Positions 1 to 64,000 of a stretch of 64,000 nt of DNA are shown here, piece after piece (positions within the stretch are counted from its first letter, which is position 1; each line of letters begins with the position of its first letter). This DNA comes from Promethearchaeota archaeon Loki_b31 (GTDB lineage: Archaea; Asgardarchaeota; Lokiarchaeia; Sigyniarchaeales; SOKP01), in assembly GCA_005222975.1 (NCBI GenBank), contig NJBI01000006.1, forward strand, positions 38,698-102,697. The letters run 5' to 3'. The notes beneath the pieces were generated by a model. The model was not told the origin of the DNA, searched no databases, and saw only the letters and a list, made by a program, of their open reading frames with translations. A program made the translations under genes and the position numbers.

Positions 1-1
1 C

Positions 2-145
2 TTCGGATACGAATTTTCTGGTTTTGATAAAGTACCTAAAAGTCTAGAAGAAGATTTAATTCTTGAAATTCGTAAGCGTAAAGGCATGCCTGATCATCTA
101 CCTAATACTTCAAGCTGGGATCGATTTATTTACAAGAAAACCTAA
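2..145 (+). CDS. fusA: 3' end of archaeal elongation factor EF-2 (partial)
   Basis: Frame from nt 2 reads FGYEFSGFDKVPKSLEEDLILEIRKRKGMPDHLP...KKT*. The IRKRKG motif is typical of the aEF-2 C-terminus. Canonical EF-2 and its Asgard paralog cannot be distinguished from this fragment. Confidence 0.85.
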   Translation, partial: FGYEFSGFDKVPKSLEEDLILEIRKRKGMPDHLPNTSSWDRFIYKKT

Positions 146-184
146 AATTTTTTATTATTTCTGTTTCTTTTATATTATTTTTAA

Positions 185-739
185 TTACATTTTAGCTCTT
201 AAATAAAGCTTCCTAACTAAAGCTTGAAACGCTTCAATTACACCTTGGCCTGTTAAGGCGCTATTTTTAAAATACCCAAGAAATCTATTATCGATTACAT
301 ATTTTCCAACATTATAATCTGAAGTTGCTTTGTCTTTATTCAATGATAAATCGTTTTCATCAATTAGATCGATCTTATTACCAAATAGTACAATTGGAAT
401 GTTTCCACAATGTTCTTTAAGTTCATTGAGCCATTTATCAACAAGATTAAAGCTTGTAGTTTGTTCTGAAGCGTGAGAAAAGACAATGATGGCACCACTA
501 CTTCCTGTATAAAACTTTTGACGCATTACATTAAAACTATCTTGACCTGCTATGTCCCAAATGAACAATTCGACTTTTTCACCATCGACATCTTCTTCAT
601 ATTTCGAAAACTGAGTCCCCAAAGTAGAGATATAACTTTTCTGAAATGAATCTGTAGTATACTTTTTAATTAACGATGTTTTCCCGACGGCCGGAGCACC
701 TATAATAATTATTTTAAATCCAAAAGCTTTTTCAGACAT
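185..739 (-). CDS. Rab-like small GTPase (tandem paralog 1)
   Basis: G1 GAPAVGKT, G2 STLG, G3 WDIAGQ, G4 GNKID, G5 NSAL. Start placed at ATG 739 (MSEK) by comparison with the neighbouring paralog. Confidence 0.92.
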   Translation of the reverse strand: MSEKAFGFKIIIIGAPAVGKTSLIKKYTTDSFQKSYISTLGTQFSKYEEDVDGEKVELFIWDIAGQDSFNVMRQKFYTGSSGAIIVFSHASEQTTSFNLVDKWLNELKEHCGNIPIVLFGNKIDLIDENDLSLNKDKATSDYNVGKYVIDNRFLGYFKNSALTGQGVIEAFQALVRKLYLRAKM

Positions 740-877
740 AATATTTTGTAAAATCATTTCTTGCTTTTTTAATTAGTAATAATTAAATTTTTTAAATCTT
801 CACAAAAAGATATATTATACGTTGCTTCAGTGTTCAAGAGTATAGATTTGTTGAATAAATAAATAAGGAAATTTAAA

Positions 878-1438
878 TTATATAGTAGTTTTAAAGTAAA
901 GGTCTCTAACTAACTTTTGAAATGCTTCAATAACACCTTGACCTGTTAAAGCGCTTGTTTTAAAATATCCTATGAAATTATGATCTTTCGAATATTTTCC
1001 AATGTTGAAATCAGAATTTACTTTATCCTCGTTTAGAGCTAAATCTTTCTCATCAATTAAATCGATCTTATTTCCAAATAATGCAATTGGAATATTTCCA
1101 CAATATTCATTAAGTTCTTTAAGCCATTTATCAATGTGATTAAAACTTGTTACTTCTTCTGGTGCGTGAGAAAACACAATAATTGCAGCACTACTTCCAT
1201 TATAAAACTTACTACGCATTGTTTCAAAAACATCTTGACCTGCAATATCCCATATGAATAACTTAATTTGGTTCCCTTCTATGATCTCTTCGTACTTTGA
1301 AAACTGAGCGCCCAGAGTGGCGATATAATCCTTTTGAAATGATCCAGTAGTATATTTTTTAACTAGAGTTGTTTTTCCAACTGAGGGATCTCCCACTACA
1401 GTTATCTTAAATTTATACTCTTTTTCTTCGTTTGACAT
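878..1438 (-). CDS. Rab-like small GTPase (tandem paralog 2)
   Basis: GDPSVGKT, ATLG, WDIAGQ, GNKID, TSAL; collinear and highly similar to 185..739. Confidence 0.92.
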   Translation of the reverse strand: MSNEEKEYKFKITVVGDPSVGKTTLVKKYTTGSFQKDYIATLGAQFSKYEEIIEGNQIKLFIWDIAGQDVFETMRSKFYNGSSAAIIVFSHAPEEVTSFNHIDKWLKELNEYCGNIPIALFGNKIDLIDEKDLALNEDKVNSDFNIGKYSKDHNFIGYFKTSALTGQGVIEAFQKLVRDLYFKTTI

Positions 1439-1600
1439 AATAATATGTGAAAAAATGTCTTTTTTTAATTATTATTAATAAAATGTTTCAAATTATTTTA
1501 CTTATATACATTTATACAAATCTTAACATTTAAAGAATTAAAGGTTATTATTAATATTATAGGTATTTTTAGAATTAATTAGATTAGATATGGTTGAAGG

Positions 1601-2518
1601 ATGACAGAAGATCGAGAAAATCAGAAAGAAGAAAAAAGTAATGATGATAAACAAGAGTCAACACAAGACCAAAATGATTTAGAAACCTATTTATCAGATA
1701 TGAAAAATCTCGAAACTGACTTTTCTGATTTGGAAGATCTAGACCTCGATGAATTAAAAGAAATGCAAGAAGCAATAGCAAAAGTTAAAGAACTTGAGTC
1801 CTTAGAAAATGAAGAAGCCATTGAAAAGGGAATATCAAAAGAACTTGAGTTAATTGGATCTGAGCTCCAAACAAATGAACGCGAAGATTACTTAGCACAA
1901 AAGGAAGCAATGATTAGCGATTTCTCTGATCTTGAAGAAATCGATTTTGATGAGCTTCAGGATATGCAAAAAGCTATAGAAGCAGTAAAACAAGAAGATA
2001 GCCAAGTAACTGGGGAAGATATACTCCAAACTCCCGTTAGTAGAGGTGTATCTTCAGAATTAGAAGAACGTATCAAACAAGAACTTATAGAGCGGAAAAA
2101 AGAAAAAGCAAAGGAAATAATAACTCCAGAAAAATTTTTAGAGCGTGCCAAGAATAAACGCGATAAAATTTGGTACCACTCTCTTTATTATTTAGTTTAT
2201 CAAGCAGAAGATAATATCGCGAGTAAGGCGTTGCTTTATGATACGCTGAAAGAAATTACGAGCAAAAGCCCCATTGATCCCATACCGGAAAACCAATTCT
2301 ATTTTGGACTAGGTTATATATTGAGACTGACTCTAAATGATAAGAAAGTTGTTAAATATATGAAAGGAGGTAAACTCAATATTAATATTGGAATAAAAGG
2401 CATCAGAGAAATTTTAGAAAAAGTTGGAGAACCTATCAGTACAAGGCCTATTCTAAAAGAAGAAGAAAAGAAAAAAATGTACACAAATTTTCTAAAAGAC
2501 GAATTTCTTGATATATAG
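1601..2518 (+). CDS. Hypothetical protein with acidic N-terminal tandem repeat and globular C-terminal domain
   Basis: 305-aa ORF; repeat units DFSDLEDLDLDELKEMQEAIAKVK and DFSDLEEIDFDELQDMQKAIEAVK. Confidence 0.8.
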   Translation: MTEDRENQKEEKSNDDKQESTQDQNDLETYLSDMKNLETDFSDLEDLDLDELKEMQEAIAKVKELESLENEEAIEKGISKELELIGSELQTNEREDYLAQKEAMISDFSDLEEIDFDELQDMQKAIEAVKQEDSQVTGEDILQTPVSRGVSSELEERIKQELIERKKEKAKEIITPEKFLERAKNKRDKIWYHSLYYLVYQAEDNIASKALLYDTLKEITSKSPIDPIPENQFYFGLGYILRLTLNDKKVVKYMKGGKLNINIGIKGIREILEKVGEPISTRPILKEEEKKKMYTNFLKDEFLDI

Positions 2519-2552
2519 AATTCTTCAATAAAATAAATAATGGTTAACAGTC

Positions 2553-3182
2553 ATGGAAGATAAACCCTCTCTTTTAATTATTGGGAATAGTAATGTAGGA
2601 AAGAGCTCAATTACCAAACTTTTGCTTCCAAATCCGAGAAAGTTTAAAGGAAAAACGGGTAAACAACCAGGAAGCACTTTACTAATTAAGCCTATAAAAC
2701 TACCTCAAATGCCGTACGACATTTTAGATTTACCTGGTTTTGGTTATATGAAAAGTTCTAGCCGACGCAGAGAGGAACACATAAAGAAGCAATTAGTTAT
2801 TCACATCGAAAAGCATCATAACGAATACTTTTTTGGTTTAGTAATAATAAACATTTTAAGAATTGAAGATGAGTTAAAAAAATATCACTTTCAAAGTCAA
2901 GTTACAATTCCGTTAACATTTGAATTAATTAAATTTTTAAAAGAATTTGACATCCCTCTTTTGGTTATTTTGAATAAAATAGATAAAATCTCAGTTTTTG
3001 ATAAGAAGAGAATAATCTCCTTATTAATTAATACCGCTAAGGATTATGGACTAAATCTAATTAATGTAAACGAGAGAATCGATAACGATCGCTCTAAAAC
3101 TCCCTATTTAGAATTCTCTGCGTTAAAGAAAACAAATTTAGCCAAACTGAAACGCACTATAAATACACACCTAAAAAATTAA
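2553..3182 (+). CDS. engB: EngB/YihA-family GTP-binding protein
   Basis: GNSNVGKSS, PGST, DLPGFG, LNKIDK, FSA motifs. Confidence 0.85.
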   Translation: MEDKPSLLIIGNSNVGKSSITKLLLPNPRKFKGKTGKQPGSTLLIKPIKLPQMPYDILDLPGFGYMKSSSRRREEHIKKQLVIHIEKHHNEYFFGLVIINILRIEDELKKYHFQSQVTIPLTFELIKFLKEFDIPLLVILNKIDKISVFDKKRIISLLINTAKDYGLNLINVNERIDNDRSKTPYLEFSALKKTNLAKLKRTINTHLKN

Positions 3183-3206
3183 GTTTTAAAACTCTTTTAT
3201 GTGTTA

Positions 3207-4496
3207 TTATGGGGTTGTTATTTTTGGGTCTTTGTTTTTATCCCAATTTACGGCAAACAAAAAGTCCCTACTTGCCTTATTTGTGTATATTAAAGGAAAA
3301 TTTCCAATCTCTTCGAACTTTAGAGCTAATTCTTCTAAATATTCATATTCTGGGAAGTAATATTGAAGTTTTTTATCGCTTTTTAGCCTTTCGTTGATCA
3401 TGAGCGCTTTTGCTTGTAACGTAAATCCTTTTATTTCAAAAAAATTTGGATTAGCTTTATCAATTAATTTAATATAGTCCTTAATGTAATTTTCAGATAA
3501 ATTTAAGTTTTTTACAGCTGTTATTCTTACTAAGCTTCTACAAGATAAATTTTCAACTAAATCTAAGGTGTCTGATATTTTACTCCACCCATTTTTAATC
3601 ATAGAGCGGCAAACTTTTTTATACACCGTCTCGTTTGGTGCAGGTAAGGTTATATACAGTTGGGAAGGTAATGAATTTAAACTTTCAATCCTTTCTGGTA
3701 GTGTTCCGTTAGTTACAATAAATGAAGTCATATTACGATTCCGGAATTCTTCAACCAATCCGCCTATTTTGGGATATAATAGCGGTTCACCATCAAGGGA
3801 TATTGCTGCGTGATTTGGATTCATGGCTTCACCATGAACTTGCATTATCTCATCAGGAGTCGTTAATGCTAAATTGAATAACTTTACGATTTCATCTCGT
3901 GAATCAATACAGCATGAAATCTCTTTCTCGACTCTATAATTTTTCAATGTATCATCTATAGCCGTAATAAATTTTTGATTTTTTAGTAAATTAACAGCGC
4001 GGTCAACCTTGTTTTTACTTACATGAAGGTTTCTGGAAAGTGAATTTATATTATGATTTTCATCATTCGATAACATAAAATTGAGCATGTCCACCATAAT
4101 TTCGTAATTTTCAAGATATCTTCTTAATGGCAAATGATTTTTTATAATATCACGCTGGTGACGGATCATTTCATCAACTAGATCTTTTGGCTCGTCCGGC
4201 TCAACAATAAATTCATCGCCCAAACTTCCTAATTCAATATCTCTCCAACAGAATACGCATTGATGGTTGCAGAAAGGCATAGAAGGAGTATTTTGTAAAC
4301 ATCTGTGGCTTTGAATTCCAAAAACTCCTTTATAACAATTTCGATTATCTCTACCTGTTAATAATTTTTGTTCTAACCAATGACAAGGTTTAATTGCAGT
4401 GTGCTTATTCCTACCTATTATGCGATATGTCGTTTTTGTGTATTTTTCAACAAAATCGTTTGTAATTTTATTATTAACAATGTATTGATTTTTCAT
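3207..4496 (-). CDS. taw1: tRNA 4-demethylwyosine synthase Taw1/Tyw1 (radical SAM) with an internal insertion
   Basis: KPCHW, CYK, SHRC, CNHQCVFCWR (CxxxCxxC), HAAISLDGEP, VTNG motifs. Confidence 0.9.
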   Translation of the reverse strand: MKNQYIVNNKITNDFVEKYTKTTYRIIGRNKHTAIKPCHWLEQKLLTGRDNRNCYKGVFGIQSHRCLQNTPSMPFCNHQCVFCWRDIELGSLGDEFIVEPDEPKDLVDEMIRHQRDIIKNHLPLRRYLENYEIMVDMLNFMLSNDENHNINSLSRNLHVSKNKVDRAVNLLKNQKFITAIDDTLKNYRVEKEISCCIDSRDEIVKLFNLALTTPDEIMQVHGEAMNPNHAAISLDGEPLLYPKIGGLVEEFRNRNMTSFIVTNGTLPERIESLNSLPSQLYITLPAPNETVYKKVCRSMIKNGWSKISDTLDLVENLSCRSLVRITAVKNLNLSENYIKDYIKLIDKANPNFFEIKGFTLQAKALMINERLKSDKKLQYYFPEYEYLEELALKFEEIGNFPLIYTNKASRDFLFAVNWDKNKDPKITTP

Positions 4497-4663
4497 ATCA
4501 GAGTGCCACTATTTTTTCTTCGTATTCTAGTAGTTTATAATTATAGGTAAATGTATTTACTTAAGATATTAAAAATTATTATTTAAAAATATAAGTAGCT
4601 TAGTAATTAGCAAGCGACTTATAAAATATAATTGAAAACGGATTAAAATTTTTTCGAACTAAA

Positions 4664-5542
4664 ATGTTAAATAAAATAAAAAGCCAAATGCTTAATTTGG
4701 GGTTGAAATTTATCAGCGTTGACGACAAGATAGTGAGAATGATATTAGAAACTAGCTCTTCAAACATTAATGAGATTGTTATAATGCCCGCAGTTAAGAT
4801 AGTAATGAAAAAGTTAGTTAATAAGTTACAAAATAAGATCGTTCATGGTAAAGTTTACAATGGAATATTAAACGGAATTAGAGTAAGTTTAATTCGTTCT
4901 CAAGTAGGATGTCCAAACGCAGCACTTACAATAGAAAGTTTGAAACGTTCTAAAGCAAAAGTAATTGTTAGAGTGGATTTTTGTGGAGGTATTTATGGAG
5001 AGAACACCGATATTGATATTGGCGATGTTGTGGTTCCAAAATTGGCTTACTGCGATGATGGAACGACCCCTCAATATATTAGAGCTAATCAGGCGTTATT
5101 AAATCAACTAGAATCAATAAGTAATCCTTTATCAACTGTTCAAAATGTAATTGCAGGAAATCACACTATTTTTATTTCAAAACCAAATGAAATTTTAAAG
5201 GATTTATTAATCAAAGAAGCTCGTGCTTTTAATCCTGAAAAAGCAAAAGAAGTACTTCTTTGGACGATAGATGCGTTATTTTGTGAAACATTTGATTTTA
5301 TACGAGCATTAAAAGCAATCAATATCAAAGCAATCGATATGGAATCTTCGGTTTTATTTTTGTTAGGTCAACTCTATAACTTAAAAACAGCTTCAATTCT
5401 TTCAGTATCTGATTTACCAGGCCATCCTCAGTTTGATCTACTTAATTCAAACGAAATCCATCCTGATATGGAGGTGGGGGTTGATAACGCAATTAAAATT
5501 TTAATAAAAACCCTTCCAAAAATACAACACACTTTAGTTTAA
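4664..5542 (+). CDS. Nucleoside phosphorylase (PNP/UDP family)-like protein
   Basis: VGCPNAA, RVDFCGG, IGDVVVP, WTIDALF, IDMES, LSVSD follow the PNP_UDP_1 layout, with some deviations. Confidence 0.75.
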   Translation: MLNKIKSQMLNLGLKFISVDDKIVRMILETSSSNINEIVIMPAVKIVMKKLVNKLQNKIVHGKVYNGILNGIRVSLIRSQVGCPNAALTIESLKRSKAKVIVRVDFCGGIYGENTDIDIGDVVVPKLAYCDDGTTPQYIRANQALLNQLESISNPLSTVQNVIAGNHTIFISKPNEILKDLLIKEARAFNPEKAKEVLLWTIDALFCETFDFIRALKAINIKAIDMESSVLFLLGQLYNLKTASILSVSDLPGHPQFDLLNSNEIHPDMEVGVDNAIKILIKTLPKIQHTLV

Positions 5543-5548
5543 ACAAAG

Positions 5549-6451
5549 TCATAAACCTTGTAATAATTTAGAAAAGTTAGGTTCTTTGAAAAACTCGTTA
5601 AACTTTTTGAGTAGTTCAATATTAACCAAATGTATTTTTTGATTTTGTTTATTCTTAATAGACTTTATTAAATCCAAATCTTTTAACTTTTTCATGTGAT
5701 ATTGAATTGTTCCAGAATAAACATCAAGATTTTCTCCTATTTTTGAAATGGCAATGCTCTCATCTTTAAAAATTGCCTCAATTAATTTTTGGATTAAGGG
5801 GTTTGAAAATATCACCTTATACTTATCGTAATCCTCGGGAACATCAACCAAGAAATAATGCAATGATTTTCCTATTTTTTTTGATCTAATAAGTTTAAAT
5901 CGTTCTAAAGTCATTATATGTTTCAAAAATGGCGTTCTTGTAATGTTTAATTCTTTTTCGATTTTTTCGTTCCTTGCGTGAATACCCGGATTTTCTTTAA
6001 TGAAGTTAAGAATTTTTGATAGTTTCTCGTTGTTTAGAATTTCTAACTTGGTTCTTCTTTCGTTGGTTACAATCCAACTCTTTTCTTCTAAACTTCTAAT
6101 GGCCAAAAATATTTCTTCTTTGCTATAACCTTTCTTATACGCAAGTTTTGCTATGCTCTTTGCGTATAACTTTTCAATTATGGGAAATTTCTGAAATTCT
6201 GCTTCAGAAGCGACTTCGATATCAAAAGCAGCGTCGTATCTTTTTAATTTTAAAATTGTTTCAGCTATTTTTAAAACATCCTTCTCTACTTCAGTTAATT
6301 CCTCAATTAACTTTCCTTGTTCTGCTATTTTTGGTTTTTTTACTGTTTTAACCTCTTGTAAAGGAGCGAAATTTAAACGCCTAAATGAACTTGCTTCTAA
6401 CTCTTTCATTTTTCTGTTTTCTCTAGTTTCTCTTCTTTTTTCAAGCGACAT
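5549..6451 (-). CDS. Multi-winged-helix transcriptional regulator
   Basis: ILNFIKENPGIH...HIMTLERFKLI and ISKIGENLDVYSGTIQYHMKKLKDLDLI form tandem ArsR/MarR-like wHTH domains. Confidence 0.75.
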   Translation of the reverse strand: MSLEKRRETRENRKMKELEASSFRRLNFAPLQEVKTVKKPKIAEQGKLIEELTEVEKDVLKIAETILKLKRYDAAFDIEVASEAEFQKFPIIEKLYAKSIAKLAYKKGYSKEEIFLAIRSLEEKSWIVTNERRTKLEILNNEKLSKILNFIKENPGIHARNEKIEKELNITRTPFLKHIMTLERFKLIRSKKIGKSLHYFLVDVPEDYDKYKVIFSNPLIQKLIEAIFKDESIAISKIGENLDVYSGTIQYHMKKLKDLDLIKSIKNKQNQKIHLVNIELLKKFNEFFKEPNFSKLLQGL

Positions 6452-6477
6452 TTTTTAAGAAAGTCTTTTTTTTATTA

Positions 6478-8046
6478 TTAGGCGTTTTTCTCTAAATATA
6501 CGACAAATTCTATTTGTTCCTCGCTATCCAAATATTTCAGTTCTTCCACTATTTTATCGTAATACTGTGGTTTAACATTTTGAAGCTTGCGTATTCTCTC
6601 TATCAATTTCTCTGGAATGGTCTCGTATAATTTTCTCAACGCTCCGATGTACTTCAGTTGTTCCTCCGCAGCTAAGAAAGCTAATTCTTTTAATATTTCT
6701 TTTCGTTGTTTTTTAGGTATATCAAGTTCTAATATCTGTTTTCTCAAATCTTTGGAGATGATGTTAAATATTTTTGAAAAGTACTCCTTTACTACCTTTC
6801 TATCCTTCTCGTTCTTAACTGGTAAAAGCGACTCGTGAAGTCTTAATTTAATTTCTTTCTCTTTCTTTTTTATTTCTTTAAATTTGGGAGGTTTTTCTTC
6901 TTCTTTATATTCCTCCTCGATAACTTTAATTTCTTCCTCTTCTTCTAACGGAAGCTCTTTTTCAGTACTAATTGTCTGAAATTTCGGTTCTGGGGGTATT
7001 TTATCTTGTTCTACCAATTTTAACTCTTCTTTTTTAACAATTGCTTCTATTTGCTCCACTTTCTGAACTGGAATGATTTCAATTTCTTTTCCTTTTAATC
7101 TAGGTTTTTCAATTAAATCGATTGGTTTTCCTACAAAAAGTAAAAATATTAAAATAGACTTTATCAAAATAAAGATCCCTATATTCAAAAAAGCTGTACC
7201 TATTGCTCCTAAAATGAATGTTCGAAGCGCATCACGACCTGTAAACTCTCGCTTCTTGTGAATTTTAGCTCTTGACTTTGAATCTATTATCAAGACGCTA
7301 ATAGGTATTACAAGAAATAAAAATATTGCAATGTAAGTATCCATGAAAAATATTCCTTCATGGAGTCTAAAAAAGTAAATATTAATAAGCCCAGAGAATG
7401 TTCCATAAAGCACAAGTAATACGATTACGAAACCTGCTTTTGCTGAAAAATTGTTTATTGAATTTTTTAGTTTAAGACCAAAATTATACGCTTTATGATT
7501 GTTGCTTTCATGGTTTATAATTGAGTATATAAAAATCAATATCCCTTTAATCAAAAGTATTGCACCAGTGCCGTAAATAAAACAACCTAAGATTCCATAA
7601 CAAATCGCATCTAGGGCAATGTCGTCGTAACTATCAGATTTAATTTTTGGGGAAATATACTTTGAGTCATATAGGATAATTAATACGCCACTACCTACAA
7701 TTAAATAAGAACTAATTAAATGATTAATTCCACTAGGTATAAATATTAAATTTAAAATTATAACTAAGATTAATAAGATAGCGATTGGAATACAATCAAA
7801 TTTATTTAATTTTTTTATTGCTTTATCAAGTTTAGATTTTTTCTTGTCCCTAATTGAAGACTTGGAACGTAAAAGAATCGATTTTTCTGATTTTTTTACA
7901 GAAGCTTGTTTAAATATTATTCCCGCCAAAGAGAAAGGCGTTCCACACATTTCACAGTAAACCTGTACTTTATTTTCTATAAGTTCAGATAACTCCTTTG
8001 GAAAACCATAATTACAAGAACGGCAAACATATAGCGTTTTATCCAT
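6478..8046 (-). CDS. Zn-ribbon membrane protein with a duplicated TM module and a charged C-terminal region
   Basis: CRSC...CEMC at the N-terminus, two similar hydrophobic blocks, a Glu/Lys-rich linker and a helical C-terminus. Confidence 0.7.
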   Translation of the reverse strand: MDKTLYVCRSCNYGFPKELSELIENKVQVYCEMCGTPFSLAGIIFKQASVKKSEKSILLRSKSSIRDKKKSKLDKAIKKLNKFDCIPIAILLILVIILNLIFIPSGINHLISSYLIVGSGVLIILYDSKYISPKIKSDSYDDIALDAICYGILGCFIYGTGAILLIKGILIFIYSIINHESNNHKAYNFGLKLKNSINNFSAKAGFVIVLLVLYGTFSGLINIYFFRLHEGIFFMDTYIAIFLFLVIPISVLIIDSKSRAKIHKKREFTGRDALRTFILGAIGTAFLNIGIFILIKSILIFLLFVGKPIDLIEKPRLKGKEIEIIPVQKVEQIEAIVKKEELKLVEQDKIPPEPKFQTISTEKELPLEEEEEIKVIEEEYKEEEKPPKFKEIKKKEKEIKLRLHESLLPVKNEKDRKVVKEYFSKIFNIISKDLRKQILELDIPKKQRKEILKELAFLAAEEQLKYIGALRKLYETIPEKLIERIRKLQNVKPQYYDKIVEELKYLDSEEQIEFVVYLEKNA

Positions 8047-8365
8047 TTAACTTCACACTTATATATTTAATAATTTTATTTAATTTTTTTAATTTTTGAA
8101 AAATAATTAATTTATTTTTCCAATCTTTAGTAAATAAACATTTCCCAATGTCGAAAAAGTGGTATATTTAACGCAGAACTTCCGATTAACATAACAGACT
8201 AACGCTCTGTGTAGCCACATTGTTAATACCTAATTATAATTGAAAAATAAATAGTTAATTTATAGAAGTAAGAATGTGAATATAAAAAAATTGGAGTCCA
8301 GTTTTTAAAAAATTCTTTCAAAATATAGAAACTTTCAGTTCTTCTAAATAACTTTGTAAAATTAA

Positions 8366-8866
8366 TTATGAAATTAAATATATCCAATCTAATTCTTTTA
8401 CTGTTTTATGAAGTTTATGATCGTCTTTCGTTGAATTATATTCTATATTAGTAAATAATTTATAAGCTTGTTCGCGAGATGTTTTAAGTCGTACTACATC
8501 GTCATTTTTACCGTGATAAGCTATAACAGGCACATCCACCGGATTGTATTTTTCTAAATCTAACACTGATGGCTCTAGATATGGTGCTAATAATATCAAT
8601 CTTTTAACCTTTTTAGGGTTTTGAAGCGTATATAATGCACCCATTAGACCTCCAAAACTTGAACCTATTAATACCCATAAGTCCTTTTCTCTTAAAATTG
8701 ATTTTAACTGAGCCATTCTCTTTTCAAGAAGGTCGTTAATTGATTTTTTTTGGTCAAACTCAATAAAATCAGGAGTAAGAATTTCTGGAATTAATTTTTT
8801 TAAATACACTCCTTTAAAACCCTTGCCCGAACTTTCAAGACCGTGTATGAAAATAATATTTTTCAT
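8366..8866 (-). CDS. YqiA-like alpha/beta hydrolase (esterase)
   Basis: FIHGLESS, GSSFGG nucleophile elbow, HGKNDDVV, DDH. Confidence 0.85.
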   Translation of the reverse strand: MKNIIFIHGLESSGKGFKGVYLKKLIPEILTPDFIEFDQKKSINDLLEKRMAQLKSILREKDLWVLIGSSFGGLMGALYTLQNPKKVKRLILLAPYLEPSVLDLEKYNPVDVPVIAYHGKNDDVVRLKTSREQAYKLFTNIEYNSTKDDHKLHKTVKELDWIYLIS

Positions 8867-8893
8867 TTTATTAATTTAGTAGAAATAATTTTC

Positions 8894-9967
8894 TCATTTA
8901 TCCTGATCATTATCGAGGTCTTCAGGTGATAATGGGTTTAATTCTTTTTTTAATTCTCTAAATATCTTTCTCTGACCGAAAAAAATTAAAAGGAAAAGGA
9001 TACCAAAATAAATCGTGATTATAATTAGTGTTAAGAAATAATAGGCTTTTGTATACGAGATGAAATGTAGCGCAACTCCGATAATAAAACCCGTAAGCAA
9101 CCGAGATTCCGTAGTGCTTTTCCTAAATAAGAGCTTCTGAGTCCCCCAATCTATCATTCCAGGTATTGGAAAGACGATTATTATAAACAAAGCTATTTCT
9201 GCGCTAAATTGAGTGTTAATTATCAATTCAGTTAAGTGCGTAAAAAAAATTGACATAACTATTCCTATTATCATTCCTGAGCATCTTGAACAAAAATATA
9301 TTTTTGTCCTTCCAAATTGAAAATAAAATGTATGGTCGCTTGCTTCAACTGGGTGATGTGTTAAGAGTAAATAATATAGATGCCTTTCCTTTGAAGCTAA
9401 AATTTTGTCGTAGATAACTAAAAGAATAGGTATTAAAAAAATGGTTGAAATAAGCGTTTGCAAGAAAAATTTAAACCCAAAGTTGATAAAAATAGTTTCC
9501 AATTCTAAAGGATTTGAATATAATGAAAGTTGGAATACGATGATTAAAAACATCACAAGAAAAGAATTAATTACCAATAACAAAAAAGTGTAATAAACAG
9601 CCATACCTTTATGATATTTCAACGGCTTATATTTATATAAACCAGCTATCAAACCATAAATAGCCACAATAAGACACCAATCTAAGTAAATATTGTTATA
9701 AAACGCGAATTGGTATAGGAGTTCACCTAAAAATCCTGCTATGAACGCCTGAATTGGACCGGCTATTATCGAAAAAAATGTAAAAATTAATAGCAACAAC
9801 CCAAAAATTATTGAAAACTCATTAATTCCAATATATGGTATGGAAATTGAACCAAAAATTTCCGAGATATATATATAACTCATAATAATAAAAACTGTTA
9901 TGAGAATGTTCATAAATATCGATCTTAAGCAAAATTTTGGCGTCTTGTTAGCGGGGTCAACGCTCAT
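8894..9967 (-). CDS. Membrane protein: ECF S-component-like N-terminus fused to a DUF2085-like domain
   Basis: AGPIQAFIAGFLGELL resembles S-component helices; HHP...FCSRCSG...IDWGTQ...RLLTGFIIG resembles DUF2085. Confidence 0.6.
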   Translation of the reverse strand: MSVDPANKTPKFCLRSIFMNILITVFIIMSYIYISEIFGSISIPYIGINEFSIIFGLLLLIFTFFSIIAGPIQAFIAGFLGELLYQFAFYNNIYLDWCLIVAIYGLIAGLYKYKPLKYHKGMAVYYTFLLLVINSFLVMFLIIVFQLSLYSNPLELETIFINFGFKFFLQTLISTIFLIPILLVIYDKILASKERHLYYLLLTHHPVEASDHTFYFQFGRTKIYFCSRCSGMIIGIVMSIFFTHLTELIINTQFSAEIALFIIIVFPIPGMIDWGTQKLLFRKSTTESRLLTGFIIGVALHFISYTKAYYFLTLIIITIYFGILFLLIFFGQRKIFRELKKELNPLSPEDLDNDQDK

Positions 9968-10004
9968 GCTAATCGCTCTTTAATACTAATAAACGTAAAA
10001 TAAA

Positions 10005-10679
10005 TTATATAAGCAATTTTTTATTAAAAATAAGATCTAGTTCCTCAATTAATGTTTTTTTTGTAAGTTCGAAGCCCTTGCGAAGTACATTTACAATAAT
10101 ATTCCTTCCTGCAGGAACATCTATAATATTATCGTCTTGTTCTACGACTGCAATGCTCTCGTCATTATAATCTAGTTGACGCATTAGAGCTTGAAGCGCA
10201 TTTTCTTTAGTTTTAAAAGTAGCTATCGATAATTCGTTGTAATCTTTTACTTCTTCTTTAACCTGTAAAAATAATATACACTCCTCTAATTGCGAAATAA
10301 ATAATTTTTTTGTAATGTCTTTTAATTTTTTATAGTGTTTATGATTTTTTTTACACTGCCTATCTGTCTGGTCATTTTTTAAGTAGCTTGGAAAATTTCT
10401 ATTAATAACATCGTCAAATTTTTCTTTGGAAATGTCTCCATTTTCTACAAGCAATTTAGCAGAATCTAGCGCGATTTTTATCTGTTTCAATGTCCCTACG
10501 CGGGCTTCATTATCGCTCCAATGTTGATAAAAAGATTTTACAATAGGTTTTATTACAAAATTCAAAAATCCCACGTTTAATTCTGAATCAATTAAATCTC
10601 TTCCATAATTAAGAGATAAGTCAGTTTGTGCTATCATTTTTTGTTCTACAATATTATAATTCCTTTGGATATAATTCAT
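10005..10679 (-). CDS. Hypothetical helical protein (tandem paralog A)
   Basis: Aligns end-to-end with 10796..11452. Confidence 0.75.
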   Translation of the reverse strand: MNYIQRNYNIVEQKMIAQTDLSLNYGRDLIDSELNVGFLNFVIKPIVKSFYQHWSDNEARVGTLKQIKIALDSAKLLVENGDISKEKFDDVINRNFPSYLKNDQTDRQCKKNHKHYKKLKDITKKLFISQLEECILFLQVKEEVKDYNELSIATFKTKENALQALMRQLDYNDESIAVVEQDDNIIDVPAGRNIIVNVLRKGFELTKKTLIEELDLIFNKKLLI

Positions 10680-10795
10680 GATTAAATCTCCAACGATGTC
10701 AATAGTTTATAATTTTCTTATTATCCTAATTAAATTTTTAATATTTTTTGAATATAAAATTTAAAATATGTCATAAATTAATACTTTAATTATCA

Positions 10796-11452
10796 TTAGA
10801 TGTAAGTATCGTCTATAGCTTCAATAAATTCATTCTTTGTTGCTTCAAACCCTTTTCTTAGCGCTTTAATAATGATTTTCTTACCAGTTGGTAACGAAAG
10901 AATAGATGGATCGTCTTCAATAATTTTAATTCCATTTTCGACCTTTTCTAATTGCTTCATTAAATTTCTACTTGCCAGTTCTTTTGTTTTAAATGCAGCT
11001 CTACAAAGGGCTCCATAATCTTTTACATCCTCTTTAACTTCCAAAAAAGTTTTAACTTCTTTTAGATAATTGATGAAGGTGTCTTTTGAATTATTTTTTA
11101 ACTTCTCATAGTTTTTATGATGTTTGCTACATTGATAAGTAACTTGATCATATTTTAAAAAATTAGGAAAATTTTCTTCAATAATGTTATTAAAACTTTC
11201 TTCAGAATTACCGTTCAATAATAATTTCTTTCCAGCTTCTAGTGTGATATTTATTTGTTTTAATGTACCCTTTCTCGCGTCGTGTTTTGCCCAATAATCG
11301 TAAAACGCTTTGACGATCGGTCGTACTATAAAATTCAAAATTCCCGTATCTAATTCACTATCAATAAGCTTTCTTCCTAAAGCGAGCGAATTTTCCATTT
11401 GATAAATCATTCGCTCTTTCACAATGCCATAATTCCGTTCTAAATAATCCAA
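10796..11452 (-). CDS. Hypothetical helical protein (tandem paralog B)
   Basis: Shares RNY, GRxLIDSEL, PIVKxFY, GTLKQI, QCxKxHKxY and LRKGFExTK with paralog A. Confidence 0.75.
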   Translation of the reverse strand: MDYLERNYGIVKERMIYQMENSLALGRKLIDSELDTGILNFIVRPIVKAFYDYWAKHDARKGTLKQINITLEAGKKLLLNGNSEESFNNIIEENFPNFLKYDQVTYQCSKHHKNYEKLKNNSKDTFINYLKEVKTFLEVKEDVKDYGALCRAAFKTKELASRNLMKQLEKVENGIKIIEDDPSILSLPTGKKIIIKALRKGFEATKNEFIEAIDDTYI

Positions 11453-11656
11453 GAGATATCCCCATGTAAAAAAAAAATCATATAATTGTTCAATTGAAAC
11501 TATATTAAAGTAAAGAAAAAGTTCAAAATTTTTTAACTTTTTTATATTTTTAATAGTCTTAAAAGTTTGACTCTAAAAAAGTAAGAATATAATAAGTAAA
11601 AACGTTTATAATTATATTAGTTTTTAATTATAAAATAACATCTTTAGATTAATCCC

Positions 11657-14600
11657 ATGCGTTACATCTTTAAAATTCTCTTATTGGGTTTAGATGGAGA
11701 AGATATTTCTTTTTACGCTCTTAGAGCATTCGGAGAAGAGGTAGAAAATAAAGGAGCGTATTTGGAGTGGTATAAGGAAGTAAAAGCCTTCGAGGATATT
11801 TGCAATTTAGAAGTAGACGCAATAACCGATGTTATTAACGCAGACTTTGATGAAATCATTCCAAAAGTCGATGGGATTGTATATTTTTTGAATCCTTTAA
11901 AAAAAGAAGAATTTGATTATTTCGATATTATAATACCTATTGTTAAATCTGTTAAAAGAAATATTCCTATTATTTTGATGTACTACGATCAACAAGGAAT
12001 TTTTCCTTTATCTATAAATGAATTGTTAGAAAGTCTTTGGTTCAAATATCTTGACGTAGAAGCATTTGTTAATCTACCCCCAAGAGAATTCCACCAAGTT
12101 TTGCAGTGTTTGTGTGTAGCAATGATAACGGGAATTTCCCCTCTTAACATTGAAAACGCGTGGATGAGGTTTCCCATTTATATCCAGCTAGCAAACATTT
12201 TTTTCAAAAAAGCAAAAAAAGAATTCAAACCCGAATTTTATTTTTTTGCTGCCCAAGCCATTAAAAAAGCTGCGATAATTGCTGATATATTAAATAAAGA
12301 GGAATTTTACATAATGTGCGAGCAAGCAGCTTTTCTCTATTCAAAAGTTAAGTTATATTTAGATGCTTCACAAATTTTACAAAATGTAGATAAAAGAAAA
12401 TCGGAAAACTTCAAGAAGTTATATGCAGATAGTATGGTTTTAGAAGGTAATAAATTATTTAATAAAAGACAATACGATCTTGCGGCAAGGCAGTACTTGG
12501 CAGCGGCTCAATGGTCGTCAATAGAACTCAAAGATAACGATTTGCGGGACGAATCATTTCTTTTAGCAATTAATTCTTGGATTTCTGCTTGTAAAGTTGA
12601 AAATGCGTTCAAAATTATCAATAGTCTCCCCCACGAAAAAACACTTCTTATCCTAAGTGAAATTCCTCAAAAAATTATTGCAATGGCAGATTATTTAATT
12701 AAAGAAAAGAAATATTTAGCTGCCCGCCATCAATTGTATAGTGCTGTCTCCGAATATCAACAAGAAGGCTTATTTGACGAATTAGAAAAATTTACTGATA
12801 AGTTAACTGAAGTTTTAATAACATTATTAAAACAACAGCTTAAGGAAGAAAAGAGGTTTTTTGCAAAGCAATCTTATGATGAGATCGAAAATCTTTGGGA
12901 AACTTATAACGTTAAAAAATCAAATGTAGACGCTCAATTAGAAAAATTAATTAAATTATTCTTAGACAATCTTGATTTTGGCAACGCTACAATTTTAATT
13001 AATAAGTTAAATTCCTTGTCAGTAAAGAAAAAATTAACGAAATTAAGCTCTAAAGTTGAAGATGAAAATAAGGAATTAATAAAGAAGAAAATAGAAGAAA
13101 ATATTGAGAAAGGTGTGGAAATTCTAAAAGGTTTCATAGAAAAGGAGTTAGAAATTTTTACAGAAATTAACACCCTAATAATTCAAGAAGCTAATTTATT
13201 AATTGAAAACAATGATTATCCAAAAGCCGCTAATCTGGTGAAAACCCAAGCAGATTTTTTCAAACGAATTGCTAGGGAAGATATTCAAAATCAAATGTTA
13301 AAAAAAAACTTAGATATCCTCTTAATCGGTAAAATTTTTGATCAATTTTTTAAAGTGTATTACGAATTATCAAAGAGAACAAAAAAGGAATATTTAAAGA
13401 ATAAACTTGCTATTATCATAGAAAAGTTAAATGAAATTGTAGAGGAACGAGATTACGAAAAAAACGAAGAAATATTTGAACTTTTTATCTCAATTTTTAG
13501 AGAACAAATGTTATACGAGCAATCTAAGGAAATTAGTAAAATCTTTATAGAATCAATCAAAACCGAAGGACTAAAAATTGTCGAAAGTGGCGAAGATAAA
13601 TTTCTTATCGAAGCTTCCCTGAATTTAATTAAAAAAGCTACAGATATTTCGTTAGCATATATGGAAAAACCGGAATTGAGCTTCAATAAAATTTATAAGA
13701 GGATTACAGAAATTTATATAACCTTAGATAATTTATCTTCCGCTCATGCCATTAACGATAAAATCGACGATAAATGGCTTAAAGCTGAGCTTAATAAGAG
13801 AATCGAAAATCTCGAGGCTGAAAAAAGCGCCATCATCGTTAAGAAAGCTGAAGAATCTTTTGAAGGGGAGGTTTTAAAAGAAAGACTCTCGATAATTCAG
13901 AGTAAAGCAAGAGAGGCGCTCCATGACAAGGAAAGGGAATTCAAACAGAGAAAAGCCTTGAAAAGAGCCTATTATATTGACGCATTAGAGTATTTGAGTA
14001 TGCAAGATTTAGATAATGCCATAGAGAAATATAAAGAAAGCATAAATCATTTAATTAGAATAAAAAAATATAATTTAGCTGGCGTTTCTTTAGCAGTACT
14101 TTTTTTAATGCTTATCAAACAAAATACGATTGAAGATATTAACAAAATACTAATACGCACAAAAACTAGTTTATCAAGTTTAGAAAAATCATTTACTGAA
14201 ACTTTTTCAGTATCTTTGGTTGAATACCTTATAGATATCGAGAAGTTAAGCGATCCTGTTGTGTTGAATGAATCAATACAGTTTATGGAAAATTTACCGT
14301 TATTTGAAGAAGAAATCCTCCTAATTTCTGATATCTTAGGCAAGTCACATAAAATGATTAGTGAACCTGAAGATTTAAAAAAGCAAATTATTGAAATCGA
14401 GAAAATAAAAGATAAAATTAACGAGTTAGCTAAAAGTATACGAAAAGAAAGGAAAGATGTTGCTAAAAGAAAATTAATGAGAAATCAATATTGGAAATTA
14501 GCTTTAGAGGATCTTTCTAACAAAAAATTTCAAGTAGCCATAAATGAATATAGTGATACAATTCCGAAATTGCTGGAAAAAAAATTTTATAAGCAAGCTT

Positions 14601-15400
14601 CAATAAGTCTGATATTAAGTACATTTTTAATAGTAAAAACAAAGGGCGCATCATTAGCTAAGTCCTATTTAAATGATAAACTAGCAAAACATAAAGAATA
14701 CGATCTTGAAGAAATGCCGGAGATACAAATCACAAAAGAGCTTCTTTCAGCGTTAGATAATAACTTTTTAGAACTAATAGGTTTATGTTTAGACCTTTTA
14801 ATAGATAAATTAACTCTTTTTGACCCTGAGATCTTATTACTTGAATCTCTTTTACCCGAAAAAGAAGAACGAGGAGAACAAGAAGTAAAATTAACGCGGA
14901 AAGAAATAGGCGAAATAAAACAACTTAATATAGAAAGGGATCAAATAAACAGTAAATTGCAGCAAAAAAAGGGAGACATTAAGAGAGAACAAAAAGAATT
15001 TTTAAAGAAACGTAGCGTAATGAAAAAGAGATATTACAAAGATGTAATTATATCTCTTAAAAGTAACTCATTTAAAAAGGCGGGTCTACAGTATCGCGAA
15101 TTAGCAAAAGCAATATCAAAAAGAAAAGACCTTAGAACCAGTTCACTATTAGTTCTTTTACACGGATTGTCCCTTCTAAAAGCAAACGAGCCGATTAAGG
15201 AAATAAAAACAAATGTTAAAAACTTTCTTGACTCATTAGGTTTAAATAAGCAATTAGTAGAAGATACGTTTCATATTACTCTCATAAAATTTTACCTAGA
15301 TGTGATTTCGCATAATCTTGATAAATATCTTCCACATATAAGAGAAATGTTAGAATTATTACCACTATTTGAAGAAGAAAAACAGTTAATTGAAATTTAA
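11657..15400 (+). CDS. Large alpha-solenoid protein with a degenerate N-terminal small-GTPase-like domain and three ~175-aa C-terminal repeats
   Basis: The N-terminus FKILLLGLDG...VDGIVYFLNP...NIPIILM follows Ras-fold strand order without GKT; TPR/SNAP-like helices; repeats end in L[PT]LF[ED]xE. Confidence 0.7.
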   Translation: MRYIFKILLLGLDGEDISFYALRAFGEEVENKGAYLEWYKEVKAFEDICNLEVDAITDVINADFDEIIPKVDGIVYFLNPLKKEEFDYFDIIIPIVKSVKRNIPIILMYYDQQGIFPLSINELLESLWFKYLDVEAFVNLPPREFHQVLQCLCVAMITGISPLNIENAWMRFPIYIQLANIFFKKAKKEFKPEFYFFAAQAIKKAAIIADILNKEEFYIMCEQAAFLYSKVKLYLDASQILQNVDKRKSENFKKLYADSMVLEGNKLFNKRQYDLAARQYLAAAQWSSIELKDNDLRDESFLLAINSWISACKVENAFKIINSLPHEKTLLILSEIPQKIIAMADYLIKEKKYLAARHQLYSAVSEYQQEGLFDELEKFTDKLTEVLITLLKQQLKEEKRFFAKQSYDEIENLWETYNVKKSNVDAQLEKLIKLFLDNLDFGNATILINKLNSLSVKKKLTKLSSKVEDENKELIKKKIEENIEKGVEILKGFIEKELEIFTEINTLIIQEANLLIENNDYPKAANLVKTQADFFKRIAREDIQNQMLKKNLDILLIGKIFDQFFKVYYELSKRTKKEYLKNKLAIIIEKLNEIVEERDYEKNEEIFELFISIFREQMLYEQSKEISKIFIESIKTEGLKIVESGEDKFLIEASLNLIKKATDISLAYMEKPELSFNKIYKRITEIYITLDNLSSAHAINDKIDDKWLKAELNKRIENLEAEKSAIIVKKAEESFEGEVLKERLSIIQSKAREALHDKEREFKQRKALKRAYYIDALEYLSMQDLDNAIEKYKESINHLIRIKKYNLAGVSLAVLFLMLIKQNTIEDINKILIRTKTSLSSLEKSFTETFSVSLVEYLIDIEKLSDPVVLNESIQFMENLPLFEEEILLISDILGKSHKMISEPEDLKKQIIEIEKIKDKINELAKSIRKERKDVAKRKLMRNQYWKLALEDLSNKKFQVAINEYSDTIPKLLEKKFYKQASISLILSTFLIVKTKGASLAKSYLNDKLAKHKEYDLEEMPEIQITKELLSALDNNFLELIGLCLDLLIDKLTLFDPEILLLESLLPEKEERGEQEVKLTRKEIGEIKQLNIERDQINSKLQQKKGDIKREQKEFLKKRSVMKKRYYKDVIISLKSNSFKKAGLQYRELAKAISKRKDLRTSSLLVLLHGLSLLKANEPIKEIKTNVKNFLDSLGLNKQLVEDTFHITLIKFYLDVISHNLDKYLPHIREMLELLPLFEEEKQLIEI

Positions 15401-16326
15401 AAAGGATTAGCTATTGTACTTTTTGCAAATTTCATGAGATCTTTTACGCGCATCCTTAATGTAACTTCGGTAACGCGGGCTAACTTGCTAATTTCTTTCT
15501 GAGTGCGGTTTTCATTACAACTCCTAGATCCAATATAAATAGCCGCAGCGGCTATCCCTTTTGGGTCTTTTCCCGCAGAATTAAAACCGTTTTCAGAGGC
15601 AATTTCTATAATTTTGACAGCAATATTTCTACATTGCATAGATAACCTCAACTCGGAGTTAAATCTATCCACATATTTATCAGGGGTAAAATGTTGCACC
15701 TTCAGATTTAACTTTGGTAAAATTTCCATCAATATTAATCTATAGCTCTTAATCACTTTCTTTTTTGGTATTTGCGCGACTTTTGTAATTTCTTCCACAG
15801 TTCGAGGGATGCCGTGCACTCTCAATGCGCAAAATATTGAAGCAGCGAGTAGAGTATCGATACTTCTCCCCATTGTTAACTTTTTCTTTACGGTTTGCGT
15901 ATAAATTCTTAGCGCATCCTCAGCTACAGTATCTGAAATACCTAATCTTTTTTGTAACCTTTGTAAGTTAGGTAACGCAATCCATAAATTTCTCTCGTAG
16001 CTAGTAGTTAAGGATCTATGAATTTTTGCCAGTCTATTGAATTTAGATTTGTATTTTGGGCTTAACAAAATCCCCCGTGCGTCTCTACTACCCCTTATAA
16101 TCGTTCGTGGTCCTATAGGACTATAAACTCTTTCGTTACTCTTCCGTTTTTGGATTTCTTCTTGCGTGAAAGCTCTTCGAGGTGAATCGTCAAGAATTCT
16201 ATCATACACCAAACCACAATTCAAACAGACGTAGAAACCAAGTTCCTCACTGATTTTTGGAGAGTCACAGCAAAATTCTTCTTCCTTCTTGTCAAAATTT
16301 CCTCTATCTTTAAAACTTGGTGGCAT
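15397..16326 (-). CDS. tfb: Transcription initiation factor IIB (TFB paralog)
   Basis: Zn ribbon CC...CLNCG, two cyclin folds (GRSIDTLLAASIF; GKDPKGIAAAAIY), RTQKEIS...VTEVTLR HTH. Confidence 0.93.
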   Translation of the reverse strand: MPPSFKDRGNFDKKEEEFCCDSPKISEELGFYVCLNCGLVYDRILDDSPRRAFTQEEIQKRKSNERVYSPIGPRTIIRGSRDARGILLSPKYKSKFNRLAKIHRSLTTSYERNLWIALPNLQRLQKRLGISDTVAEDALRIYTQTVKKKLTMGRSIDTLLAASIFCALRVHGIPRTVEEITKVAQIPKKKVIKSYRLILMEILPKLNLKVQHFTPDKYVDRFNSELRLSMQCRNIAVKIIEIASENGFNSAGKDPKGIAAAAIYIGSRSCNENRTQKEISKLARVTEVTLRMRVKDLMKFAKSTIANPF

Positions 16327-16535
16327 ATCATCCGTTTAAATTAAATGCAAATATTAGGAACATTCAATTTCAGTATAGTATTTAAAATAAACTATATATT
16401 TAAATCTTAATCTAATTTAATTTCTGTTGTGAAAATTTAGTCTATTTAACTATTATCTTATAAGTTTAAAAATTAATAATTATATTACTTCAAAGTTTAA
16501 TAAATAATTACAAATTAATACAAATTGTTAGCAAA

Positions 16536-17780
16536 ATGTCGTCCGATATCTCAAAAGTATTAAATGTCTTCTCAAAATTTCTAGACTCAAAAGTAGTTAA
16601 AACTGGTAAACTTAAAACCATTGAAGAAATAAAAAAATTACCAATATACTCTTATAAATTTCTTACAAAAAGCGAAGCTAAAGTTCTAAAAGGTATATTA
16701 GATATATCTAATATCGAAGAAGCTTCCAAATTAGACAAGGAAAATCCCTTTGAAGGTTTAAATAATATTGGTTCAACTAAAGACCCTATTAAAGTCGCTG
16801 AAATCCAAGACGAATTAAATGAAAAAATCGTGGTACTTAAAGAGAAATACCCCGAACTTGAAGATAGCTTAAAAAAAGCAATTGTTATTAGTTCTATAAT
16901 TACCAGAGTCGTAGATGAAGAAGATAGTTTCGAAAAAGCAGCGCAGAAAGTAATAATAATTGGGTTAGACAATGCGGGAAAGACTGCAATTTTGAACAAG
17001 TTTGGAGGGCGGTTAGGTATTAACGATTTAGCTAACTTGAAGCCAACTAAAGGTGTAGATCGTCGTTATATTAAAACTAAAGATTCTGATTTGGATCTTT
17101 ATGTCTGGGATATGGGGGGTCAAGCACAATACAGGAGTAAGTACCTAAAAAATCCAGAACAATATTTTTTGAATATTGATTTATTGATCTATGTAATTGA
17201 TGTGCAAGACTCTAATAGGTTCGTAGAATCTTTTGAGTATTTTGAACAAATTCTTAAAATTTTAGCCCTCATAGAAGAAGAACCTTTTATTTTAATATAC
17301 ATACACAAATGCGACCCGGATTTAAAACACGACCCCGAGACATTACTTAAGATCGAACTTCTAAAAGAAAACCTTAATCAGTTATTAACTCAGTACGGAT
17401 TCGATTATGAAGCTTATTTAACTTCCATCTTTTCATTAATCTCTACCGAACCTAAGTTTTCTAAATACATCAAAGAAGTAATGAGATCAACAGACTCGTT
17501 AACAAACCCAACTTTAAAAAAGGTTGAAGGTCTGGGAAAAACTTTAGAAGAAACTATGAACGCGGTTATACGCTTATCTGAAAGCCTTTCCAAACAATTA
17601 TCTGAATTAGATAACAGATTACGCGCAATTGAAAGCGGAGCGTTTCAAATGGCTCAAAGCGGAATTCCAATTGGGATTGCCAACCCTAATATAGCGTCAG
17701 AAAACCCAGCAGATTCCAGATCAACCGTTTTAAATGAATTGAAACAATTATTTGAAAAAAAACGTAAATTAAACCTTTAG
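16536..17780 (+). CDS. Rag/Arf-like GTPase with an N-terminal extension and a C-terminal coiled coil
   Basis: GLDNAGKT, PTKG, WDMGGQ, HKCD, LTSIF. Confidence 0.85.
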   Translation: MSSDISKVLNVFSKFLDSKVVKTGKLKTIEEIKKLPIYSYKFLTKSEAKVLKGILDISNIEEASKLDKENPFEGLNNIGSTKDPIKVAEIQDELNEKIVVLKEKYPELEDSLKKAIVISSIITRVVDEEDSFEKAAQKVIIIGLDNAGKTAILNKFGGRLGINDLANLKPTKGVDRRYIKTKDSDLDLYVWDMGGQAQYRSKYLKNPEQYFLNIDLLIYVIDVQDSNRFVESFEYFEQILKILALIEEEPFILIYIHKCDPDLKHDPETLLKIELLKENLNQLLTQYGFDYEAYLTSIFSLISTEPKFSKYIKEVMRSTDSLTNPTLKKVEGLGKTLEETMNAVIRLSESLSKQLSELDNRLRAIESGAFQMAQSGIPIGIANPNIASENPADSRSTVLNELKQLFEKKRKLNL

Positions 17781-17839
17781 ACCTTTCATTAGAATTGATT
17801 TATTGTAACTTGCTTTAGACCGATAAAGAGAGGTTCTAT

Positions 17840-18553
17840 TTATTTAATACTCTCAAAAATTTCTTTAATTCTTTTGTAAATAGCAACAAGAATAACTAAT
17901 GTATCTATCCCAATAACTAAAATTAAATACCATATGTTTTCAAATAGCAAGGGATTAATTACGTGATAATGAATAGTACCTCCATAAAATTGCTCAAAAA
18001 AAGTAATCATTCTCAACAAGATAGGTGCTACAATGATTACAGCTAATAAAAAACCAATAATCCCAATAAAAAAACCGAAAATCACATCGCTCGGGTAATG
18101 TACACCTAATTGAATCCTGGAAAAAGAAACAATCACAGTAAAAATAGAGACAATAATGGTTATCGCTATTGAATTTAACAAATAAGCAAATAACAATCCT
18201 TGAGAAATAACATTATAAACATGCCAAGAAGGAAAACTCCTTGAAGTTGGTTTTCGCTCTAGAACATTTATATCTTTTAGCGTTTCAAAAGGTCTTTCTC
18301 TATCAAAACTCTTTTTTACTGGAGCAATTATGATTACACCAAGTAAAAATATTGCAGAAATATTTGAAAACAAAAATGGCGCGTACCAAATGAATAAGTA
18401 AAACACCATTAGAACGATCCATAAAGTCTCTCTTCCAAAAAATGATACAATTTTTAGAAAATTAGTAAACACATTACCTCCAATGCCGTTATATTTTAAA
18501 ATAACTTTCTGATCCCAATTATTGAGCTTGTTAAATATATTTTTTGATTCCAT
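17840..18553 (-). CDS. PAP2-family membrane phosphatase
   Basis: KxxxxRERP, SFPSWH, SRIQLGVHYPSD. Confidence 0.9.
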   Translation of the reverse strand: MESKNIFNKLNNWDQKVILKYNGIGGNVFTNFLKIVSFFGRETLWIVLMVFYLFIWYAPFLFSNISAIFLLGVIIIAPVKKSFDRERPFETLKDINVLERKPTSRSFPSWHVYNVISQGLLFAYLLNSIAITIIVSIFTVIVSFSRIQLGVHYPSDVIFGFFIGIIGFLLAVIIVAPILLRMITFFEQFYGGTIHYHVINPLLFENIWYLILVIGIDTLVILVAIYKRIKEIFESIK

Positions 18554-18567
18554 AATTATTGTGCTTT

Positions 18568-19362
18568 TTATTTGTTTGACCCTAAAAATTGGTACGCTTT
18601 CTTTACCTTAGGAATTTGTTCTTGAAAATACTTAACTGAATGAGAGTCTGACCCAACAAAAAATTTCGCTCGTTCTGATTTTAATTGCTGTACAATTTCT
18701 TTAGAAGGAAATGGTCGTTTAATTGGAAATTTTAAACCAGACAGATTATATTCAATGTGAATTCTGTTCTTTATACACAAACGGCCAAGATCTAATATCC
18801 GGTCTTCCGAAGTGTTACAATCGTCCAAAGCTTTTATGTCGTTATCGTTGATATAGCGGTAGATCGTGTCGATATGACAGACGTTTTTAAATATTTTAGA
18901 TTTTATCATCATCTCGCTAATTTCAAAATAGTCGTCTATAACTTGCTTCATTGGTATCTTTTCTAACAATTGTAATAATTTTTCTCTTGATGTTATCGGA
19001 TAGCGATAAATCCACTCGTGGATTGTTCCACCAATAAAATCCAATTCTTTACCGTAATCGTCCATAAATTCCATTAATTCTATTTCCCGATCTCGGTAAT
19101 ATTCTACTTCGAGACCGCTTAGGATGAAATTATAAGTTTCTTTTAACTCGTCTATCTCTTCAAGGTAATCGTCGATTTTGCTATCGTAAAACGGGTTTGT
19201 TTTGTCTTGTTCTATGTAATACAGTTCATAATGTTCAAGAAAACAGATGTTAATTTCATTTGCTTCAGCAATCTTAATATAATCTTCAAATACTGGACCA
19301 TTTTTCGAGATATCTGCGCTCCAGTTCGTATGGATGTGATAATCAGTATGTTTAAACTTCAT
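18568..19362 (-). CDS. PHP-domain phosphoesterase (histidinol phosphatase-like)
   Basis: DYHIHT, LEH, GLEVE, CHID, GSDSH. Confidence 0.85.
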   Translation of the reverse strand: MKFKHTDYHIHTNWSADISKNGPVFEDYIKIAEANEINICFLEHYELYYIEQDKTNPFYDSKIDDYLEEIDELKETYNFILSGLEVEYYRDREIELMEFMDDYGKELDFIGGTIHEWIYRYPITSREKLLQLLEKIPMKQVIDDYFEISEMMIKSKIFKNVCHIDTIYRYINDNDIKALDDCNTSEDRILDLGRLCIKNRIHIEYNLSGLKFPIKRPFPSKEIVQQLKSERAKFFVGSDSHSVKYFQEQIPKVKKAYQFLGSNK

Positions 19363-19411
19363 AAGATTGTATTTTTAATAATTAAGAAAGTTAGATAAAA
19401 ATTTTGATTAT

Positions 19412-21319
19412 TTAATCCATCGAATTCTCCTTGTCAAAATACACTTCGTAAAACAATTCTTTTTCACCCACTTCAGGTGGATTAATTTTAGTATACCCTC
19501 CTTTTCGGATAATTTGGACTGTGCTTTTATTTTGAATGTGAATGCTGCCATAAAATCCTTTTATCCCTTTTTCTTTCGCGATGATAATTAAATGGCGATA
19601 GAGAAAGGAACCTATGCCTCTTCCTCTATAATCTTCTCTTACTACAAAACTATATTCTGCTAAATTCATGGCTGGATTTAAATAATAAGTAGCGTTTCCT
19701 ATCATGTCTTCGTTTCCGATCTCTCCCACATACGCCCCTATAGAAAATACCTTATTATAATCGATATTAACTTCACATTGCGTCTTAGAATGTGTGAATT
19801 CCTTCCTAACTTCAAAAAAACGTAAATATCTATCTCTCTCGTTTAAGGAATAATAAAGTTCTTTTAATAAAGGCTCGTCAGTGGTTCTAACTGGTCTAAC
19901 TACGATTTTTTCGTTATCTCTTGCGGTGTATATAGTTTCGTATATAGAAGGATAAATACATATTTTTCCTTGCTCGTCGCAAGGTAGAATTTGATCCGAA
20001 TAAATGTAATTTAACTTTTTCGCGTGTTCTAACAACTGTTCTCTAAATTTAGGGTGAGCTACGCAAATTAATTCAATAACTCGCTCTCTAATTGTCTTAC
20101 CGTGTACATAAGCAACGCCCCATTCGGTAACTACATAATGAATGTCTGCTCGAGATAAAATTACACCAGCACCTTCATCTAAATGAGGTACTATATTTGA
20201 AACTGTATCATTTTTTCTTGTCGACGAGAGCACAACAATCGGTTTTCCACCTTTAGAAAAAGCAGCCCCCCTCATGAAATCTACCGTATCCCCAATCCCA
20301 GAATAAAAGTTATACCCTTTAGTTGAAGTATTAACTTGCCCCGTTAAATCAATTTGCAACGCTTGGTTTATAGAAACCATTTTTTTATTCATTCCAATGT
20401 ATTTTGGATTACATACATAGTCACTAGGATAAAACTCAATATACGGGTTATTATTTACGAAGTCATATAATTTTTTAGTACCTAACGCGAAACTTGTTAT
20501 AATCTTTTCAGGGTGAAAATTCTTCTTTCTACAAGTTAGAACTGCGTTTTCTATCAAGGGAATTATATTATCAGTAATATAATGGCTATGCATGCCTAAA
20601 TCTTTTTTATTCATTAAATGTTTTAAGCAGGCGTTCGGTAAATAACCGTTACCAATATGAATTGTCGATTTATTTTCAATTAAATTTGCCACATTCTTTC
20701 CAATTTTTCCCGAAACATCAATTTTTTCTTTAAATTGGAACTCTAACAGTGGCGCATCGTTGTAAACGAAATAATCGATGTCTTTCATATGAATAAAGCT
20801 ATTACCCAAGGTTCGGGGCATTTGAGGGTTAATTTCTGCTATTGTTAGATAAGCAGCTTGGGCTATGGGTTTTGCTACATCAATGTTAATCCCAAACGAA
20901 CAAAAACCGTAACGATCTGGTGGTGTGACTTGAATAAGAGCAACATCGCAATTTTTACGCCCTGAAAGAAATAAAGAAGGAATTTCGCTTGCTAATATTG
21001 GTGTATAGTCAGCTTGCCCTTTATTTATCTCCTCTCGTAGGGTTTTACCTATGAAAAAAGCGTTATGTCTAAAAAGATCTTCCGCTTTATCTTTAAAGTA
21101 TTTTTCAGGACCAATCGTAAGAAAATGTATAATCTCCGTATCAATTAAGCTTTCAGAAGATTTAATTAATTCAGCAGTAAGCGCTTGAGGCTCCGAACAC
21201 GCAGAACCTATGAATACGCGATTCCCAAGAATAATCTTCTTTATGGCTCCTTTTGCAGTAATTTCTTTATCTTTCCATTTTTCCCGCCATTCCCCGTCTA
21301 ACGAATCAATTTGGTCCAT
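19412..21319 (-). CDS. Acetyl-CoA hydrolase/CoA-transferase-like domains fused to a C-terminal GNAT acetyltransferase
   Basis: DVALIQVTPPD, EINPQMPRT, YVVTEWG, AHPKFRE; GNAT RYLRFF...YRGRGIGS. Confidence 0.88.
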   Translation of the reverse strand: MDQIDSLDGEWREKWKDKEITAKGAIKKIILGNRVFIGSACSEPQALTAELIKSSESLIDTEIIHFLTIGPEKYFKDKAEDLFRHNAFFIGKTLREEINKGQADYTPILASEIPSLFLSGRKNCDVALIQVTPPDRYGFCSFGINIDVAKPIAQAAYLTIAEINPQMPRTLGNSFIHMKDIDYFVYNDAPLLEFQFKEKIDVSGKIGKNVANLIENKSTIHIGNGYLPNACLKHLMNKKDLGMHSHYITDNIIPLIENAVLTCRKKNFHPEKIITSFALGTKKLYDFVNNNPYIEFYPSDYVCNPKYIGMNKKMVSINQALQIDLTGQVNTSTKGYNFYSGIGDTVDFMRGAAFSKGGKPIVVLSSTRKNDTVSNIVPHLDEGAGVILSRADIHYVVTEWGVAYVHGKTIRERVIELICVAHPKFREQLLEHAKKLNYIYSDQILPCDEQGKICIYPSIYETIYTARDNEKIVVRPVRTTDEPLLKELYYSLNERDRYLRFFEVRKEFTHSKTQCEVNIDYNKVFSIGAYVGEIGNEDMIGNATYYLNPAMNLAEYSFVVREDYRGRGIGSFLYRHLIIIAKEKGIKGFYGSIHIQNKSTVQIIRKGGYTKINPPEVGEKELFYEVYFDKENSMD

Positions 21320-21510
21320 TTTAAGATTCTTATTTTATTTTATTTTAATTTTTCCTTTATTTTTAAAAAATAGTTAGGTCGTATATCTTTAATATTTTTA
21401 CTTTAATCACTTAAAATTTTTGAAATTAAAAATATACCTTTCAGCTATTCTTATAACTTTCTTCCACCAAAAATAGTAATTTAGTAATTTATTTATTTTC
21501 TAAATTCTTA

Positions 21511-21735
21511 ATGATCAATATGTCAAAATGTCCGTATTGTAATGTAGAAATCCATTTAGAAGATTTTTTCGATGTTATTGAGAAAGAGACTAAAAAAGGA
21601 ATAATTAAAAAAAGAATCGGAGCCTTTAAAGGAGAAAGAATAAATGTTGGAATTGGTTTTAATAGGGTAAGAATATGGGTTTGTCCATCGTGCGATAAGA
21701 TTTTAGGTTTTTCAGAATCTGCTTATAAAAGTTAA
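21511..21735 (+). CDS. Small zinc-finger protein
   Basis: CPYC...CPSCDKILG. Confidence 0.7.
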   Translation: MINMSKCPYCNVEIHLEDFFDVIEKETKKGIIKKRIGAFKGERINVGIGFNRVRIWVCPSCDKILGFSESAYKS

Positions 21736-22008
21736 TGGTTCCATTTCTAAGATTTTTTATTTTAATAATTTTTTTGAACATTGTGTTTATTGAATCGTAT
21801 ACCCATAGTACCCTTTTTATATTATTTATAAATAAAATCTTTAAAAATAATATCACATATTATCTTCTTGAATCAATACTGTCCATTTAATCCAAAAAGT
21901 TTAAATGTGATAAGATTGAAAAAAAACCTTTAAAATTCTTAAAGAATTTAAAAAACCAAGAAAATCTAACTATACAATTAAATTAGTTATTCAAATTAGT
22001 GAAATATT

Positions 22009-23991
22009 ATGTCAGAAAAAGACACAAAAATGGAAAGTGTACTCACTGAAAATCGGATATTTAATCCCGTAGAACTCAATCCCGACTATGTGAAATCTGG
22101 AATGTCAATGGAAGAATACCAGAAGTTATATAAACGATCCATCGGAGATATGGAAGGGTTCTGGGACGAACAAGCTAAATCAATCGATTGGTTTAAACCC
22201 TACGATAAAGTATGGGAAAAAACTGATCTATTCCCTGGAAAATGGTTTGTTGGCGGAAAACTTAATGTAGCCTACAATTGTCTTGACAGACATGTGAAAG
22301 CAGGCAATGGAGATCGAGTCGCTATTATATGGGAGGCAGACGAACCCGGTCAAGTGAGAAAATTTACATATACCGAGCTTTTAAAAGAAGTAAGTAAAGT
22401 AGCTAACGGTATGAGAGATTTAGGACTGAAAAAGGGCGATAGAGTAACAATTTGGTTACCAATGATTCCCGAATTAGCGATAATAATGCTAGCTTGTGCC
22501 CGAATCGGTGTAATTCATTCCATAGTATTCGGTGGATTCTCGAAAGAAGCTGTGAAAGATAGAGTGAAAGATTCTGATTCGCGACTATTATTTACGAGCG
22601 ACGAAACTTTACGCGCTGGTAAAATCTACCCAAAAATGGCTGATGTCGTTAAAATTATTGATGATCTACCTACAATCGAACATGTTATTGTCGTTAAGCG
22701 TACAGGAAACGAAATCCCTCACACAGATAAAGACATATGGTATGACGAATTTATCGGTGGAATGAACGACGAGTGTGAACCCGAAGAGATGGACTCCGAA
22801 GATACACTATTTTTACTCTATACAAGCGGAACCACAGGAAAACCAAAAGGCGTTAAACACACAACAGCCGGATATATCTTATATACATCGATCACTCACA
22901 GAGTTGTATTCAACTACAAGGAAGGCGAAGTTTGGTATTGTACCGCAGACATAGGTTGGATAACGGGTCATAGTTATATCGTATATGGGCCTTTAGCGAA
23001 TGGAGCAACTACTTTAATGTTTGAAAGCGTTCCAACATATCCAGATGTAGATCGTTTTTGGGACATTGTAGAACGCCATAAAGTTAACCAATTTTATACA
23101 GCTCCAACTGCAATACGCGCTCTAATGAGACACGGTGATGAACCAGTAAATAAACACGATCTAAGTTCATTAAAAGTCCTGGGTACTGTTGGAGAACCAA
23201 TAAATCCTGAAGCATGGACATGGTATCATAGAGTTGTTGGTAAAGAGAAATGTCCTATAGTTGATACTTACTGGCAAACTGAAACCGGTGGGTTTATTAT
23301 GACCCCAATTGCTACAGCAACACCCACAAAACCTGGGTCTTGTTGCATGCCTTTTTTCGGCATCAAACCAGTTATTTTTGACTTAGAAGGTGATGAAATC
23401 ACCGAACCAAACGAAGGCGGTTACTTTGCAATTCAAACACCCTGGCCGGGAATGTTACGCGATGTTTGGGGTGATACAGAGAGATTTAAATCGACTTATC
23501 TCGAAAAATATCCAGGACATTATTACACTGGTGATGGAGCACGAACAGATGAAGATGGCTATTATTGGATCCTTGGGCGATTGGACGATGTTATTAAGGT
23601 ATCCGGACACCGCATAGGAACAATGGAAGTAGAATCTGCTATAGTGAGTCATCCAAAAGTAGCGGAAGCTGCCGTAGCACCCTTTCCGCATAAAATAAAA
23701 GGGCAAGCTATTTGGGCGTTCGTGACATTAATGGGTGGCATTGAAAAATCAGCGAAATTATCGAAAGAGATTCGTATGCATGTTAGACAAGAGATTGGTC
23801 CAGTATTTCAACCGGATGTAATTCAATTTGCTGATGCCTTGCCTAAAACGCGAAGTGGTAAGATTATGCGCAGAATTCTTAAAGCTATAGCTTCGGGCAC
23901 AGAAATAGGTAATGTTACCACATTAGCCGATCCTTCCGTCGTTGATGTATTGCTTGAAGAGCGGAAGAAAATGGATGTCGAAGTAGGTTAA
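22009..23991 (+). CDS. acs: AMP-forming acetyl-CoA synthetase
   Basis: YTSGTTGKPKG, DTYWQTETG, GDGAR, LPKTRSGKIMRR. Confidence 0.95.
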   Translation: MSEKDTKMESVLTENRIFNPVELNPDYVKSGMSMEEYQKLYKRSIGDMEGFWDEQAKSIDWFKPYDKVWEKTDLFPGKWFVGGKLNVAYNCLDRHVKAGNGDRVAIIWEADEPGQVRKFTYTELLKEVSKVANGMRDLGLKKGDRVTIWLPMIPELAIIMLACARIGVIHSIVFGGFSKEAVKDRVKDSDSRLLFTSDETLRAGKIYPKMADVVKIIDDLPTIEHVIVVKRTGNEIPHTDKDIWYDEFIGGMNDECEPEEMDSEDTLFLLYTSGTTGKPKGVKHTTAGYILYTSITHRVVFNYKEGEVWYCTADIGWITGHSYIVYGPLANGATTLMFESVPTYPDVDRFWDIVERHKVNQFYTAPTAIRALMRHGDEPVNKHDLSSLKVLGTVGEPINPEAWTWYHRVVGKEKCPIVDTYWQTETGGFIMTPIATATPTKPGSCCMPFFGIKPVIFDLEGDEITEPNEGGYFAIQTPWPGMLRDVWGDTERFKSTYLEKYPGHYYTGDGARTDEDGYYWILGRLDDVIKVSGHRIGTMEVESAIVSHPKVAEAAVAPFPHKIKGQAIWAFVTLMGGIEKSAKLSKEIRMHVRQEIGPVFQPDVIQFADALPKTRSGKIMRRILKAIASGTEIGNVTTLADPSVVDVLLEERKKMDVEVG

Positions 23992-23994
23992 ATC

Positions 23995-24021
23995 ATTTTT
24001 TTTTATTTCTTTTTATATTTA
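23995..24021 (+). terminator. Oligo(T) archaeal terminator after acs
   Basis: Long T tract directly after the stop codon. Confidence 0.45.
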
Positions 24022-24110
24022 TTACCTTACAATTTATTTATATCATTGTTCGAATATAAGATAACCAATATTTAAATGATCATATGTATATATATATCTA
24101 GTGAGTAAAA

Positions 24111-24344
24111 ATGCCATCACGATCAATTTCAATAAAGGAAGAAATCTATAATCAACTTGACAAATATCGATTAAAGAATGAAAGCTTCTCAGAGGCGATA
24201 AAAAGATTACTAGAATCTAACGCTGATATTCTAGATTTAGCTGGGGCTTGGAAAAAAATCAATGATGTGGAGCCTGCATTGGCTATAGTTGAAAAAATCG
24301 TAAAAAAAATACATGAAGAAGAAATTGATATTAAATTGATATAA
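24111..24344 (+). CDS. vapB: VapB-type antitoxin
   Basis: RSISIKEEIYNQL...ESFSEAIKRLL...AGAW, directly upstream of a PIN toxin gene. Confidence 0.85.
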   Translation: MPSRSISIKEEIYNQLDKYRLKNESFSEAIKRLLESNADILDLAGAWKKINDVEPALAIVEKIVKKIHEEEIDIKLI

Positions 24345-24345
24345 A

Positions 24346-24777
24346 ATGGCTGTTTTAATAGACACTAACATCATTATTGGTTTCTTGAAAGAAGATGCAT
24401 TAATTGTTGAAAAAATACGAGAATATATAAAAAACAAAATTCCTATTTTTACATCTACAATTTCTATTTATGAGATCTATACAGGAATTGTTGCTAATCT
24501 ATACCTAAAAGGGGGTAGACCATCCAAGGTTCCAGAATTATTAGTTGCTTATGATAAATTCCTTTTAAAGTGTGGAATTCTTAACTTTACAAGAGAATCT
24601 GCTGAAAAAGCAGCAGATATTTATGCGCAATCACAAGGAAAGGGAATCACTATTAAAGAAAAGGATTGTCAAATTGCTGGAATTGCGTTAGCTCATGGAA
24701 TTACAGAAGTCTATACTCAAGACGTACAAGATTTTTCAAGGATATTTGATATAGTTGGATTGAAATACATCGGATAA
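24346..24777 (+). CDS. vapC: VapC PIN-domain toxin
   Basis: LIDTNII, SIYEI, DCQIAGIAL, TQDVQDF acidic PIN residues. Confidence 0.9.
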   Translation: MAVLIDTNIIIGFLKEDALIVEKIREYIKNKIPIFTSTISIYEIYTGIVANLYLKGGRPSKVPELLVAYDKFLLKCGILNFTRESAEKAADIYAQSQGKGITIKEKDCQIAGIALAHGITEVYTQDVQDFSRIFDIVGLKYIG

Positions 24778-24875
24778 AAACCCGTTGAAACTTCTTTATC
24801 TAATCCTTTATTCCGAAGAATTAAGTCAACTTAAATTAATTTCTTATACTTTAGATAAACTTTCGTTTTTTTATA

Positions 24876-25001
24876 TTATTCCTTTTCCCATTTTTGGCGT
24901 TCGGATAGTACTTTAAAGATGTCAATATCCTTGTATATAATTCCTTCTTTTTTGGCTGGAAGCGCATGTTTAATTCGTTCTTTTTCGGGGGTCTTAATCA
25001 A
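24876..25001 (-). CDS. Possible 41-aa ORF or gene remnant
   Basis: TTG start preceded by GGTG; translates as MIKTPEKERIKHALPAKKEGIIYKDIDIFKVLSERQKWEKE. Confidence 0.25.
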   Translation of the reverse strand: MIKTPEKERIKHALPAKKEGIIYKDIDIFKVLSERQKWEKE

Positions 25002-25285
25002 TGAAACACCGAATTTTGTTACAAATTTTTAGAAAATAACCCAACTAATGTTAAAAAGAGTAATTTTTGCGAATAAATTTTTAATCCTTTAGGAGACAAT
25101 CTTATTCTCCATAGGAAAAAAAAATTAACAATTTTTGTGTAGTTTTAAAAAACCCTTTTAAGAGGGTTAAACAAAGCGTTTATTGGGCTTTTTAAGTTAT
25201 TACTCATTTTACTATTAGACTGAGAAGTTATTTCATTTAGTGTAAGTTTATTTGTCAAGTATAAAGCTAGTAGAGGTTAACTTTT

Positions 25286-27064
25286 TTGAATTTAGAGAGA
25301 AAGAAGTACAAAAGTTATAAAACTTGGCTCCTTCACCATCTTTACAAAAATAAATTCTTGATATTGTTTGTTATAATAGGTATTATAATTGTTACTTTTA
25401 CAAGAACTCTAATACCTATAATTATTGGCGAGATAGTAGATGACGCCTTAATTGCTCTTGATTACGATAAATTCATAACGCTCCTTATTATGGGGTTAGC
25501 AATTTATCTTATCCGTAATGTTATGGATTATGGAACGATGATGACTGGCCACTATCTTGGTTTGAAAACCGAGCAAAATATGAGGCAAGAGTTTTTTGAG
25601 ACTATCCAGCATAAACCTTTAAGATATCACGATAACGCTAAAGCTGGGGATTTGCAGGCTCTAGCAACCAATGATGTGCGTATAATCAATACGATGATTT
25701 CCCACGGAAGTTTTTTTTTCTATCCATTCTTTCAAGTGGCAATAACTTTGCTCCTCCTTATTACTACAATAGATATAAGATTAGCTTTAGCATGTATTCC
25801 TTTTGTTTTTTTTTATATTTACTTTATTTTGTATTATCGCAGAAAAATTGCGCCGTTTGCCGCTAAAAGGTTAAGAAAACATTCAAATTTAGCAGTTGTA
25901 TTACAAGATAGTATAACAGGTGCCTCTGTAGTCAGATCTTTTGCTGCGGAAGGTTTAGAACGAAAAAAGTTTAAGAAAGCAGTAAACGCTTTTAGAGATA
26001 ACTCCATCGGAGAATATAAAGTACAAGCAAAATATTTTCCTATGTTAGTTCTATACATAACCATTGGAATTACACTTATTTTTAGCCTTGTATTTGTATT
26101 CCAGAATTCATTAACCATTGGAGAATTAGCCGCTACGAATCTACTTTTGATAACTCTTGTAGATCCAACTAACCTTATTTGGTGGGCTACTAATGATATG
26201 ATGAGTGGGTTTGCGGCTTGTTCACGCTTGTTCACAGCATTATCCAACGATTATAACGAGGATCAACGAATTAAGAACCAACCGTGGCCGAAGGAGTTCA
26301 AAGGAAAAATAGAATTTAGAGATGTAACTTTTGCATATGAAAATGGAGAAAAAAACCGACCTCCTGTCCTGAAAAATCTCAATTTCACTATCGAACCAAA
26401 CCAAAAAGTCGCTCTAGTTGGCCCCACAGGGTGTGGCAAAACAACTATCGCAAAATTACTGCTCCTCCTTTATGAACCCCAACAAGGGACCATTTTATTG
26501 GATGGAAAAAACATTCAGGATTATCCCCTTGAAGAATTAAGAAGAAAAATGGGCTATATAGAGCAAGACATCTACTTGTTTTCGCAAACTATACTTGAAA
26601 ATATCGCTTTTGGAAACCAAAATGCTATACACAACGAAATAATTAACGTAGCAAAACTTGCCCAAGTTGATGATTTTGTGCAAAATTTCACGGACGGATA
26701 CAATACAGTTGTAGGTGAAAGAGGAACGCGGCTCTCTGGAGGAGAGAAACAGCGGGTGGCTATTGCTCGAGCTTTTCTAACTAATCCTGCCATTCTAATA
26801 CTTGACGATTCTGTTTCTGCGATTGATAGTGAAACGGAGGAGAAGATTGGGCGAGCGATGGAAAATATAATAAAGAATAGAACTACTCTAATAATAACTC
26901 ATCGCCTTCATACCATACGGACATCTGATAAAATTTTAGTGCTCAAGCACGGAAGAATTGTAGCGGAAGGAAATCACTCAGAATTATTTCAAGCATCTGA
27001 AGATTACAGGCGAATTTTTGGGAAACGAGTGTCTTTATCAGATTTTAAAACGAATAATGCTTAA
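25286..27064 (+). CDS. Heterodimeric ABC exporter, subunit 1 (TMD+NBD, degenerate Walker B)
   Basis: GPTGCGKT, LSGGEKQR, ILDDSVS (Asp replaces the catalytic Glu). Confidence 0.92.
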   Translation: MNLERKKYKSYKTWLLHHLYKNKFLILFVIIGIIIVTFTRTLIPIIIGEIVDDALIALDYDKFITLLIMGLAIYLIRNVMDYGTMMTGHYLGLKTEQNMRQEFFETIQHKPLRYHDNAKAGDLQALATNDVRIINTMISHGSFFFYPFFQVAITLLLLITTIDIRLALACIPFVFFYIYFILYYRRKIAPFAAKRLRKHSNLAVVLQDSITGASVVRSFAAEGLERKKFKKAVNAFRDNSIGEYKVQAKYFPMLVLYITIGITLIFSLVFVFQNSLTIGELAATNLLLITLVDPTNLIWWATNDMMSGFAACSRLFTALSNDYNEDQRIKNQPWPKEFKGKIEFRDVTFAYENGEKNRPPVLKNLNFTIEPNQKVALVGPTGCGKTTIAKLLLLLYEPQQGTILLDGKNIQDYPLEELRRKMGYIEQDIYLFSQTILENIAFGNQNAIHNEIINVAKLAQVDDFVQNFTDGYNTVVGERGTRLSGGEKQRVAIARAFLTNPAILILDDSVSAIDSETEEKIGRAMENIIKNRTTLIITHRLHTIRTSDKILVLKHGRIVAEGNHSELFQASEDYRRIFGKRVSLSDFKTNNA

Positions 27065-27076
27065 AGAGGTATCATA

Positions 27077-28897
27077 ATGGGACTCTATGCTGGAATGATG
27101 AACGAGGAACAGAAACGAGAATATTCCGATCGTGAACTACTAGTCAGGTTTGTTAGGAGAGTTGCACCGTTTAGGAAAAGCATAGTTCTAATCTCATTGC
27201 TTATCTTCATTACTGCAATAGCTGAAACTGTAAATCCTCTTTTAATTGGAATTGCAATTGACGAACTTTCTAGTATTAACAGTAATCCTCTGATTTTATT
27301 GGGAGTAGGGGGGCTGTACTTTATTCTTTCTATTCTACTTTGGATAATGTTTTTCTTACGGCGTAAAGAAATAGGAAAGTTTGTTCCTTTTTTTTTGGAA
27401 AAGCTCCGAATGGATACTTTTGATAAATTACAAGAGCAAGACATGAGCTTTTTCGATAAGCATCTGAGCGGTAAACTAAATACCAGAGTATCTAACGATG
27501 CCTTAGATTTGGGGAATACAACGCTCCTATTAGTGGATACTCTCGGTAACTTTCTTATAAGTGTATTGACCTTTGGAATGCTTCTATGGCTAAACCTGAC
27601 ATTAGCTCTCATAACATTAATAGCTATTCCTTTCATTTTTTTATTAGTTCTGTCGCTTAGGCGGTTAGTTAGGATTGTTAGTAGAGCTTACAGAAAAGCA
27701 ATTGGTAGTGTAAATGCTGCTATGGTTGAATCAATAGGGGGTATACATGTATCTAAAAGCTATGGACAGGAATCTACTGTTTCTAGGCAATTTCAAGAAA
27801 TTAACAAGCAATATTTTAAAGCAGGGTTTAGATTAACGTCCGTAACTCATATGTGGAGACCTCTGCTTGAAACCATTGCTTCTATTATGCTTATTATCAT
27901 CATTTTTTTTGGAGGTCAATTTGTCTTTCAAGGTATAACTAATCCCGGAACAATTTTTATGTTTGTTCTTTATATTCAGAAATTTTTCCGCCCTATAATG
28001 GTACTCTCCGTATTTTTCCCTCAACTTAGCTCAGGAATGGCAGCATATGAGCGAATACTAGATATCCTTGATTCTGAGCCAAATATAAGACAAAATCCAA
28101 ACGCAATTGATATCGATACTTTGGAAGGAGAAATTATTTTCAAAGATATCGACTTCTGCTATAGAGAAGGTGAATGGGTATTCAAAGGATTAAATCTGCA
28201 TATAAAAAAGGGAGAAAAAATAGCTATTGTGGGCCACACAGGGGCTGGGAAAACTTCATTGGTATCACTTTTAGCTCGATATTATGAGTTTCAAGGGGGA
28301 TCAATTGAAATTGATGGAATTGACATTAGGGACATGTCTTTAAACTCTTATAGAAGAAATCTAGGCAATGTACAGCAAGAAGTTTTTTTGTTTTCAGGTA
28401 CTATAGAAGAAAATATTCGATATGGCAGACAAGAAGCTTCAGAAGAAGATCTCTGGAACGCAATTAACACTGTGCACCTCGAAGAACTAATTGAATACCT
28501 ACCGGAAGGGTTGCAAACACAGATCGGTGAGAGGGGAAAAGGACTGTCGGCAGGCCAACAGCAACTAGTTAGCTTTGCTCGAGCAATATTAACTGATCCG
28601 CGGATTCTTATTCTTGACGAAGCCACATCGAGCGTTGATGCATATACTGAAGCAATTATTCAAGAAGCTCTTGAAGTTCTATTAGCAGATCGTACTTCAA
28701 TTGTTATTGCACATAGGCTCTCAACTATCGTGAATGCTGATCGAATAATTGTGATGGATAACGGGCAAATCGTTGAAGAGGGGACCCATCGTTCTTTGCT
28801 CGCACAAAGAGGAAAGTACGCTAATTTGTATAAAAAATATTTTGAGCATCAATGTTTCGATTGGCACCCGTCTCAAGTTTCTCAAGATATTGATTGA
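27077..28897 (+). CDS. Heterodimeric ABC exporter, subunit 2
   Basis: GHTGAGKT, LSAGQQQ, ILDEATS, AHRL. Confidence 0.92.
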   Translation: MGLYAGMMNEEQKREYSDRELLVRFVRRVAPFRKSIVLISLLIFITAIAETVNPLLIGIAIDELSSINSNPLILLGVGGLYFILSILLWIMFFLRRKEIGKFVPFFLEKLRMDTFDKLQEQDMSFFDKHLSGKLNTRVSNDALDLGNTTLLLVDTLGNFLISVLTFGMLLWLNLTLALITLIAIPFIFLLVLSLRRLVRIVSRAYRKAIGSVNAAMVESIGGIHVSKSYGQESTVSRQFQEINKQYFKAGFRLTSVTHMWRPLLETIASIMLIIIIFFGGQFVFQGITNPGTIFMFVLYIQKFFRPIMVLSVFFPQLSSGMAAYERILDILDSEPNIRQNPNAIDIDTLEGEIIFKDIDFCYREGEWVFKGLNLHIKKGEKIAIVGHTGAGKTSLVSLLARYYEFQGGSIEIDGIDIRDMSLNSYRRNLGNVQQEVFLFSGTIEENIRYGRQEASEEDLWNAINTVHLEELIEYLPEGLQTQIGERGKGLSAGQQQLVSFARAILTDPRILILDEATSSVDAYTEAIIQEALEVLLADRTSIVIAHRLSTIVNADRIIVMDNGQIVEEGTHRSLLAQRGKYANLYKKYFEHQCFDWHPSQVSQDID

Positions 28898-28992
28898 TCA
28901 AATTAAGTTTAAGGAAATAGTCATCGATTTCAAAACTCTTTAAACCAAAAATAGCTTTCTCTATATAAGATCATAATAAAGAGAAAATATAT

Positions 28993-31032
28993 TTAAAAAG
29001 TTATCTTTGTGCTAAGCAAATCTTCATTTTTTGATGAAGCTCCAATGTAAATAGTATATTCGATACTCTCGACTTCCCATGCTCTATTATCAGGATTATA
29101 CCATGCAAAATCTTTTTTCTTCACATCAATAGATACAGTCTTTGTTTCTTTAGGTTTTAAAGCGACTCTCTTAAATCCACGTAACAGTTTTAAGGGACGA
29201 TCAACGCTAGAATTTTCAAAACCTACATATAACTGTACAATCTCTTCACCGGTAATAGCTCCAATATTCGAGATTTCCACACTAACACTAATTTTCTCTT
29301 CGGTTGATTCCACTCGAATATTTTTATATCTATATTCAGTATAACTCAACCCAAATCCAAAAGGAAATGCTGATTCTCGGCGTTCCTTTTCCATTAATGT
29401 GTATCCGTGATAATATCCGTATTCGATTTCGTCAACATATATGTCAAAGAATGGTAAATGTGCGGGATCTGTAGGGATTGTAAGAGGTAATTTTCCGCTT
29501 GGGTTAATTACTCCAAAAATAATGTCAGCTAAAGCGTTTCCTCCTTCCATACCTGAATACCAAACCATTAAAATAGCGGGGACTCTTGTTCTCCATTCTT
29601 CCATGAGAATAGCGCTTCCCCCAATAAGTACAACTACGCATTTTTGATTAACTTTTGATACGGCATTAATTAGTTTAATTTCATTCTCTCTCAAACCAAG
29701 GTTAATGCGATCTCCTAATCCCTTTGAAATATGTGGAATATATTCTCCCTCATCCTTATACGTGTAACCAACCATTAAAACTACCGCATCTACGCTTTGA
29801 GCAATCTGTTGAGCAACTTCAAGATCGCTACCATCGTTATGTATTATTTTTACTTTATCACCGAATCTATTTTCTAAACCGTGTAAAGGCGTAACAATAT
29901 TATTTTGGCGCACGTGACTGCTTCCATGATCACCCGTATTTTTTAAATCGGCTAATGGACCAATTACTGCTAAAGTATCAACTTCTTTAAAAGTAAAAGG
30001 TAAAATTTTACCTTGATTTTTAAGCAAGACCATGCTATTCTCGGCAACTTTGCGAGCTAAAAGAACATGTTCATCACAACCGATTAAAGTAGGATTGTAA
30101 TTTTGAGAGTCTTCTTTGGTAGTAAATCTTAACACTGTGCGGATTATTCGCTTTGCGGAATCTTCTATTAATTTTAAAGGAACTTTTCCTTGTTTCACTG
30201 CTTTTTCTAGTTTTCTTCCGTAATATTTTGCACGGGGCATTTCAACATCTAAGCCTCCCATGACCCCGCCAATGGTATCGTGGACCCCATACATCCAATC
30301 AGAATGCACAAAACCTTCAAACCCCCATTCACCTTTTAGTATATCTCTTAATAAGGGAGCATTATGACCACAGTATTCGCCGCGAACTTTATTATAGGCC
30401 GACATAACTGTAGCACAATCTTCCTCGATACAACGCTTAAAATGAGGAAGATAGACTTCTCGCAATGTTCGTTCGTCTAATTGTACATCAACTTTAAATC
30501 GCGAATGTTCAATGCTATTAGCAATATAATGTTTAACTGTGGCCATAACATTATGTTTTTGTACGCCACGTATCAAAGCTGCCCCAAATTCACCAAGATG
30601 AAAGGGATCTTCTCCGTAAGTTTCTTGAGCTCGACCCCACGCGGGATGCCGCAAAAGATTTACACATACACCTCCAAAAAGATTTCCTCCGTGAGCACGT
30701 GCTTCTTTACCGATAACTTCACCCACCTCTTCTTCGAGTTTAATATCCCACGAAGCCCCTCGAGCCATGGATACAGGGAAACAAGTAGAGCCGGGCATCA
30801 TTACACCCCTCGGACCATCCGTAAATAAGAACGGAGGTATACCTAATCGTTTAACGCCCCCACCTGGATAAGCACGCACGCCGAACTTTCGATCTTTTAG
30901 CAACAATATAAAAAAATGATTCCCCGACATTATATCAATCTTTTCTTTTAATGTCATTTCGGATAAAGCATAATCTACATATTCGTCTATTTCTCTATCT
31001 GACATTCCTTTTTTGATTTTAGATTTTATCAT
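28993..31032 (-). CDS. GH3 beta-glucosidase with Fn3-like C-terminal domain
   Basis: TDGPRG, GRAQETYGEDP, KHY, MSAYN, SDW nucleophile, FGFGLSY, EIVQLY. Confidence 0.93.
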   Translation of the reverse strand: MIKSKIKKGMSDREIDEYVDYALSEMTLKEKIDIMSGNHFFILLLKDRKFGVRAYPGGGVKRLGIPPFLFTDGPRGVMMPGSTCFPVSMARGASWDIKLEEEVGEVIGKEARAHGGNLFGGVCVNLLRHPAWGRAQETYGEDPFHLGEFGAALIRGVQKHNVMATVKHYIANSIEHSRFKVDVQLDERTLREVYLPHFKRCIEEDCATVMSAYNKVRGEYCGHNAPLLRDILKGEWGFEGFVHSDWMYGVHDTIGGVMGGLDVEMPRAKYYGRKLEKAVKQGKVPLKLIEDSAKRIIRTVLRFTTKEDSQNYNPTLIGCDEHVLLARKVAENSMVLLKNQGKILPFTFKEVDTLAVIGPLADLKNTGDHGSSHVRQNNIVTPLHGLENRFGDKVKIIHNDGSDLEVAQQIAQSVDAVVLMVGYTYKDEGEYIPHISKGLGDRINLGLRENEIKLINAVSKVNQKCVVVLIGGSAILMEEWRTRVPAILMVWYSGMEGGNALADIIFGVINPSGKLPLTIPTDPAHLPFFDIYVDEIEYGYYHGYTLMEKERRESAFPFGFGLSYTEYRYKNIRVESTEEKISVSVEISNIGAITGEEIVQLYVGFENSSVDRPLKLLRGFKRVALKPKETKTVSIDVKKKDFAWYNPDNRAWEVESIEYTIYIGASSKNEDLLSTKITF

Positions 31033-31175
31033 TATGAACTCACATTAAAAATAAATATCCCATAGTTCAAAATCAAATTTACTTCTTAAAATTTAGCATT
31101 AAAATAACAGAAATTATTAGGAATTTTTAATTAATATTCTATTTTTTATGAAAATAAGTATATTTTAAAAAAAAT

Positions 31176-32438
31176 TTGTTGATAAAAATGATTGATAATA
31201 ATTACATGTATAAATTTATAGAAGATATTTGTAACGAAGTAGGACCCCGAGAATCAGGGACAGAACAAGAAATCTTAGCAGGTAATAGAGTAGAATCAGA
31301 ATTGAAAAAGTTTTGCGACGAAACACATCAAGAATCTTATACTAGTAGTCCTCATGCCTTTCTTGGAGGCATTAAATATGGTGCAATACTGGTCTTTATT
31401 GCTGGAGTTTTTTATTGGTTATCCTTGTTAATAGATATTAATATAATTTCGTTAAATGCATCCATAAATATAATCTTCTTATTAATTGCAATAACTCTTA
31501 TCGTGATAACGATTAGTTATTTCATTTTAGAGGTGATGAAATACCACGAAATCTTTGATTTTCTCTTTCCTAAACGGGAATCACAAAATGTTATTGGGAC
31601 AATTAATCCAAAAAACGAAGTGAAAAATATAATAATCTTTTCTGCACATCACGATTCTGCCTTTGAATTTAACACTTTCTACTATTTGAAGCGGTTCGGT
31701 CAAATTATTATAAATATTGGATATTTAGCCGTTGGAATAGTATTCATTGCGATAATTTTAAAGTTAGTTTTTTTCCTTTTATCAATTGAGCAACCGATTC
31801 TCTTTTTAGTTTTTGGCATTATCTTTATATTTTTCGTTCCAATTATACTAGTTTACGTTTTTTTCCACAGCTCAAAGCCTGTCCTGGGTGCGTTCGATAA
31901 TTTGTCCGGAGTTGCTATGGTGTTAGGGATTGGAAAATATTTATCTGAAAACAAGGGTAACAGCGAAATATTCCCTAACCATACAAGGGTTCAATTAATC
32001 TCGTTTGCAGGAGAAGAATCAGGCTTAAGAGGCGCAAAACGATATGTAAAAAAGCATTATGACGAATTACTATCAAGTGGAACGACTGTTGTGAACATGG
32101 ATAGCATTGCTAAAAAAGATATAATCGTAATACATGATAGAGAACCGGGAATAGGAGCTAAACACAATCCCGATGTATTTGAACCTCTTTTAGGAATCGC
32201 CAAAAAGGTGAATTTAAAAGTAAAATTAATGCCATTGCCTTTTGGTGCAACTGACGCAGCAGCCTTTAGTAAGAAAAATATTCCCGCTACTACCATTAGA
32301 GGTTTAAATCTAAAAGATGAATTAGCGCCCTACTATCATACAAGAAAGGATACGCCAGCAGTAATAGAAAAAGAAGCTTTAGGACAAATTGTACAAATTT
32401 GCCTTGATTACTTTAAACTAATAGATAATCAAAGATAA
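31176..32438 (+). CDS. M28-family metallopeptidase with transmembrane insertions
   Basis: SAHHDS, GAFDNLSG, GEESGLRG, NMD, YYHT. Confidence 0.88.
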   Translation: MLIKMIDNNYMYKFIEDICNEVGPRESGTEQEILAGNRVESELKKFCDETHQESYTSSPHAFLGGIKYGAILVFIAGVFYWLSLLIDINIISLNASINIIFLLIAITLIVITISYFILEVMKYHEIFDFLFPKRESQNVIGTINPKNEVKNIIIFSAHHDSAFEFNTFYYLKRFGQIIINIGYLAVGIVFIAIILKLVFFLLSIEQPILFLVFGIIFIFFVPIILVYVFFHSSKPVLGAFDNLSGVAMVLGIGKYLSENKGNSEIFPNHTRVQLISFAGEESGLRGAKRYVKKHYDELLSSGTTVVNMDSIAKKDIIVIHDREPGIGAKHNPDVFEPLLGIAKKVNLKVKLMPLPFGATDAAAFSKKNIPATTIRGLNLKDELAPYYHTRKDTPAVIEKEALGQIVQICLDYFKLIDNQR

Positions 32439-32479
32439 ACGTTAATCTCTATTAATTATTTTCAAATTTCCATTTTTAA

Positions 32480-32497
32480 AAGACTGTTGATAAAATA
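32480..32497 (+). repeat. IS left terminal inverted repeat
   Basis: aagactgttgataaaata is the reverse complement of 34271..34288. Confidence 0.9.
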
Positions 32498-32750
32498 ATT
32501 AAGATTTGACTAATTTTAAATTCTCCCTTTATTGCTTTGATCACCCTTCTATTGTAATTTAACCACTCTATTTTGAATCGCCGCTATGGCAAAGAAAAAC
32601 TATAGCGTCATCGGCTACGATTTAGAGGATCTTGTATTTGAAAATCATCGAATTAGAACTCAATCACCAATCCTATATATCTGCGTGATATGCTCATATA
32701 TACCTACATATCACTCCTATTTTTAAACACAAACTAGGTATATTATCTAC

Positions 32751-33698
32751 ATGATATATCAAGAATATCTTCCATTTGAATCTTTACTCCAACAAGTAGA
32801 GAAAAAAGAAATTAAGCTGCCTTTTCCGCTGGAATATACCATTGAGAAAATTGAAAAAATCAAGAAGAAAATCCCCAAATCTTACGATAATATTGCCCGT
32901 ATCCTTGCTTTATCTCGTCCTGTGGTTGAATTAGTCCTATTTAAGAGGGATTATCAAGAACCAGAACGGGCTCCGAACTCTAGAGGTAGACCGGGCATCT
33001 CCACGACATCGCTCATTCTGATTCATTTATTGTCCAAAACCATGATTTCCGATAGTTATCGGCAGGCCGAGAGAATTTTAAATGCGCACCCCACTTGGTT
33101 AAAAGCACTCGATCTGAAAAAGGCTCCCAGTCATACAACTATGAGTAAATTCAGAAAAAACAGGGGGGTTGATTTTTTTGACTCCTATTTCCATCAACTC
33201 ACGGAGTTGCTGTTTGCGTTTGGTCTTATTAAGGAAAAAGACGACGTTATCGTTGATTCAGCTCCGATCGAGGCGTCTCAGAATTTTGCCCGTTCTAATT
33301 CTGGCATCAAGATAAATGAGGCGAAGCTACAAGAATTTTTTAATACCGTGGATTTTACGCCTGCCGCGAACTTAATTGCTCCTGCGTGTGAGCTGGGCCG
33401 TAAAAGAAAGTATTCTAACGAGGTCATCTTGAAATTCATCGCGTTCGAGAAGTTGTGCGGGTTCTTATCCCGCAATCAAGCGTTAACCTACCTAAAAAAG
33501 CACCCTAGTGCGGCTAAAATTGTAGGATTTAGTAGCGGGGACGTTCCTTCTACACCCTCAATAAATAATTATCTCAAGCGCATCCCTCCAATACCATGGT
33601 TAATGCGCGTGATGGTGGATTCTATCACGGAGTTTTTTGAATCGCAAGCGGATTACGACGATCACGACCCCTTGTCTTTTTTTTTCAGGTCGTTTTAA
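32751..33698 (+). CDS. Transposase N-terminal part (DUF772-like domains and first catalytic Asp)
   Basis: GRP...SYR...PSHTTMSKFR; IVDSAPIEA. Confidence 0.85.
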   Translation: MIYQEYLPFESLLQQVEKKEIKLPFPLEYTIEKIEKIKKKIPKSYDNIARILALSRPVVELVLFKRDYQEPERAPNSRGRPGISTTSLILIHLLSKTMISDSYRQAERILNAHPTWLKALDLKKAPSHTTMSKFRKNRGVDFFDSYFHQLTELLFAFGLIKEKDDVIVDSAPIEASQNFARSNSGIKINEAKLQEFFNTVDFTPAANLIAPACELGRKRKYSNEVILKFIAFEKLCGFLSRNQALTYLKKHPSAAKIVGFSSGDVPSTPSINNYLKRIPPIPWLMRVMVDSITEFFESQADYDDHDPLSFFFRSF

Positions 33699-34254
33699 AA
33701 TAGGGAAACCTCGTCCCGATCCTGACGCCAAAATAGGATATTGTGCCGCAAAAAAACGAGCGTTTGTTGGGTATCGAGCAACCGTTATCATTGGTAGCGA
33801 GAACATGCCCATACTAGATTATCACCTCACACCGGCAAATCGTCACGATTCCGGTGCTTTCGTACCTCTTCTGTTATCCATGGAGGAGCACGAGACGCTC
33901 CCCCGTGTAGGTGCTTTTTACGGGGATAACGCTTATTTCACGACTGAGAATAGGGAATGGCTTAGATTTCATGAAAAACTGTGTAAACTCCATTCGAACG
34001 ATGAATCAGGTAAAATACCCAAAAATCGGCGCAGTGCGAAGAAAAAATCGCGCGTCCGTTCCAAGGTAGAATCGACCTTTGGCATAATGGAGGAAAACTA
34101 TAATTTCGGGCATACTCAACTGCGTGGATTCAATAACGTAAAGATTGACACGTGTTTAACATTTAGTGCGTGGAATCACTTCTTTCTACTATCCTATTTC
34201 ATGGAACGATTTGAAGATTGTATTAGTTTAAGGAGAATTTTTTATGAAAATTAA
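33685..34254 (+). CDS. Transposase C-terminal part (second Asp and Glu), +1 frame relative to the N-terminal part
   Basis: DPDAKIGY, ANRHDS, YGDNAY, RSKVESTFG. Joins the upstream ORF across T9 at 33677-33685. Confidence 0.85.
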   Translation, partial: SGRFKIGKPRPDPDAKIGYCAAKKRAFVGYRATVIIGSENMPILDYHLTPANRHDSGAFVPLLLSMEEHETLPRVGAFYGDNAYFTTENREWLRFHEKLCKLHSNDESGKIPKNRRSAKKKSRVRSKVESTFGIMEENYNFGHTQLRGFNNVKIDTCLTFSAWNHFFLLSYFMERFEDCISLRRIFYEN

Positions 34255-34270
34255 TAAGGAAGGGTTCTAA

Positions 34271-34288
34271 TATTTTATCAACAGTCTT
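34271..34288 (-). repeat. IS right terminal inverted repeat
   Basis: tattttatcaacagtctt. Confidence 0.9.
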
Positions 34289-34289
34289 T

Positions 34290-34694
34290 TTAATAGAGAA
34301 AAATTATTTTCCGAATATACATTTCTATTTTTTCCAATATTATGTTAAAATTGGATTCATAATTAATATCAAAGACTAAAAAAGTTTTCTCGTCGCATTC
34401 AATAATAACAATTGTCTGTCCTTCTAACTCAGCAATAATTTTATTTACTTTTCTATCTCCCATTGTACGACCAAGATCTGTAGCACTTTCTAAAACCGAA
34501 GCGCACATCGATGTGAAGTTATTAAAATCTATGTCTTCCTTGAAATCTTTAGCGATAAGTCCACCGTTGCGATATGCGAATAAAACGCCGAGTAACTTGC
34601 CTTTATTCTTTAATTCAATCAAGATCTGGTTTAATCTTTCAATTTTTTGAGATTTTGGAAGTTCTATCTCATTCATCTTTATAATAATACTCAA
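34290..34694 (-). CDS. Roadblock/LC7 domain protein
   Basis: GVLFAYRNGGLIA...SMCASVLESA pattern, ~130 aa. Confidence 0.75.
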   Translation of the reverse strand: MSIIIKMNEIELPKSQKIERLNQILIELKNKGKLLGVLFAYRNGGLIAKDFKEDIDFNNFTSMCASVLESATDLGRTMGDRKVNKIIAELEGQTIVIIECDEKTFLVFDINYESNFNIILEKIEMYIRKIIFLY

Positions 34695-34717
34695 TTTTCA
34701 ATAAATAATTTATATTA

Positions 34718-36148
34718 ATGAGTCTTAAAATTTTAATATATATGAATAATCAAAGCTCTAAAATCGAGGAAATAATCCGTAATGCTAACAAAAAGTTTAT
34801 TGAAGAAGATTTAACAAATTTTCTAAAAATTTCGAGTTATACTTTAAATAAAGAAGCAATAATAGAAGCAAAAGATTTTATTATTTCATATATTTCTGAT
34901 TTTTGCGAAGATATTAAAGAGATCGAAGGGGAAATAAATCCTTTATTGTTAGCTAAGGTCAAAGGAAAGATCAAGGATTCTTTATTAATTTACATGATGT
35001 ACGATACGCAACCTGTAAATAAAGAAAATAAATGGATTAGTAATCCTTTTGGTGCTGAAGTAACGCAATTACCCAAACCCTTGGATAGATTAGGTAATTG
35101 CGTAATTGCAAGAGGTGCTTATAATTCAAAGACTCCTTTGTTATGCTTCCTAAACGTAGTAAAAATATTGAAAAAAGAAAAAAAGCTTCCAATTTCTCTA
35201 CTATTACTATTCGATGGGGAAGAAGAATTAGGCTCGCCTACTTTATTAAAAATACTTGAAAACAGAAAGAATTTATTTAACTCTTGTTTAGGTGCGTATT
35301 ATCCTTCAATGAAGCAAGATTTAAACGGTAATTCTGTTCTAAAGCTTGGTTACAAAGGTATTTTGTCGCTAACCGTAAAAGTCACATCTACAAATGAGGA
35401 AACACATTCTGCTTTTAGTTCGATGGTACCTAATCCTGCGCTTGATTTGATTTCTTTACTTAGTACCATTTATTCAAAAGACAAATTTAAAATTAATTCC
35501 TTACGTAATCCATACCATATGACCTCTGACGAGCAATCCATGATTAAAGATTTAATGAAAAAAATTGATCTTGAGAATATTAAAAATAAAGCTGGAATTA
35601 CGCAAACATTAGAAGATGATACAAAAAAATCTTTTGTTAATTACTTATTCAATCCAACTTTTAATATCTCCACCCTAAAATCGGGTTACTTAGAAGATGG
35701 GGTAAAAAACATGGTTGCAAACAACGCAGAATGTAACATCGATATAAGATTTGCCCACAATGTCTCTATTAACGATATTTATAAAGAAATTAGAAAAAAT
35801 GTATCTAATTTAGCAAGATATTCAAAATCTAAAATTGAATTAATTAAAAATATTGGTTACGAGCGCTCTAAAGTTAAACTCGATTCAATTTTAGTAAAAA
35901 GCCTTATAAAAAGTTTTGATATGTTAGGCATATCAACCCATATTTGGCCAATTAGTGCTGCTGCTGCTCCGTTAAGCAAGATACAGAAGGAGTTAGCGAT
36001 AGGTTTTGTCGTTGGTGGTTTAGGAATTGGAGGTTTTGCTCACGCCCCAAATGAATTTATCCAAATAAACTCAATTGTTAATACAAAACTTTCAAATTAT
36101 TTATTTTTACAAAACTATGCAATGTTGTATAATAAAGAAAGCAATTAA
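34718..36148 (+). CDS. M20/ArgE-DapE family metallopeptidase
   Basis: MYDTQP, ARGAYNSK, DGEEELGS, HAPNE. Confidence 0.82.
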   Translation: MSLKILIYMNNQSSKIEEIIRNANKKFIEEDLTNFLKISSYTLNKEAIIEAKDFIISYISDFCEDIKEIEGEINPLLLAKVKGKIKDSLLIYMMYDTQPVNKENKWISNPFGAEVTQLPKPLDRLGNCVIARGAYNSKTPLLCFLNVVKILKKEKKLPISLLLLFDGEEELGSPTLLKILENRKNLFNSCLGAYYPSMKQDLNGNSVLKLGYKGILSLTVKVTSTNEETHSAFSSMVPNPALDLISLLSTIYSKDKFKINSLRNPYHMTSDEQSMIKDLMKKIDLENIKNKAGITQTLEDDTKKSFVNYLFNPTFNISTLKSGYLEDGVKNMVANNAECNIDIRFAHNVSINDIYKEIRKNVSNLARYSKSKIELIKNIGYERSKVKLDSILVKSLIKSFDMLGISTHIWPISAAAAPLSKIQKELAIGFVVGGLGIGGFAHAPNEFIQINSIVNTKLSNYLFLQNYAMLYNKESN

Positions 36149-37311
36149 TACGAATGAAACAGCCCACCAAATCCTCGAAGCTCAGTTTCAATTGCTTGTT
36201 GAGGACACATTTCCATACAACAGAGACAAGAAATACAAACTTTTCTCAAGAATTCGGGATACTCATCAGTCTCAAAATTTATAGCATTCGCAGGACAATC
36301 TTCAAAACATTGTCCACATTTTTTACAAAGTTTCTTCTTTAATTTTGGAATTTTTTTAGTTACCTTGTAAACTATGCTCCTAGTTATAAAACTTGCGAGC
36401 TTAGTCATAAATTTCCCAGGAACTTTAAATTTTGGAGTTATGCTTTTAGCTTCTTCTAACGATAATCCAAAAATTTCAATATTATCAAGATTTCCTTCAC
36501 CGAGCCCTCTTTCAAATGCATTTTTCAAATGAGGAACGTATTTAAGTCCATCAAGTTCACCTATTTCTAATGCTACAACATCTAATGCTAATTCATCTGT
36601 TCCTACCAGAATTAAATTCCAGTTTTTCATATCACCAGAGACGGGGCCCATTGTTCCTTGCATAACTCTGTGCAGATCATAAATAACTAAACGATTTGGT
36701 TTATTTTTAAAAACCCAAGAAAAGTTGTCTGCTAAAGCTTCCCCAAATTGATCTGGATTTCTACCTAATAGATGGTATTTTGCTTTTAACCCTCCTGGAA
36801 TTATCCCCCAATAATTTTTTATAGCTCCTGTTATGGTGGCTTCTCCGTGAGTTTTTAACTTAGGTAAATTTATTAATAGGTCACAGTCATTTACAGGATT
36901 TGATACGTAATAATCTTTTAATCTTAATGCTCCTTCGATAACTTCGTGAACGGGGGTATCACGCTCAAAGTTAATGAATTTTATGCTTGCTTTTTCACAA
37001 ACCTCAAGTAAACTTATTTTTTTAGCAATTTGTTCGGCAGAAATTTTTATTTGTCCGGGAGAATCTCCTATACTAACATTCTCCATTGCCACTCCAATTT
37101 CTTTTAGGTATTTTATTACGCCTTCTACGAAAACAGGCTGAGTACAAGCATCTTTAGTCGCTCTCAATAGGTTAGGTTTTAATAGAATGTTCTTACAATT
37201 AAGAATGTCGAAATGAAAATCTTCTTCAATCATCTTTATAGCTGCTACTATAGCATCTGGGATGCTTTCGTAATCGTTTATGTTTATAATGCTTATTTTC
37301 GTTGACATCAT
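36145..37311 (-). CDS. DUF362 domain protein with C-terminal 2x[4Fe-4S] ferredoxin
   Basis: LLKPNL, INLPKLKTH, GAIKN; CKKCGQCFEDCP and CISCLCCMEMCP. Confidence 0.88.
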   Translation of the reverse strand: MMSTKISIININDYESIPDAIVAAIKMIEEDFHFDILNCKNILLKPNLLRATKDACTQPVFVEGVIKYLKEIGVAMENVSIGDSPGQIKISAEQIAKKISLLEVCEKASIKFINFERDTPVHEVIEGALRLKDYYVSNPVNDCDLLINLPKLKTHGEATITGAIKNYWGIIPGGLKAKYHLLGRNPDQFGEALADNFSWVFKNKPNRLVIYDLHRVMQGTMGPVSGDMKNWNLILVGTDELALDVVALEIGELDGLKYVPHLKNAFERGLGEGNLDNIEIFGLSLEEAKSITPKFKVPGKFMTKLASFITRSIVYKVTKKIPKLKKKLCKKCGQCFEDCPANAINFETDEYPEFLRKVCISCLCCMEMCPQQAIETELRGFGGLFHSY

Positions 37312-37589
37312 ATCCCCTATATTTAAATATTAACTACAAAATTAAAATATAACTTTTAATTGAAAAAAACTGTAATTACAGAAAACAAAAAACAAAAAAC
37401 AAGACATCTTTTTATTTTAGTAAAATTATCGGAAACAAATAATTTTTAAAAAGAAACTTTAATTATTATAATAACTTAAACTTTTTACTTTTAAAAAACG
37501 GTAAAAATAAAATAGAATGGTAAATCTTGCTTATTTTTACATCAAGTATGTATTAAAACGACCAAAATCAGGCGAGTGTGCGGAGAAGA

Positions 37590-38132
37590 ATGGTTGAAAG
37601 CGATTTAATGTTTAAAATCTGTCTTTTTGGAGATGGTGGAGTGGGAAAAACTACTTTAATAGGTAGATATCTTACTGGAGTCTTTAAATCTGGCCAAACA
37701 ATCACTATTGGAGTTGATTTTCATGTCAAAAAGTTAGAAATAGAAGGAAAGAAAGTTTCTCTTCAAATATGGGATTTTGCTGGCGAGACTCGCTTCAGAT
37801 TTCTTTTACCAAGTTATGTAGTTGGTGCATCTGGTGGGATCTTTTTATATGATATCACAAGATTTAGCAGTTTGAAAAATTTTCCCGATTGGATCGAAAT
37901 TTTTAAAAAAGGATTCATTGGAGCTCAAGATAAACAGTTGCCTGTAATTATGGCGGGCAGTAAATTAGATTTAAACTATAAGCGAGCCGTTTCTAGCAAT
38001 GAAGCTTTTGATATGGCGAAAATACATAATCTTTACGGTTATATTGAATGTTCTGCTAAGGATGGAAGAAATGTGGAAGATATTTTTTATGAAATTACTA
38101 AATTAATGATGCACAGAGCGGGTATAATTTAG
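37590..38132 (+). CDS. Rab-like small GTPase
   Basis: GDGGVGKT, TIGVDF, WDFAGE, SKLD, CSAK; ATG 37590 follows GGAG. Confidence 0.93.
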   Translation: MVESDLMFKICLFGDGGVGKTTLIGRYLTGVFKSGQTITIGVDFHVKKLEIEGKKVSLQIWDFAGETRFRFLLPSYVVGASGGIFLYDITRFSSLKNFPDWIEIFKKGFIGAQDKQLPVIMAGSKLDLNYKRAVSSNEAFDMAKIHNLYGYIECSAKDGRNVEDIFYEITKLMMHRAGII

Positions 38133-38137
38133 TCTAC

Positions 38138-39040
38138 TCATTCTTTAAAAATTCCTAAAAGGGATTTTATAACTAAATTAGGAATTAAATTCTTATCAAT
38201 AACTTGAGAGCGAATCGCTTTTTCTTGATTTTTTTTAACCTCGCGTTCAGTCGTGACCCCTGTTAATACGAGTATAGTATTAATTCTGGCTCGATTTCCC
38301 GCTAAAATGTCTGTATTTAAACGGTCCCCGAATATCACTGATTTATCCGGTGATACATTCGTATGGTTTAATATCATTTGAATCCCGTAAGGATTGGGTT
38401 TACCAAAAATTTTTAGAGGTTTTTTGTTAGTACATGTTTCTACTGCGTTTACCATCACTCCTGCTCCAGGAAGTAATCCACTCGCAGCGGGTAATGTTGA
38501 ATCAGAATTTGTAGCGTAGAATTGAGCCTTACCTTGTAAAATGCAATTCTGAGCGAACGCTAGTTTTTTGTAGTTGAATTCTTTATCTAAACCCACGATT
38601 ACAAAATCAACGTTTTTATAGTTTGAGGTGGGGTTAACAATGGTATGTCCTTTTTCTTTTAATTCTTCCTTTAAACCAATTTCACCGATGACAAAAATAG
38701 TTGCATTTTGCTTTTGATTTGTAATTTCTTCCGAAGTAATCGAAGCGCTAGTATAAAAATCAGACACTTCACTATTAATATTAAAACCCTTTAAACGATC
38801 GACATACATTTGTCTTGTAACAGTAGAATTATTGGAATTATATACCACTTTAATTGAAATGTCTTTTAATTCTTGGATCACTTTATCGCTATTAGAAATT
38901 AATATATCTCCCCGGTAAATGACTCCGTCTAAGTCAAAAATTGCTAGTTCGATATTTTTTAATTCGTCAACTAATTCTCGCATGGCTAAATTTAATAAGA
39001 TTATTATTTTTATATGCTTTACTTTTCTAAAACCATCCAA
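38138..39040 (-). CDS. HAD-IIA (NagD-like) phosphatase
   Basis: FDLDGV, SNNS, GKP, GDRLNTDI. The true start is probably the downstream MRELV Met. Confidence 0.9.
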   Translation of the reverse strand: MDGFRKVKHIKIIILLNLAMRELVDELKNIELAIFDLDGVIYRGDILISNSDKVIQELKDISIKVVYNSNNSTVTRQMYVDRLKGFNINSEVSDFYTSASITSEEITNQKQNATIFVIGEIGLKEELKEKGHTIVNPTSNYKNVDFVIVGLDKEFNYKKLAFAQNCILQGKAQFYATNSDSTLPAASGLLPGAGVMVNAVETCTNKKPLKIFGKPNPYGIQMILNHTNVSPDKSVIFGDRLNTDILAGNRARINTILVLTGVTTEREVKKNQEKAIRSQVIDKNLIPNLVIKSLLGIFKE

Positions 39041-40190
39041 TAGGTAATCCTAATAGAAAAACGAGGAGTTGTATACCTATCGGTATAAATATAGGATTCA
39101 ATAAGTTATCTGCGGTAACTGCTGGTAAATAATCAGTTAAAAAGAAAATCAGAGCGCCCATTAAAGCATACACCGGTCCTACAAATACAAAACCGATAAT
39201 ATAAGCGATTGCAACGCCCGCAACAAAGCCCTCTACAGATTTTACTTCTTCATTCCTAAGCCTGACTTTATGTTTTCCATATCTTTTTCCAATTAAAGCA
39301 GCAGATGCATCAGAAAGGCACGCTATAAGGATTCCAGAAAAAAAAACGAAAATGTGAATGATACCAGCCATGTATAACATATATGAAAAGATAAAACCCG
39401 TGATGATATAAATCTGTGGTCCCGCTGCGTTTTTTTCTTTTTGTCTCAACATAGATTTAGTTAAGAAGTTAAAGAATGAATATTCTGGACCCCAAACGAT
39501 TCGAATTATATCAGATGCAATTGTAAAGGCTAAAGCAGCAATTAAAGCGAACATAGTAATCTCCACAACAGCTCGAAAATCTCCAAAACCATACGGAAAA
39601 TCGGCTATATCCCCCCATAATAAATTATAAGATGGTCCAATTTGGTGAATAAATGTTATAACGCTATCATTTACCAGCAGAGTTATTGGAGGGATTGTCA
39701 TAAAACCAAAAAAAGCCAAAAATATTAAAAGCCCTGATAAGTGAAAACTTTTTCTGATTAATTCCATCCTAAATGGGATTACTTCTCTGTAAGGGTTTTC
39801 TCTCGTCATTCTTCTAATGTATCTCCTTAAAATCGTTTTTTCTTTATTTTTACCTTCCTTTTTAAATTCATTCTTCTCCTCTCTCTTCATTTTATTTATA
39901 TCCATTCTGATGATTGTTGTAAATAAGAGATTAAAAAGTAGTGTCATGCCAATCCACCACACCATAAACCCGTTGTAAGGGAATGCTAAAAATCCGATAA
40001 CAGAGTTATAATATCCAAAAATTAAAAAACATATCCCGCAAAGAATCGATGAGATTCCTCCATACTTGTTTTTTGCCCTATATCCCTTGATCCCAATATA
40101 ATACATCAAACTCATTAGAACGAAAAAAAACAGCGATAATGTGGTATTATAAAGACTCTCCACTAAAGCCCAATATTCCATAATTAGCAA
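39027..40190 (-). CDS. CTP-dependent polyprenol/diacylglycerol kinase family membrane protein (dolichol kinase/Dgk1-like)
   Basis: RKSFH, DASAALIGKRYG, KSVEG, DNLLNP. Confidence 0.8.
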   Translation of the reverse strand: MLIMEYWALVESLYNTTLSLFFFVLMSLMYYIGIKGYRAKNKYGGISSILCGICFLIFGYYNSVIGFLAFPYNGFMVWWIGMTLLFNLLFTTIIRMDINKMKREEKNEFKKEGKNKEKTILRRYIRRMTRENPYREVIPFRMELIRKSFHLSGLLIFLAFFGFMTIPPITLLVNDSVITFIHQIGPSYNLLWGDIADFPYGFGDFRAVVEITMFALIAALAFTIASDIIRIVWGPEYSFFNFLTKSMLRQKEKNAAGPQIYIITGFIFSYMLYMAGIIHIFVFFSGILIACLSDASAALIGKRYGKHKVRLRNEEVKSVEGFVAGVAIAYIIGFVFVGPVYALMGALIFFLTDYLPAVTADNLLNPIFIPIGIQLLVFLLGLPIGWF

Positions 40191-40286
40191 TTTAATCCGT
40201 AAAGTTAATTATTCTTATAATTAACTATTAAATAATTATTCTTTGGTTTCTTTTATTAAAATATTAACAAAAATTAATCGTATTTT

Positions 40287-40850
40287 TTGATAAAAATGGA
40301 TGATTTAAAGAAAGAAAAAACCCAAGGCTTAGATTTTCAATACTTGGGGGATGTCATAGACAAGAAAAAGGAAATTGGTAATAAATACATCACTCCTGGA
40401 TTTGGATTAGCGGGCCAATTATTTTCCACGGTGGCAAAACATGTTATTAAGGAGTTAGGTCCCGAAAAAGGCGAAGCTCTTCTTAAAGATGCAATTGAAG
40501 AATTTGGACTTGAAAGAGGTAGGCGAATAGCAGAAAAAGTAAGAGCTGAGAATAAATCGCTGTCCTTAAAGAATTGGTTGATTTATACGGATATTGACTC
40601 TATTGAAAACTTTCGTCCTATCAGTAGCACACCTAATGGCGATTTCGTAGTGAAAATTAAACATTGTACATTTATTAATGCTGCTAAAGAATGGGGTTTA
40701 AATGAATATGCCAAAATTTATTGTAAATATGTAGATTATAAAATTCTTGAAGGATATAATCCTGATGTGAAACTTATTCTCGAATCTCGACACGATACTG
40801 GAGCTAATCGTTGCGTGTTTCGCTATGTTATGAAGGAAGAAAACAAATAA
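40287..40850 (+). CDS. ATC-hydrolase (L-2-amino-thiazoline-4-carboxylic acid hydrolase)-family protein
   Basis: FGLERGRRIA, HCTF, YCKYVD, GYNP, RCVF. Confidence 0.75.
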   Translation: MIKMDDLKKEKTQGLDFQYLGDVIDKKKEIGNKYITPGFGLAGQLFSTVAKHVIKELGPEKGEALLKDAIEEFGLERGRRIAEKVRAENKSLSLKNWLIYTDIDSIENFRPISSTPNGDFVVKIKHCTFINAAKEWGLNEYAKIYCKYVDYKILEGYNPDVKLILESRHDTGANRCVFRYVMKEENK

Positions 40851-41266
40851 CTTATTAATAACATAAGTCAATATGAATATTTTCTTAGAGGTTTTATCAA
40901 AAATACAATCTATCAAACCCAACATATAGATGCTGCCATTAAACCAGAAAATATAAAGAAAATGATTGAAACAACTAAAGGTTTTAAATCTGGTTAACGA
41001 TAAAAAACACTAACAAAGAATTGTTTTCTATTAAATGATAAAATTATAAGTGTAATTTTGGATAATAGTTATAGCAAGGCACATATCTTTATCTACATAT
41101 TATAAACTTTAATAAACCTATAATTGAGTAGATTTTTATATAAACGAATAAAAAAAAAAATAAAAAGTACCAATCTATTTAAAATATAAGTGATAATTTA
41201 TCTTTATTATATTCTAATAAATAAGATTTATCTAATAAAAATCTAGTGAAGGAGAAAGTGACAGTA

Positions 41267-41638
41267 ATGGACCCCAATACTCCCGATAGTCTTGATGATA
41301 TACTTAAAAGACTTCTTGGAGCAATTCCAGAAGTAAAGTCTGCTGCTATAGTATCAGCTGAAGGCCTTCCGATCGCTTCTGCACTTCCACAAGGCATAGA
41401 CGAGACAAGAATTGCCGCCATGACAGCCGCTCTTCTATCATTATCCGAAAGAGCGATTATAGAGATGGCTAAAGGGGATTTCGATCAGTTATATATAAAA
41501 GGAAGTGCAGGCTATCTTTTGGTCATGCAGGCTGGTCCAAACGCTGTTTTGACCGTTTCTACAACTAAAGAAGTTCGACTCGGGTTAATTTTATTAGATT
41601 GTAGAAGAACTTGCGAAAAAATAGCGCAGTTAATATAA
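41267..41638 (+). CDS. Roadblock/LC7 (MglB-like) protein
   Basis: AAIVSAEGLPIASAL...IAAMTAALLSLSER...LGLILLD. Confidence 0.92.
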   Translation: MDPNTPDSLDDILKRLLGAIPEVKSAAIVSAEGLPIASALPQGIDETRIAAMTAALLSLSERAIIEMAKGDFDQLYIKGSAGYLLVMQAGPNAVLTVSTTKEVRLGLILLDCRRTCEKIAQLI

Positions 41639-41805
41639 AAATTAGGATATTTTCTTAATTTTACAGTTTTTCAAAAATATAAAATCACTTAACCTTAATA
41701 TGTTATTACGAAAAAATCACAAATTATTAATTTTATGCTTAATTTGTTTTAACAATATTAACTATTATTAACAATACTATTAACAATAATAACTGGTGTA
41801 CTGAA

Positions 41806-42408
41806 ATCTTTAAACTGGTCGCCCTCCAAACTAAGGTGGAAATTCCACCGTTTCTCTTTGGTCAACCTAAAGAAGACAGCGCAAGAATTATCCTTAGTGA
41901 AGATTACGAAGGTATAATCACGAGAGATTACGGTTTTATTATTGCTATTGTTGATGTACTTGATGTAGGACTTGGTATCATTATTCCTGGAAATGCTAAC
42001 ACCTTTCATAATGTAGAATTCTCTATTTTAACTTTTAAACCTAAACTCGGAGAGGTAGTTGAGGGAGAGGTTGTTGAGTTAGTAGATTTTGGCTCATTCG
42101 TACGTTTAGGACCGTTAGATGGCTTAGTTCATGTCTCCCAGATATGCGATGATTATATCTCATTTGAACAGGTCGGTAATCGATTTATTGGTAAAGAAAC
42201 GGGAAAAATTCTTGAAGTTAACAACGATGTGAGGGCAAAAATTATAGCAGTTTCACTAGGTACTGGGCGGAGTGGTAAGCTAGGTTTGACGATGCGCCAA
42301 AAATTTTTAGGAAGACCAGAATGGATTGAAGCGGATATCGAGGAAGAGTACGCTGAAAAAGAAGCAAAGACTAAGAAACAACTGGAAGAGGAAGTCAGCG
42401 AAGAATAA
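41806..42408 (+). CDS. rpoE1: RNA polymerase subunit Rpo7 (RpoE'), probable non-canonical ATC start
   Basis: S1 domain FGSFVRLGPLDGLVHVSQI, GLTMRQ. The upstream in-frame segment reads (I)FKLVALQTKVEIPP, matching the usual MFKL...IPP N-terminus. Confidence 0.9.
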   Translation: MFKLVALQTKVEIPPFLFGQPKEDSARIILSEDYEGIITRDYGFIIAIVDVLDVGLGIIIPGNANTFHNVEFSILTFKPKLGEVVEGEVVELVDFGSFVRLGPLDGLVHVSQICDDYISFEQVGNRFIGKETGKILEVNNDVRAKIIAVSLGTGRSGKLGLTMRQKFLGRPEWIEADIEEEYAEKEAKTKKQLEEEVSEE

Positions 42409-42449
42409 AGAATAATTTCATTATAAAATAAAAGTAGGCGAAAATATAT

Positions 42450-42638
42450 TTGAAAGAAAAAGCTTGTAAAAATTGCCATTTAATTACTAAAAAAGAACAG
42501 ATTTGTCCAAAATGCAAAACCCATAGTCTCAGCGATGATTATACCGGGGAAGTCATAATTATTAATCCTTCGGAATCTAGATTTGCGGAATATTTAAAGA
42601 TCCATTTTCCTGGGAAATATGCATTAAGAGTACGGTAA
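42450..42638 (+). CDS. spt4: Transcription elongation factor Spt4 (RpoE'')
   Basis: ACKNCH...CPKC...PGKYALRVR. Confidence 0.93.
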   Translation: MKEKACKNCHLITKKEQICPKCKTHSLSDDYTGEVIIINPSESRFAEYLKIHFPGKYALRVR

Positions 42639-42683
42639 TAAAGCACATATCCTTAATGATAAAGTCGTATCGTATCTTTCTTA

Positions 42684-43268
42684 TTAATTTGTCATTAATG
42701 ATACAAATTTCTTTACAACTTTCTTTATCCTTTTTTCAACATCTACCATAACGATACCTTGGGGAATCTGATGTTTTGAATCAGTTATGGGTGGTTGGCC
42801 GTAAAACACTAAACTTTTAACCGTTTCGTTAAGAGGGATGCTCAAAACCAACGGCAAGACTAATAAATCTTCTTCGCCTTTAATAACTTTAAATAATGTT
42901 CTTTTATTAGATGTTATAATCTCATCTAAAAGAGTAAAACTTTCTTTTTTAATACATCCTTCAGGGTTTTCAAATTCAATGATTTCTTCAAAATAATCCT
43001 CAATCTTTATTTTAATTTGATTTCTTTGAGTTTTTTCGTCAATAATGCAAAGTTTAACGAAAGATTTTAGAAAATCATTCGCGAGAAAATCCTTTGTTAC
43101 GATATCTCCAACTAAATAAACTTTGACTTCAAAATTAGCGTTTTTATAATTTCTAATATGTTCTTCTACTTCAGAGATAGTTTCTTTTCGCGTTCCTGCA
43201 ATTAACTTACCTAAAGGCTGAGAAAACTTATGCCTTTCGGTTGTAGGGATTTTTAAATTTTTATCCAT
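42684..43268 (-). CDS. GTP-dependent dephospho-CoA kinase (DUF359)
   Basis: VGDIVT, IIDEKTQR, NPEG, GEEDLLVLP, YGQP. Confidence 0.88.
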   Translation of the reverse strand: MDKNLKIPTTERHKFSQPLGKLIAGTRKETISEVEEHIRNYKNANFEVKVYLVGDIVTKDFLANDFLKSFVKLCIIDEKTQRNQIKIKIEDYFEEIIEFENPEGCIKKESFTLLDEIITSNKRTLFKVIKGEEDLLVLPLVLSIPLNETVKSLVFYGQPPITDSKHQIPQGIVMVDVEKRIKKVVKKFVSLMTN

Positions 43269-43274
43269 CTTAAA

Positions 43275-43511
43275 TCATTCCATTTTTATATTTTTTACTT
43301 TATTATAGAGATTAAAAGTTAAAATAAACAATAATACCCACAAAAATAGGCAACCAACAAAGATGCTAATGTATATTCCTGCGACTACATTTTTTAGAAG
43401 CAAATACAATACCATCGTAATAATAATTAATGCCACTTCAATGATTATCATAATTCTTGTTTTCAACAAGTAATTTTTAGATTTTGACATATTTATCTTA
43501 CAAAAAACCAA
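43275..43511 (-). CDS. Small two-TM hypothetical protein
   Basis: Two hydrophobic segments; lies 6 nt upstream of the DUF359 gene. Confidence 0.5.
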   Translation of the reverse strand: MVFCKINMSKSKNYLLKTRIMIIIEVALIIITMVLYLLLKNVVAGIYISIFVGCLFLWVLLFILTFNLYNKVKNIKME

Positions 43512-43607
43512 AAATTTATTTTTTATTATTTCTTTAATTTTTTATAACTCAGAATTATCTTTAAATTAACTGATTATCTGAGAAAAAGAGTATTAAAAAG
43601 GTTCGAA

Positions 43608-43964
43608 ATGTCGTTTAATATTGAAATTTTGGAAGAAAAAATAAACCCATTAATCGATCGAACGGAATTAAAATTCAGAATCGATCATTTTAGTGCCGGG
43701 ACACCTAATAAGTTAGATGTGAAGAAGAAAATTGCAGCGTTGAAAAACGCAAACGAAAAATATACAATAATTCGTATAATTAAAACTCATTTCGGTAGCT
43801 CATACGATATAGGAGTAGCAAATATTTACAAGAACGCTAAAGAACTTCAATTCTATGAGCCTTTCCATATTCAAGTGCGAAATTTACCCAAAGACACGCG
43901 AGAAGACATTTATAAATTAAAGAAAAGAAAAGAACCTTACAAACACTTATTTGAATACGAATAA
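43608..43964 (+). CDS. rps24e: Ribosomal protein eS24
   Basis: NPLIDRTE...GTP...THFG; conserved gene context. Confidence 0.9.
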   Translation: MSFNIEILEEKINPLIDRTELKFRIDHFSAGTPNKLDVKKKIAALKNANEKYTIIRIIKTHFGSSYDIGVANIYKNAKELQFYEPFHIQVRNLPKDTREDIYKLKKRKEPYKHLFEYE

Positions 43965-44001
43965 AATTATTAAATTAATTAAAAAATAAATTGAAGAATT
44001 T

Positions 44002-44238
44002 ATGTCAAATAAATCAAACGCATCCAAATTTTATAAAATTGAAGATGGTAAATTAGTTAGGACACATAGAGTCTGTCCTAAGTGTGCTCCCTCGGTATTT
44101 CTCGCGGACCACTACGATAGATGGTCGTGCGGAAAGTGTGGATACACTATATTCAAAAGAAAAGGCAAGAAGGGAGCTGCTACAGTTGCAAGACGTAGAA
44201 GAACCCGAACCCCTCGAAAACGCACTAAGTCAACTTAA
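44002..44238 (+). CDS. rps27ae: Ribosomal protein eS31 (S27ae) with a basic C-terminal tail
   Basis: CPKC...[17 protein letters not shown]. Confidence 0.93.
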
Positions 44239-44318
44239 ACTCTAATAATAAACTCCAAACTATCTTTTTCAGTAGCTCCTTTTAATACACCATTTTAACA
44301 TTGCTATATTTATATTAG

Positions 44319-45335
44319 GTGATCCCGATGAAATTAAAAAAAATTTTAGGTATTGAATCTACGGCTCACACTTGGAGTGTGGGTATTATAGGATTTGATG
44401 GAACGGTATTTAGTCTTGTAAATGATATGTATATTCCCGAAAAAGGTGGTCTTCATCCAGCTTTAGTAAAGGAGCAACATCTTAATAATTTTATGAATAT
44501 TATAAATAAGGCGTTATTAGAGGCAAGTATTTCAATACATGATATTGATTTAATCGCGTTTAGTAAGAGCCCTGGTTTAGGACCTATATTAAAAATTGGT
44601 GCCCAAGCTGCTAGAATGTTGACTCAACTGTTAGATATTCCAATAGTAGCGGTTAATCACTGCATTGCTCACATAGAAATTGGACGACTAATGTGTAAAA
44701 TTGAGGATCCTCTAACTTTATATGTATCAGGTGGGAATACGATTGTTAGTGCGTATGAGTCTGGAAGATATCAAATTTTTGGAGAGACTCTCGATATCCC
44801 TATTGGTAATTTAATAGATTCATTTGCCCGAGATGTTGGATTACCCCATCCAGGAGGTCCAAAAATCGAAAAATTAGCGTTTAACTCAAATAAATATTTG
44901 TCTTTGCCTTATGTTGTGAAAGGTATGGATTTATCTTTTTCAGGACTCTATACGGCCGCTAAGAGGTTATTAGAGTCCAAAGATTATAATAAGAAATATA
45001 ATTTAAACGATGTTGCTTATTCATTGCAAGAAACTGCTTTTGCTATGCTAACTGAAGTTACCGAAAGGGCTTTGGCTCACACGGAAAAAAAAGAAGTTCT
45101 ATTAACTGGTGGTGTTGCTGCTAATAAAAGGTTGCAAGAAATGATTAAATATATAAGTGCAGAACATAGCGCGAGGTTTGAAGTTGTTCCTTTAAAATAT
45201 TCGGGAGATAATGGCGCAATGATTGGATGGACTGGCTTTCTAAGGTATGAAGCTGAAGGGGGTCATACAGTTTTGGAAACGCAAATAAACCCTAAAGAAC
45301 GCATGGATCAAATCACAATTCCTTGGAGAGATTAG
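44319..45335 (+). CDS. kae1: KEOPS t6A synthase Kae1
   Basis: LGIESTAH, NHCIAHIE, VSGGNT, GGVAAN, DNGAMI. Confidence 0.95.
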   Translation: MIPMKLKKILGIESTAHTWSVGIIGFDGTVFSLVNDMYIPEKGGLHPALVKEQHLNNFMNIINKALLEASISIHDIDLIAFSKSPGLGPILKIGAQAARMLTQLLDIPIVAVNHCIAHIEIGRLMCKIEDPLTLYVSGGNTIVSAYESGRYQIFGETLDIPIGNLIDSFARDVGLPHPGGPKIEKLAFNSNKYLSLPYVVKGMDLSFSGLYTAAKRLLESKDYNKKYNLNDVAYSLQETAFAMLTEVTERALAHTEKKEVLLTGGVAANKRLQEMIKYISAEHSARFEVVPLKYSGDNGAMIGWTGFLRYEAEGGHTVLETQINPKERMDQITIPWRD

Positions 45336-45348
45336 GTGGTTTAAGAGA

Positions 45349-46023
45349 TTGATTAATGAGATTGTTATAGAAAAACTTTTTCACAAGGGTGCTGAAGCAA
45401 GTCTTTTCTACGGTCATTGGTTTGGTAAAGAAGTTATATTTAAACTCCGTATCCCTAAAAATTATCGTATAGAGCAGCTCGATAAAAAAATACGCGTTAG
45501 TCGAACCCTTAACGAGGCTAGAGCTCTGATAAAAGTTAAAAACTATGGTGTAAATGTTCCTCAAGTTTACGAAATTGACACTGAGAACTCTACAATCGTA
45601 ATGAAGTATATTAAAGGAGAAAAATTAAAAGATTTTATGAATTCAATAGAAGACGATAAAAAACAGCAAATCTATAATGAGATTGGTAAATATATCGCTA
45701 TTTTACACAAAAATGGCCATATTCATGGTGATATTACCACAAGCAATATCATTGTTACTCCAATTCAAGAAATTTTCATTATTGATTTTGGACTCCACAA
45801 TTACTCCGATTCCATTGAAGATAAAAGCGTTGATCTCCATCTTTTTAAAAGAGTTTTACTATCTTCTCATGGTGCTGATTATAAAATTTGTTTTGATGCC
45901 TTTTTAGACGGTTATCGCACAGAATATGGGAAAGCAAAAGTAAATGAAAGTAATGAAATCATAAGAAACATGACTACAATAGAAACAAGAGGTCGCTACA
46001 TCAAAAAGGAAGATAGAAAATAA
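45349..46023 (+). CDS. bud32: KEOPS kinase Bud32
   Basis: KGAEA, HGDITTSN, IDFGL, VDL, RGRY. Confidence 0.93.
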   Translation: MINEIVIEKLFHKGAEASLFYGHWFGKEVIFKLRIPKNYRIEQLDKKIRVSRTLNEARALIKVKNYGVNVPQVYEIDTENSTIVMKYIKGEKLKDFMNSIEDDKKQQIYNEIGKYIAILHKNGHIHGDITTSNIIVTPIQEIFIIDFGLHNYSDSIEDKSVDLHLFKRVLLSSHGADYKICFDAFLDGYRTEYGKAKVNESNEIIRNMTTIETRGRYIKKEDRK

Positions 46024-46289
46024 TGTAAAATTTTTTCACACTACCTTAAATTGTTAACATTAATTGTTCATTATAAAGATAAACACATCAAAATTATTTA
46101 CATCTGATATAGAGCCCTTTAAATACCTTCATATTCGGAGAGATAATTTTATATACAAGTTTAACTTATAAATTATTATTAAAAAGTTGGAATTTATTAA
46201 GGGCTAAGATTACTATAGCATTTGTAATTCTAAACAATACCACCTTTTGAATTTGAATTTAAAGATTAATAAGATTAGGGTTATTTAAA

Positions 46290-46511
46290 TTGCCAAAAAA
46301 TAAAAAAGAGAAGAAACCAAAAATGCAAAACATAACTATCAACATACCTGAGATATACGATGAAAATATTCAAAAATTAATAAAAATGAAAATAACAGCC
46401 AGTCGATCAGAAGCAATAAGAATTGCAATTCGAGAGTTCTTACACACCGAATATGATAATCTGAAGATACTTGGATATTTTGATTCTACTGGTCAAAATA
46501 AAAATCAATAA
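46290..46511 (+). CDS. Ribbon-helix-helix (CopG-like) protein
   Basis: ITINIPE...SRSEAIRIAIREFL. Confidence 0.85.
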   Translation: MPKNKKEKKPKMQNITINIPEIYDENIQKLIKMKITASRSEAIRIAIREFLHTEYDNLKILGYFDSTGQNKNQ

Positions 46512-46513
46512 TA

Positions 46514-46759
46514 TTATCTTCGCTTACGAATTTTTCGTGCTTCTCTTTCAACTTCCCTTAAAACAACAATATCGGCAATTTGTACAGGCCCCTTAACATT
46601 TCTCGTAAGAATTCGATTTTTATCGGGCCCTTCAAGAATTCTAACCTTAATTTGATTGATCTCGCCGGTTAAACCAGTTCTGCCAACAATTTGAAGAACC
46701 TCGGCAGGAATAGAGGCATCATACGCAGGTCTTCCTTTCTTTTTCTCAATCTTTACCAA
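46514..46759 (-). CDS. rps28e: Ribosomal protein eS28
   Basis: GRTG...RNVKGPV...EREAR. Confidence 0.95.
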
Positions 46760-46773
46760 GGACTTTCACCGAA

Positions 46774-47160
46774 TTATTTTTTTAATGCTTCTAACTTTTT
46801 AATTATATCTTCTAAAGCTTTGTCGTTTCCAGTTCCAATAGTTTCAATTGCTACAGCAGATGACGCGATGTTAATTCGAGCGGCGTTTCCCAATTCTTTT
46901 TTTGTTGCTACATAACAATAGGGAATAGATTTTTCTTCGCAGAGCAATGGCACATGAAACAAAATTTCAGGTGGACTTACATCTTCCGCCATAATAACAA
47001 GCTTCGCCAAACTTCTTTCTATTGATTTGGTTACCTCATTCATTCCTTTCCTTATTTTCGAATCCCTAGTTCCTGCGATTGTACTTAATGCATCCTTGAT
47101 GTCATTTTTTATCGCATCAGGAACTTTAAATTTTATATAACTCATTTTTTCTCTTTCCAA
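46774..47160 (-). CDS. rpl7ae: Ribosomal protein L7Ae (eL8)
   Basis: KGMNEVTKSIER, AEDVSP, LCEEK, KELG. Confidence 0.95.
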   Translation of the reverse strand: MEREKMSYIKFKVPDAIKNDIKDALSTIAGTRDSKIRKGMNEVTKSIERSLAKLVIMAEDVSPPEILFHVPLLCEEKSIPYCYVATKKELGNAARINIASSAVAIETIGTGNDKALEDIIKKLEALKK

Positions 47161-47569
47161 TATATATTTCTAATATATTATCATAAATCATCGATTTTTA
47201 ATATGGAATTAAATATAAGATTTAAAATAAAATTTTGGATTTACACTAAAAATAAGAGAAAATGGTCATAACCTATAAACACATAAGATTTACATCGAAA
47301 ATATGAACTATTTTTAGAATTGATAAAGTAAACATCCAAAAAGTGAAATCCAACATCATGGATAAGATCATATCTAAGAATTATTCGAATCTTTTAGAAT
47401 TCAATAAATAATACGAGTTTTTATGCTTAGTTTTTAACAATTTTACGGGTGTAGTAACTATAGCTATTCTTAACGAAACCTTGAATACCCAAATTAGCGA
47501 GCTCAACGAATATTACGACGTTAAAATAGCCCCACCTGATAACCCCCTAGAGGTAAAGGTGATACGATT

Positions 47570-47776
47570 ATTAATATCCCTCAACAATCAGAAAATAAAA
47601 GCCCTCCAAAAAGTCAACCGAAACCTACCAAATCAGATGGAAAATTTTGGGAAAACTTACAACGAGGAATTTCAGAGTTTATAAAAGGATTTAAGGAGTT
47701 TTTTGTAAAATCAGACGAAGAAATTAACAGAGAACTCAAGAAGAAGGAACATAAAAAAAATATATATGAGAAATAG
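47570..47776 (+). CDS. Small hypothetical protein with probable ATT start (not in the ORF track)
   Basis: AGGTGA SD-like site upstream; open frame INIPQQSENKSPPKSQPKPTKSDGKFWENLQRGISEFIKGFKEFF...YEK*; stops 17 nt before the LAGLIDADG gene. Confidence 0.5.
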   Translation: MNIPQQSENKSPPKSQPKPTKSDGKFWENLQRGISEFIKGFKEFFVKSDEEINRELKKKEHKKNIYEK

Positions 47777-47793
47777 AATCTAAAAGGTGGCTC

Positions 47794-49458
47794 ATGCGAG
47801 AATATACTGAAAAAGAAAAAGAAAAAGAAAAAAAGAAAAAAGGTGAAAAAATCAGTGAGAATCTTGAAAATGAGTTTCAACCTGAAGAAAAACAACAAAA
47901 AAACGATGAAATGGAAAATGATTTCATTCCCATTGATGATAACCCTAATAACACAGATAAACTTGATAACGAGTTTGAACCAATAGACGATGCAGAATTA
48001 AAACCAAAATCTTCTTTACGAAAAACCCAGCAAGAAATTCAAAAAGCTAAAGATGATAAAAAAATCATAGTTTTAGAAGAAAGTGGAGATTTAGCTGAAA
48101 TGATTACTATCGCTCTTGGAGATGGATGTATTCCCAAAAATGCAGAGAGTTTTAAAGTAACATTAAACAGGTCTGAAGAAAAACAATATACAAAATATGT
48201 ATATGAATTAATGGAAAAGCAATATAATGCGATTAATTTATTGGATGACCTTAAGGCAGAAGTTGGTAACTTAGTTCCTAAGAGTGAAAAACCTAAGGGT
48301 AAATTGTCAAATGAAAAGCTATCAGTATATTTAGGGTTTGAAGAGAGATATATTCGCAAATTAAAGACAATTATTAAATCAAAAAACCCTGATTTTACTT
48401 TTTCTGAAGATCAATTGAATCAAATGCTTAAAAATTTAGAAGAGAGGTTTTGTGCAGAAAAAATTCAAGATTGTGTCAAAATGCTTCAAAAGTATAAGAT
48501 TTCAAATAAAATTTTGGAATATAGACATCAACAGTGGAATAAATATAATCCCAACTTGAAATTTGATTTCTTTTTGAACTTGGATAATACCGATAAAGGT
48601 TATTATTTCGGTTTATTGTTAGCAGATGGACTGTCTGAAAAAGGTGCTAATATTGGATTATTTTTGGAAAAAGAAGATAAAGATGTTATCATAAGATTTC
48701 GAAAAACTCTCGGAATCTCCAATGAAATCGAACATAAGATATCTAAACGAAAGAAAAAAACAGGAGAGTTTTCAGAAGATTTTGGAGTTAGAGTTGGCTG
48801 TAAACCCATGCTTGATGATTTAAAAAAATTAGGTTTTTTCGATTTTAAAGAAGGTAAACCTCTCCCTGAAGGATTTTTCTCAAAATTAGATAGAAATGTA
48901 GCTTTGTCTATTTTGTGCGGTTTCTACGATGGGGATGGAGAACAAGGTACTACAAAGATTCATAATACAAATAGATTATTCCTAGAGCAGATAAGAAGAG
49001 AATTTAATATAAAGAATAATGTTCAGCTAAAAAGAAAGGGTGGGAAAACCATAAAATATTCAGTACAATGTAGGGAATACATAGGCGATTTAAAGGATAG
49101 ATGGTACCTATCTCTAGGTGCTAAGGTTTTTAACGAAATGATGGAATCCTTTGAGGATAGCATGGAAAGAAAGCGAGAATACTATCCGGTAAGTACTCAC
49201 AAATTTGCATTTGAAGACTTAAAAGATACAATAAAAAATAGAAACAATCTCGAGAACATTCTACGGATGGCACCAGTTACCATTCTAATTAATAAGTTTG
49301 ATGTATCTTTTCAGACTTTTAAGAGACTTTGCAATGAATTTAATGTAGGACCGTTACCTCATTCATATTGGAAAAAAATTGAAAATAAAGATTGGAAAGC
49401 CGATTTTGAAGATAAATTTAAGACTTTCAAAAAAAATTATTTAGGGAACGAATTTTAA
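47794..49458 (+). CDS. Free-standing LAGLIDADG-domain protein
   Basis: LAEMITIALGDG, YFGLLLADG, ILCGFYDGDG; acidic N-terminal repeats; no intein termini. Confidence 0.8.
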   Translation: MREYTEKEKEKEKKKKGEKISENLENEFQPEEKQQKNDEMENDFIPIDDNPNNTDKLDNEFEPIDDAELKPKSSLRKTQQEIQKAKDDKKIIVLEESGDLAEMITIALGDGCIPKNAESFKVTLNRSEEKQYTKYVYELMEKQYNAINLLDDLKAEVGNLVPKSEKPKGKLSNEKLSVYLGFEERYIRKLKTIIKSKNPDFTFSEDQLNQMLKNLEERFCAEKIQDCVKMLQKYKISNKILEYRHQQWNKYNPNLKFDFFLNLDNTDKGYYFGLLLADGLSEKGANIGLFLEKEDKDVIIRFRKTLGISNEIEHKISKRKKKTGEFSEDFGVRVGCKPMLDDLKKLGFFDFKEGKPLPEGFFSKLDRNVALSILCGFYDGDGEQGTTKIHNTNRLFLEQIRREFNIKNNVQLKRKGGKTIKYSVQCREYIGDLKDRWYLSLGAKVFNEMMESFEDSMERKREYYPVSTHKFAFEDLKDTIKNRNNLENILRMAPVTILINKFDVSFQTFKRLCNEFNVGPLPHSYWKKIENKDWKADFEDKFKTFKKNYLGNEF

Positions 49459-49526
49459 ACTATAAAAGAAAAGTTTTTCTAAAATGGATTATTTTTTTTT
49501 TTATCATATAAATATAGGTATTAAAG

Positions 49527-49727
49527 ATGATTATACCGATCAGATGCTTTTCATGTGGCCGCCTTATAGCCCATATCTATAAACCTTATTTGGAACTTAT
49601 TGAAAAAGGAGAAAGCGCTGAATACGCTTTTAAAGAGTTGGGTATTGAGAGGTTCTGTTGTAAAAGAATGATTGTCTCGCATGTAGACTTGATAGATGAG
49701 CTATTAAAGTTCCCAAGGCTACAATAA
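49527..49727 (+). CDS. rpoN: RNA polymerase subunit Rpo10 (RpoN)
   Basis: MIIPIRCFSCG...RFCCKRM. Confidence 0.95.
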   Translation: MIIPIRCFSCGRLIAHIYKPYLELIEKGESAEYAFKELGIERFCCKRMIVSHVDLIDELLKFPRLQ

Positions 49728-49787
49728 GCTAAAAATGTTATCTTAAATATAGTTTTTCAGAATTAGAGTTAAAAAGTAATATTTTTT

Positions 49788-49970
49788 TTACTCTTTACCA
49801 TAAACGCTAGTCCATCTTACTTTTCTTGGATTACGCTTCTGTACCAACATAGCGACTCTACATTTATGTGTACAGAAATCTAGAATAGTTCCATCTTTCT
49901 TAATGTACATGTGTCCCCTTCCTATTAAGACATCCCCCTGACAAAAAGAGCATTTCTTTACTTTAACCAT
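49788..49970 (-). CDS. rpl24e: Ribosomal protein eL24
   Basis: CSFC...FCTHKC...RNPRKVRWT. Confidence 0.95.
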   Translation of the reverse strand: MVKVKKCSFCQGDVLIGRGHMYIKKDGTILDFCTHKCRVAMLVQKRNPRKVRWTSVYGKE

Positions 49971-50002
49971 CGAATTTTCATCTCGCTCTGTTAATTAGAT
50001 TA

Positions 50003-50422
50003 TTATTCTTTCACTTTAAAGAGTTCAGTTTCTCCATATTTTACAACTTTAAGATTAAGTAACGTCATATCAAAAGAGACTTCGTTTCCCCTAACCATTT
50101 TTCTTCTTTTTTCTCCTTTTCTCTTTGGTTTATAACCAATAGCTTTTTTTGAAACTAAAATTCTCTTTTTTACGGGGCCGTGAACGTCTTTTCTCATAGG
50201 AAAACCGCTTTCGTCGGAACCACCCATGATTTGAAATTCGTAGTTAGGAAACCCAATTAGACCCCCTTTTATGACTTCCCCAATCTTCATGCCCTCAAAA
50301 CGGAATTTCTTTTCATCGATCTCAATTAATTTAGATAATCCCTTTCCCGGGCCTTCACTTCCCCCAGAAATATTTAGCTTATATACTCTTTTCTCTGAAC
50401 TCATAATTATCGAACTAACCAA
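50003..50422 (-). CDS. rps6e: Ribosomal protein eS6
   Basis: GGSDESGFPM, GEKRRKMVRGN; the likely start is the MSSEK Met. Confidence 0.93.
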   Translation of the reverse strand: MVSSIIMSSEKRVYKLNISGGSEGPGKGLSKLIEIDEKKFRFEGMKIGEVIKGGLIGFPNYEFQIMGGSDESGFPMRKDVHGPVKKRILVSKKAIGYKPKRKGEKRRKMVRGNEVSFDMTLLNLKVVKYGETELFKVKE

Positions 50423-50571
50423 AAGGAAATTACTAAGAAGAATGTCCTAAAATTTAAATATTTTATTGATTTTTGAGAGTTTTAGAATTTTTCAGAATAA
50501 TTTATTAAAAATAAAATTTATTTTAAAGATCAGTACCTATTAAAAATATAGAAAAAAATTGGGTTTAAAAT

Positions 50572-51396
50572 TTGCAAATTTTCGAGGCGCTAGAGTTACG
50601 CGAATTTCCTTATTTCTTGACTGTTGATGTTGAGGAAGGAGAAATTGTTGAAAAAGTTATAATGGATGATCTTAATAGTCGTAAAGTTTATTTGCTTATA
50701 GATCACGATACTAAAAGGATTTGGACTTACAATGGCCCTAATAGCTCTTTAAAACTTCAAGTTTTCGGAGGTATTTTAGCGGGAATGTTCCGTAAACAAT
50801 TAAGATTGTTCTACAGAATATATTCGTTAAATTTCTATTCTAAAGATAGGCCAGAGTTTCAAGAAGTAATGGATAAACCTATTGGAGCTGGAAGGGCAAG
50901 ATCTATCGATAAAAAGGATTTCTCTGATTCAGGAATGCAAAAAACAGCAAGAGAAATGATTATTCGCAATCCCAGATTAAGTAGAGCTATGGAAAATATA
51001 AATCTCTGTTCTAAACCGGAAGACCTTAAGAGAATCTTCATAATTGTTGGCGGCATTATTTATTCCGAAGAAGAGGTTCCAGAAGCTATGCTCATTGAGG
51101 AAAAAAGTTCCGCTAACCTTGTAAAAATGGGGAGATTGAATAATGGTTTCACATTATTTGACGATCGGAACTATTCTACACGAATAATTGTAAAAGATAG
51201 AGTAATTCAAGGGATTGAACTCTTTGTCCGTAATAACGATGAAATGCCCTCTTTACGCATCAAATCGCCTATAATTCACGAAGATAAAATAAGTGAAGAA
51301 GGTGATATGGAAAAATTGATTACTTCCTTCGAAATTCCTGACTCGATGCCAGATATCGAAGCAACGGAAGGTGAAAACCAAAACAAAAATACTTAA
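50572..51396 (+). CDS. Gelsolin-like domain protein with an additional C-terminal domain
   Basis: LNSRKVYLLID...RIWTYNGPNSS matches the gelsolin LxSxxxYxLD...IxxWxGxxSS signature. Confidence 0.7.
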   Translation: MQIFEALELREFPYFLTVDVEEGEIVEKVIMDDLNSRKVYLLIDHDTKRIWTYNGPNSSLKLQVFGGILAGMFRKQLRLFYRIYSLNFYSKDRPEFQEVMDKPIGAGRARSIDKKDFSDSGMQKTAREMIIRNPRLSRAMENINLCSKPEDLKRIFIIVGGIIYSEEEVPEAMLIEEKSSANLVKMGRLNNGFTLFDDRNYSTRIIVKDRVIQGIELFVRNNDEMPSLRIKSPIIHEDKISEEGDMEKLITSFEIPDSMPDIEATEGENQNKNT

Positions 51397-51632
51397 AAAA
51401 GTTAAAATGATTCTTTTAATAAATCCTAAAGCAAATAAACCCTACTGAGAAATACAAAACCGATTTCTTTAAAATACATAACAATATTAATATTTATAAT
51501 TATCTACTCTCTCACTTTTTTCAATTTCATTAAAGATAATTATATAATGGAGAATTTACTCTAATTTAATGTAGTTAAGTATTATTTTATAATATCTAAA
51601 AAATATAGAATTTTAAATAGATAATAATTGCG

Positions 51633-52913
51633 TTGTTTTATATGGCTAAAACTGACTATTTTATAGGAGAAGCACTTCTAGGTTCTGGGAGCTCAGTCGC
51701 TCATATCGATCTAATCATCGGCTCCAAAGATGGACCCGTGGGAATATCTTTTGCTAATGCCCTTAGTAACCCTTCAATAGGCCATGGAGGGCTTCTAGCG
51801 TGTATTAGACCGAATTTATTAACTAAACCTGTTAGTTTGGTAATTCCAAAAGTAACTGTCTCAAAAATGGAAGAAGCTAATAAAATTTTTGGGCCAGCTC
51901 AAGCCGCTGTTGCTAAAGCAATAGCGGATGCTGTCGAAGAAAACCTCATTCCGATGAATAAAATTGATGAATGGCTTTTAATTGTGAGCGTTTTTATTCA
52001 TCCTGAAGCAAAAGATTATAGGAAAATATATCAGTATAATTATGGTGCTACAAAATTAGCTATTCAAAGGGCTTTAAAAAATTATCCTCCAATTGAGAAA
52101 ATTTTCTACGATAAGGATCGCGCGAAACATCCTGTTGCTGGATTAAGAGTTCCAAGACTTTGGAGACCGCCCTATATACAAGTTGCTTTAGATGCGCCAA
52201 GTTTGGAACATCAATTGAAAGTTGTTAAGCAACTCCCAAAAAGCGATAGAATCATTTTAGAAATTGGAACCCCGTTTCTTAAGAAATATGGAGTAGAGGC
52301 AATTGAAAAGATACGGGAGATTGCTCCGGAGAAATTCATTGTCGCTGATTTAAAAACGCTTGACGTCGGCAAATTAGAGGTGGATTTTGCTTTTGATGCT
52401 ACTGCCGACGCCGTAGTAGCAAGTGGTTTGGCATCTCCCAAATCAATTGATAAGTTTCTATTAGAAGCAAGACGTCTTGGAATTTATGGGTTCGTTGACA
52501 CAATGGAAGTGGTTGATCCCATCGAGAAATTAAAGCAATTGAAACAAATACCCGATGTTGTCATTCTTCATAGAGCGATAGATGTAGAAAGCGCCATAGA
52601 AGGTTCAGATGACGCCCAAAAACAAAAATGGCAATTCGTTCCTAAAATAAAAGAACTGTATGCTGATAAAAAATTAGCATCTGGAAAAGATCGCGTGTTA
52701 GTAGCAGTTGCTGGAGGAATCGAACCATCTACAGCTGAATATGCTCTAAAAATGAAAGCAGATATCTTAATAGTCGGTAGATATATTACTTCCAGCAAAG
52801 ATATTAAGAACTCCATGCGTCAATTCATCAACATCTTGCCGGGATACTCTGATATAGACCTAAAGCGGATACATGTAGACGACGACGATATTAACAGCCT
52901 AAAATCTAAATAA
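51633..52913 (+). CDS. fae-hps: Bifunctional formaldehyde-activating enzyme / 3-hexulose-6-phosphate synthase
   Basis: GEAL...AHIDLIIG...GPAQAAVAKA...YNYGAT; QVALD, EIGTP, ADLKTLDVG, AVAGG. Confidence 0.92.
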   Translation: MFYMAKTDYFIGEALLGSGSSVAHIDLIIGSKDGPVGISFANALSNPSIGHGGLLACIRPNLLTKPVSLVIPKVTVSKMEEANKIFGPAQAAVAKAIADAVEENLIPMNKIDEWLLIVSVFIHPEAKDYRKIYQYNYGATKLAIQRALKNYPPIEKIFYDKDRAKHPVAGLRVPRLWRPPYIQVALDAPSLEHQLKVVKQLPKSDRIILEIGTPFLKKYGVEAIEKIREIAPEKFIVADLKTLDVGKLEVDFAFDATADAVVASGLASPKSIDKFLLEARRLGIYGFVDTMEVVDPIEKLKQLKQIPDVVILHRAIDVESAIEGSDDAQKQKWQFVPKIKELYADKKLASGKDRVLVAVAGGIEPSTAEYALKMKADILIVGRYITSSKDIKNSMRQFINILPGYSDIDLKRIHVDDDDINSLKSK

Positions 52914-53165
52914 ATTTTAATTTTTTACCTTCTCTTTTTATTTCCCATAATAAAATTTAAACATCCATTAACTCTTAAAATTAAAAAAGAAAGAAATAAA
53001 TAAAAACCAAGAATTCAGTTCAGTTCAGTTCTAATTAAAAAGCATTCTCCATTTCCTATTTTCAACAATTCCTAATATTTCAATCAATTAAAAGATAACT
53101 ACATTTATATAAATTGAATCATATTATAATTAAGAAAAATCCATAAAGTAAATCAGTGAATAACC

Positions 53166-53675
53166 TTGAGCGAGATTACCGTATTCTTTATAATGGGAGG
53201 TATTATTTTTGTTGTTTGTTTTGTAATTGCTTACTGGATTATAAGAAAGATTTTAAAATCTGTTAAAAAAAAAAAAATTCCTAAAATTGCGACTAGTTTC
53301 AAATGTTTGGATGGGCATGTTGTAAGATCGAAAGGGGAATTAGTAATCGATAATCATCTCCATCGCCTTGGCATCGAACATGAATACGAAAATACGATAA
53401 GAATACGAGGTATGCCACTTAAATACGATTGGTATCTTCCAAAAGATAAGATTTATATCGAATATTGGGGGTTTTACGGGAAAAATTACATGAAAAGAAA
53501 AGAAGAAAAACTTAGCCTTTATCGAAAAGGTAAGTTAAAATTAATCTCAATCGAAGATATTATGTTAAAAGATATCTATACCAATCTAGAAAAGGAATTG
53601 AATAGATTTATAAAAAAGGATACAATAAAAAGACACTGTCCTAATTGCGGAATAGAATTAGATAAAAGGTTTTAA
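53166..53675 (+). CDS. Membrane-anchored PD-(D/E)xK nuclease-like protein with a C-terminal Zn knuckle
   Basis: N-terminal TM, then VRSKGELVIDN...HEYE...YDWYL...YIEYWG, then CPNCG. Confidence 0.6.
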   Translation: MSEITVFFIMGGIIFVVCFVIAYWIIRKILKSVKKKKIPKIATSFKCLDGHVVRSKGELVIDNHLHRLGIEHEYENTIRIRGMPLKYDWYLPKDKIYIEYWGFYGKNYMKRKEEKLSLYRKGKLKLISIEDIMLKDIYTNLEKELNRFIKKDTIKRHCPNCGIELDKRF

Positions 53676-53832
53676 GAAAAAATATGATTAAACTTTATCC
53701 TTTTCTTCTTTTTCTAATTGTTCTCTTTTCTTAAAAAGATATATGACGAAAAGTAATTACTTTTAATATAAAACAAGAATTCTATATAGTACTTCACACT
53801 TCTTTAAATAGATATAGAACAGGTGGAATACT

Positions 53833-55119
53833 ATGGAAAATGATTTTTGCATCCACACATTTAAAGGGGAAAGGTTACTTCCTGAATCTGTTCAATTATC
53901 TCCTGATGGTAAATATGTAGTAAGTTTTGCTTCTCATGATAAAACCTACATTTGGGAATTATCAAGTAGAAACTTAATAAAAACTTTTAATGGCTTAAGC
54001 TGGAATGTTGTGTCTGCTGATGGTAAATATATTGCAGGTGAATGGACAGATAAAAGAACATTTAAGAAAAATTTAAATATATTTAGATTTCCTGATGGAC
54101 CATTAATTAGTACAATAAATATTGAGATAAGAACTCATTATTGTATACTATCAATTGACTTCTCCCCAAGTGGAGACTACATAGCAATATTTGTAGAAGA
54201 TATGGACAATGATAGAGAACACGCAGAAATCTGGGATTTAAAATCCAATAAAATTGTTAAAAAATTAGAAGATTATAATTTTTGCATAATCTCCCATAAC
54301 TGGACATATATTATTTTCTTGGATAACGAAAATAATTTTCTTATTAAAGATTTCTGGTCTGAAGACTTGATAAATAAGATAAAAGGTGATACAGAAGATT
54401 TATGGGCAATTCGGACATCTCATGATGAGAACTATTTTATTGCAAGTTATGGGGAAGACTTAGAAACATTAGAAGAAAATCCTCAGCGGGATATGTATAT
54501 AAAAGTTTGGAATATCAAAACAGGAGAGTTAGTTTGGGACTTAAAAGGATCTATGTTTGGGTCAGTATCCACTATCTTTTCTCCTGACGGAAACTATATC
54601 GCTTCTGGATGGGCTGAGGGAACTATGATAGTCTGGGATTTTCAGAACGGAAAGCAGAAGTTAAAATGGCAAGGACATGATGATCACATCTCATCACTTA
54701 GTTTTTCTCAAGATGGAAATCTTTTAGCTAGTAGTTCATATGATGAAACTATTAAAATATGGGATTTTGCCGGATTAATCCAAGAAAAACAAAGAATTGA
54801 AATCTTATACACAGAGCAAAGAGAAAAAGAAAGACAATCAGAATTGAATAACAGAAAAATTATTAAAAGAATATTATTAGATTACAGTACTAAATTTGCT
54901 CGAATTCAAGTAAATGAACTAATTGAAAAAATAAAAATAAATGACGAAGACTTAATCATTGATGTAATAGTAGAAATGATCAGAAACAATGAGATCTACG
55001 CCGAATATTTTTTAAGTAGTAAAGCTGTTGTATTTAATCAACAAGCAAACATAGATGAAATTGATCGCTTAATGGCAACTTATAAAGAGTGGGAGAGTAA
55101 AAAAGAGAATAAAAAGTAA
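53833..55119 (+). CDS. WD40 beta-propeller + PCI-like winged helix + conserved C-terminal motif
   Basis: FSPDGNYIASG...IVWD, GHDDHISSLSFSQDG...IKIWD; ends IDEIDRLMATYKEWESKK. Confidence 0.88.
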   Translation: MENDFCIHTFKGERLLPESVQLSPDGKYVVSFASHDKTYIWELSSRNLIKTFNGLSWNVVSADGKYIAGEWTDKRTFKKNLNIFRFPDGPLISTINIEIRTHYCILSIDFSPSGDYIAIFVEDMDNDREHAEIWDLKSNKIVKKLEDYNFCIISHNWTYIIFLDNENNFLIKDFWSEDLINKIKGDTEDLWAIRTSHDENYFIASYGEDLETLEENPQRDMYIKVWNIKTGELVWDLKGSMFGSVSTIFSPDGNYIASGWAEGTMIVWDFQNGKQKLKWQGHDDHISSLSFSQDGNLLASSSYDETIKIWDFAGLIQEKQRIEILYTEQREKERQSELNNRKIIKRILLDYSTKFARIQVNELIEKIKINDEDLIIDVIVEMIRNNEIYAEYFLSSKAVVFNQQANIDEIDRLMATYKEWESKKENKK

Positions 55120-55280
55120 ATTAGCATAACCAAGTTTTATCACCTAAGATGTAAAATATTTCTAAGAGAGCTTGAATAATAACTATTCTCCTTTTATATC
55201 CCCATCAAACTGTAAGACATTCATTTTTATTGAAGTTTTTTAAATTACTAATTATTCTTCTTTTCTAAAAAATTGAAAAC

Positions 55281-55306
55281 TGTTCCCATATGGGAACATT
55301 TATATA
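55281..55306 (+). promoter_or_regulatory. Perfect 18-bp palindromic operator abutting a TATA box
   Basis: TGTTCCCAT|ATGGGAACA (55281-55298) followed directly by TTTATATA, about 50 nt upstream of ATG 55359. Confidence 0.7.
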
Positions 55307-55358
55307 TTAAAACTTCTATTACTTTATTGAAAAAAAAATAAAATTTGGGTTTCAATAC

Positions 55359-56738
55359 ATGCCAATAGAAGAAGATCGTATTCGAGAATTACCAAAAAGC
55401 CTTCAAGGGATAGAGATTATACTAACCTATTTAAACGAGAGAAATAAAGATTCTTTAAGCATAAGGAACATAAGTGAAAACACAGGACTTTCGATGCGAG
55501 TTACTAAAAACATTTTATTGCAATTAGAGAAATTTAATCAAATAGAAAGAGTCGTAGAAAAAAATAACATTCTTCCAAAATGGAGAATAACTAAGTTTGG
55601 AAAAAAAGTTCTTAAAGAAGCGGAAGGAATACAAAAAAAAATTGAATTTCCTAGTAGAGAAGATGAATTATTAACTAATATATTAATTCCAGATAACATT
55701 GAAGCTCTTAAGGCAAAAATTAAAGAAAACGTCGAAAATAATATTTCAAAATTAAAATCAATGCAAAATGACTTAAGTAAAACATTAGGAGCAGTATTGA
55801 ATTTAAATAATCCCATTTTTGAAGACTTGATGGGTGTTATCATTAACCGTATCAAATTTATTAGACAACAAATTACAAATTTTCCTTCAGATCCGTTAGC
55901 AGTTTATCAATTAAAGAAGATAGAAGAAAAGCAGAAAAAGGTTCCAAAAGAGGAGATGAAAACTCTGTTGGCAGAAATTTTCTTCATTGACTCTATTATG
56001 CACAATGAGTTGAATCGTATAAATGATTACAATATGAAATTATCTCAATTCTTAGAGAGAGAGAAAGCATCTAAAGGCTATTCAACAGCAAAAGATTTAC
56101 GTGAAGAAATCAGGATTTTTCTAAATTTAATTCGTAAAAGAGAGTCCATTAAAATTAATTCTCATGTCCTATCTCCTGAAAATTTAAGACTAGTTTCTAA
56201 AAATAAAATCACTCCAGAAATTTTAAATACCATAATCGAAAGTCCTATCACTGAAGAAGAACAAACTGAAGAAATTAAAATTATTGTAATAAGCCTTATA
56301 ACAAAATTAAATAAAGGAGAGAAACATATCGAAGGTTATACTGTTGATATAACTGAAAATATACCATTATATACTTTTTATCAATTAATACTAGACGAAA
56401 ATCCAAATTTTGATATTACTATCGAACAACTGGAGGAAATTATAAATTCGCTTGCGGAGGAAGGGTATCTGCCAGGTATTAAAATAATTCAAGAAGATGA
56501 GGATCACTACCTTAAACTAGTTCAGTTTAAAGTTAGAGATATTTCTAAAAATGAGTTAGAATTAATTACCAATGCGTTAAGATTTCAGAGCTTTGCATTA
56601 GCAGATATGGTTGGAGCAACGGGATGGAGCACTATTCAAGTGGTAAAGATTTTGAATCATCTTACTGAATTAGGAATTTTAAAATATTTAAAAAATCACC
56701 TCCATGGTGATCGTTGGTATATTGTATCTGAAAACTAA
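55359..56738 (+). CDS. N-terminal wHTH + coiled coil + EAP30/Vps22/36 (ESCRT-II)-like tandem winged helix
   Basis: The C-terminal IPLYTFY...ITIEQLEEIINSL...GIKII...LVQF...ISKNELELI...ALADMVGATGWSTIQVVKILNHLTELGIL...WY parallels the EAP30 consensus. Confidence 0.65.
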   Translation: MPIEEDRIRELPKSLQGIEIILTYLNERNKDSLSIRNISENTGLSMRVTKNILLQLEKFNQIERVVEKNNILPKWRITKFGKKVLKEAEGIQKKIEFPSREDELLTNILIPDNIEALKAKIKENVENNISKLKSMQNDLSKTLGAVLNLNNPIFEDLMGVIINRIKFIRQQITNFPSDPLAVYQLKKIEEKQKKVPKEEMKTLLAEIFFIDSIMHNELNRINDYNMKLSQFLEREKASKGYSTAKDLREEIRIFLNLIRKRESIKINSHVLSPENLRLVSKNKITPEILNTIIESPITEEEQTEEIKIIVISLITKLNKGEKHIEGYTVDITENIPLYTFYQLILDENPNFDITIEQLEEIINSLAEEGYLPGIKIIQEDEDHYLKLVQFKVRDISKNELELITNALRFQSFALADMVGATGWSTIQVVKILNHLTELGILKYLKNHLHGDRWYIVSEN

Positions 56739-56771
56739 AATTATTTAATATAAAAAATGTAAATAGAGAAA

Positions 56772-57629
56772 GTGAAAAAAATGTTTAAAAAAATTAAAGA
56801 TAAAAAATTCAAAGACTACGATCCCGAGATCATTGCGTGGCAGAGAGAAACGAAGGAAAGATTAGAAACACCTTTAATGTATTTATTTCCTCAACTAGGA
56901 GATAATATTAAAGAAAAGAAATTTTTTGCGGTAAAAGATTATGAAAAAACACTTTTTTACAATAAAGGAGAGTTGATTGGCGTTCTTGGAGGAGGAGTTT
57001 ATGAACTTGAAAAGAAAGCACGAATTAAAGGAACAGAAATTGTTTGGATTGATACATCCTTTAATGAAATTCCATGGGGTATTCCACAATCGGAGGGTAT
57101 TCCTACTAAAGATGGATATATAGTTGGATTATATGGGGATTTAAAACTAAAAATTAGCGATGTAAAGGTGTTCTATAATGATGTCGTAGCAGGGACGAAA
57201 ATATGGACTATTCAAAACCTTAAAGAGTGGATTGTTAGTCTTATGCATACATCTTTACGAGATATATTTAAAACTTATAATGCAAAAAGTATAATTTTAG
57301 AAGACCGCGAGCGTGTAATTAATTTAACTACTGCTAAAGTTACAGACGAATTTTTAAGATATGGCTTAGAACTTGAAACTTTTAATGTTATTGGTATTAG
57401 GGCTCCCGATGATGCTGAAAAACTTTTTAAGGAAGATAAAGAGAGAATTGAATATTTTACTAAACAAAAAAAGAATCTCCAGAAACGCATTGAGGAATTA
57501 AAGAATAGATTGAAAGAACAGCAAGATCTTTTATTGAAAGATAAAATAACTCAACAAGATTACAATAAGAAGAAAAAACAAATTCAAATGTTTATTGATG
57601 AAGTTCAAGATGAATTAAAAAAGGATTAG
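56772..57629 (+). CDS. SPFH/Band-7 domain protein (YdjI-like) with a coiled coil and a SHOCT-like tail
   Basis: LFYNKGEL...GVYEL, EIPWG, TKDG, LRDIF, YGLELETFNVIGI; KITQQDYNKKKKQI. Confidence 0.78.
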   Translation: MKKMFKKIKDKKFKDYDPEIIAWQRETKERLETPLMYLFPQLGDNIKEKKFFAVKDYEKTLFYNKGELIGVLGGGVYELEKKARIKGTEIVWIDTSFNEIPWGIPQSEGIPTKDGYIVGLYGDLKLKISDVKVFYNDVVAGTKIWTIQNLKEWIVSLMHTSLRDIFKTYNAKSIILEDRERVINLTTAKVTDEFLRYGLELETFNVIGIRAPDDAEKLFKEDKERIEYFTKQKKNLQKRIEELKNRLKEQQDLLLKDKITQQDYNKKKKQIQMFIDEVQDELKKD

Positions 57630-57643
57630 TCAAAAAATGTACA

Positions 57644-59406
57644 ATGAAATACTATAAAATTGTTATCCAATTTAACTCCCAATCGAAATCAGGAAAAATT
57701 TCTGAAGCAATTAAACTTGCTAAAAGCCTTAAAGCCAAATTTGATGGAAAGTATTATAAGTACTTTTTAATTCTATCAATGATAAAAATCTTCTATTATT
57801 AAGCAATTTAATAGGATTTCTGAGTGGTTCTCGGATTTTTATTGATGATGAAGATTGTGGGCGACCCTATAGATTGGGTGAAAGACTAGATTTTAAAAAT
57901 AATTGTCCAGATTATGAAGATTTTTGTAATGGAAATTGTTCTATTACCATGTTTGGAACTGAGGATGATCTTAAAATTGCGAGGAGGATTTGTAAAAAGT
58001 TTAAAGAACCTAAAATACAAAACACAATAACAAATGAAAAAAAAAAAAAAGAGAAAATTGTTTTCCAATTTAACTCCAAATCTAGAGGGGGGGATGTTCC
58101 TGAGGCAATAAAAATTGCTAAAAGTCTTGAAGCCGAATTTGATGGGAAAAATTATATGGTCTATTTCGATTCTGTAAGCAATGAAAATCTGTTATTATTA
58201 GATAATCTAGTGGGGAGCCTAAGTGGCACTCGATTTTTCCTTAATGATGAAGAGTTAGATCCATCAGATATCAGATTAATATTTAACTGTAATGAGAAAT
58301 CAAGATGTAAAGGAAAATGTGTATATACTTATATTAAAGAGTTATTTGACAGAGCAAAGAAGTTTTGCGAAAAATTTGATGAATCTCTTAGTATTGAAAA
58401 ACCATTATTAAGATATAATGGATGTGAAATTAAATGGATAAAAAATGAAGATGATCCAATATTCCCTAAAAATCCAGATAATAAATATGTATTGATTGAT
58501 AGTCCTAGAAATTTACCGGGGGATATTATTGGAGTAGAGATGGAAATGGAAGGTTTATTTTTCGGCCATATGAAATATGATATGATGGAAGAGGAAGTTA
58601 CCATAGCTGAGGAGGAAGGTTATGTATTAGATATGTCTGGATTAGGTATCACAGATATTGCAAAGATTGAAGGATTAGAGAAACTTACTGAATTAAAAGG
58701 TTTGAATCTTGGTGGAAATGCAATTTTTGAAATTAAAGGAATTGATAAACTTATCAATTTGGAATATTTAAGTTTTGGAGGCAATAATATTTCGGAAATT
58801 AAAGGACTCGAAAATCTTGTTAATTTAAAAGGCTTAATTTTACGGGGAAATCAAATCAATGAAATTAAAGGGTTGGAAAATCTTATTAATTTATTTTATT
58901 TGGATATATCTGAGAATCCAATTTCTGAAATTAAAGGGTTAGAAAATCTTATTAACTTAAAATATCTCCATCTTAATGAAATTAATATCACGGAAGAATT
59001 ATTAGTACAAATTGCTCAAGAAAAACCGTTGTCTGCCATATCACCAAGCTGGTTAAAAACTAGATATAATTATTATAATATTCCTGATTATGCTCAGAAG
59101 TGTGTTAAATATTGTCAGAGGAAGAAAGCTAAGATGGATCGAGAAGATAAAGAAAAAGTCAAAATAATTGAGAAAATATTGATTGAAGCGGATTCCATTC
59201 AACTTGACACCTTAAGAAACGCTCTAAAAATGGATGTTCATAATTTTAATAATAAAATTCTAGATTGGTCAATTGATTATGGATTTGAAATTGATGGGGA
59301 TTATTTAATTACTAATAAAAATACCGTCTCTGCCTTTATTGATGAATTAGATAAATATTTTACTACGTGGGATAAAATTGAACTTAAAAAAAATAATAAA
59401 ATTTAG
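57644..59406 (+). pseudogene. LRR protein with a duplicated Cys-containing N-terminal domain, WH and conserved C-terminal motif; one frameshift near 57758-57760 (downstream ORF 57874..59406 intact)
   Basis: The ATG 57644 frame matches the internal repeat at ~58053 up to FDGKYY, then continues in the 57874 frame; EIKGLENLxNL LRRs; ends FIDELDKYFTTWDK. Confidence 0.75.
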
Positions 59407-59414
59407 CCTTAAAA

Positions 59415-60608
59415 ATGGTCTTAGAGGAGATTGAACTAATTAACCACTCACCACCATATGGTGGTTGGTATTTTATGAGGTTTAGAAGAAATTTTTGGCA
59501 ACTCAATACAACTAATTTCGTATTTATTTTACATGATAATTTTAAGCATTGGATCAATAAAGAAGTAATTCGGTTACCCCCCAACCACTTCCCTGCTCAC
59601 TTATCCAAGAAATGTATTCCTCTATATTTACCCTATAATTTGTTATGTTTGCATTACAATAGGAAAAATAATAAATTCCGATTATATGTAAAGGAGAAGA
59701 TCACTATTAAAGCGCTTAATGATTTATGTAATTATTTCAATTGTACAATCCCTTCTATAAAAACCCATGGAATATATTTAAATGAATTTGATGATCCTGA
59801 TAAAACAGAATTTAAAAGAACTAAATTAGGTGAGATATATATTGAGGAACCTAAATGTGGAGAAAATTGTGTTCTCTATAAAGGGAAAGAATATTTAATC
59901 AAGATAAATAATGGTTATGGAATATTAGATTTGAAAAATTTGGGAATTAAAGATCTTTCAGAAGTTAAAGGGCTTGAGAATCTTAAAAATTTAAGTAGAT
60001 TAGACTTGAGTAGCAATAAATTGATTGTAATCAAAATTTTAGAAAACCTCAAGAATTTATATTATTTAAATTTAAATAATAATAAAATTACCGAAATTAA
60101 AGGATTAGATTCCCTTAGAAAGTTAGGATATTTATATCTTAATCATAATAAAATTACTGAAATAAAAGGACTCGAGAGTTTTCATATTAGAGAATCTCAT
60201 AGTACAGCATATGATATGGTAATAAACTTAGGAAATAACCCGATACCAGTATCCATATTATATGAATTAGGAGGATTAGATAAAGCTGGAAATGCTAACA
60301 ATCCAAAAAAAATAGCAGACTATTGTATCAAGAATAAAATTGAAAAAGAAAAGCTTAATAGATCGATCAAAGAAAAATTGAAAAAGATCTTAAAAGTATC
60401 AAGTCGTTTCCGGCTTGATATGTTAATGGATATACTTGATATGGACAAAAAATTTCTTCTTAAAGAAATTAAGAATCTGGTTTCTGATTTTGGTCTCGAA
60501 ATAAATGAAAATTATTTGATCATTAAAAATAATACGATCTCGGATTTTATTGACGCTCTATTTTTGCAATTTAATGAATGGGAAAAAGATAGATATAAAA
60601 AATCATAA
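59415..60608 (+). CDS. LRR protein + WH + conserved C-terminal motif
   Basis: EVKGLENLKNLSRLDLSSN-type LRRs; ends FIDALFLQFNEWEKDRYKKS. Confidence 0.85.
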   Translation: MVLEEIELINHSPPYGGWYFMRFRRNFWQLNTTNFVFILHDNFKHWINKEVIRLPPNHFPAHLSKKCIPLYLPYNLLCLHYNRKNNKFRLYVKEKITIKALNDLCNYFNCTIPSIKTHGIYLNEFDDPDKTEFKRTKLGEIYIEEPKCGENCVLYKGKEYLIKINNGYGILDLKNLGIKDLSEVKGLENLKNLSRLDLSSNKLIVIKILENLKNLYYLNLNNNKITEIKGLDSLRKLGYLYLNHNKITEIKGLESFHIRESHSTAYDMVINLGNNPIPVSILYELGGLDKAGNANNPKKIADYCIKNKIEKEKLNRSIKEKLKKILKVSSRFRLDMLMDILDMDKKFLLKEIKNLVSDFGLEINENYLIIKNNTISDFIDALFLQFNEWEKDRYKKS

Positions 60609-60735
60609 AAATCTTACTAAATAATTTTGGATTAAATTGTTAATATGTGAGAAAAAAAGCTGATAATGAAAATGTACAATAATGAAACTAAATAAATTAA
60701 TTATATTAATTCAATAAAAATGTCATAGAATTATC

Positions 60736-61275
60736 ATGAATAGTGTAGACACAGAAAGAATTGATCGAGTAATTAAATTATTAAAAGAAAATTTAGATTT
60801 TATCAATAAACTAGAAGATATGATTGAAAATGGCGCTACAGGTTATGAACTAAATTTTGAAATTGAACAGTTTAAAAAATATATTAAGAAAAAAGAAAGA
60901 GAATTTGAAGATTCACTTTGCAAACAATATGAAATTGAATTTAAGGATTCAAACGAGATATATGAAAAGGTTGATGAACTACTACATTATCTTTATATCT
61001 CTTATCCCCGTAGTAGTCATTTAATTCTTATTGGAGTTAAAAAAATTAGAGATTCAAAGGAGATAATAGAATATAAGGTAATTAATAAAAATTTAACCAA
61101 GGAAAAGGGATTATTGATTAATAGAATTGGATATTTAGAATTTTTAAAACAAAAACCAAAACCTAAAGAGATTAAAGCGAAAATGGATTACGAAAAAGAT
61201 TTAGATGATTTTATTGGCTTTTTAGACGAGAAATTCAAAGAATGGGAGCAAAGTAGAAGTGAGAAAAACGATTAA
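60736..61275 (+). CDS. Hypothetical protein carrying the conserved C-terminal motif
   Basis: Ends LDDFIGFLDEKFKEWEQSRSEKND. Confidence 0.75.
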   Translation: MNSVDTERIDRVIKLLKENLDFINKLEDMIENGATGYELNFEIEQFKKYIKKKEREFEDSLCKQYEIEFKDSNEIYEKVDELLHYLYISYPRSSHLILIGVKKIRDSKEIIEYKVINKNLTKEKGLLINRIGYLEFLKQKPKPKEIKAKMDYEKDLDDFIGFLDEKFKEWEQSRSEKND

Positions 61276-61296
61276 AACCTAATATTAAAAAAGATT

Positions 61297-61413
61297 ATGC
61301 ATAGATTAATGTCGCAATTCCGAGAGAATTGCATTATACAAGGAAAAAGAGGGGATTTATTAAAGTTTAAAGTAGGAGATACTATTTTTTTATTTTTGTT
61401 TAAGCAAAAATAA
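61297..61413 (+). repeat. Dispersed repeat copy 1 encoding a QFRENCIIQGK...FKVGD micro-ORF
   Basis: Translates as MHRLMSQFRENCIIQGKRGDLLKFKVGDTIFLFLFKQK*; similar to 62982..63080. Confidence 0.6.
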
Positions 61414-61552
61414 TCGATAATAATGAGTGAGGTGATATTTTTTTAATATAAAAAAAGGAAAATTCGATAATGCACAATGGCTAAGAGAAGAATTTATAAA
61501 TAAGGAGAAATCAGTTTATCAGATAGCAAAAGAATGTAAAGTACCTACTCAG

Positions 61553-62911
61553 GTGATATACAAAAGATTAAATGATTTTGGGATAAAATTAGAAAATCCT
61601 TGGACGGAAATTAGAAGAATGGGTGCCCAAAGTGCTAGAAAAGAAAGAGAAAAATTGAAAAAAAAATATAGCACAAAGAAATTATTCGAAATGGCGCTAT
61701 CTTATACATTAGAGAACAAATTGTACGAAGCACGAGAATTCTTTGAATTAACGACTGAAAAAGATCCTAATTATTTTCTTGCTTGGGTTAATATGGGTAT
61801 AATTTACACATACCACAATTTACTTGGGAAGACTGAAGGTAGGAGTACAGCATGGTATAAAAGACATTATGATGAAGGTATTGAATGCTTTAAAAAAGCA
61901 CTTGAACTAAGACCGTATGATATCACCTGTTTGATCGGTTTAGGAGACGCTTACAGAGGAAAGAAAGAATTTGCTAAATCAATTGAATGTTTTCGAGAAA
62001 TCATAAAAAGAACACCTAAAAATTTTAAAGATTTGAGTGGGATTGGATTTACATTTTTAAATGCAAATAGTATCAAATATCGATTGGAGGAAAAAGCTAT
62101 CGATGAATTTGTCCCTATTAATAAAGATTATCAATTATTGAGACAATCAGGCTCTTATCTTGAAAAAGAAAACAAAATAAAATACGATATCGCATTGAGA
62201 AGTATGTCGAAAGTTTTAAAATATCAAAAAATGCAAGAGCTACCAAATAAATATATAATTAGTCGAGAAATTTATAGTAATAAAAGAGAATCTATATCAA
62301 AAATAATTAGAACCATCGAATATGAAAAGGAGAAAGCAGAATGGAAAGAAACTAAAGAGTATAGAGATCTGGAAGATAAAAAAATAATAGAATTCATAAA
62401 ACCTTACAAAGAAATTGCTATTTGCACGATTACAGAACATTTTCTATCAAAAGGCAAGTACGCCGACCCAAAAAAATATTATCAAACTGCCAAAGACACA
62501 ATAAAAGAAAAATTAAATAGTCTGATTGAAAAAAAAATTATTCAAGGTTCTATTCAGTCTTTACCCAATAAAATCGGTCTATATTATATTAATGAAGAAA
62601 AAATTGAAGAGATTAAAATTAAAATTGTCTATCAAACATTGATAGAATTTTCGGGAAAATTTCCGAGAATATTTTTACAGGAAATAGTTGAAAAAGTTAA
62701 TCATAAAATTGAAAAGCAATTTAACAACTCTGCTAAAATGTCACAATTAAAAGTAAAGGAAATAGTTATAAGTTTAATAAATAAAAGATTAATATTCGCA
62801 AATTATGATGATTCCTCAAATGGTATTGAATTTCTGGTTATGGAGAGAAAAATCGACGAATTATTTACAAAATTCGATGAGTGGAGTGAAGAAGACAAAA
62901 AAAAGGTTTAA
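61553..62911 (+). CDS. TPR protein + tandem WH/PCI-like domains + conserved C-terminal motif
   Basis: DPNYFLAWVNMG, GIECFKKALELRP, LGDAY; ends RKIDELFTKFDEWSEEDKKKV. Confidence 0.85.
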   Translation: MIYKRLNDFGIKLENPWTEIRRMGAQSARKEREKLKKKYSTKKLFEMALSYTLENKLYEAREFFELTTEKDPNYFLAWVNMGIIYTYHNLLGKTEGRSTAWYKRHYDEGIECFKKALELRPYDITCLIGLGDAYRGKKEFAKSIECFREIIKRTPKNFKDLSGIGFTFLNANSIKYRLEEKAIDEFVPINKDYQLLRQSGSYLEKENKIKYDIALRSMSKVLKYQKMQELPNKYIISREIYSNKRESISKIIRTIEYEKEKAEWKETKEYRDLEDKKIIEFIKPYKEIAICTITEHFLSKGKYADPKKYYQTAKDTIKEKLNSLIEKKIIQGSIQSLPNKIGLYYINEEKIEEIKIKIVYQTLIEFSGKFPRIFLQEIVEKVNHKIEKQFNNSAKMSQLKVKEIVISLINKRLIFANYDDSSNGIEFLVMERKIDELFTKFDEWSEEDKKKV

Positions 62912-62981
62912 TCTTCTTTTAAAAAAAATTTAATAAAAGAATATGAAAAAAGTAAAAAATTAGAGGAGGAAAATAAGAAGA

Positions 62982-63080
62982 TTGAATACTTACAAATTAA
63001 TACCACAATTTCGAGAAAATTGCATTATTCAAGGCAAAAAAGAATGGTTATCAGAATTTAAAGTTGGAGACAATTTTTAA
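62982..63080 (+). repeat. Dispersed repeat copy 2 encoding a QFRENCIIQGK...FKVGD micro-ORF
   Basis: TTG start after AGGAGG; translates as MNTYKLIPQFRENCIIQGKKEWLSEFKVGDNF*. Confidence 0.6.
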
Positions 63081-63105
63081 TGAATAAATAGGAGATTCAA
63101 ATAGA

Positions 63106-63921
63106 ATGGAAGAAAAAAAAATCAATTTAGACGATTTATTAAAAGAAATTAAAGTTGGTAATAGCTTCATTTTTAAAATTGAAGAAATCAAATTAAATCT
63201 TGAGAATGAATTAAATAAAAAAGAAAGAAAGTTAGAAAAGGTAAAAGAAAGAAAAAGAGCAGGGAAAAAAACTGGTAGACTTATATATGCCCTTATATGG
63301 GGGGGGATATCGGTTGGGGTTGGTATTACTGTTTTTAATATTTTTTTTGGTATTTTAATTATGACATTGTCAATTTTACCTGGAATGTTATACCTTTATT
63401 TTATTTATATTACACCAATAAAGCTACATAGAGAGGTGTACGAATTAAATAGAAGTATAGATAAAGAAAATTTAAATAAAAAATTAATCACTGACGATGA
63501 AGATTTTCGTGTGATTCTACAAAAAAGAAGAACAGAGCTTAAAAATCTTGCGATTAAATTAAATGAAAAGGAAAAAAGCAGGAAAAATTGGTTATTAGTG
63601 ATAGAAAAAAATAAAGACGAAATATTTTGGAATATTTTGCGGAGAAGGTCGATACGGAGGTTAGATATCAAACTGACCAAATTAAAATCTGAAATTCGGG
63701 AAATAGAAAGAATTATACTCCATTATTTAATAAATGGTGGTGAGAGAAATTTAGCCATAAAAAATTTTTTAGTTGCTCATCAAATATTTGAGGAAGCGTT
63801 AAAAATAGCCGATAAACCTGAAGATGTTAACATGCTTAAAACAAAACTTAATCTTGCTGAAAATGAGATAAATAAAAAAAAACTAAATTTTTCGCCAACT
63901 TTATCGACAAAAAGAATTTAA
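63106..63921 (+). CDS. Coiled-coil protein with two TM helices
   Basis: Hydrophobic hairpin at about aa 59-103, flanked by K/E-rich helices. Confidence 0.7.
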   Translation: MEEKKINLDDLLKEIKVGNSFIFKIEEIKLNLENELNKKERKLEKVKERKRAGKKTGRLIYALIWGGISVGVGITVFNIFFGILIMTLSILPGMLYLYFIYITPIKLHREVYELNRSIDKENLNKKLITDDEDFRVILQKRRTELKNLAIKLNEKEKSRKNWLLVIEKNKDEIFWNILRRRSIRRLDIKLTKLKSEIREIERIILHYLINGGERNLAIKNFLVAHQIFEEALKIADKPEDVNMLKTKLNLAENEINKKKLNFSPTLSTKRI

Positions 63922-64000
63922 AATTGGATGACCGCTAAGTTTATATCTGTGAAAAACAATAATTTATGTAAGCATGCCAACATCTGTATCAAAATACTTG

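Follow-up and report, generated by a model that had tools for sequence, protein, structure and literature searches.

The window analysed here, a stretch of 64,000 nucleotides from the genome of Promethearchaeota archaeon Loki_b31, contains five open reading frames on the plus strand that all close with the motif I[DG]xLxxx[FY]xxW and a Lys-rich end (Table 1). Their stops at 55119, 59406, 60608, 61275 and 62911 and their tails match exactly those quoted in an earlier note drawn from the DNA alone, and Pfam recognizes the N-terminal domains proposed there, i.e., WD40 in 53833-55119, LRR in 57874-59406 and 59415-60608 and TPR in 61553-62911, with no match for 60736-61275. The genes do not form an unbroken array, as two untagged genes (55359-56738 and 56772-57629) interrupt it. 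NCBIfam and PADLOC searches returned nothing specific for the array genes. The first LRR gene contains a 1-nt frameshift near 57760 that splits its N-terminus: in a tblastn comparison with the 591-aa orthologue of a relative (G017), residues 1-42 lie in one frame and those from residue 40 onward in another, and the real start is therefore at about 57644 and not at 57874, where the called ORF begins.

Table 1. Genes, modules and gene fragments of the array (positions in the window)
Feature	Position	Strand	Evidence
WD40 propeller protein, 428 aa	53833..55119	+	Pfam WD40 87 bits
PCI-type WH + helix module of the WD40 protein	54853-55116	+	tail HMM E=1.9e-9
Untagged 459-aa protein, conserved anchor gene of the cluster	55359..56738	+	18-orthologue profile
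SPFH/Band-7 protein, 285 aa	56772..57629	+	Pfam Band_7 and Band_7_1, about 40 bits
LRR protein with module (59146-59403)	57644..59406	+	Pfam LRR_4; tail HMM E=1.5e-9
LRR protein, 397 aa, with module (60360-60605)	59415..60608	+	Pfam LRR_4; tail HMM E=1.5e-10
179-aa protein, terminal helix only (about 61195-61269)	60736..61275	+	domain HMM positions 60-84
5' stub (about 30 codons) of the 360-aa cluster gene	61297..61413	+	tblastn match C96:99997-100089
TPR protein, 452 aa, with module (62609-62908)	61553..62911	+	Pfam TPR_2 46 bits; tail HMM E=4.2e-8
Truncated start (32 codons) of the 360-aa cluster gene	62982..63080	+	tblastn

The untagged 459-aa anchor protein starts with a wHTH, continues with a helical region and ends in a Vps22/EAP30-like tandem winged helix (WH). 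It has no direct Pfam match, its best PDB sequence match is human SNF8 at E=0.54 only, and its Atlas feature score is 0.83. A profile of 18 orthologues meets the Pfam-EAP30-positive protein of the same genome (C14:33563-34279) at E=1.1e-8 over model positions 295-456, bearing out the earlier proposal that this neighbour is EAP30-like; the homology of its tandem WH to EAP30 (PF04157) spans about 160 residues. The anchor protein is present in 22 of the 121 genomes of the family, and an SPFH gene adjoins the EAP30-like gene in 18 of 19 surveyed loci.

The shared tail is not confined to the array. When the 7,868 six-frame ORFs of the genome were all searched with a 23-residue tail HMM, six proteins, and not only five, were retrieved with E-values from 4e-8 to 1.5e-10; the next match stands at E=0.61, a gap that places the motif far beyond chance. 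The array thus holds five of the six tailed genes of the genome. The sixth encodes a membrane protein (G000:C75:124490-125722), whose copy sits behind a membrane helix on the positive-inside side and is therefore cytoplasmic.

In the AlphaFold2 model of the C-terminal part of the LRR protein 59415..60608, the last ~82 residues form a winged helix (H-b-H-H-b-b) followed by a 25-residue helix (pLDDT 82-84), a combination also seen in PCI domains. According to this model, the tail is not a free peptide and is the last helix of an acidic WH-plus-helix domain of ~80 aa, hereafter the module, which corrects the notion of a C-terminal tag. The 179-aa protein aligns with the helix part of the domain HMM only, in agreement with the earlier remark that it lacks an obvious WH; neither the genome nor the retrieved loci contain a relative of its N-terminal part. 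Across 142 diverged copies, S14, L26, F33, W40, F46, I48, F63, L67, F71 and W74 are at least 90% conserved, D68 is kept in 120 and E78 in 110. The helix is amphipathic and combines a conserved F-x3-L-x3-F-x2-W face with conserved acidic residues. Module proteins are small and soluble.

The note had also considered a C-terminal sorting signal and asked whether the motif is strictly C-terminal. A sorting, secretion or degradation signal would account for the Lys-rich tail and for the ~80% of copies that end within 15 residues of the C-terminus. However, the 152 copies divide into 120 at the C-terminus, 24 at the N-terminus and 8 at internal positions, and the motif is the same throughout; the module is therefore no sorting signal, and its helix is confidently modelled inside a folded domain that lies on the cytoplasmic side in membrane proteins. 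This reading is already largely refuted, and we give it next to no credence.

Searches by structure and by sequence place the module among winged helices. Foldseek found nothing in the PDB at E<=1e-3, the best match being SarA (0.018), and a wide VIA-align structure search yielded generic WH matches only (Z<=6), among them the WHs of PCI, UFL1 and DDRGK1 at Z about 5; values of 5-6 are common for any WH. The same fold, and the transcription factors that dominate the Foldseek and Atlas lists, are what would be expected if the module were the DNA-binding wHTH output domain of one-component regulators with LRR, TPR and WD40 parts as sensors. Arguments against this are the acidity of the WH core (a median pI of 4.8 and a net charge of -2) and a sequence affinity to PCI, a WH that does not bind DNA, making regulators a very unlikely explanation. 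The MarR/SarA-type DNA-binding wHTH was rejected as a candidate, as the basic recognition helix and wing are lacking: helix 3 has a net charge of -1 and is dominated by conserved W, A and F.

The affinity to PCI comes from sequence profiles. The ~80-aa domain has no Pfam or PDB sequence match, a 142-sequence module profile retrieving nothing from the PDB below E=0.44, though some relatives pass the gathering cut-off of Pfam PCI (PF01399; 22 bits). In the window, a score just under that cut-off is reached by the module of the WD40 protein (21.0 bits, E=3.8e-4), and the other three modules do not match. The modules of three relatives exceed it (24.4, 24.5 and 29.2 bits), two of which match both module subtype HMMs. 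The TPR protein carries an additional, upstream PCI-like WH at residues about 277-336, which matches Pfam PCI at E=0.005 (range 0.0048-0.06). The claim of a PCI-like winged helix before the tail thus receives support from the WD40 module and the three relatives. A helical solenoid N-terminal to the WH is present in the TPR protein; the others carry WD40 or LRR instead.

An exhaustive profile search revealed that the module belongs to an unannotated domain family of at least 715 clusters (E<=1e-3; 185 at E<=1e-10), in which it is joined to LRR, TPR, WD40, beta-propeller, PH-like and membrane-spanning parts, some of the latter being membrane anchors that carry ectodomains. Among the best 150 of the 715 clusters, 28 have LRR, about 10 TPR and about 5 WD40, 44 have membrane segments, and 21 representatives are stand-alone modules of at most 125 aa. 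The idea of one element carried by variable recognition scaffolds thereby extends well beyond the window. The number of copies per genome ranges from 0 to more than 10. A locus search with a narrow module alignment found three loci, all in Promethearchaeota, the genomes searched being all within the phylum.

The array changes faster than its surroundings. In comparison with G017, a 94% identical relative, the anchor genes have dS values of 0.09-0.15 and the array genes of 0.41-1.4, with dN/dS of 0.19-0.41, modules included. Syntenic counterparts of the WD40 and 179-aa genes are absent from G017, where the whole stretch 60628-61315 is missing. In principle, a single gene could have been duplicated and the array be its decaying remains, which survived by chance once the operon enzymes had been lost: there is a frameshift in one LRR gene, the 360-aa gene is cut short and the WH is gone from the 179-aa gene. 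Yet the dN/dS values point to selection, purifying on the module itself (0.36-0.41); moreover, the array modules are only 20-37% identical to each other, their N-terminal folds are unrelated and the family spans 715 clusters. Decay of a single duplicated gene is in our opinion most improbable.

The puzzling micro-ORFs of the array are explained as stubs of the next operon gene, which encodes the 360-aa protein. The stub 61297..61413 aligns with the N-terminus of that protein, is duplicated upstream of the TPR gene and is also found in G017 and in common with L007:7780-7872. The truncated copy 62982..63080 is 69-71% identical to residues 1-32 only, and the blastn alignment with L007 stops at 63078, where homology to the relative's operon ends. 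The TPR protein is 70% identical to a G017 TPR protein sitting directly before the 360-aa gene. Four related genomes contain no relative of the final gene of the window (63106-63921).

Stubs of the 360-aa gene on both sides of the TPR cassette indicate recombination at this site. The module could be a generic self-association domain without a dedicated machine, its proximity to the operon reflecting a recombination hot spot for cassettes. The top Foldseek matches are SarA/MarR-type WHs, in which the N- and C-terminal helices make the dimer interface, and the stand-alone representatives and the dispersal of many module genes fit such a role. A hot spot alone is nonetheless hard to reconcile with the recurrence of module genes beside the same cluster in several genera and at both paralogous clusters of G017, and we consider this possibility unlikely, if worth keeping in mind.

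This cluster encodes the Vps22/EAP30-like WH protein, the SPFH protein, the 360-aa Zn-ribbon protein, a ThiF-type E1, a JAB/MPN protease, a UFM1-like tag and a UFC1-like E2, and the EAP30-like and SPFH pair is followed by the 360-aa, ThiF, JAB, Ubl and UFC1 genes in 16 of 19 loci. The ThiF protein of relatives scores 183 bits and the tag ends in DRGIVG; UFC1 reaches 24.0 bits against a cut-off of 25, and many of its homologues are assigned to PF08694 in precomputed Pfam annotation. The JAB proteins have a conserved aromatic F-x-W motif near the C-terminus. Module genes lie within 10 kb of the cluster in 8 of 19 loci from at least three genera, beside both paralogous clusters of G017, and are interleaved with operon genes (E1, E2, JAB) in L007 and L015.

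The tie is not strict. No close E1, JAB, tag or E2 was found in the present assembly, in which the next cluster gene is represented by the two 5' stubs only before the contig ends. In six module-bearing genomes, one of them 100% complete in 10 contigs, no UFC1-like E2 was found. In four of five module-bearing genomes (three of them among the six without E2) the anchor profile finds only an ordinary EAP30 protein of ~245 aa, and in the fifth nothing; three module genes from metagenome contigs have mostly unrelated neighbours. The proposal that the proteins dock on a common machine is sharpened, the genomic partner being one conserved cluster of Vps22-like and SPFH proteins with a UFM1-type E1/E2/JAB set, of which the enzymatic part is absent from this assembly. 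The array genes look selected although the assembly has no E1, JAB, tag or E2. A ThiF gene near a WH-only paralogue on C83 was rejected as a second tagging system; it adjoins a ThiI/NFACT-R gene and looks like an unrelated member of the ThiF family.

Within such a system, module proteins could be E3-like substrate receptors, the helix docking on the UFC1-like E2 at the site of the E1 C-terminal helix and the LRR, WD40 or TPR part picking the target of the tag. In eukaryotes, the C-terminal helix of UBA5 and the N-terminal helix of UFL1, which lies beside WH domains, are competitors for a single site on UFC1 (PMC10702826). All 15 E1s of the cluster have the C-terminal sequence [LI]-D-[DE]-[FLY]-I-[DN]-x-[LM], resembling the first half of the module helix and the UFC1-binding tail of human UBA5, and the interleaving of module genes with the E1, E2 and JAB genes in L007 and L015 agrees with a receptor role. 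However, this is a weak resemblance, reaching at most 4.4 bits with E>=0.18, that leaves out the F-x2-W half, and several module-bearing genomes, as well as this assembly, are without detectable E2. The module also fails to match the UFL1 and DDRGK models (PF09743 and PF09756) even at E<=10, and hhalign gives a probability of 0.4% against the separate UFL1-like protein of the genome (C18:21262-23631), which itself scores 63 and 60 bits on E3_UFM1_ligase (PF09743) and DDRGK (PF09756). Two complex predictions of the module with a UFC1-like E2, run without controls, gave ipSAE 0.01 and count neither way. Overall, we judge E3-like receptors to be an improbable, but not far-fetched, solution.

The five genes are probably an exchangeable adaptor set, on the grounds that a shared domain sits on different scaffolds and, in relatives, inside a UFM1-type cluster. 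By analogy with PCI proteins, an assembly role is our best guess for the module. Taken as a whole, our preferred but tentative explanation, plausible without being assured, is that the domain is an Asgard (Promethearchaeota) protein-protein assembly module of PCI type that was shuffled onto many scaffolds, and that the array is a fast-turnover adaptor set, inserted next to a conserved accessory cluster, that would dock on the machine encoded there. As in the proteasome lid, the COP9 signalosome (CSN) and eIF3, WH and terminal helix would allow the adaptors to assemble among themselves and with WH or MPN components of the cluster; C-terminal helices are what connects MPN to PCI subunits in the lid and CSN. 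The same machine would then be supplied with another target or location by each of the variable domains.

A bolder version is that the family is the archaeal forerunner of the eukaryotic PCI-MPN or UFL1-DDRGK1 machines, the module plugging an immune-like repertoire of exchangeable LRR, WD40, TPR and membrane receptors into an apparatus for UFM1-type tagging and de-tagging to which ESCRT-II-like and SPFH membrane proteins are coupled. We hold this to be distinctly improbable; if true, the fast cassette turnover would represent a repertoire for changing targets, e.g., viral proteins. Current work traces the origins of UFMylation, PCI-MPN complexes and ESCRT, all hallmarks of eukaryotes, to Asgard archaea. 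Ufm1 homologues in Asgard archaea were reported only in 2026 (PMC12962969), and an Asgard origin has been proposed for UFL1 and DDRGK1 (PMC10183829). Through the family, a large and rapidly changing recognition set is linked to a UFM1-type E1/E2/JAB cluster that has Vps22-like and SPFH partners, which gives a concrete entry point to the question of how substrates could have been chosen before canonical E3s existed. Makarova et al. (2024; PMC10936438) describe patchy Asgard proteins that combine TPR, Ig-like and HTH/PCI domains and note an ESCRT-SPFH link; in the passages searched, neither the module family nor its helix motif is described.

Four known systems come closest. First, ESCRT-II (Vps22/EAP30, Vps25) likewise consists of WH-WH assemblies, and EAP30-like and SPFH proteins are the constant neighbours here, but the profiles of the module and the EAP30-like neighbour are not similar (hhalign probability 0.2%) and the locus has no Vps4 or ESCRT-III genes. 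Second, F-box and SOCS-box receptors also present many recognition domains (LRR, WD40) on one constant docking element in an expandable repertoire; their fold and motif are unrelated, Skp1, elongin and cullin partners are lacking and no F-box or SOCS-box motif occurs among the Pfam matches, making this an analogy only. Third, in the UFL1-DDRGK1 (UFBP1) E3 scaffold, PCI-like WHs work with a flanking UFC1-binding helix contributed by UFL1, DDRGK1 joins a membrane anchor and a charged linker to a WH much as membrane-bound module members do, and a UFM1/UFC1/ThiF-type system is the genomic partner in relatives; the module differs in having one WH, no repeat array and no UFL1/DDRGK Pfam match. Finally, compared with the PCI subunits of the proteasome lid, COP9 signalosome and eIF3, the module is often borne by LRR, WD40 or membrane parts in place of a helical solenoid, may be N-terminal, has its own F-L-F-W helix motif and varies in copies per genome, but it shares with them a PCI-type WH, near or above the PF01399 cut-off by sequence, followed by a C-terminal helix, the TPR member displays the full solenoid, WH and helix layout, and a JAB/MPN gene belongs to the cluster of relatives.

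Seven genes, all in the same orientation, make up the array region, and the products of five of them end in I[DG]xLxxx[FY]xxW. A 23-residue HMM of this tail, run against all six-frame ORFs of the genome (3.52 Mb, 7,868 ORFs), matches six proteins with E-values from 4e-8 to 1.5e-10, the next match standing at 0.61; the C-terminal tail that an earlier reading of the sequence had attributed to five array proteins is thus shared beyond chance. The last ~82 residues of four of these five proteins align among themselves and to the sixth protein, and AlphaFold2 models them as helix-strand-helix-helix-strand-strand followed by a 25-residue helix (mean pLDDT 82 with five sequences, 84 with 142). By this predicted fold, the tag is the helix that ends a small winged-helix (WH) domain, hereafter the module. 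The 179-aa array protein, already described as carrying the tag with no obvious WH, matches the domain model only through its helix part, the WH being undetectable, and the closest relative (genome G017) lacks an equivalent protein. In the sixth protein (G000:C75:124490-125722, in the same genome), the order is a signal or anchor segment, then an ectodomain, then a membrane helix with a basic stretch behind it, and last the module, a layout that puts the module in the cytoplasm.

Array genes of the window, tag-E2 fusion genes of related loci, and WH-only paralogues of the module
Feature	Coordinates	Orientation	Basis or remark
WD40 gene	53833-55119	co-oriented	Pfam
EAP30-like gene	55359-56738	co-oriented	no Pfam family; orthologue profile
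SPFH gene	56772-57629	co-oriented	Pfam
First LRR gene	57874-59406	co-oriented	Pfam
Second LRR gene	59415-60608	co-oriented	Pfam
Gene for 179-aa product	60736-61275	co-oriented	no Pfam family
TPR gene	61553-62911	co-oriented	Pfam
Tag-E2 fusion	L005:17775-18587
Tag-E2 fusion	L016:4131-4943
Tag-E2 fusion	L019:7696-8508
Tag-E2 fusion	L023:6283-7098
WH-only paralogue	G000:C83:104409-105455		twin PH/GRAM-like + WH + Zn-ribbon; nearly every genome of genus
WH-only paralogue	G000:C42:48663-49409		248-aa TPR + WH protein

Across 142 diverged copies, helix positions F63, L67, F71 and W74 and WH core positions S14, L26, F33, W40, F46 and I48 are 94-99% conserved, and of the acidic residues D68 persists in 120 copies and E78 in 110. 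DNA binding was considered for the WH; its acidic core (median pI 4.8) and the net charge of -1 on its third helix argue against it. The module of the WD40 protein reaches 21.0 bits against a Pfam PCI cut-off of 22, three modules from relatives' arrays exceed this cut-off (24.4, 24.5 and 29.2 bits), and an additional WH upstream of the module in the TPR protein matches Pfam PCI at E=0.005. Two of the three passing modules are recognized by the HMMs of both subtypes, which links the FGFxIDGDY type, to which both LRR genes and the sixth protein belong, with the WD40/TPR type. Structure searches return generic WH matches only (Foldseek E>=0.018, VIA Z<=6), including PCI subunits, PCID2 and the WHs of UFL1 and DDRGK1. 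On these grounds we call the module a WH of PCI type that has a helix motif of its own and forms a new family, not an ordinary PCI member.

When a profile was searched exhaustively against 1.84 billion cluster representatives, 715 proteins matched at E<=1e-3 (185 at E<=1e-10), far more than the five in which the tail was noticed; Pfam, NCBIfam and PDB sequences do not recognize the family. All named records belong to Promethearchaeota (Loki-type Asgard archaea), and the module occurs in 69 of 301 sampled genomes of the phylum and in 55 of 68 of the organism's own family. The best 150 of the 715 matches contain 152 copies of the domain: 120 sit at the very C-terminus, 24 at the very N-terminus, usually over residues 6-83 with LRRs behind them, and 8 are internal. 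Partner families are LRR (28 proteins), TPR (~10) and WD40-type propellers (~5); 44 proteins have predicted membrane segments, and 21 consist of the module alone, with lengths of 125 aa or less. Two WH-only paralogues devoid of the F-x2-W half are kept across the genus. In P0097, a 531-aa metagenome protein, the module precedes an acyl-CoA dehydrogenase (Acyl-CoA_dh_M and Acyl-CoA_dh_1), an enzyme rather than a recognition scaffold. The earlier note had proposed either a repertoire of adaptors or a C-terminal sorting signal. The N-terminal and internal copies rule out a strictly C-terminal signal; the adaptor-repertoire reading is partly supported, the module being of PCI type and joined to varied recognition domains.

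The neighborhood of the array offers candidate partners. A profile of 18 orthologues of the EAP30-like gene product matches the genome's canonical, Pfam-positive EAP30/Vps22 protein over ~160 residues (E=1.1e-8), which agrees with the initial EAP30-like reading of this neighbor and supports a probable ESCRT-II-like identity. This gene is found in 22 of 121 genomes of the family. In 18 of the 19 loci examined around it, the SPFH gene adjoins it, and in 16 of the 19 the cluster further encodes a Zn-ribbon protein of 360 aa, an E1 of the ThiF type (183 bits), a JAB/MPN protease, a ubiquitin-like protein of 88 aa with DRGIVG as its last residues, and a UFC1-like E2 (24.0 bits against a Pfam UFC1 cut-off of 25, many homologues having precomputed PF08694). 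The UFM1-like tag and the E2 form a single in-frame fusion of ~270 aa in some genomes, from which the JAB protease would be required to free the tag; elsewhere the tag has an 88-aa ORF of its own that overlaps the start of the E2. Of the 19 loci, 8 have module genes within 10 kb; these loci come from at least three genera. With a handful of module genes per 3-5 Mb genome, the chance expectation is ~0.03 per 20-kb stretch, though related genomes are not independent. Module genes are interleaved with operon genes in L007 (G017) and L015 (relative G356), the latter holding eight, and their variable parts at relatives' loci include LRR, TPR/ARM and SBBP propellers with TSP3 repeats.

In the present genome the window ends with the contig, and no close E1, JAB, tag or E2 was found anywhere in the assembly (92% complete); the system's enzymes are either absent or were not assembled. 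Homology to G017 extends through the TPR gene and ends at 63078, 32 codons into the 360-aa gene that comes after the array in relatives, and of which micro-ORF 62982-63080 is the truncated copy itself (~30 codons of the 5' end). Micro-ORF 61297-61413, also present in G017, repeats ~30 codons of the same 5' end, so that the TPR cassette is flanked by an insertion-site duplication. The contig's last gene (63106-63921; 271 aa, coiled coil and membrane segments) stands where the operon would continue and has no relatives in four related genomes. Relative to its 591-aa G017 orthologue, the first LRR gene is split (57644-57874) by a 1-nt frameshift near 57760, which may be genuine or may stem from misassembly. 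Despite this frameshift and the absent enzymes, the array genes do not look dead, judging from their dN/dS of 0.19-0.41 against G017, modules included. Their dS is 0.41-1.4, far above the 0.09-0.15 of the adjoining anchor genes, which are 94-95% identical to those of G017; this comparison of substitution rates indicates that array turnover likely proceeds through cassette replacement by recombination, not vertical descent. When 55267-63078 is compared with L007 (G017:C77), divergence jumps sharply at the SPFH/LRR gene boundary, and the WD40 and 179-aa genes lack syntenic counterparts in G017.

The fold type, the conserved hydrophobic stripe and acidic residues, the charged linkers, the cytoplasmic position and the association with WH-rich, MPN-containing partners together suggest that the module serves protein-protein assembly in the manner of PCI domains. 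We tentatively propose, at somewhat less than even odds, that it would let exchangeable receptors assemble with one another and with Vps22-like, SPFH, JAB and UFM1-type components of the cluster, each variable domain bringing a different target or location. Plain self-association is a serious rival, since several results speak against an obligate tie of the module to the cluster: six genomes with the module yielded no E2, none of the five module-bearing genomes searched for the special EAP30-like gene has it, and dispersed module genes have unrelated neighbors. The chief interest of the proposed joining of receptors to the cluster is that it opens the choice of substrates by an archaeal UFM1-type system to testing.

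Asgard homologues of Ufm1 (PMC12962969) and a proposed Asgard origin of UFL1 and DDRGK1 (PMC10183829) have already been published, as have links between ESCRT and SPFH and patchily distributed Asgard proteins in which TPR, Ig-like and HTH/PCI domains are combined (PMC10936438); the keyword-matched passages of these articles, a non-exhaustive coverage of the literature, describe neither the module nor its helix motif nor its arrays. Outside the window, a 789-aa protein (G000:C18:21262-23631; L029:3363-5732) scores 63 bits for E3_UFM1_ligase/UFL1, 60 for DDRGK, 83 for PCI and 26 for a C-terminal VPS28, and by these profiles is a predicted UFL1-like multi-WH scaffold fused to the ESCRT-I Vps28 C-domain; no UFM1 or UFC1 was found in the genome carrying it. 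Among cluster proteins (L005-L027), all E1s end in [LI]DD[FY]I[DN]x[LM], F-[IL]-[DNE]-E-x3-E-L closes about half of the SPFH proteins, and the JAB proteins have a conserved F-x-W helix 15-25 residues from the C-terminal end; the likeness may reflect docking helices in common or no more than composition. A more specific rival, in which the module helix docks on the E2, draws on the resemblance of the E1 tails to the first half of that helix and to the UBA5 C-terminal tail, which in eukaryotes uses the same UFC1 site as the UFL1 N-terminal helix (PMC10702826), but this likeness is statistically weak. The F-x-W helix of the JAB proteins recalls, as an analogy only, the bundling of C-terminal helices in MPN and PCI subunits.
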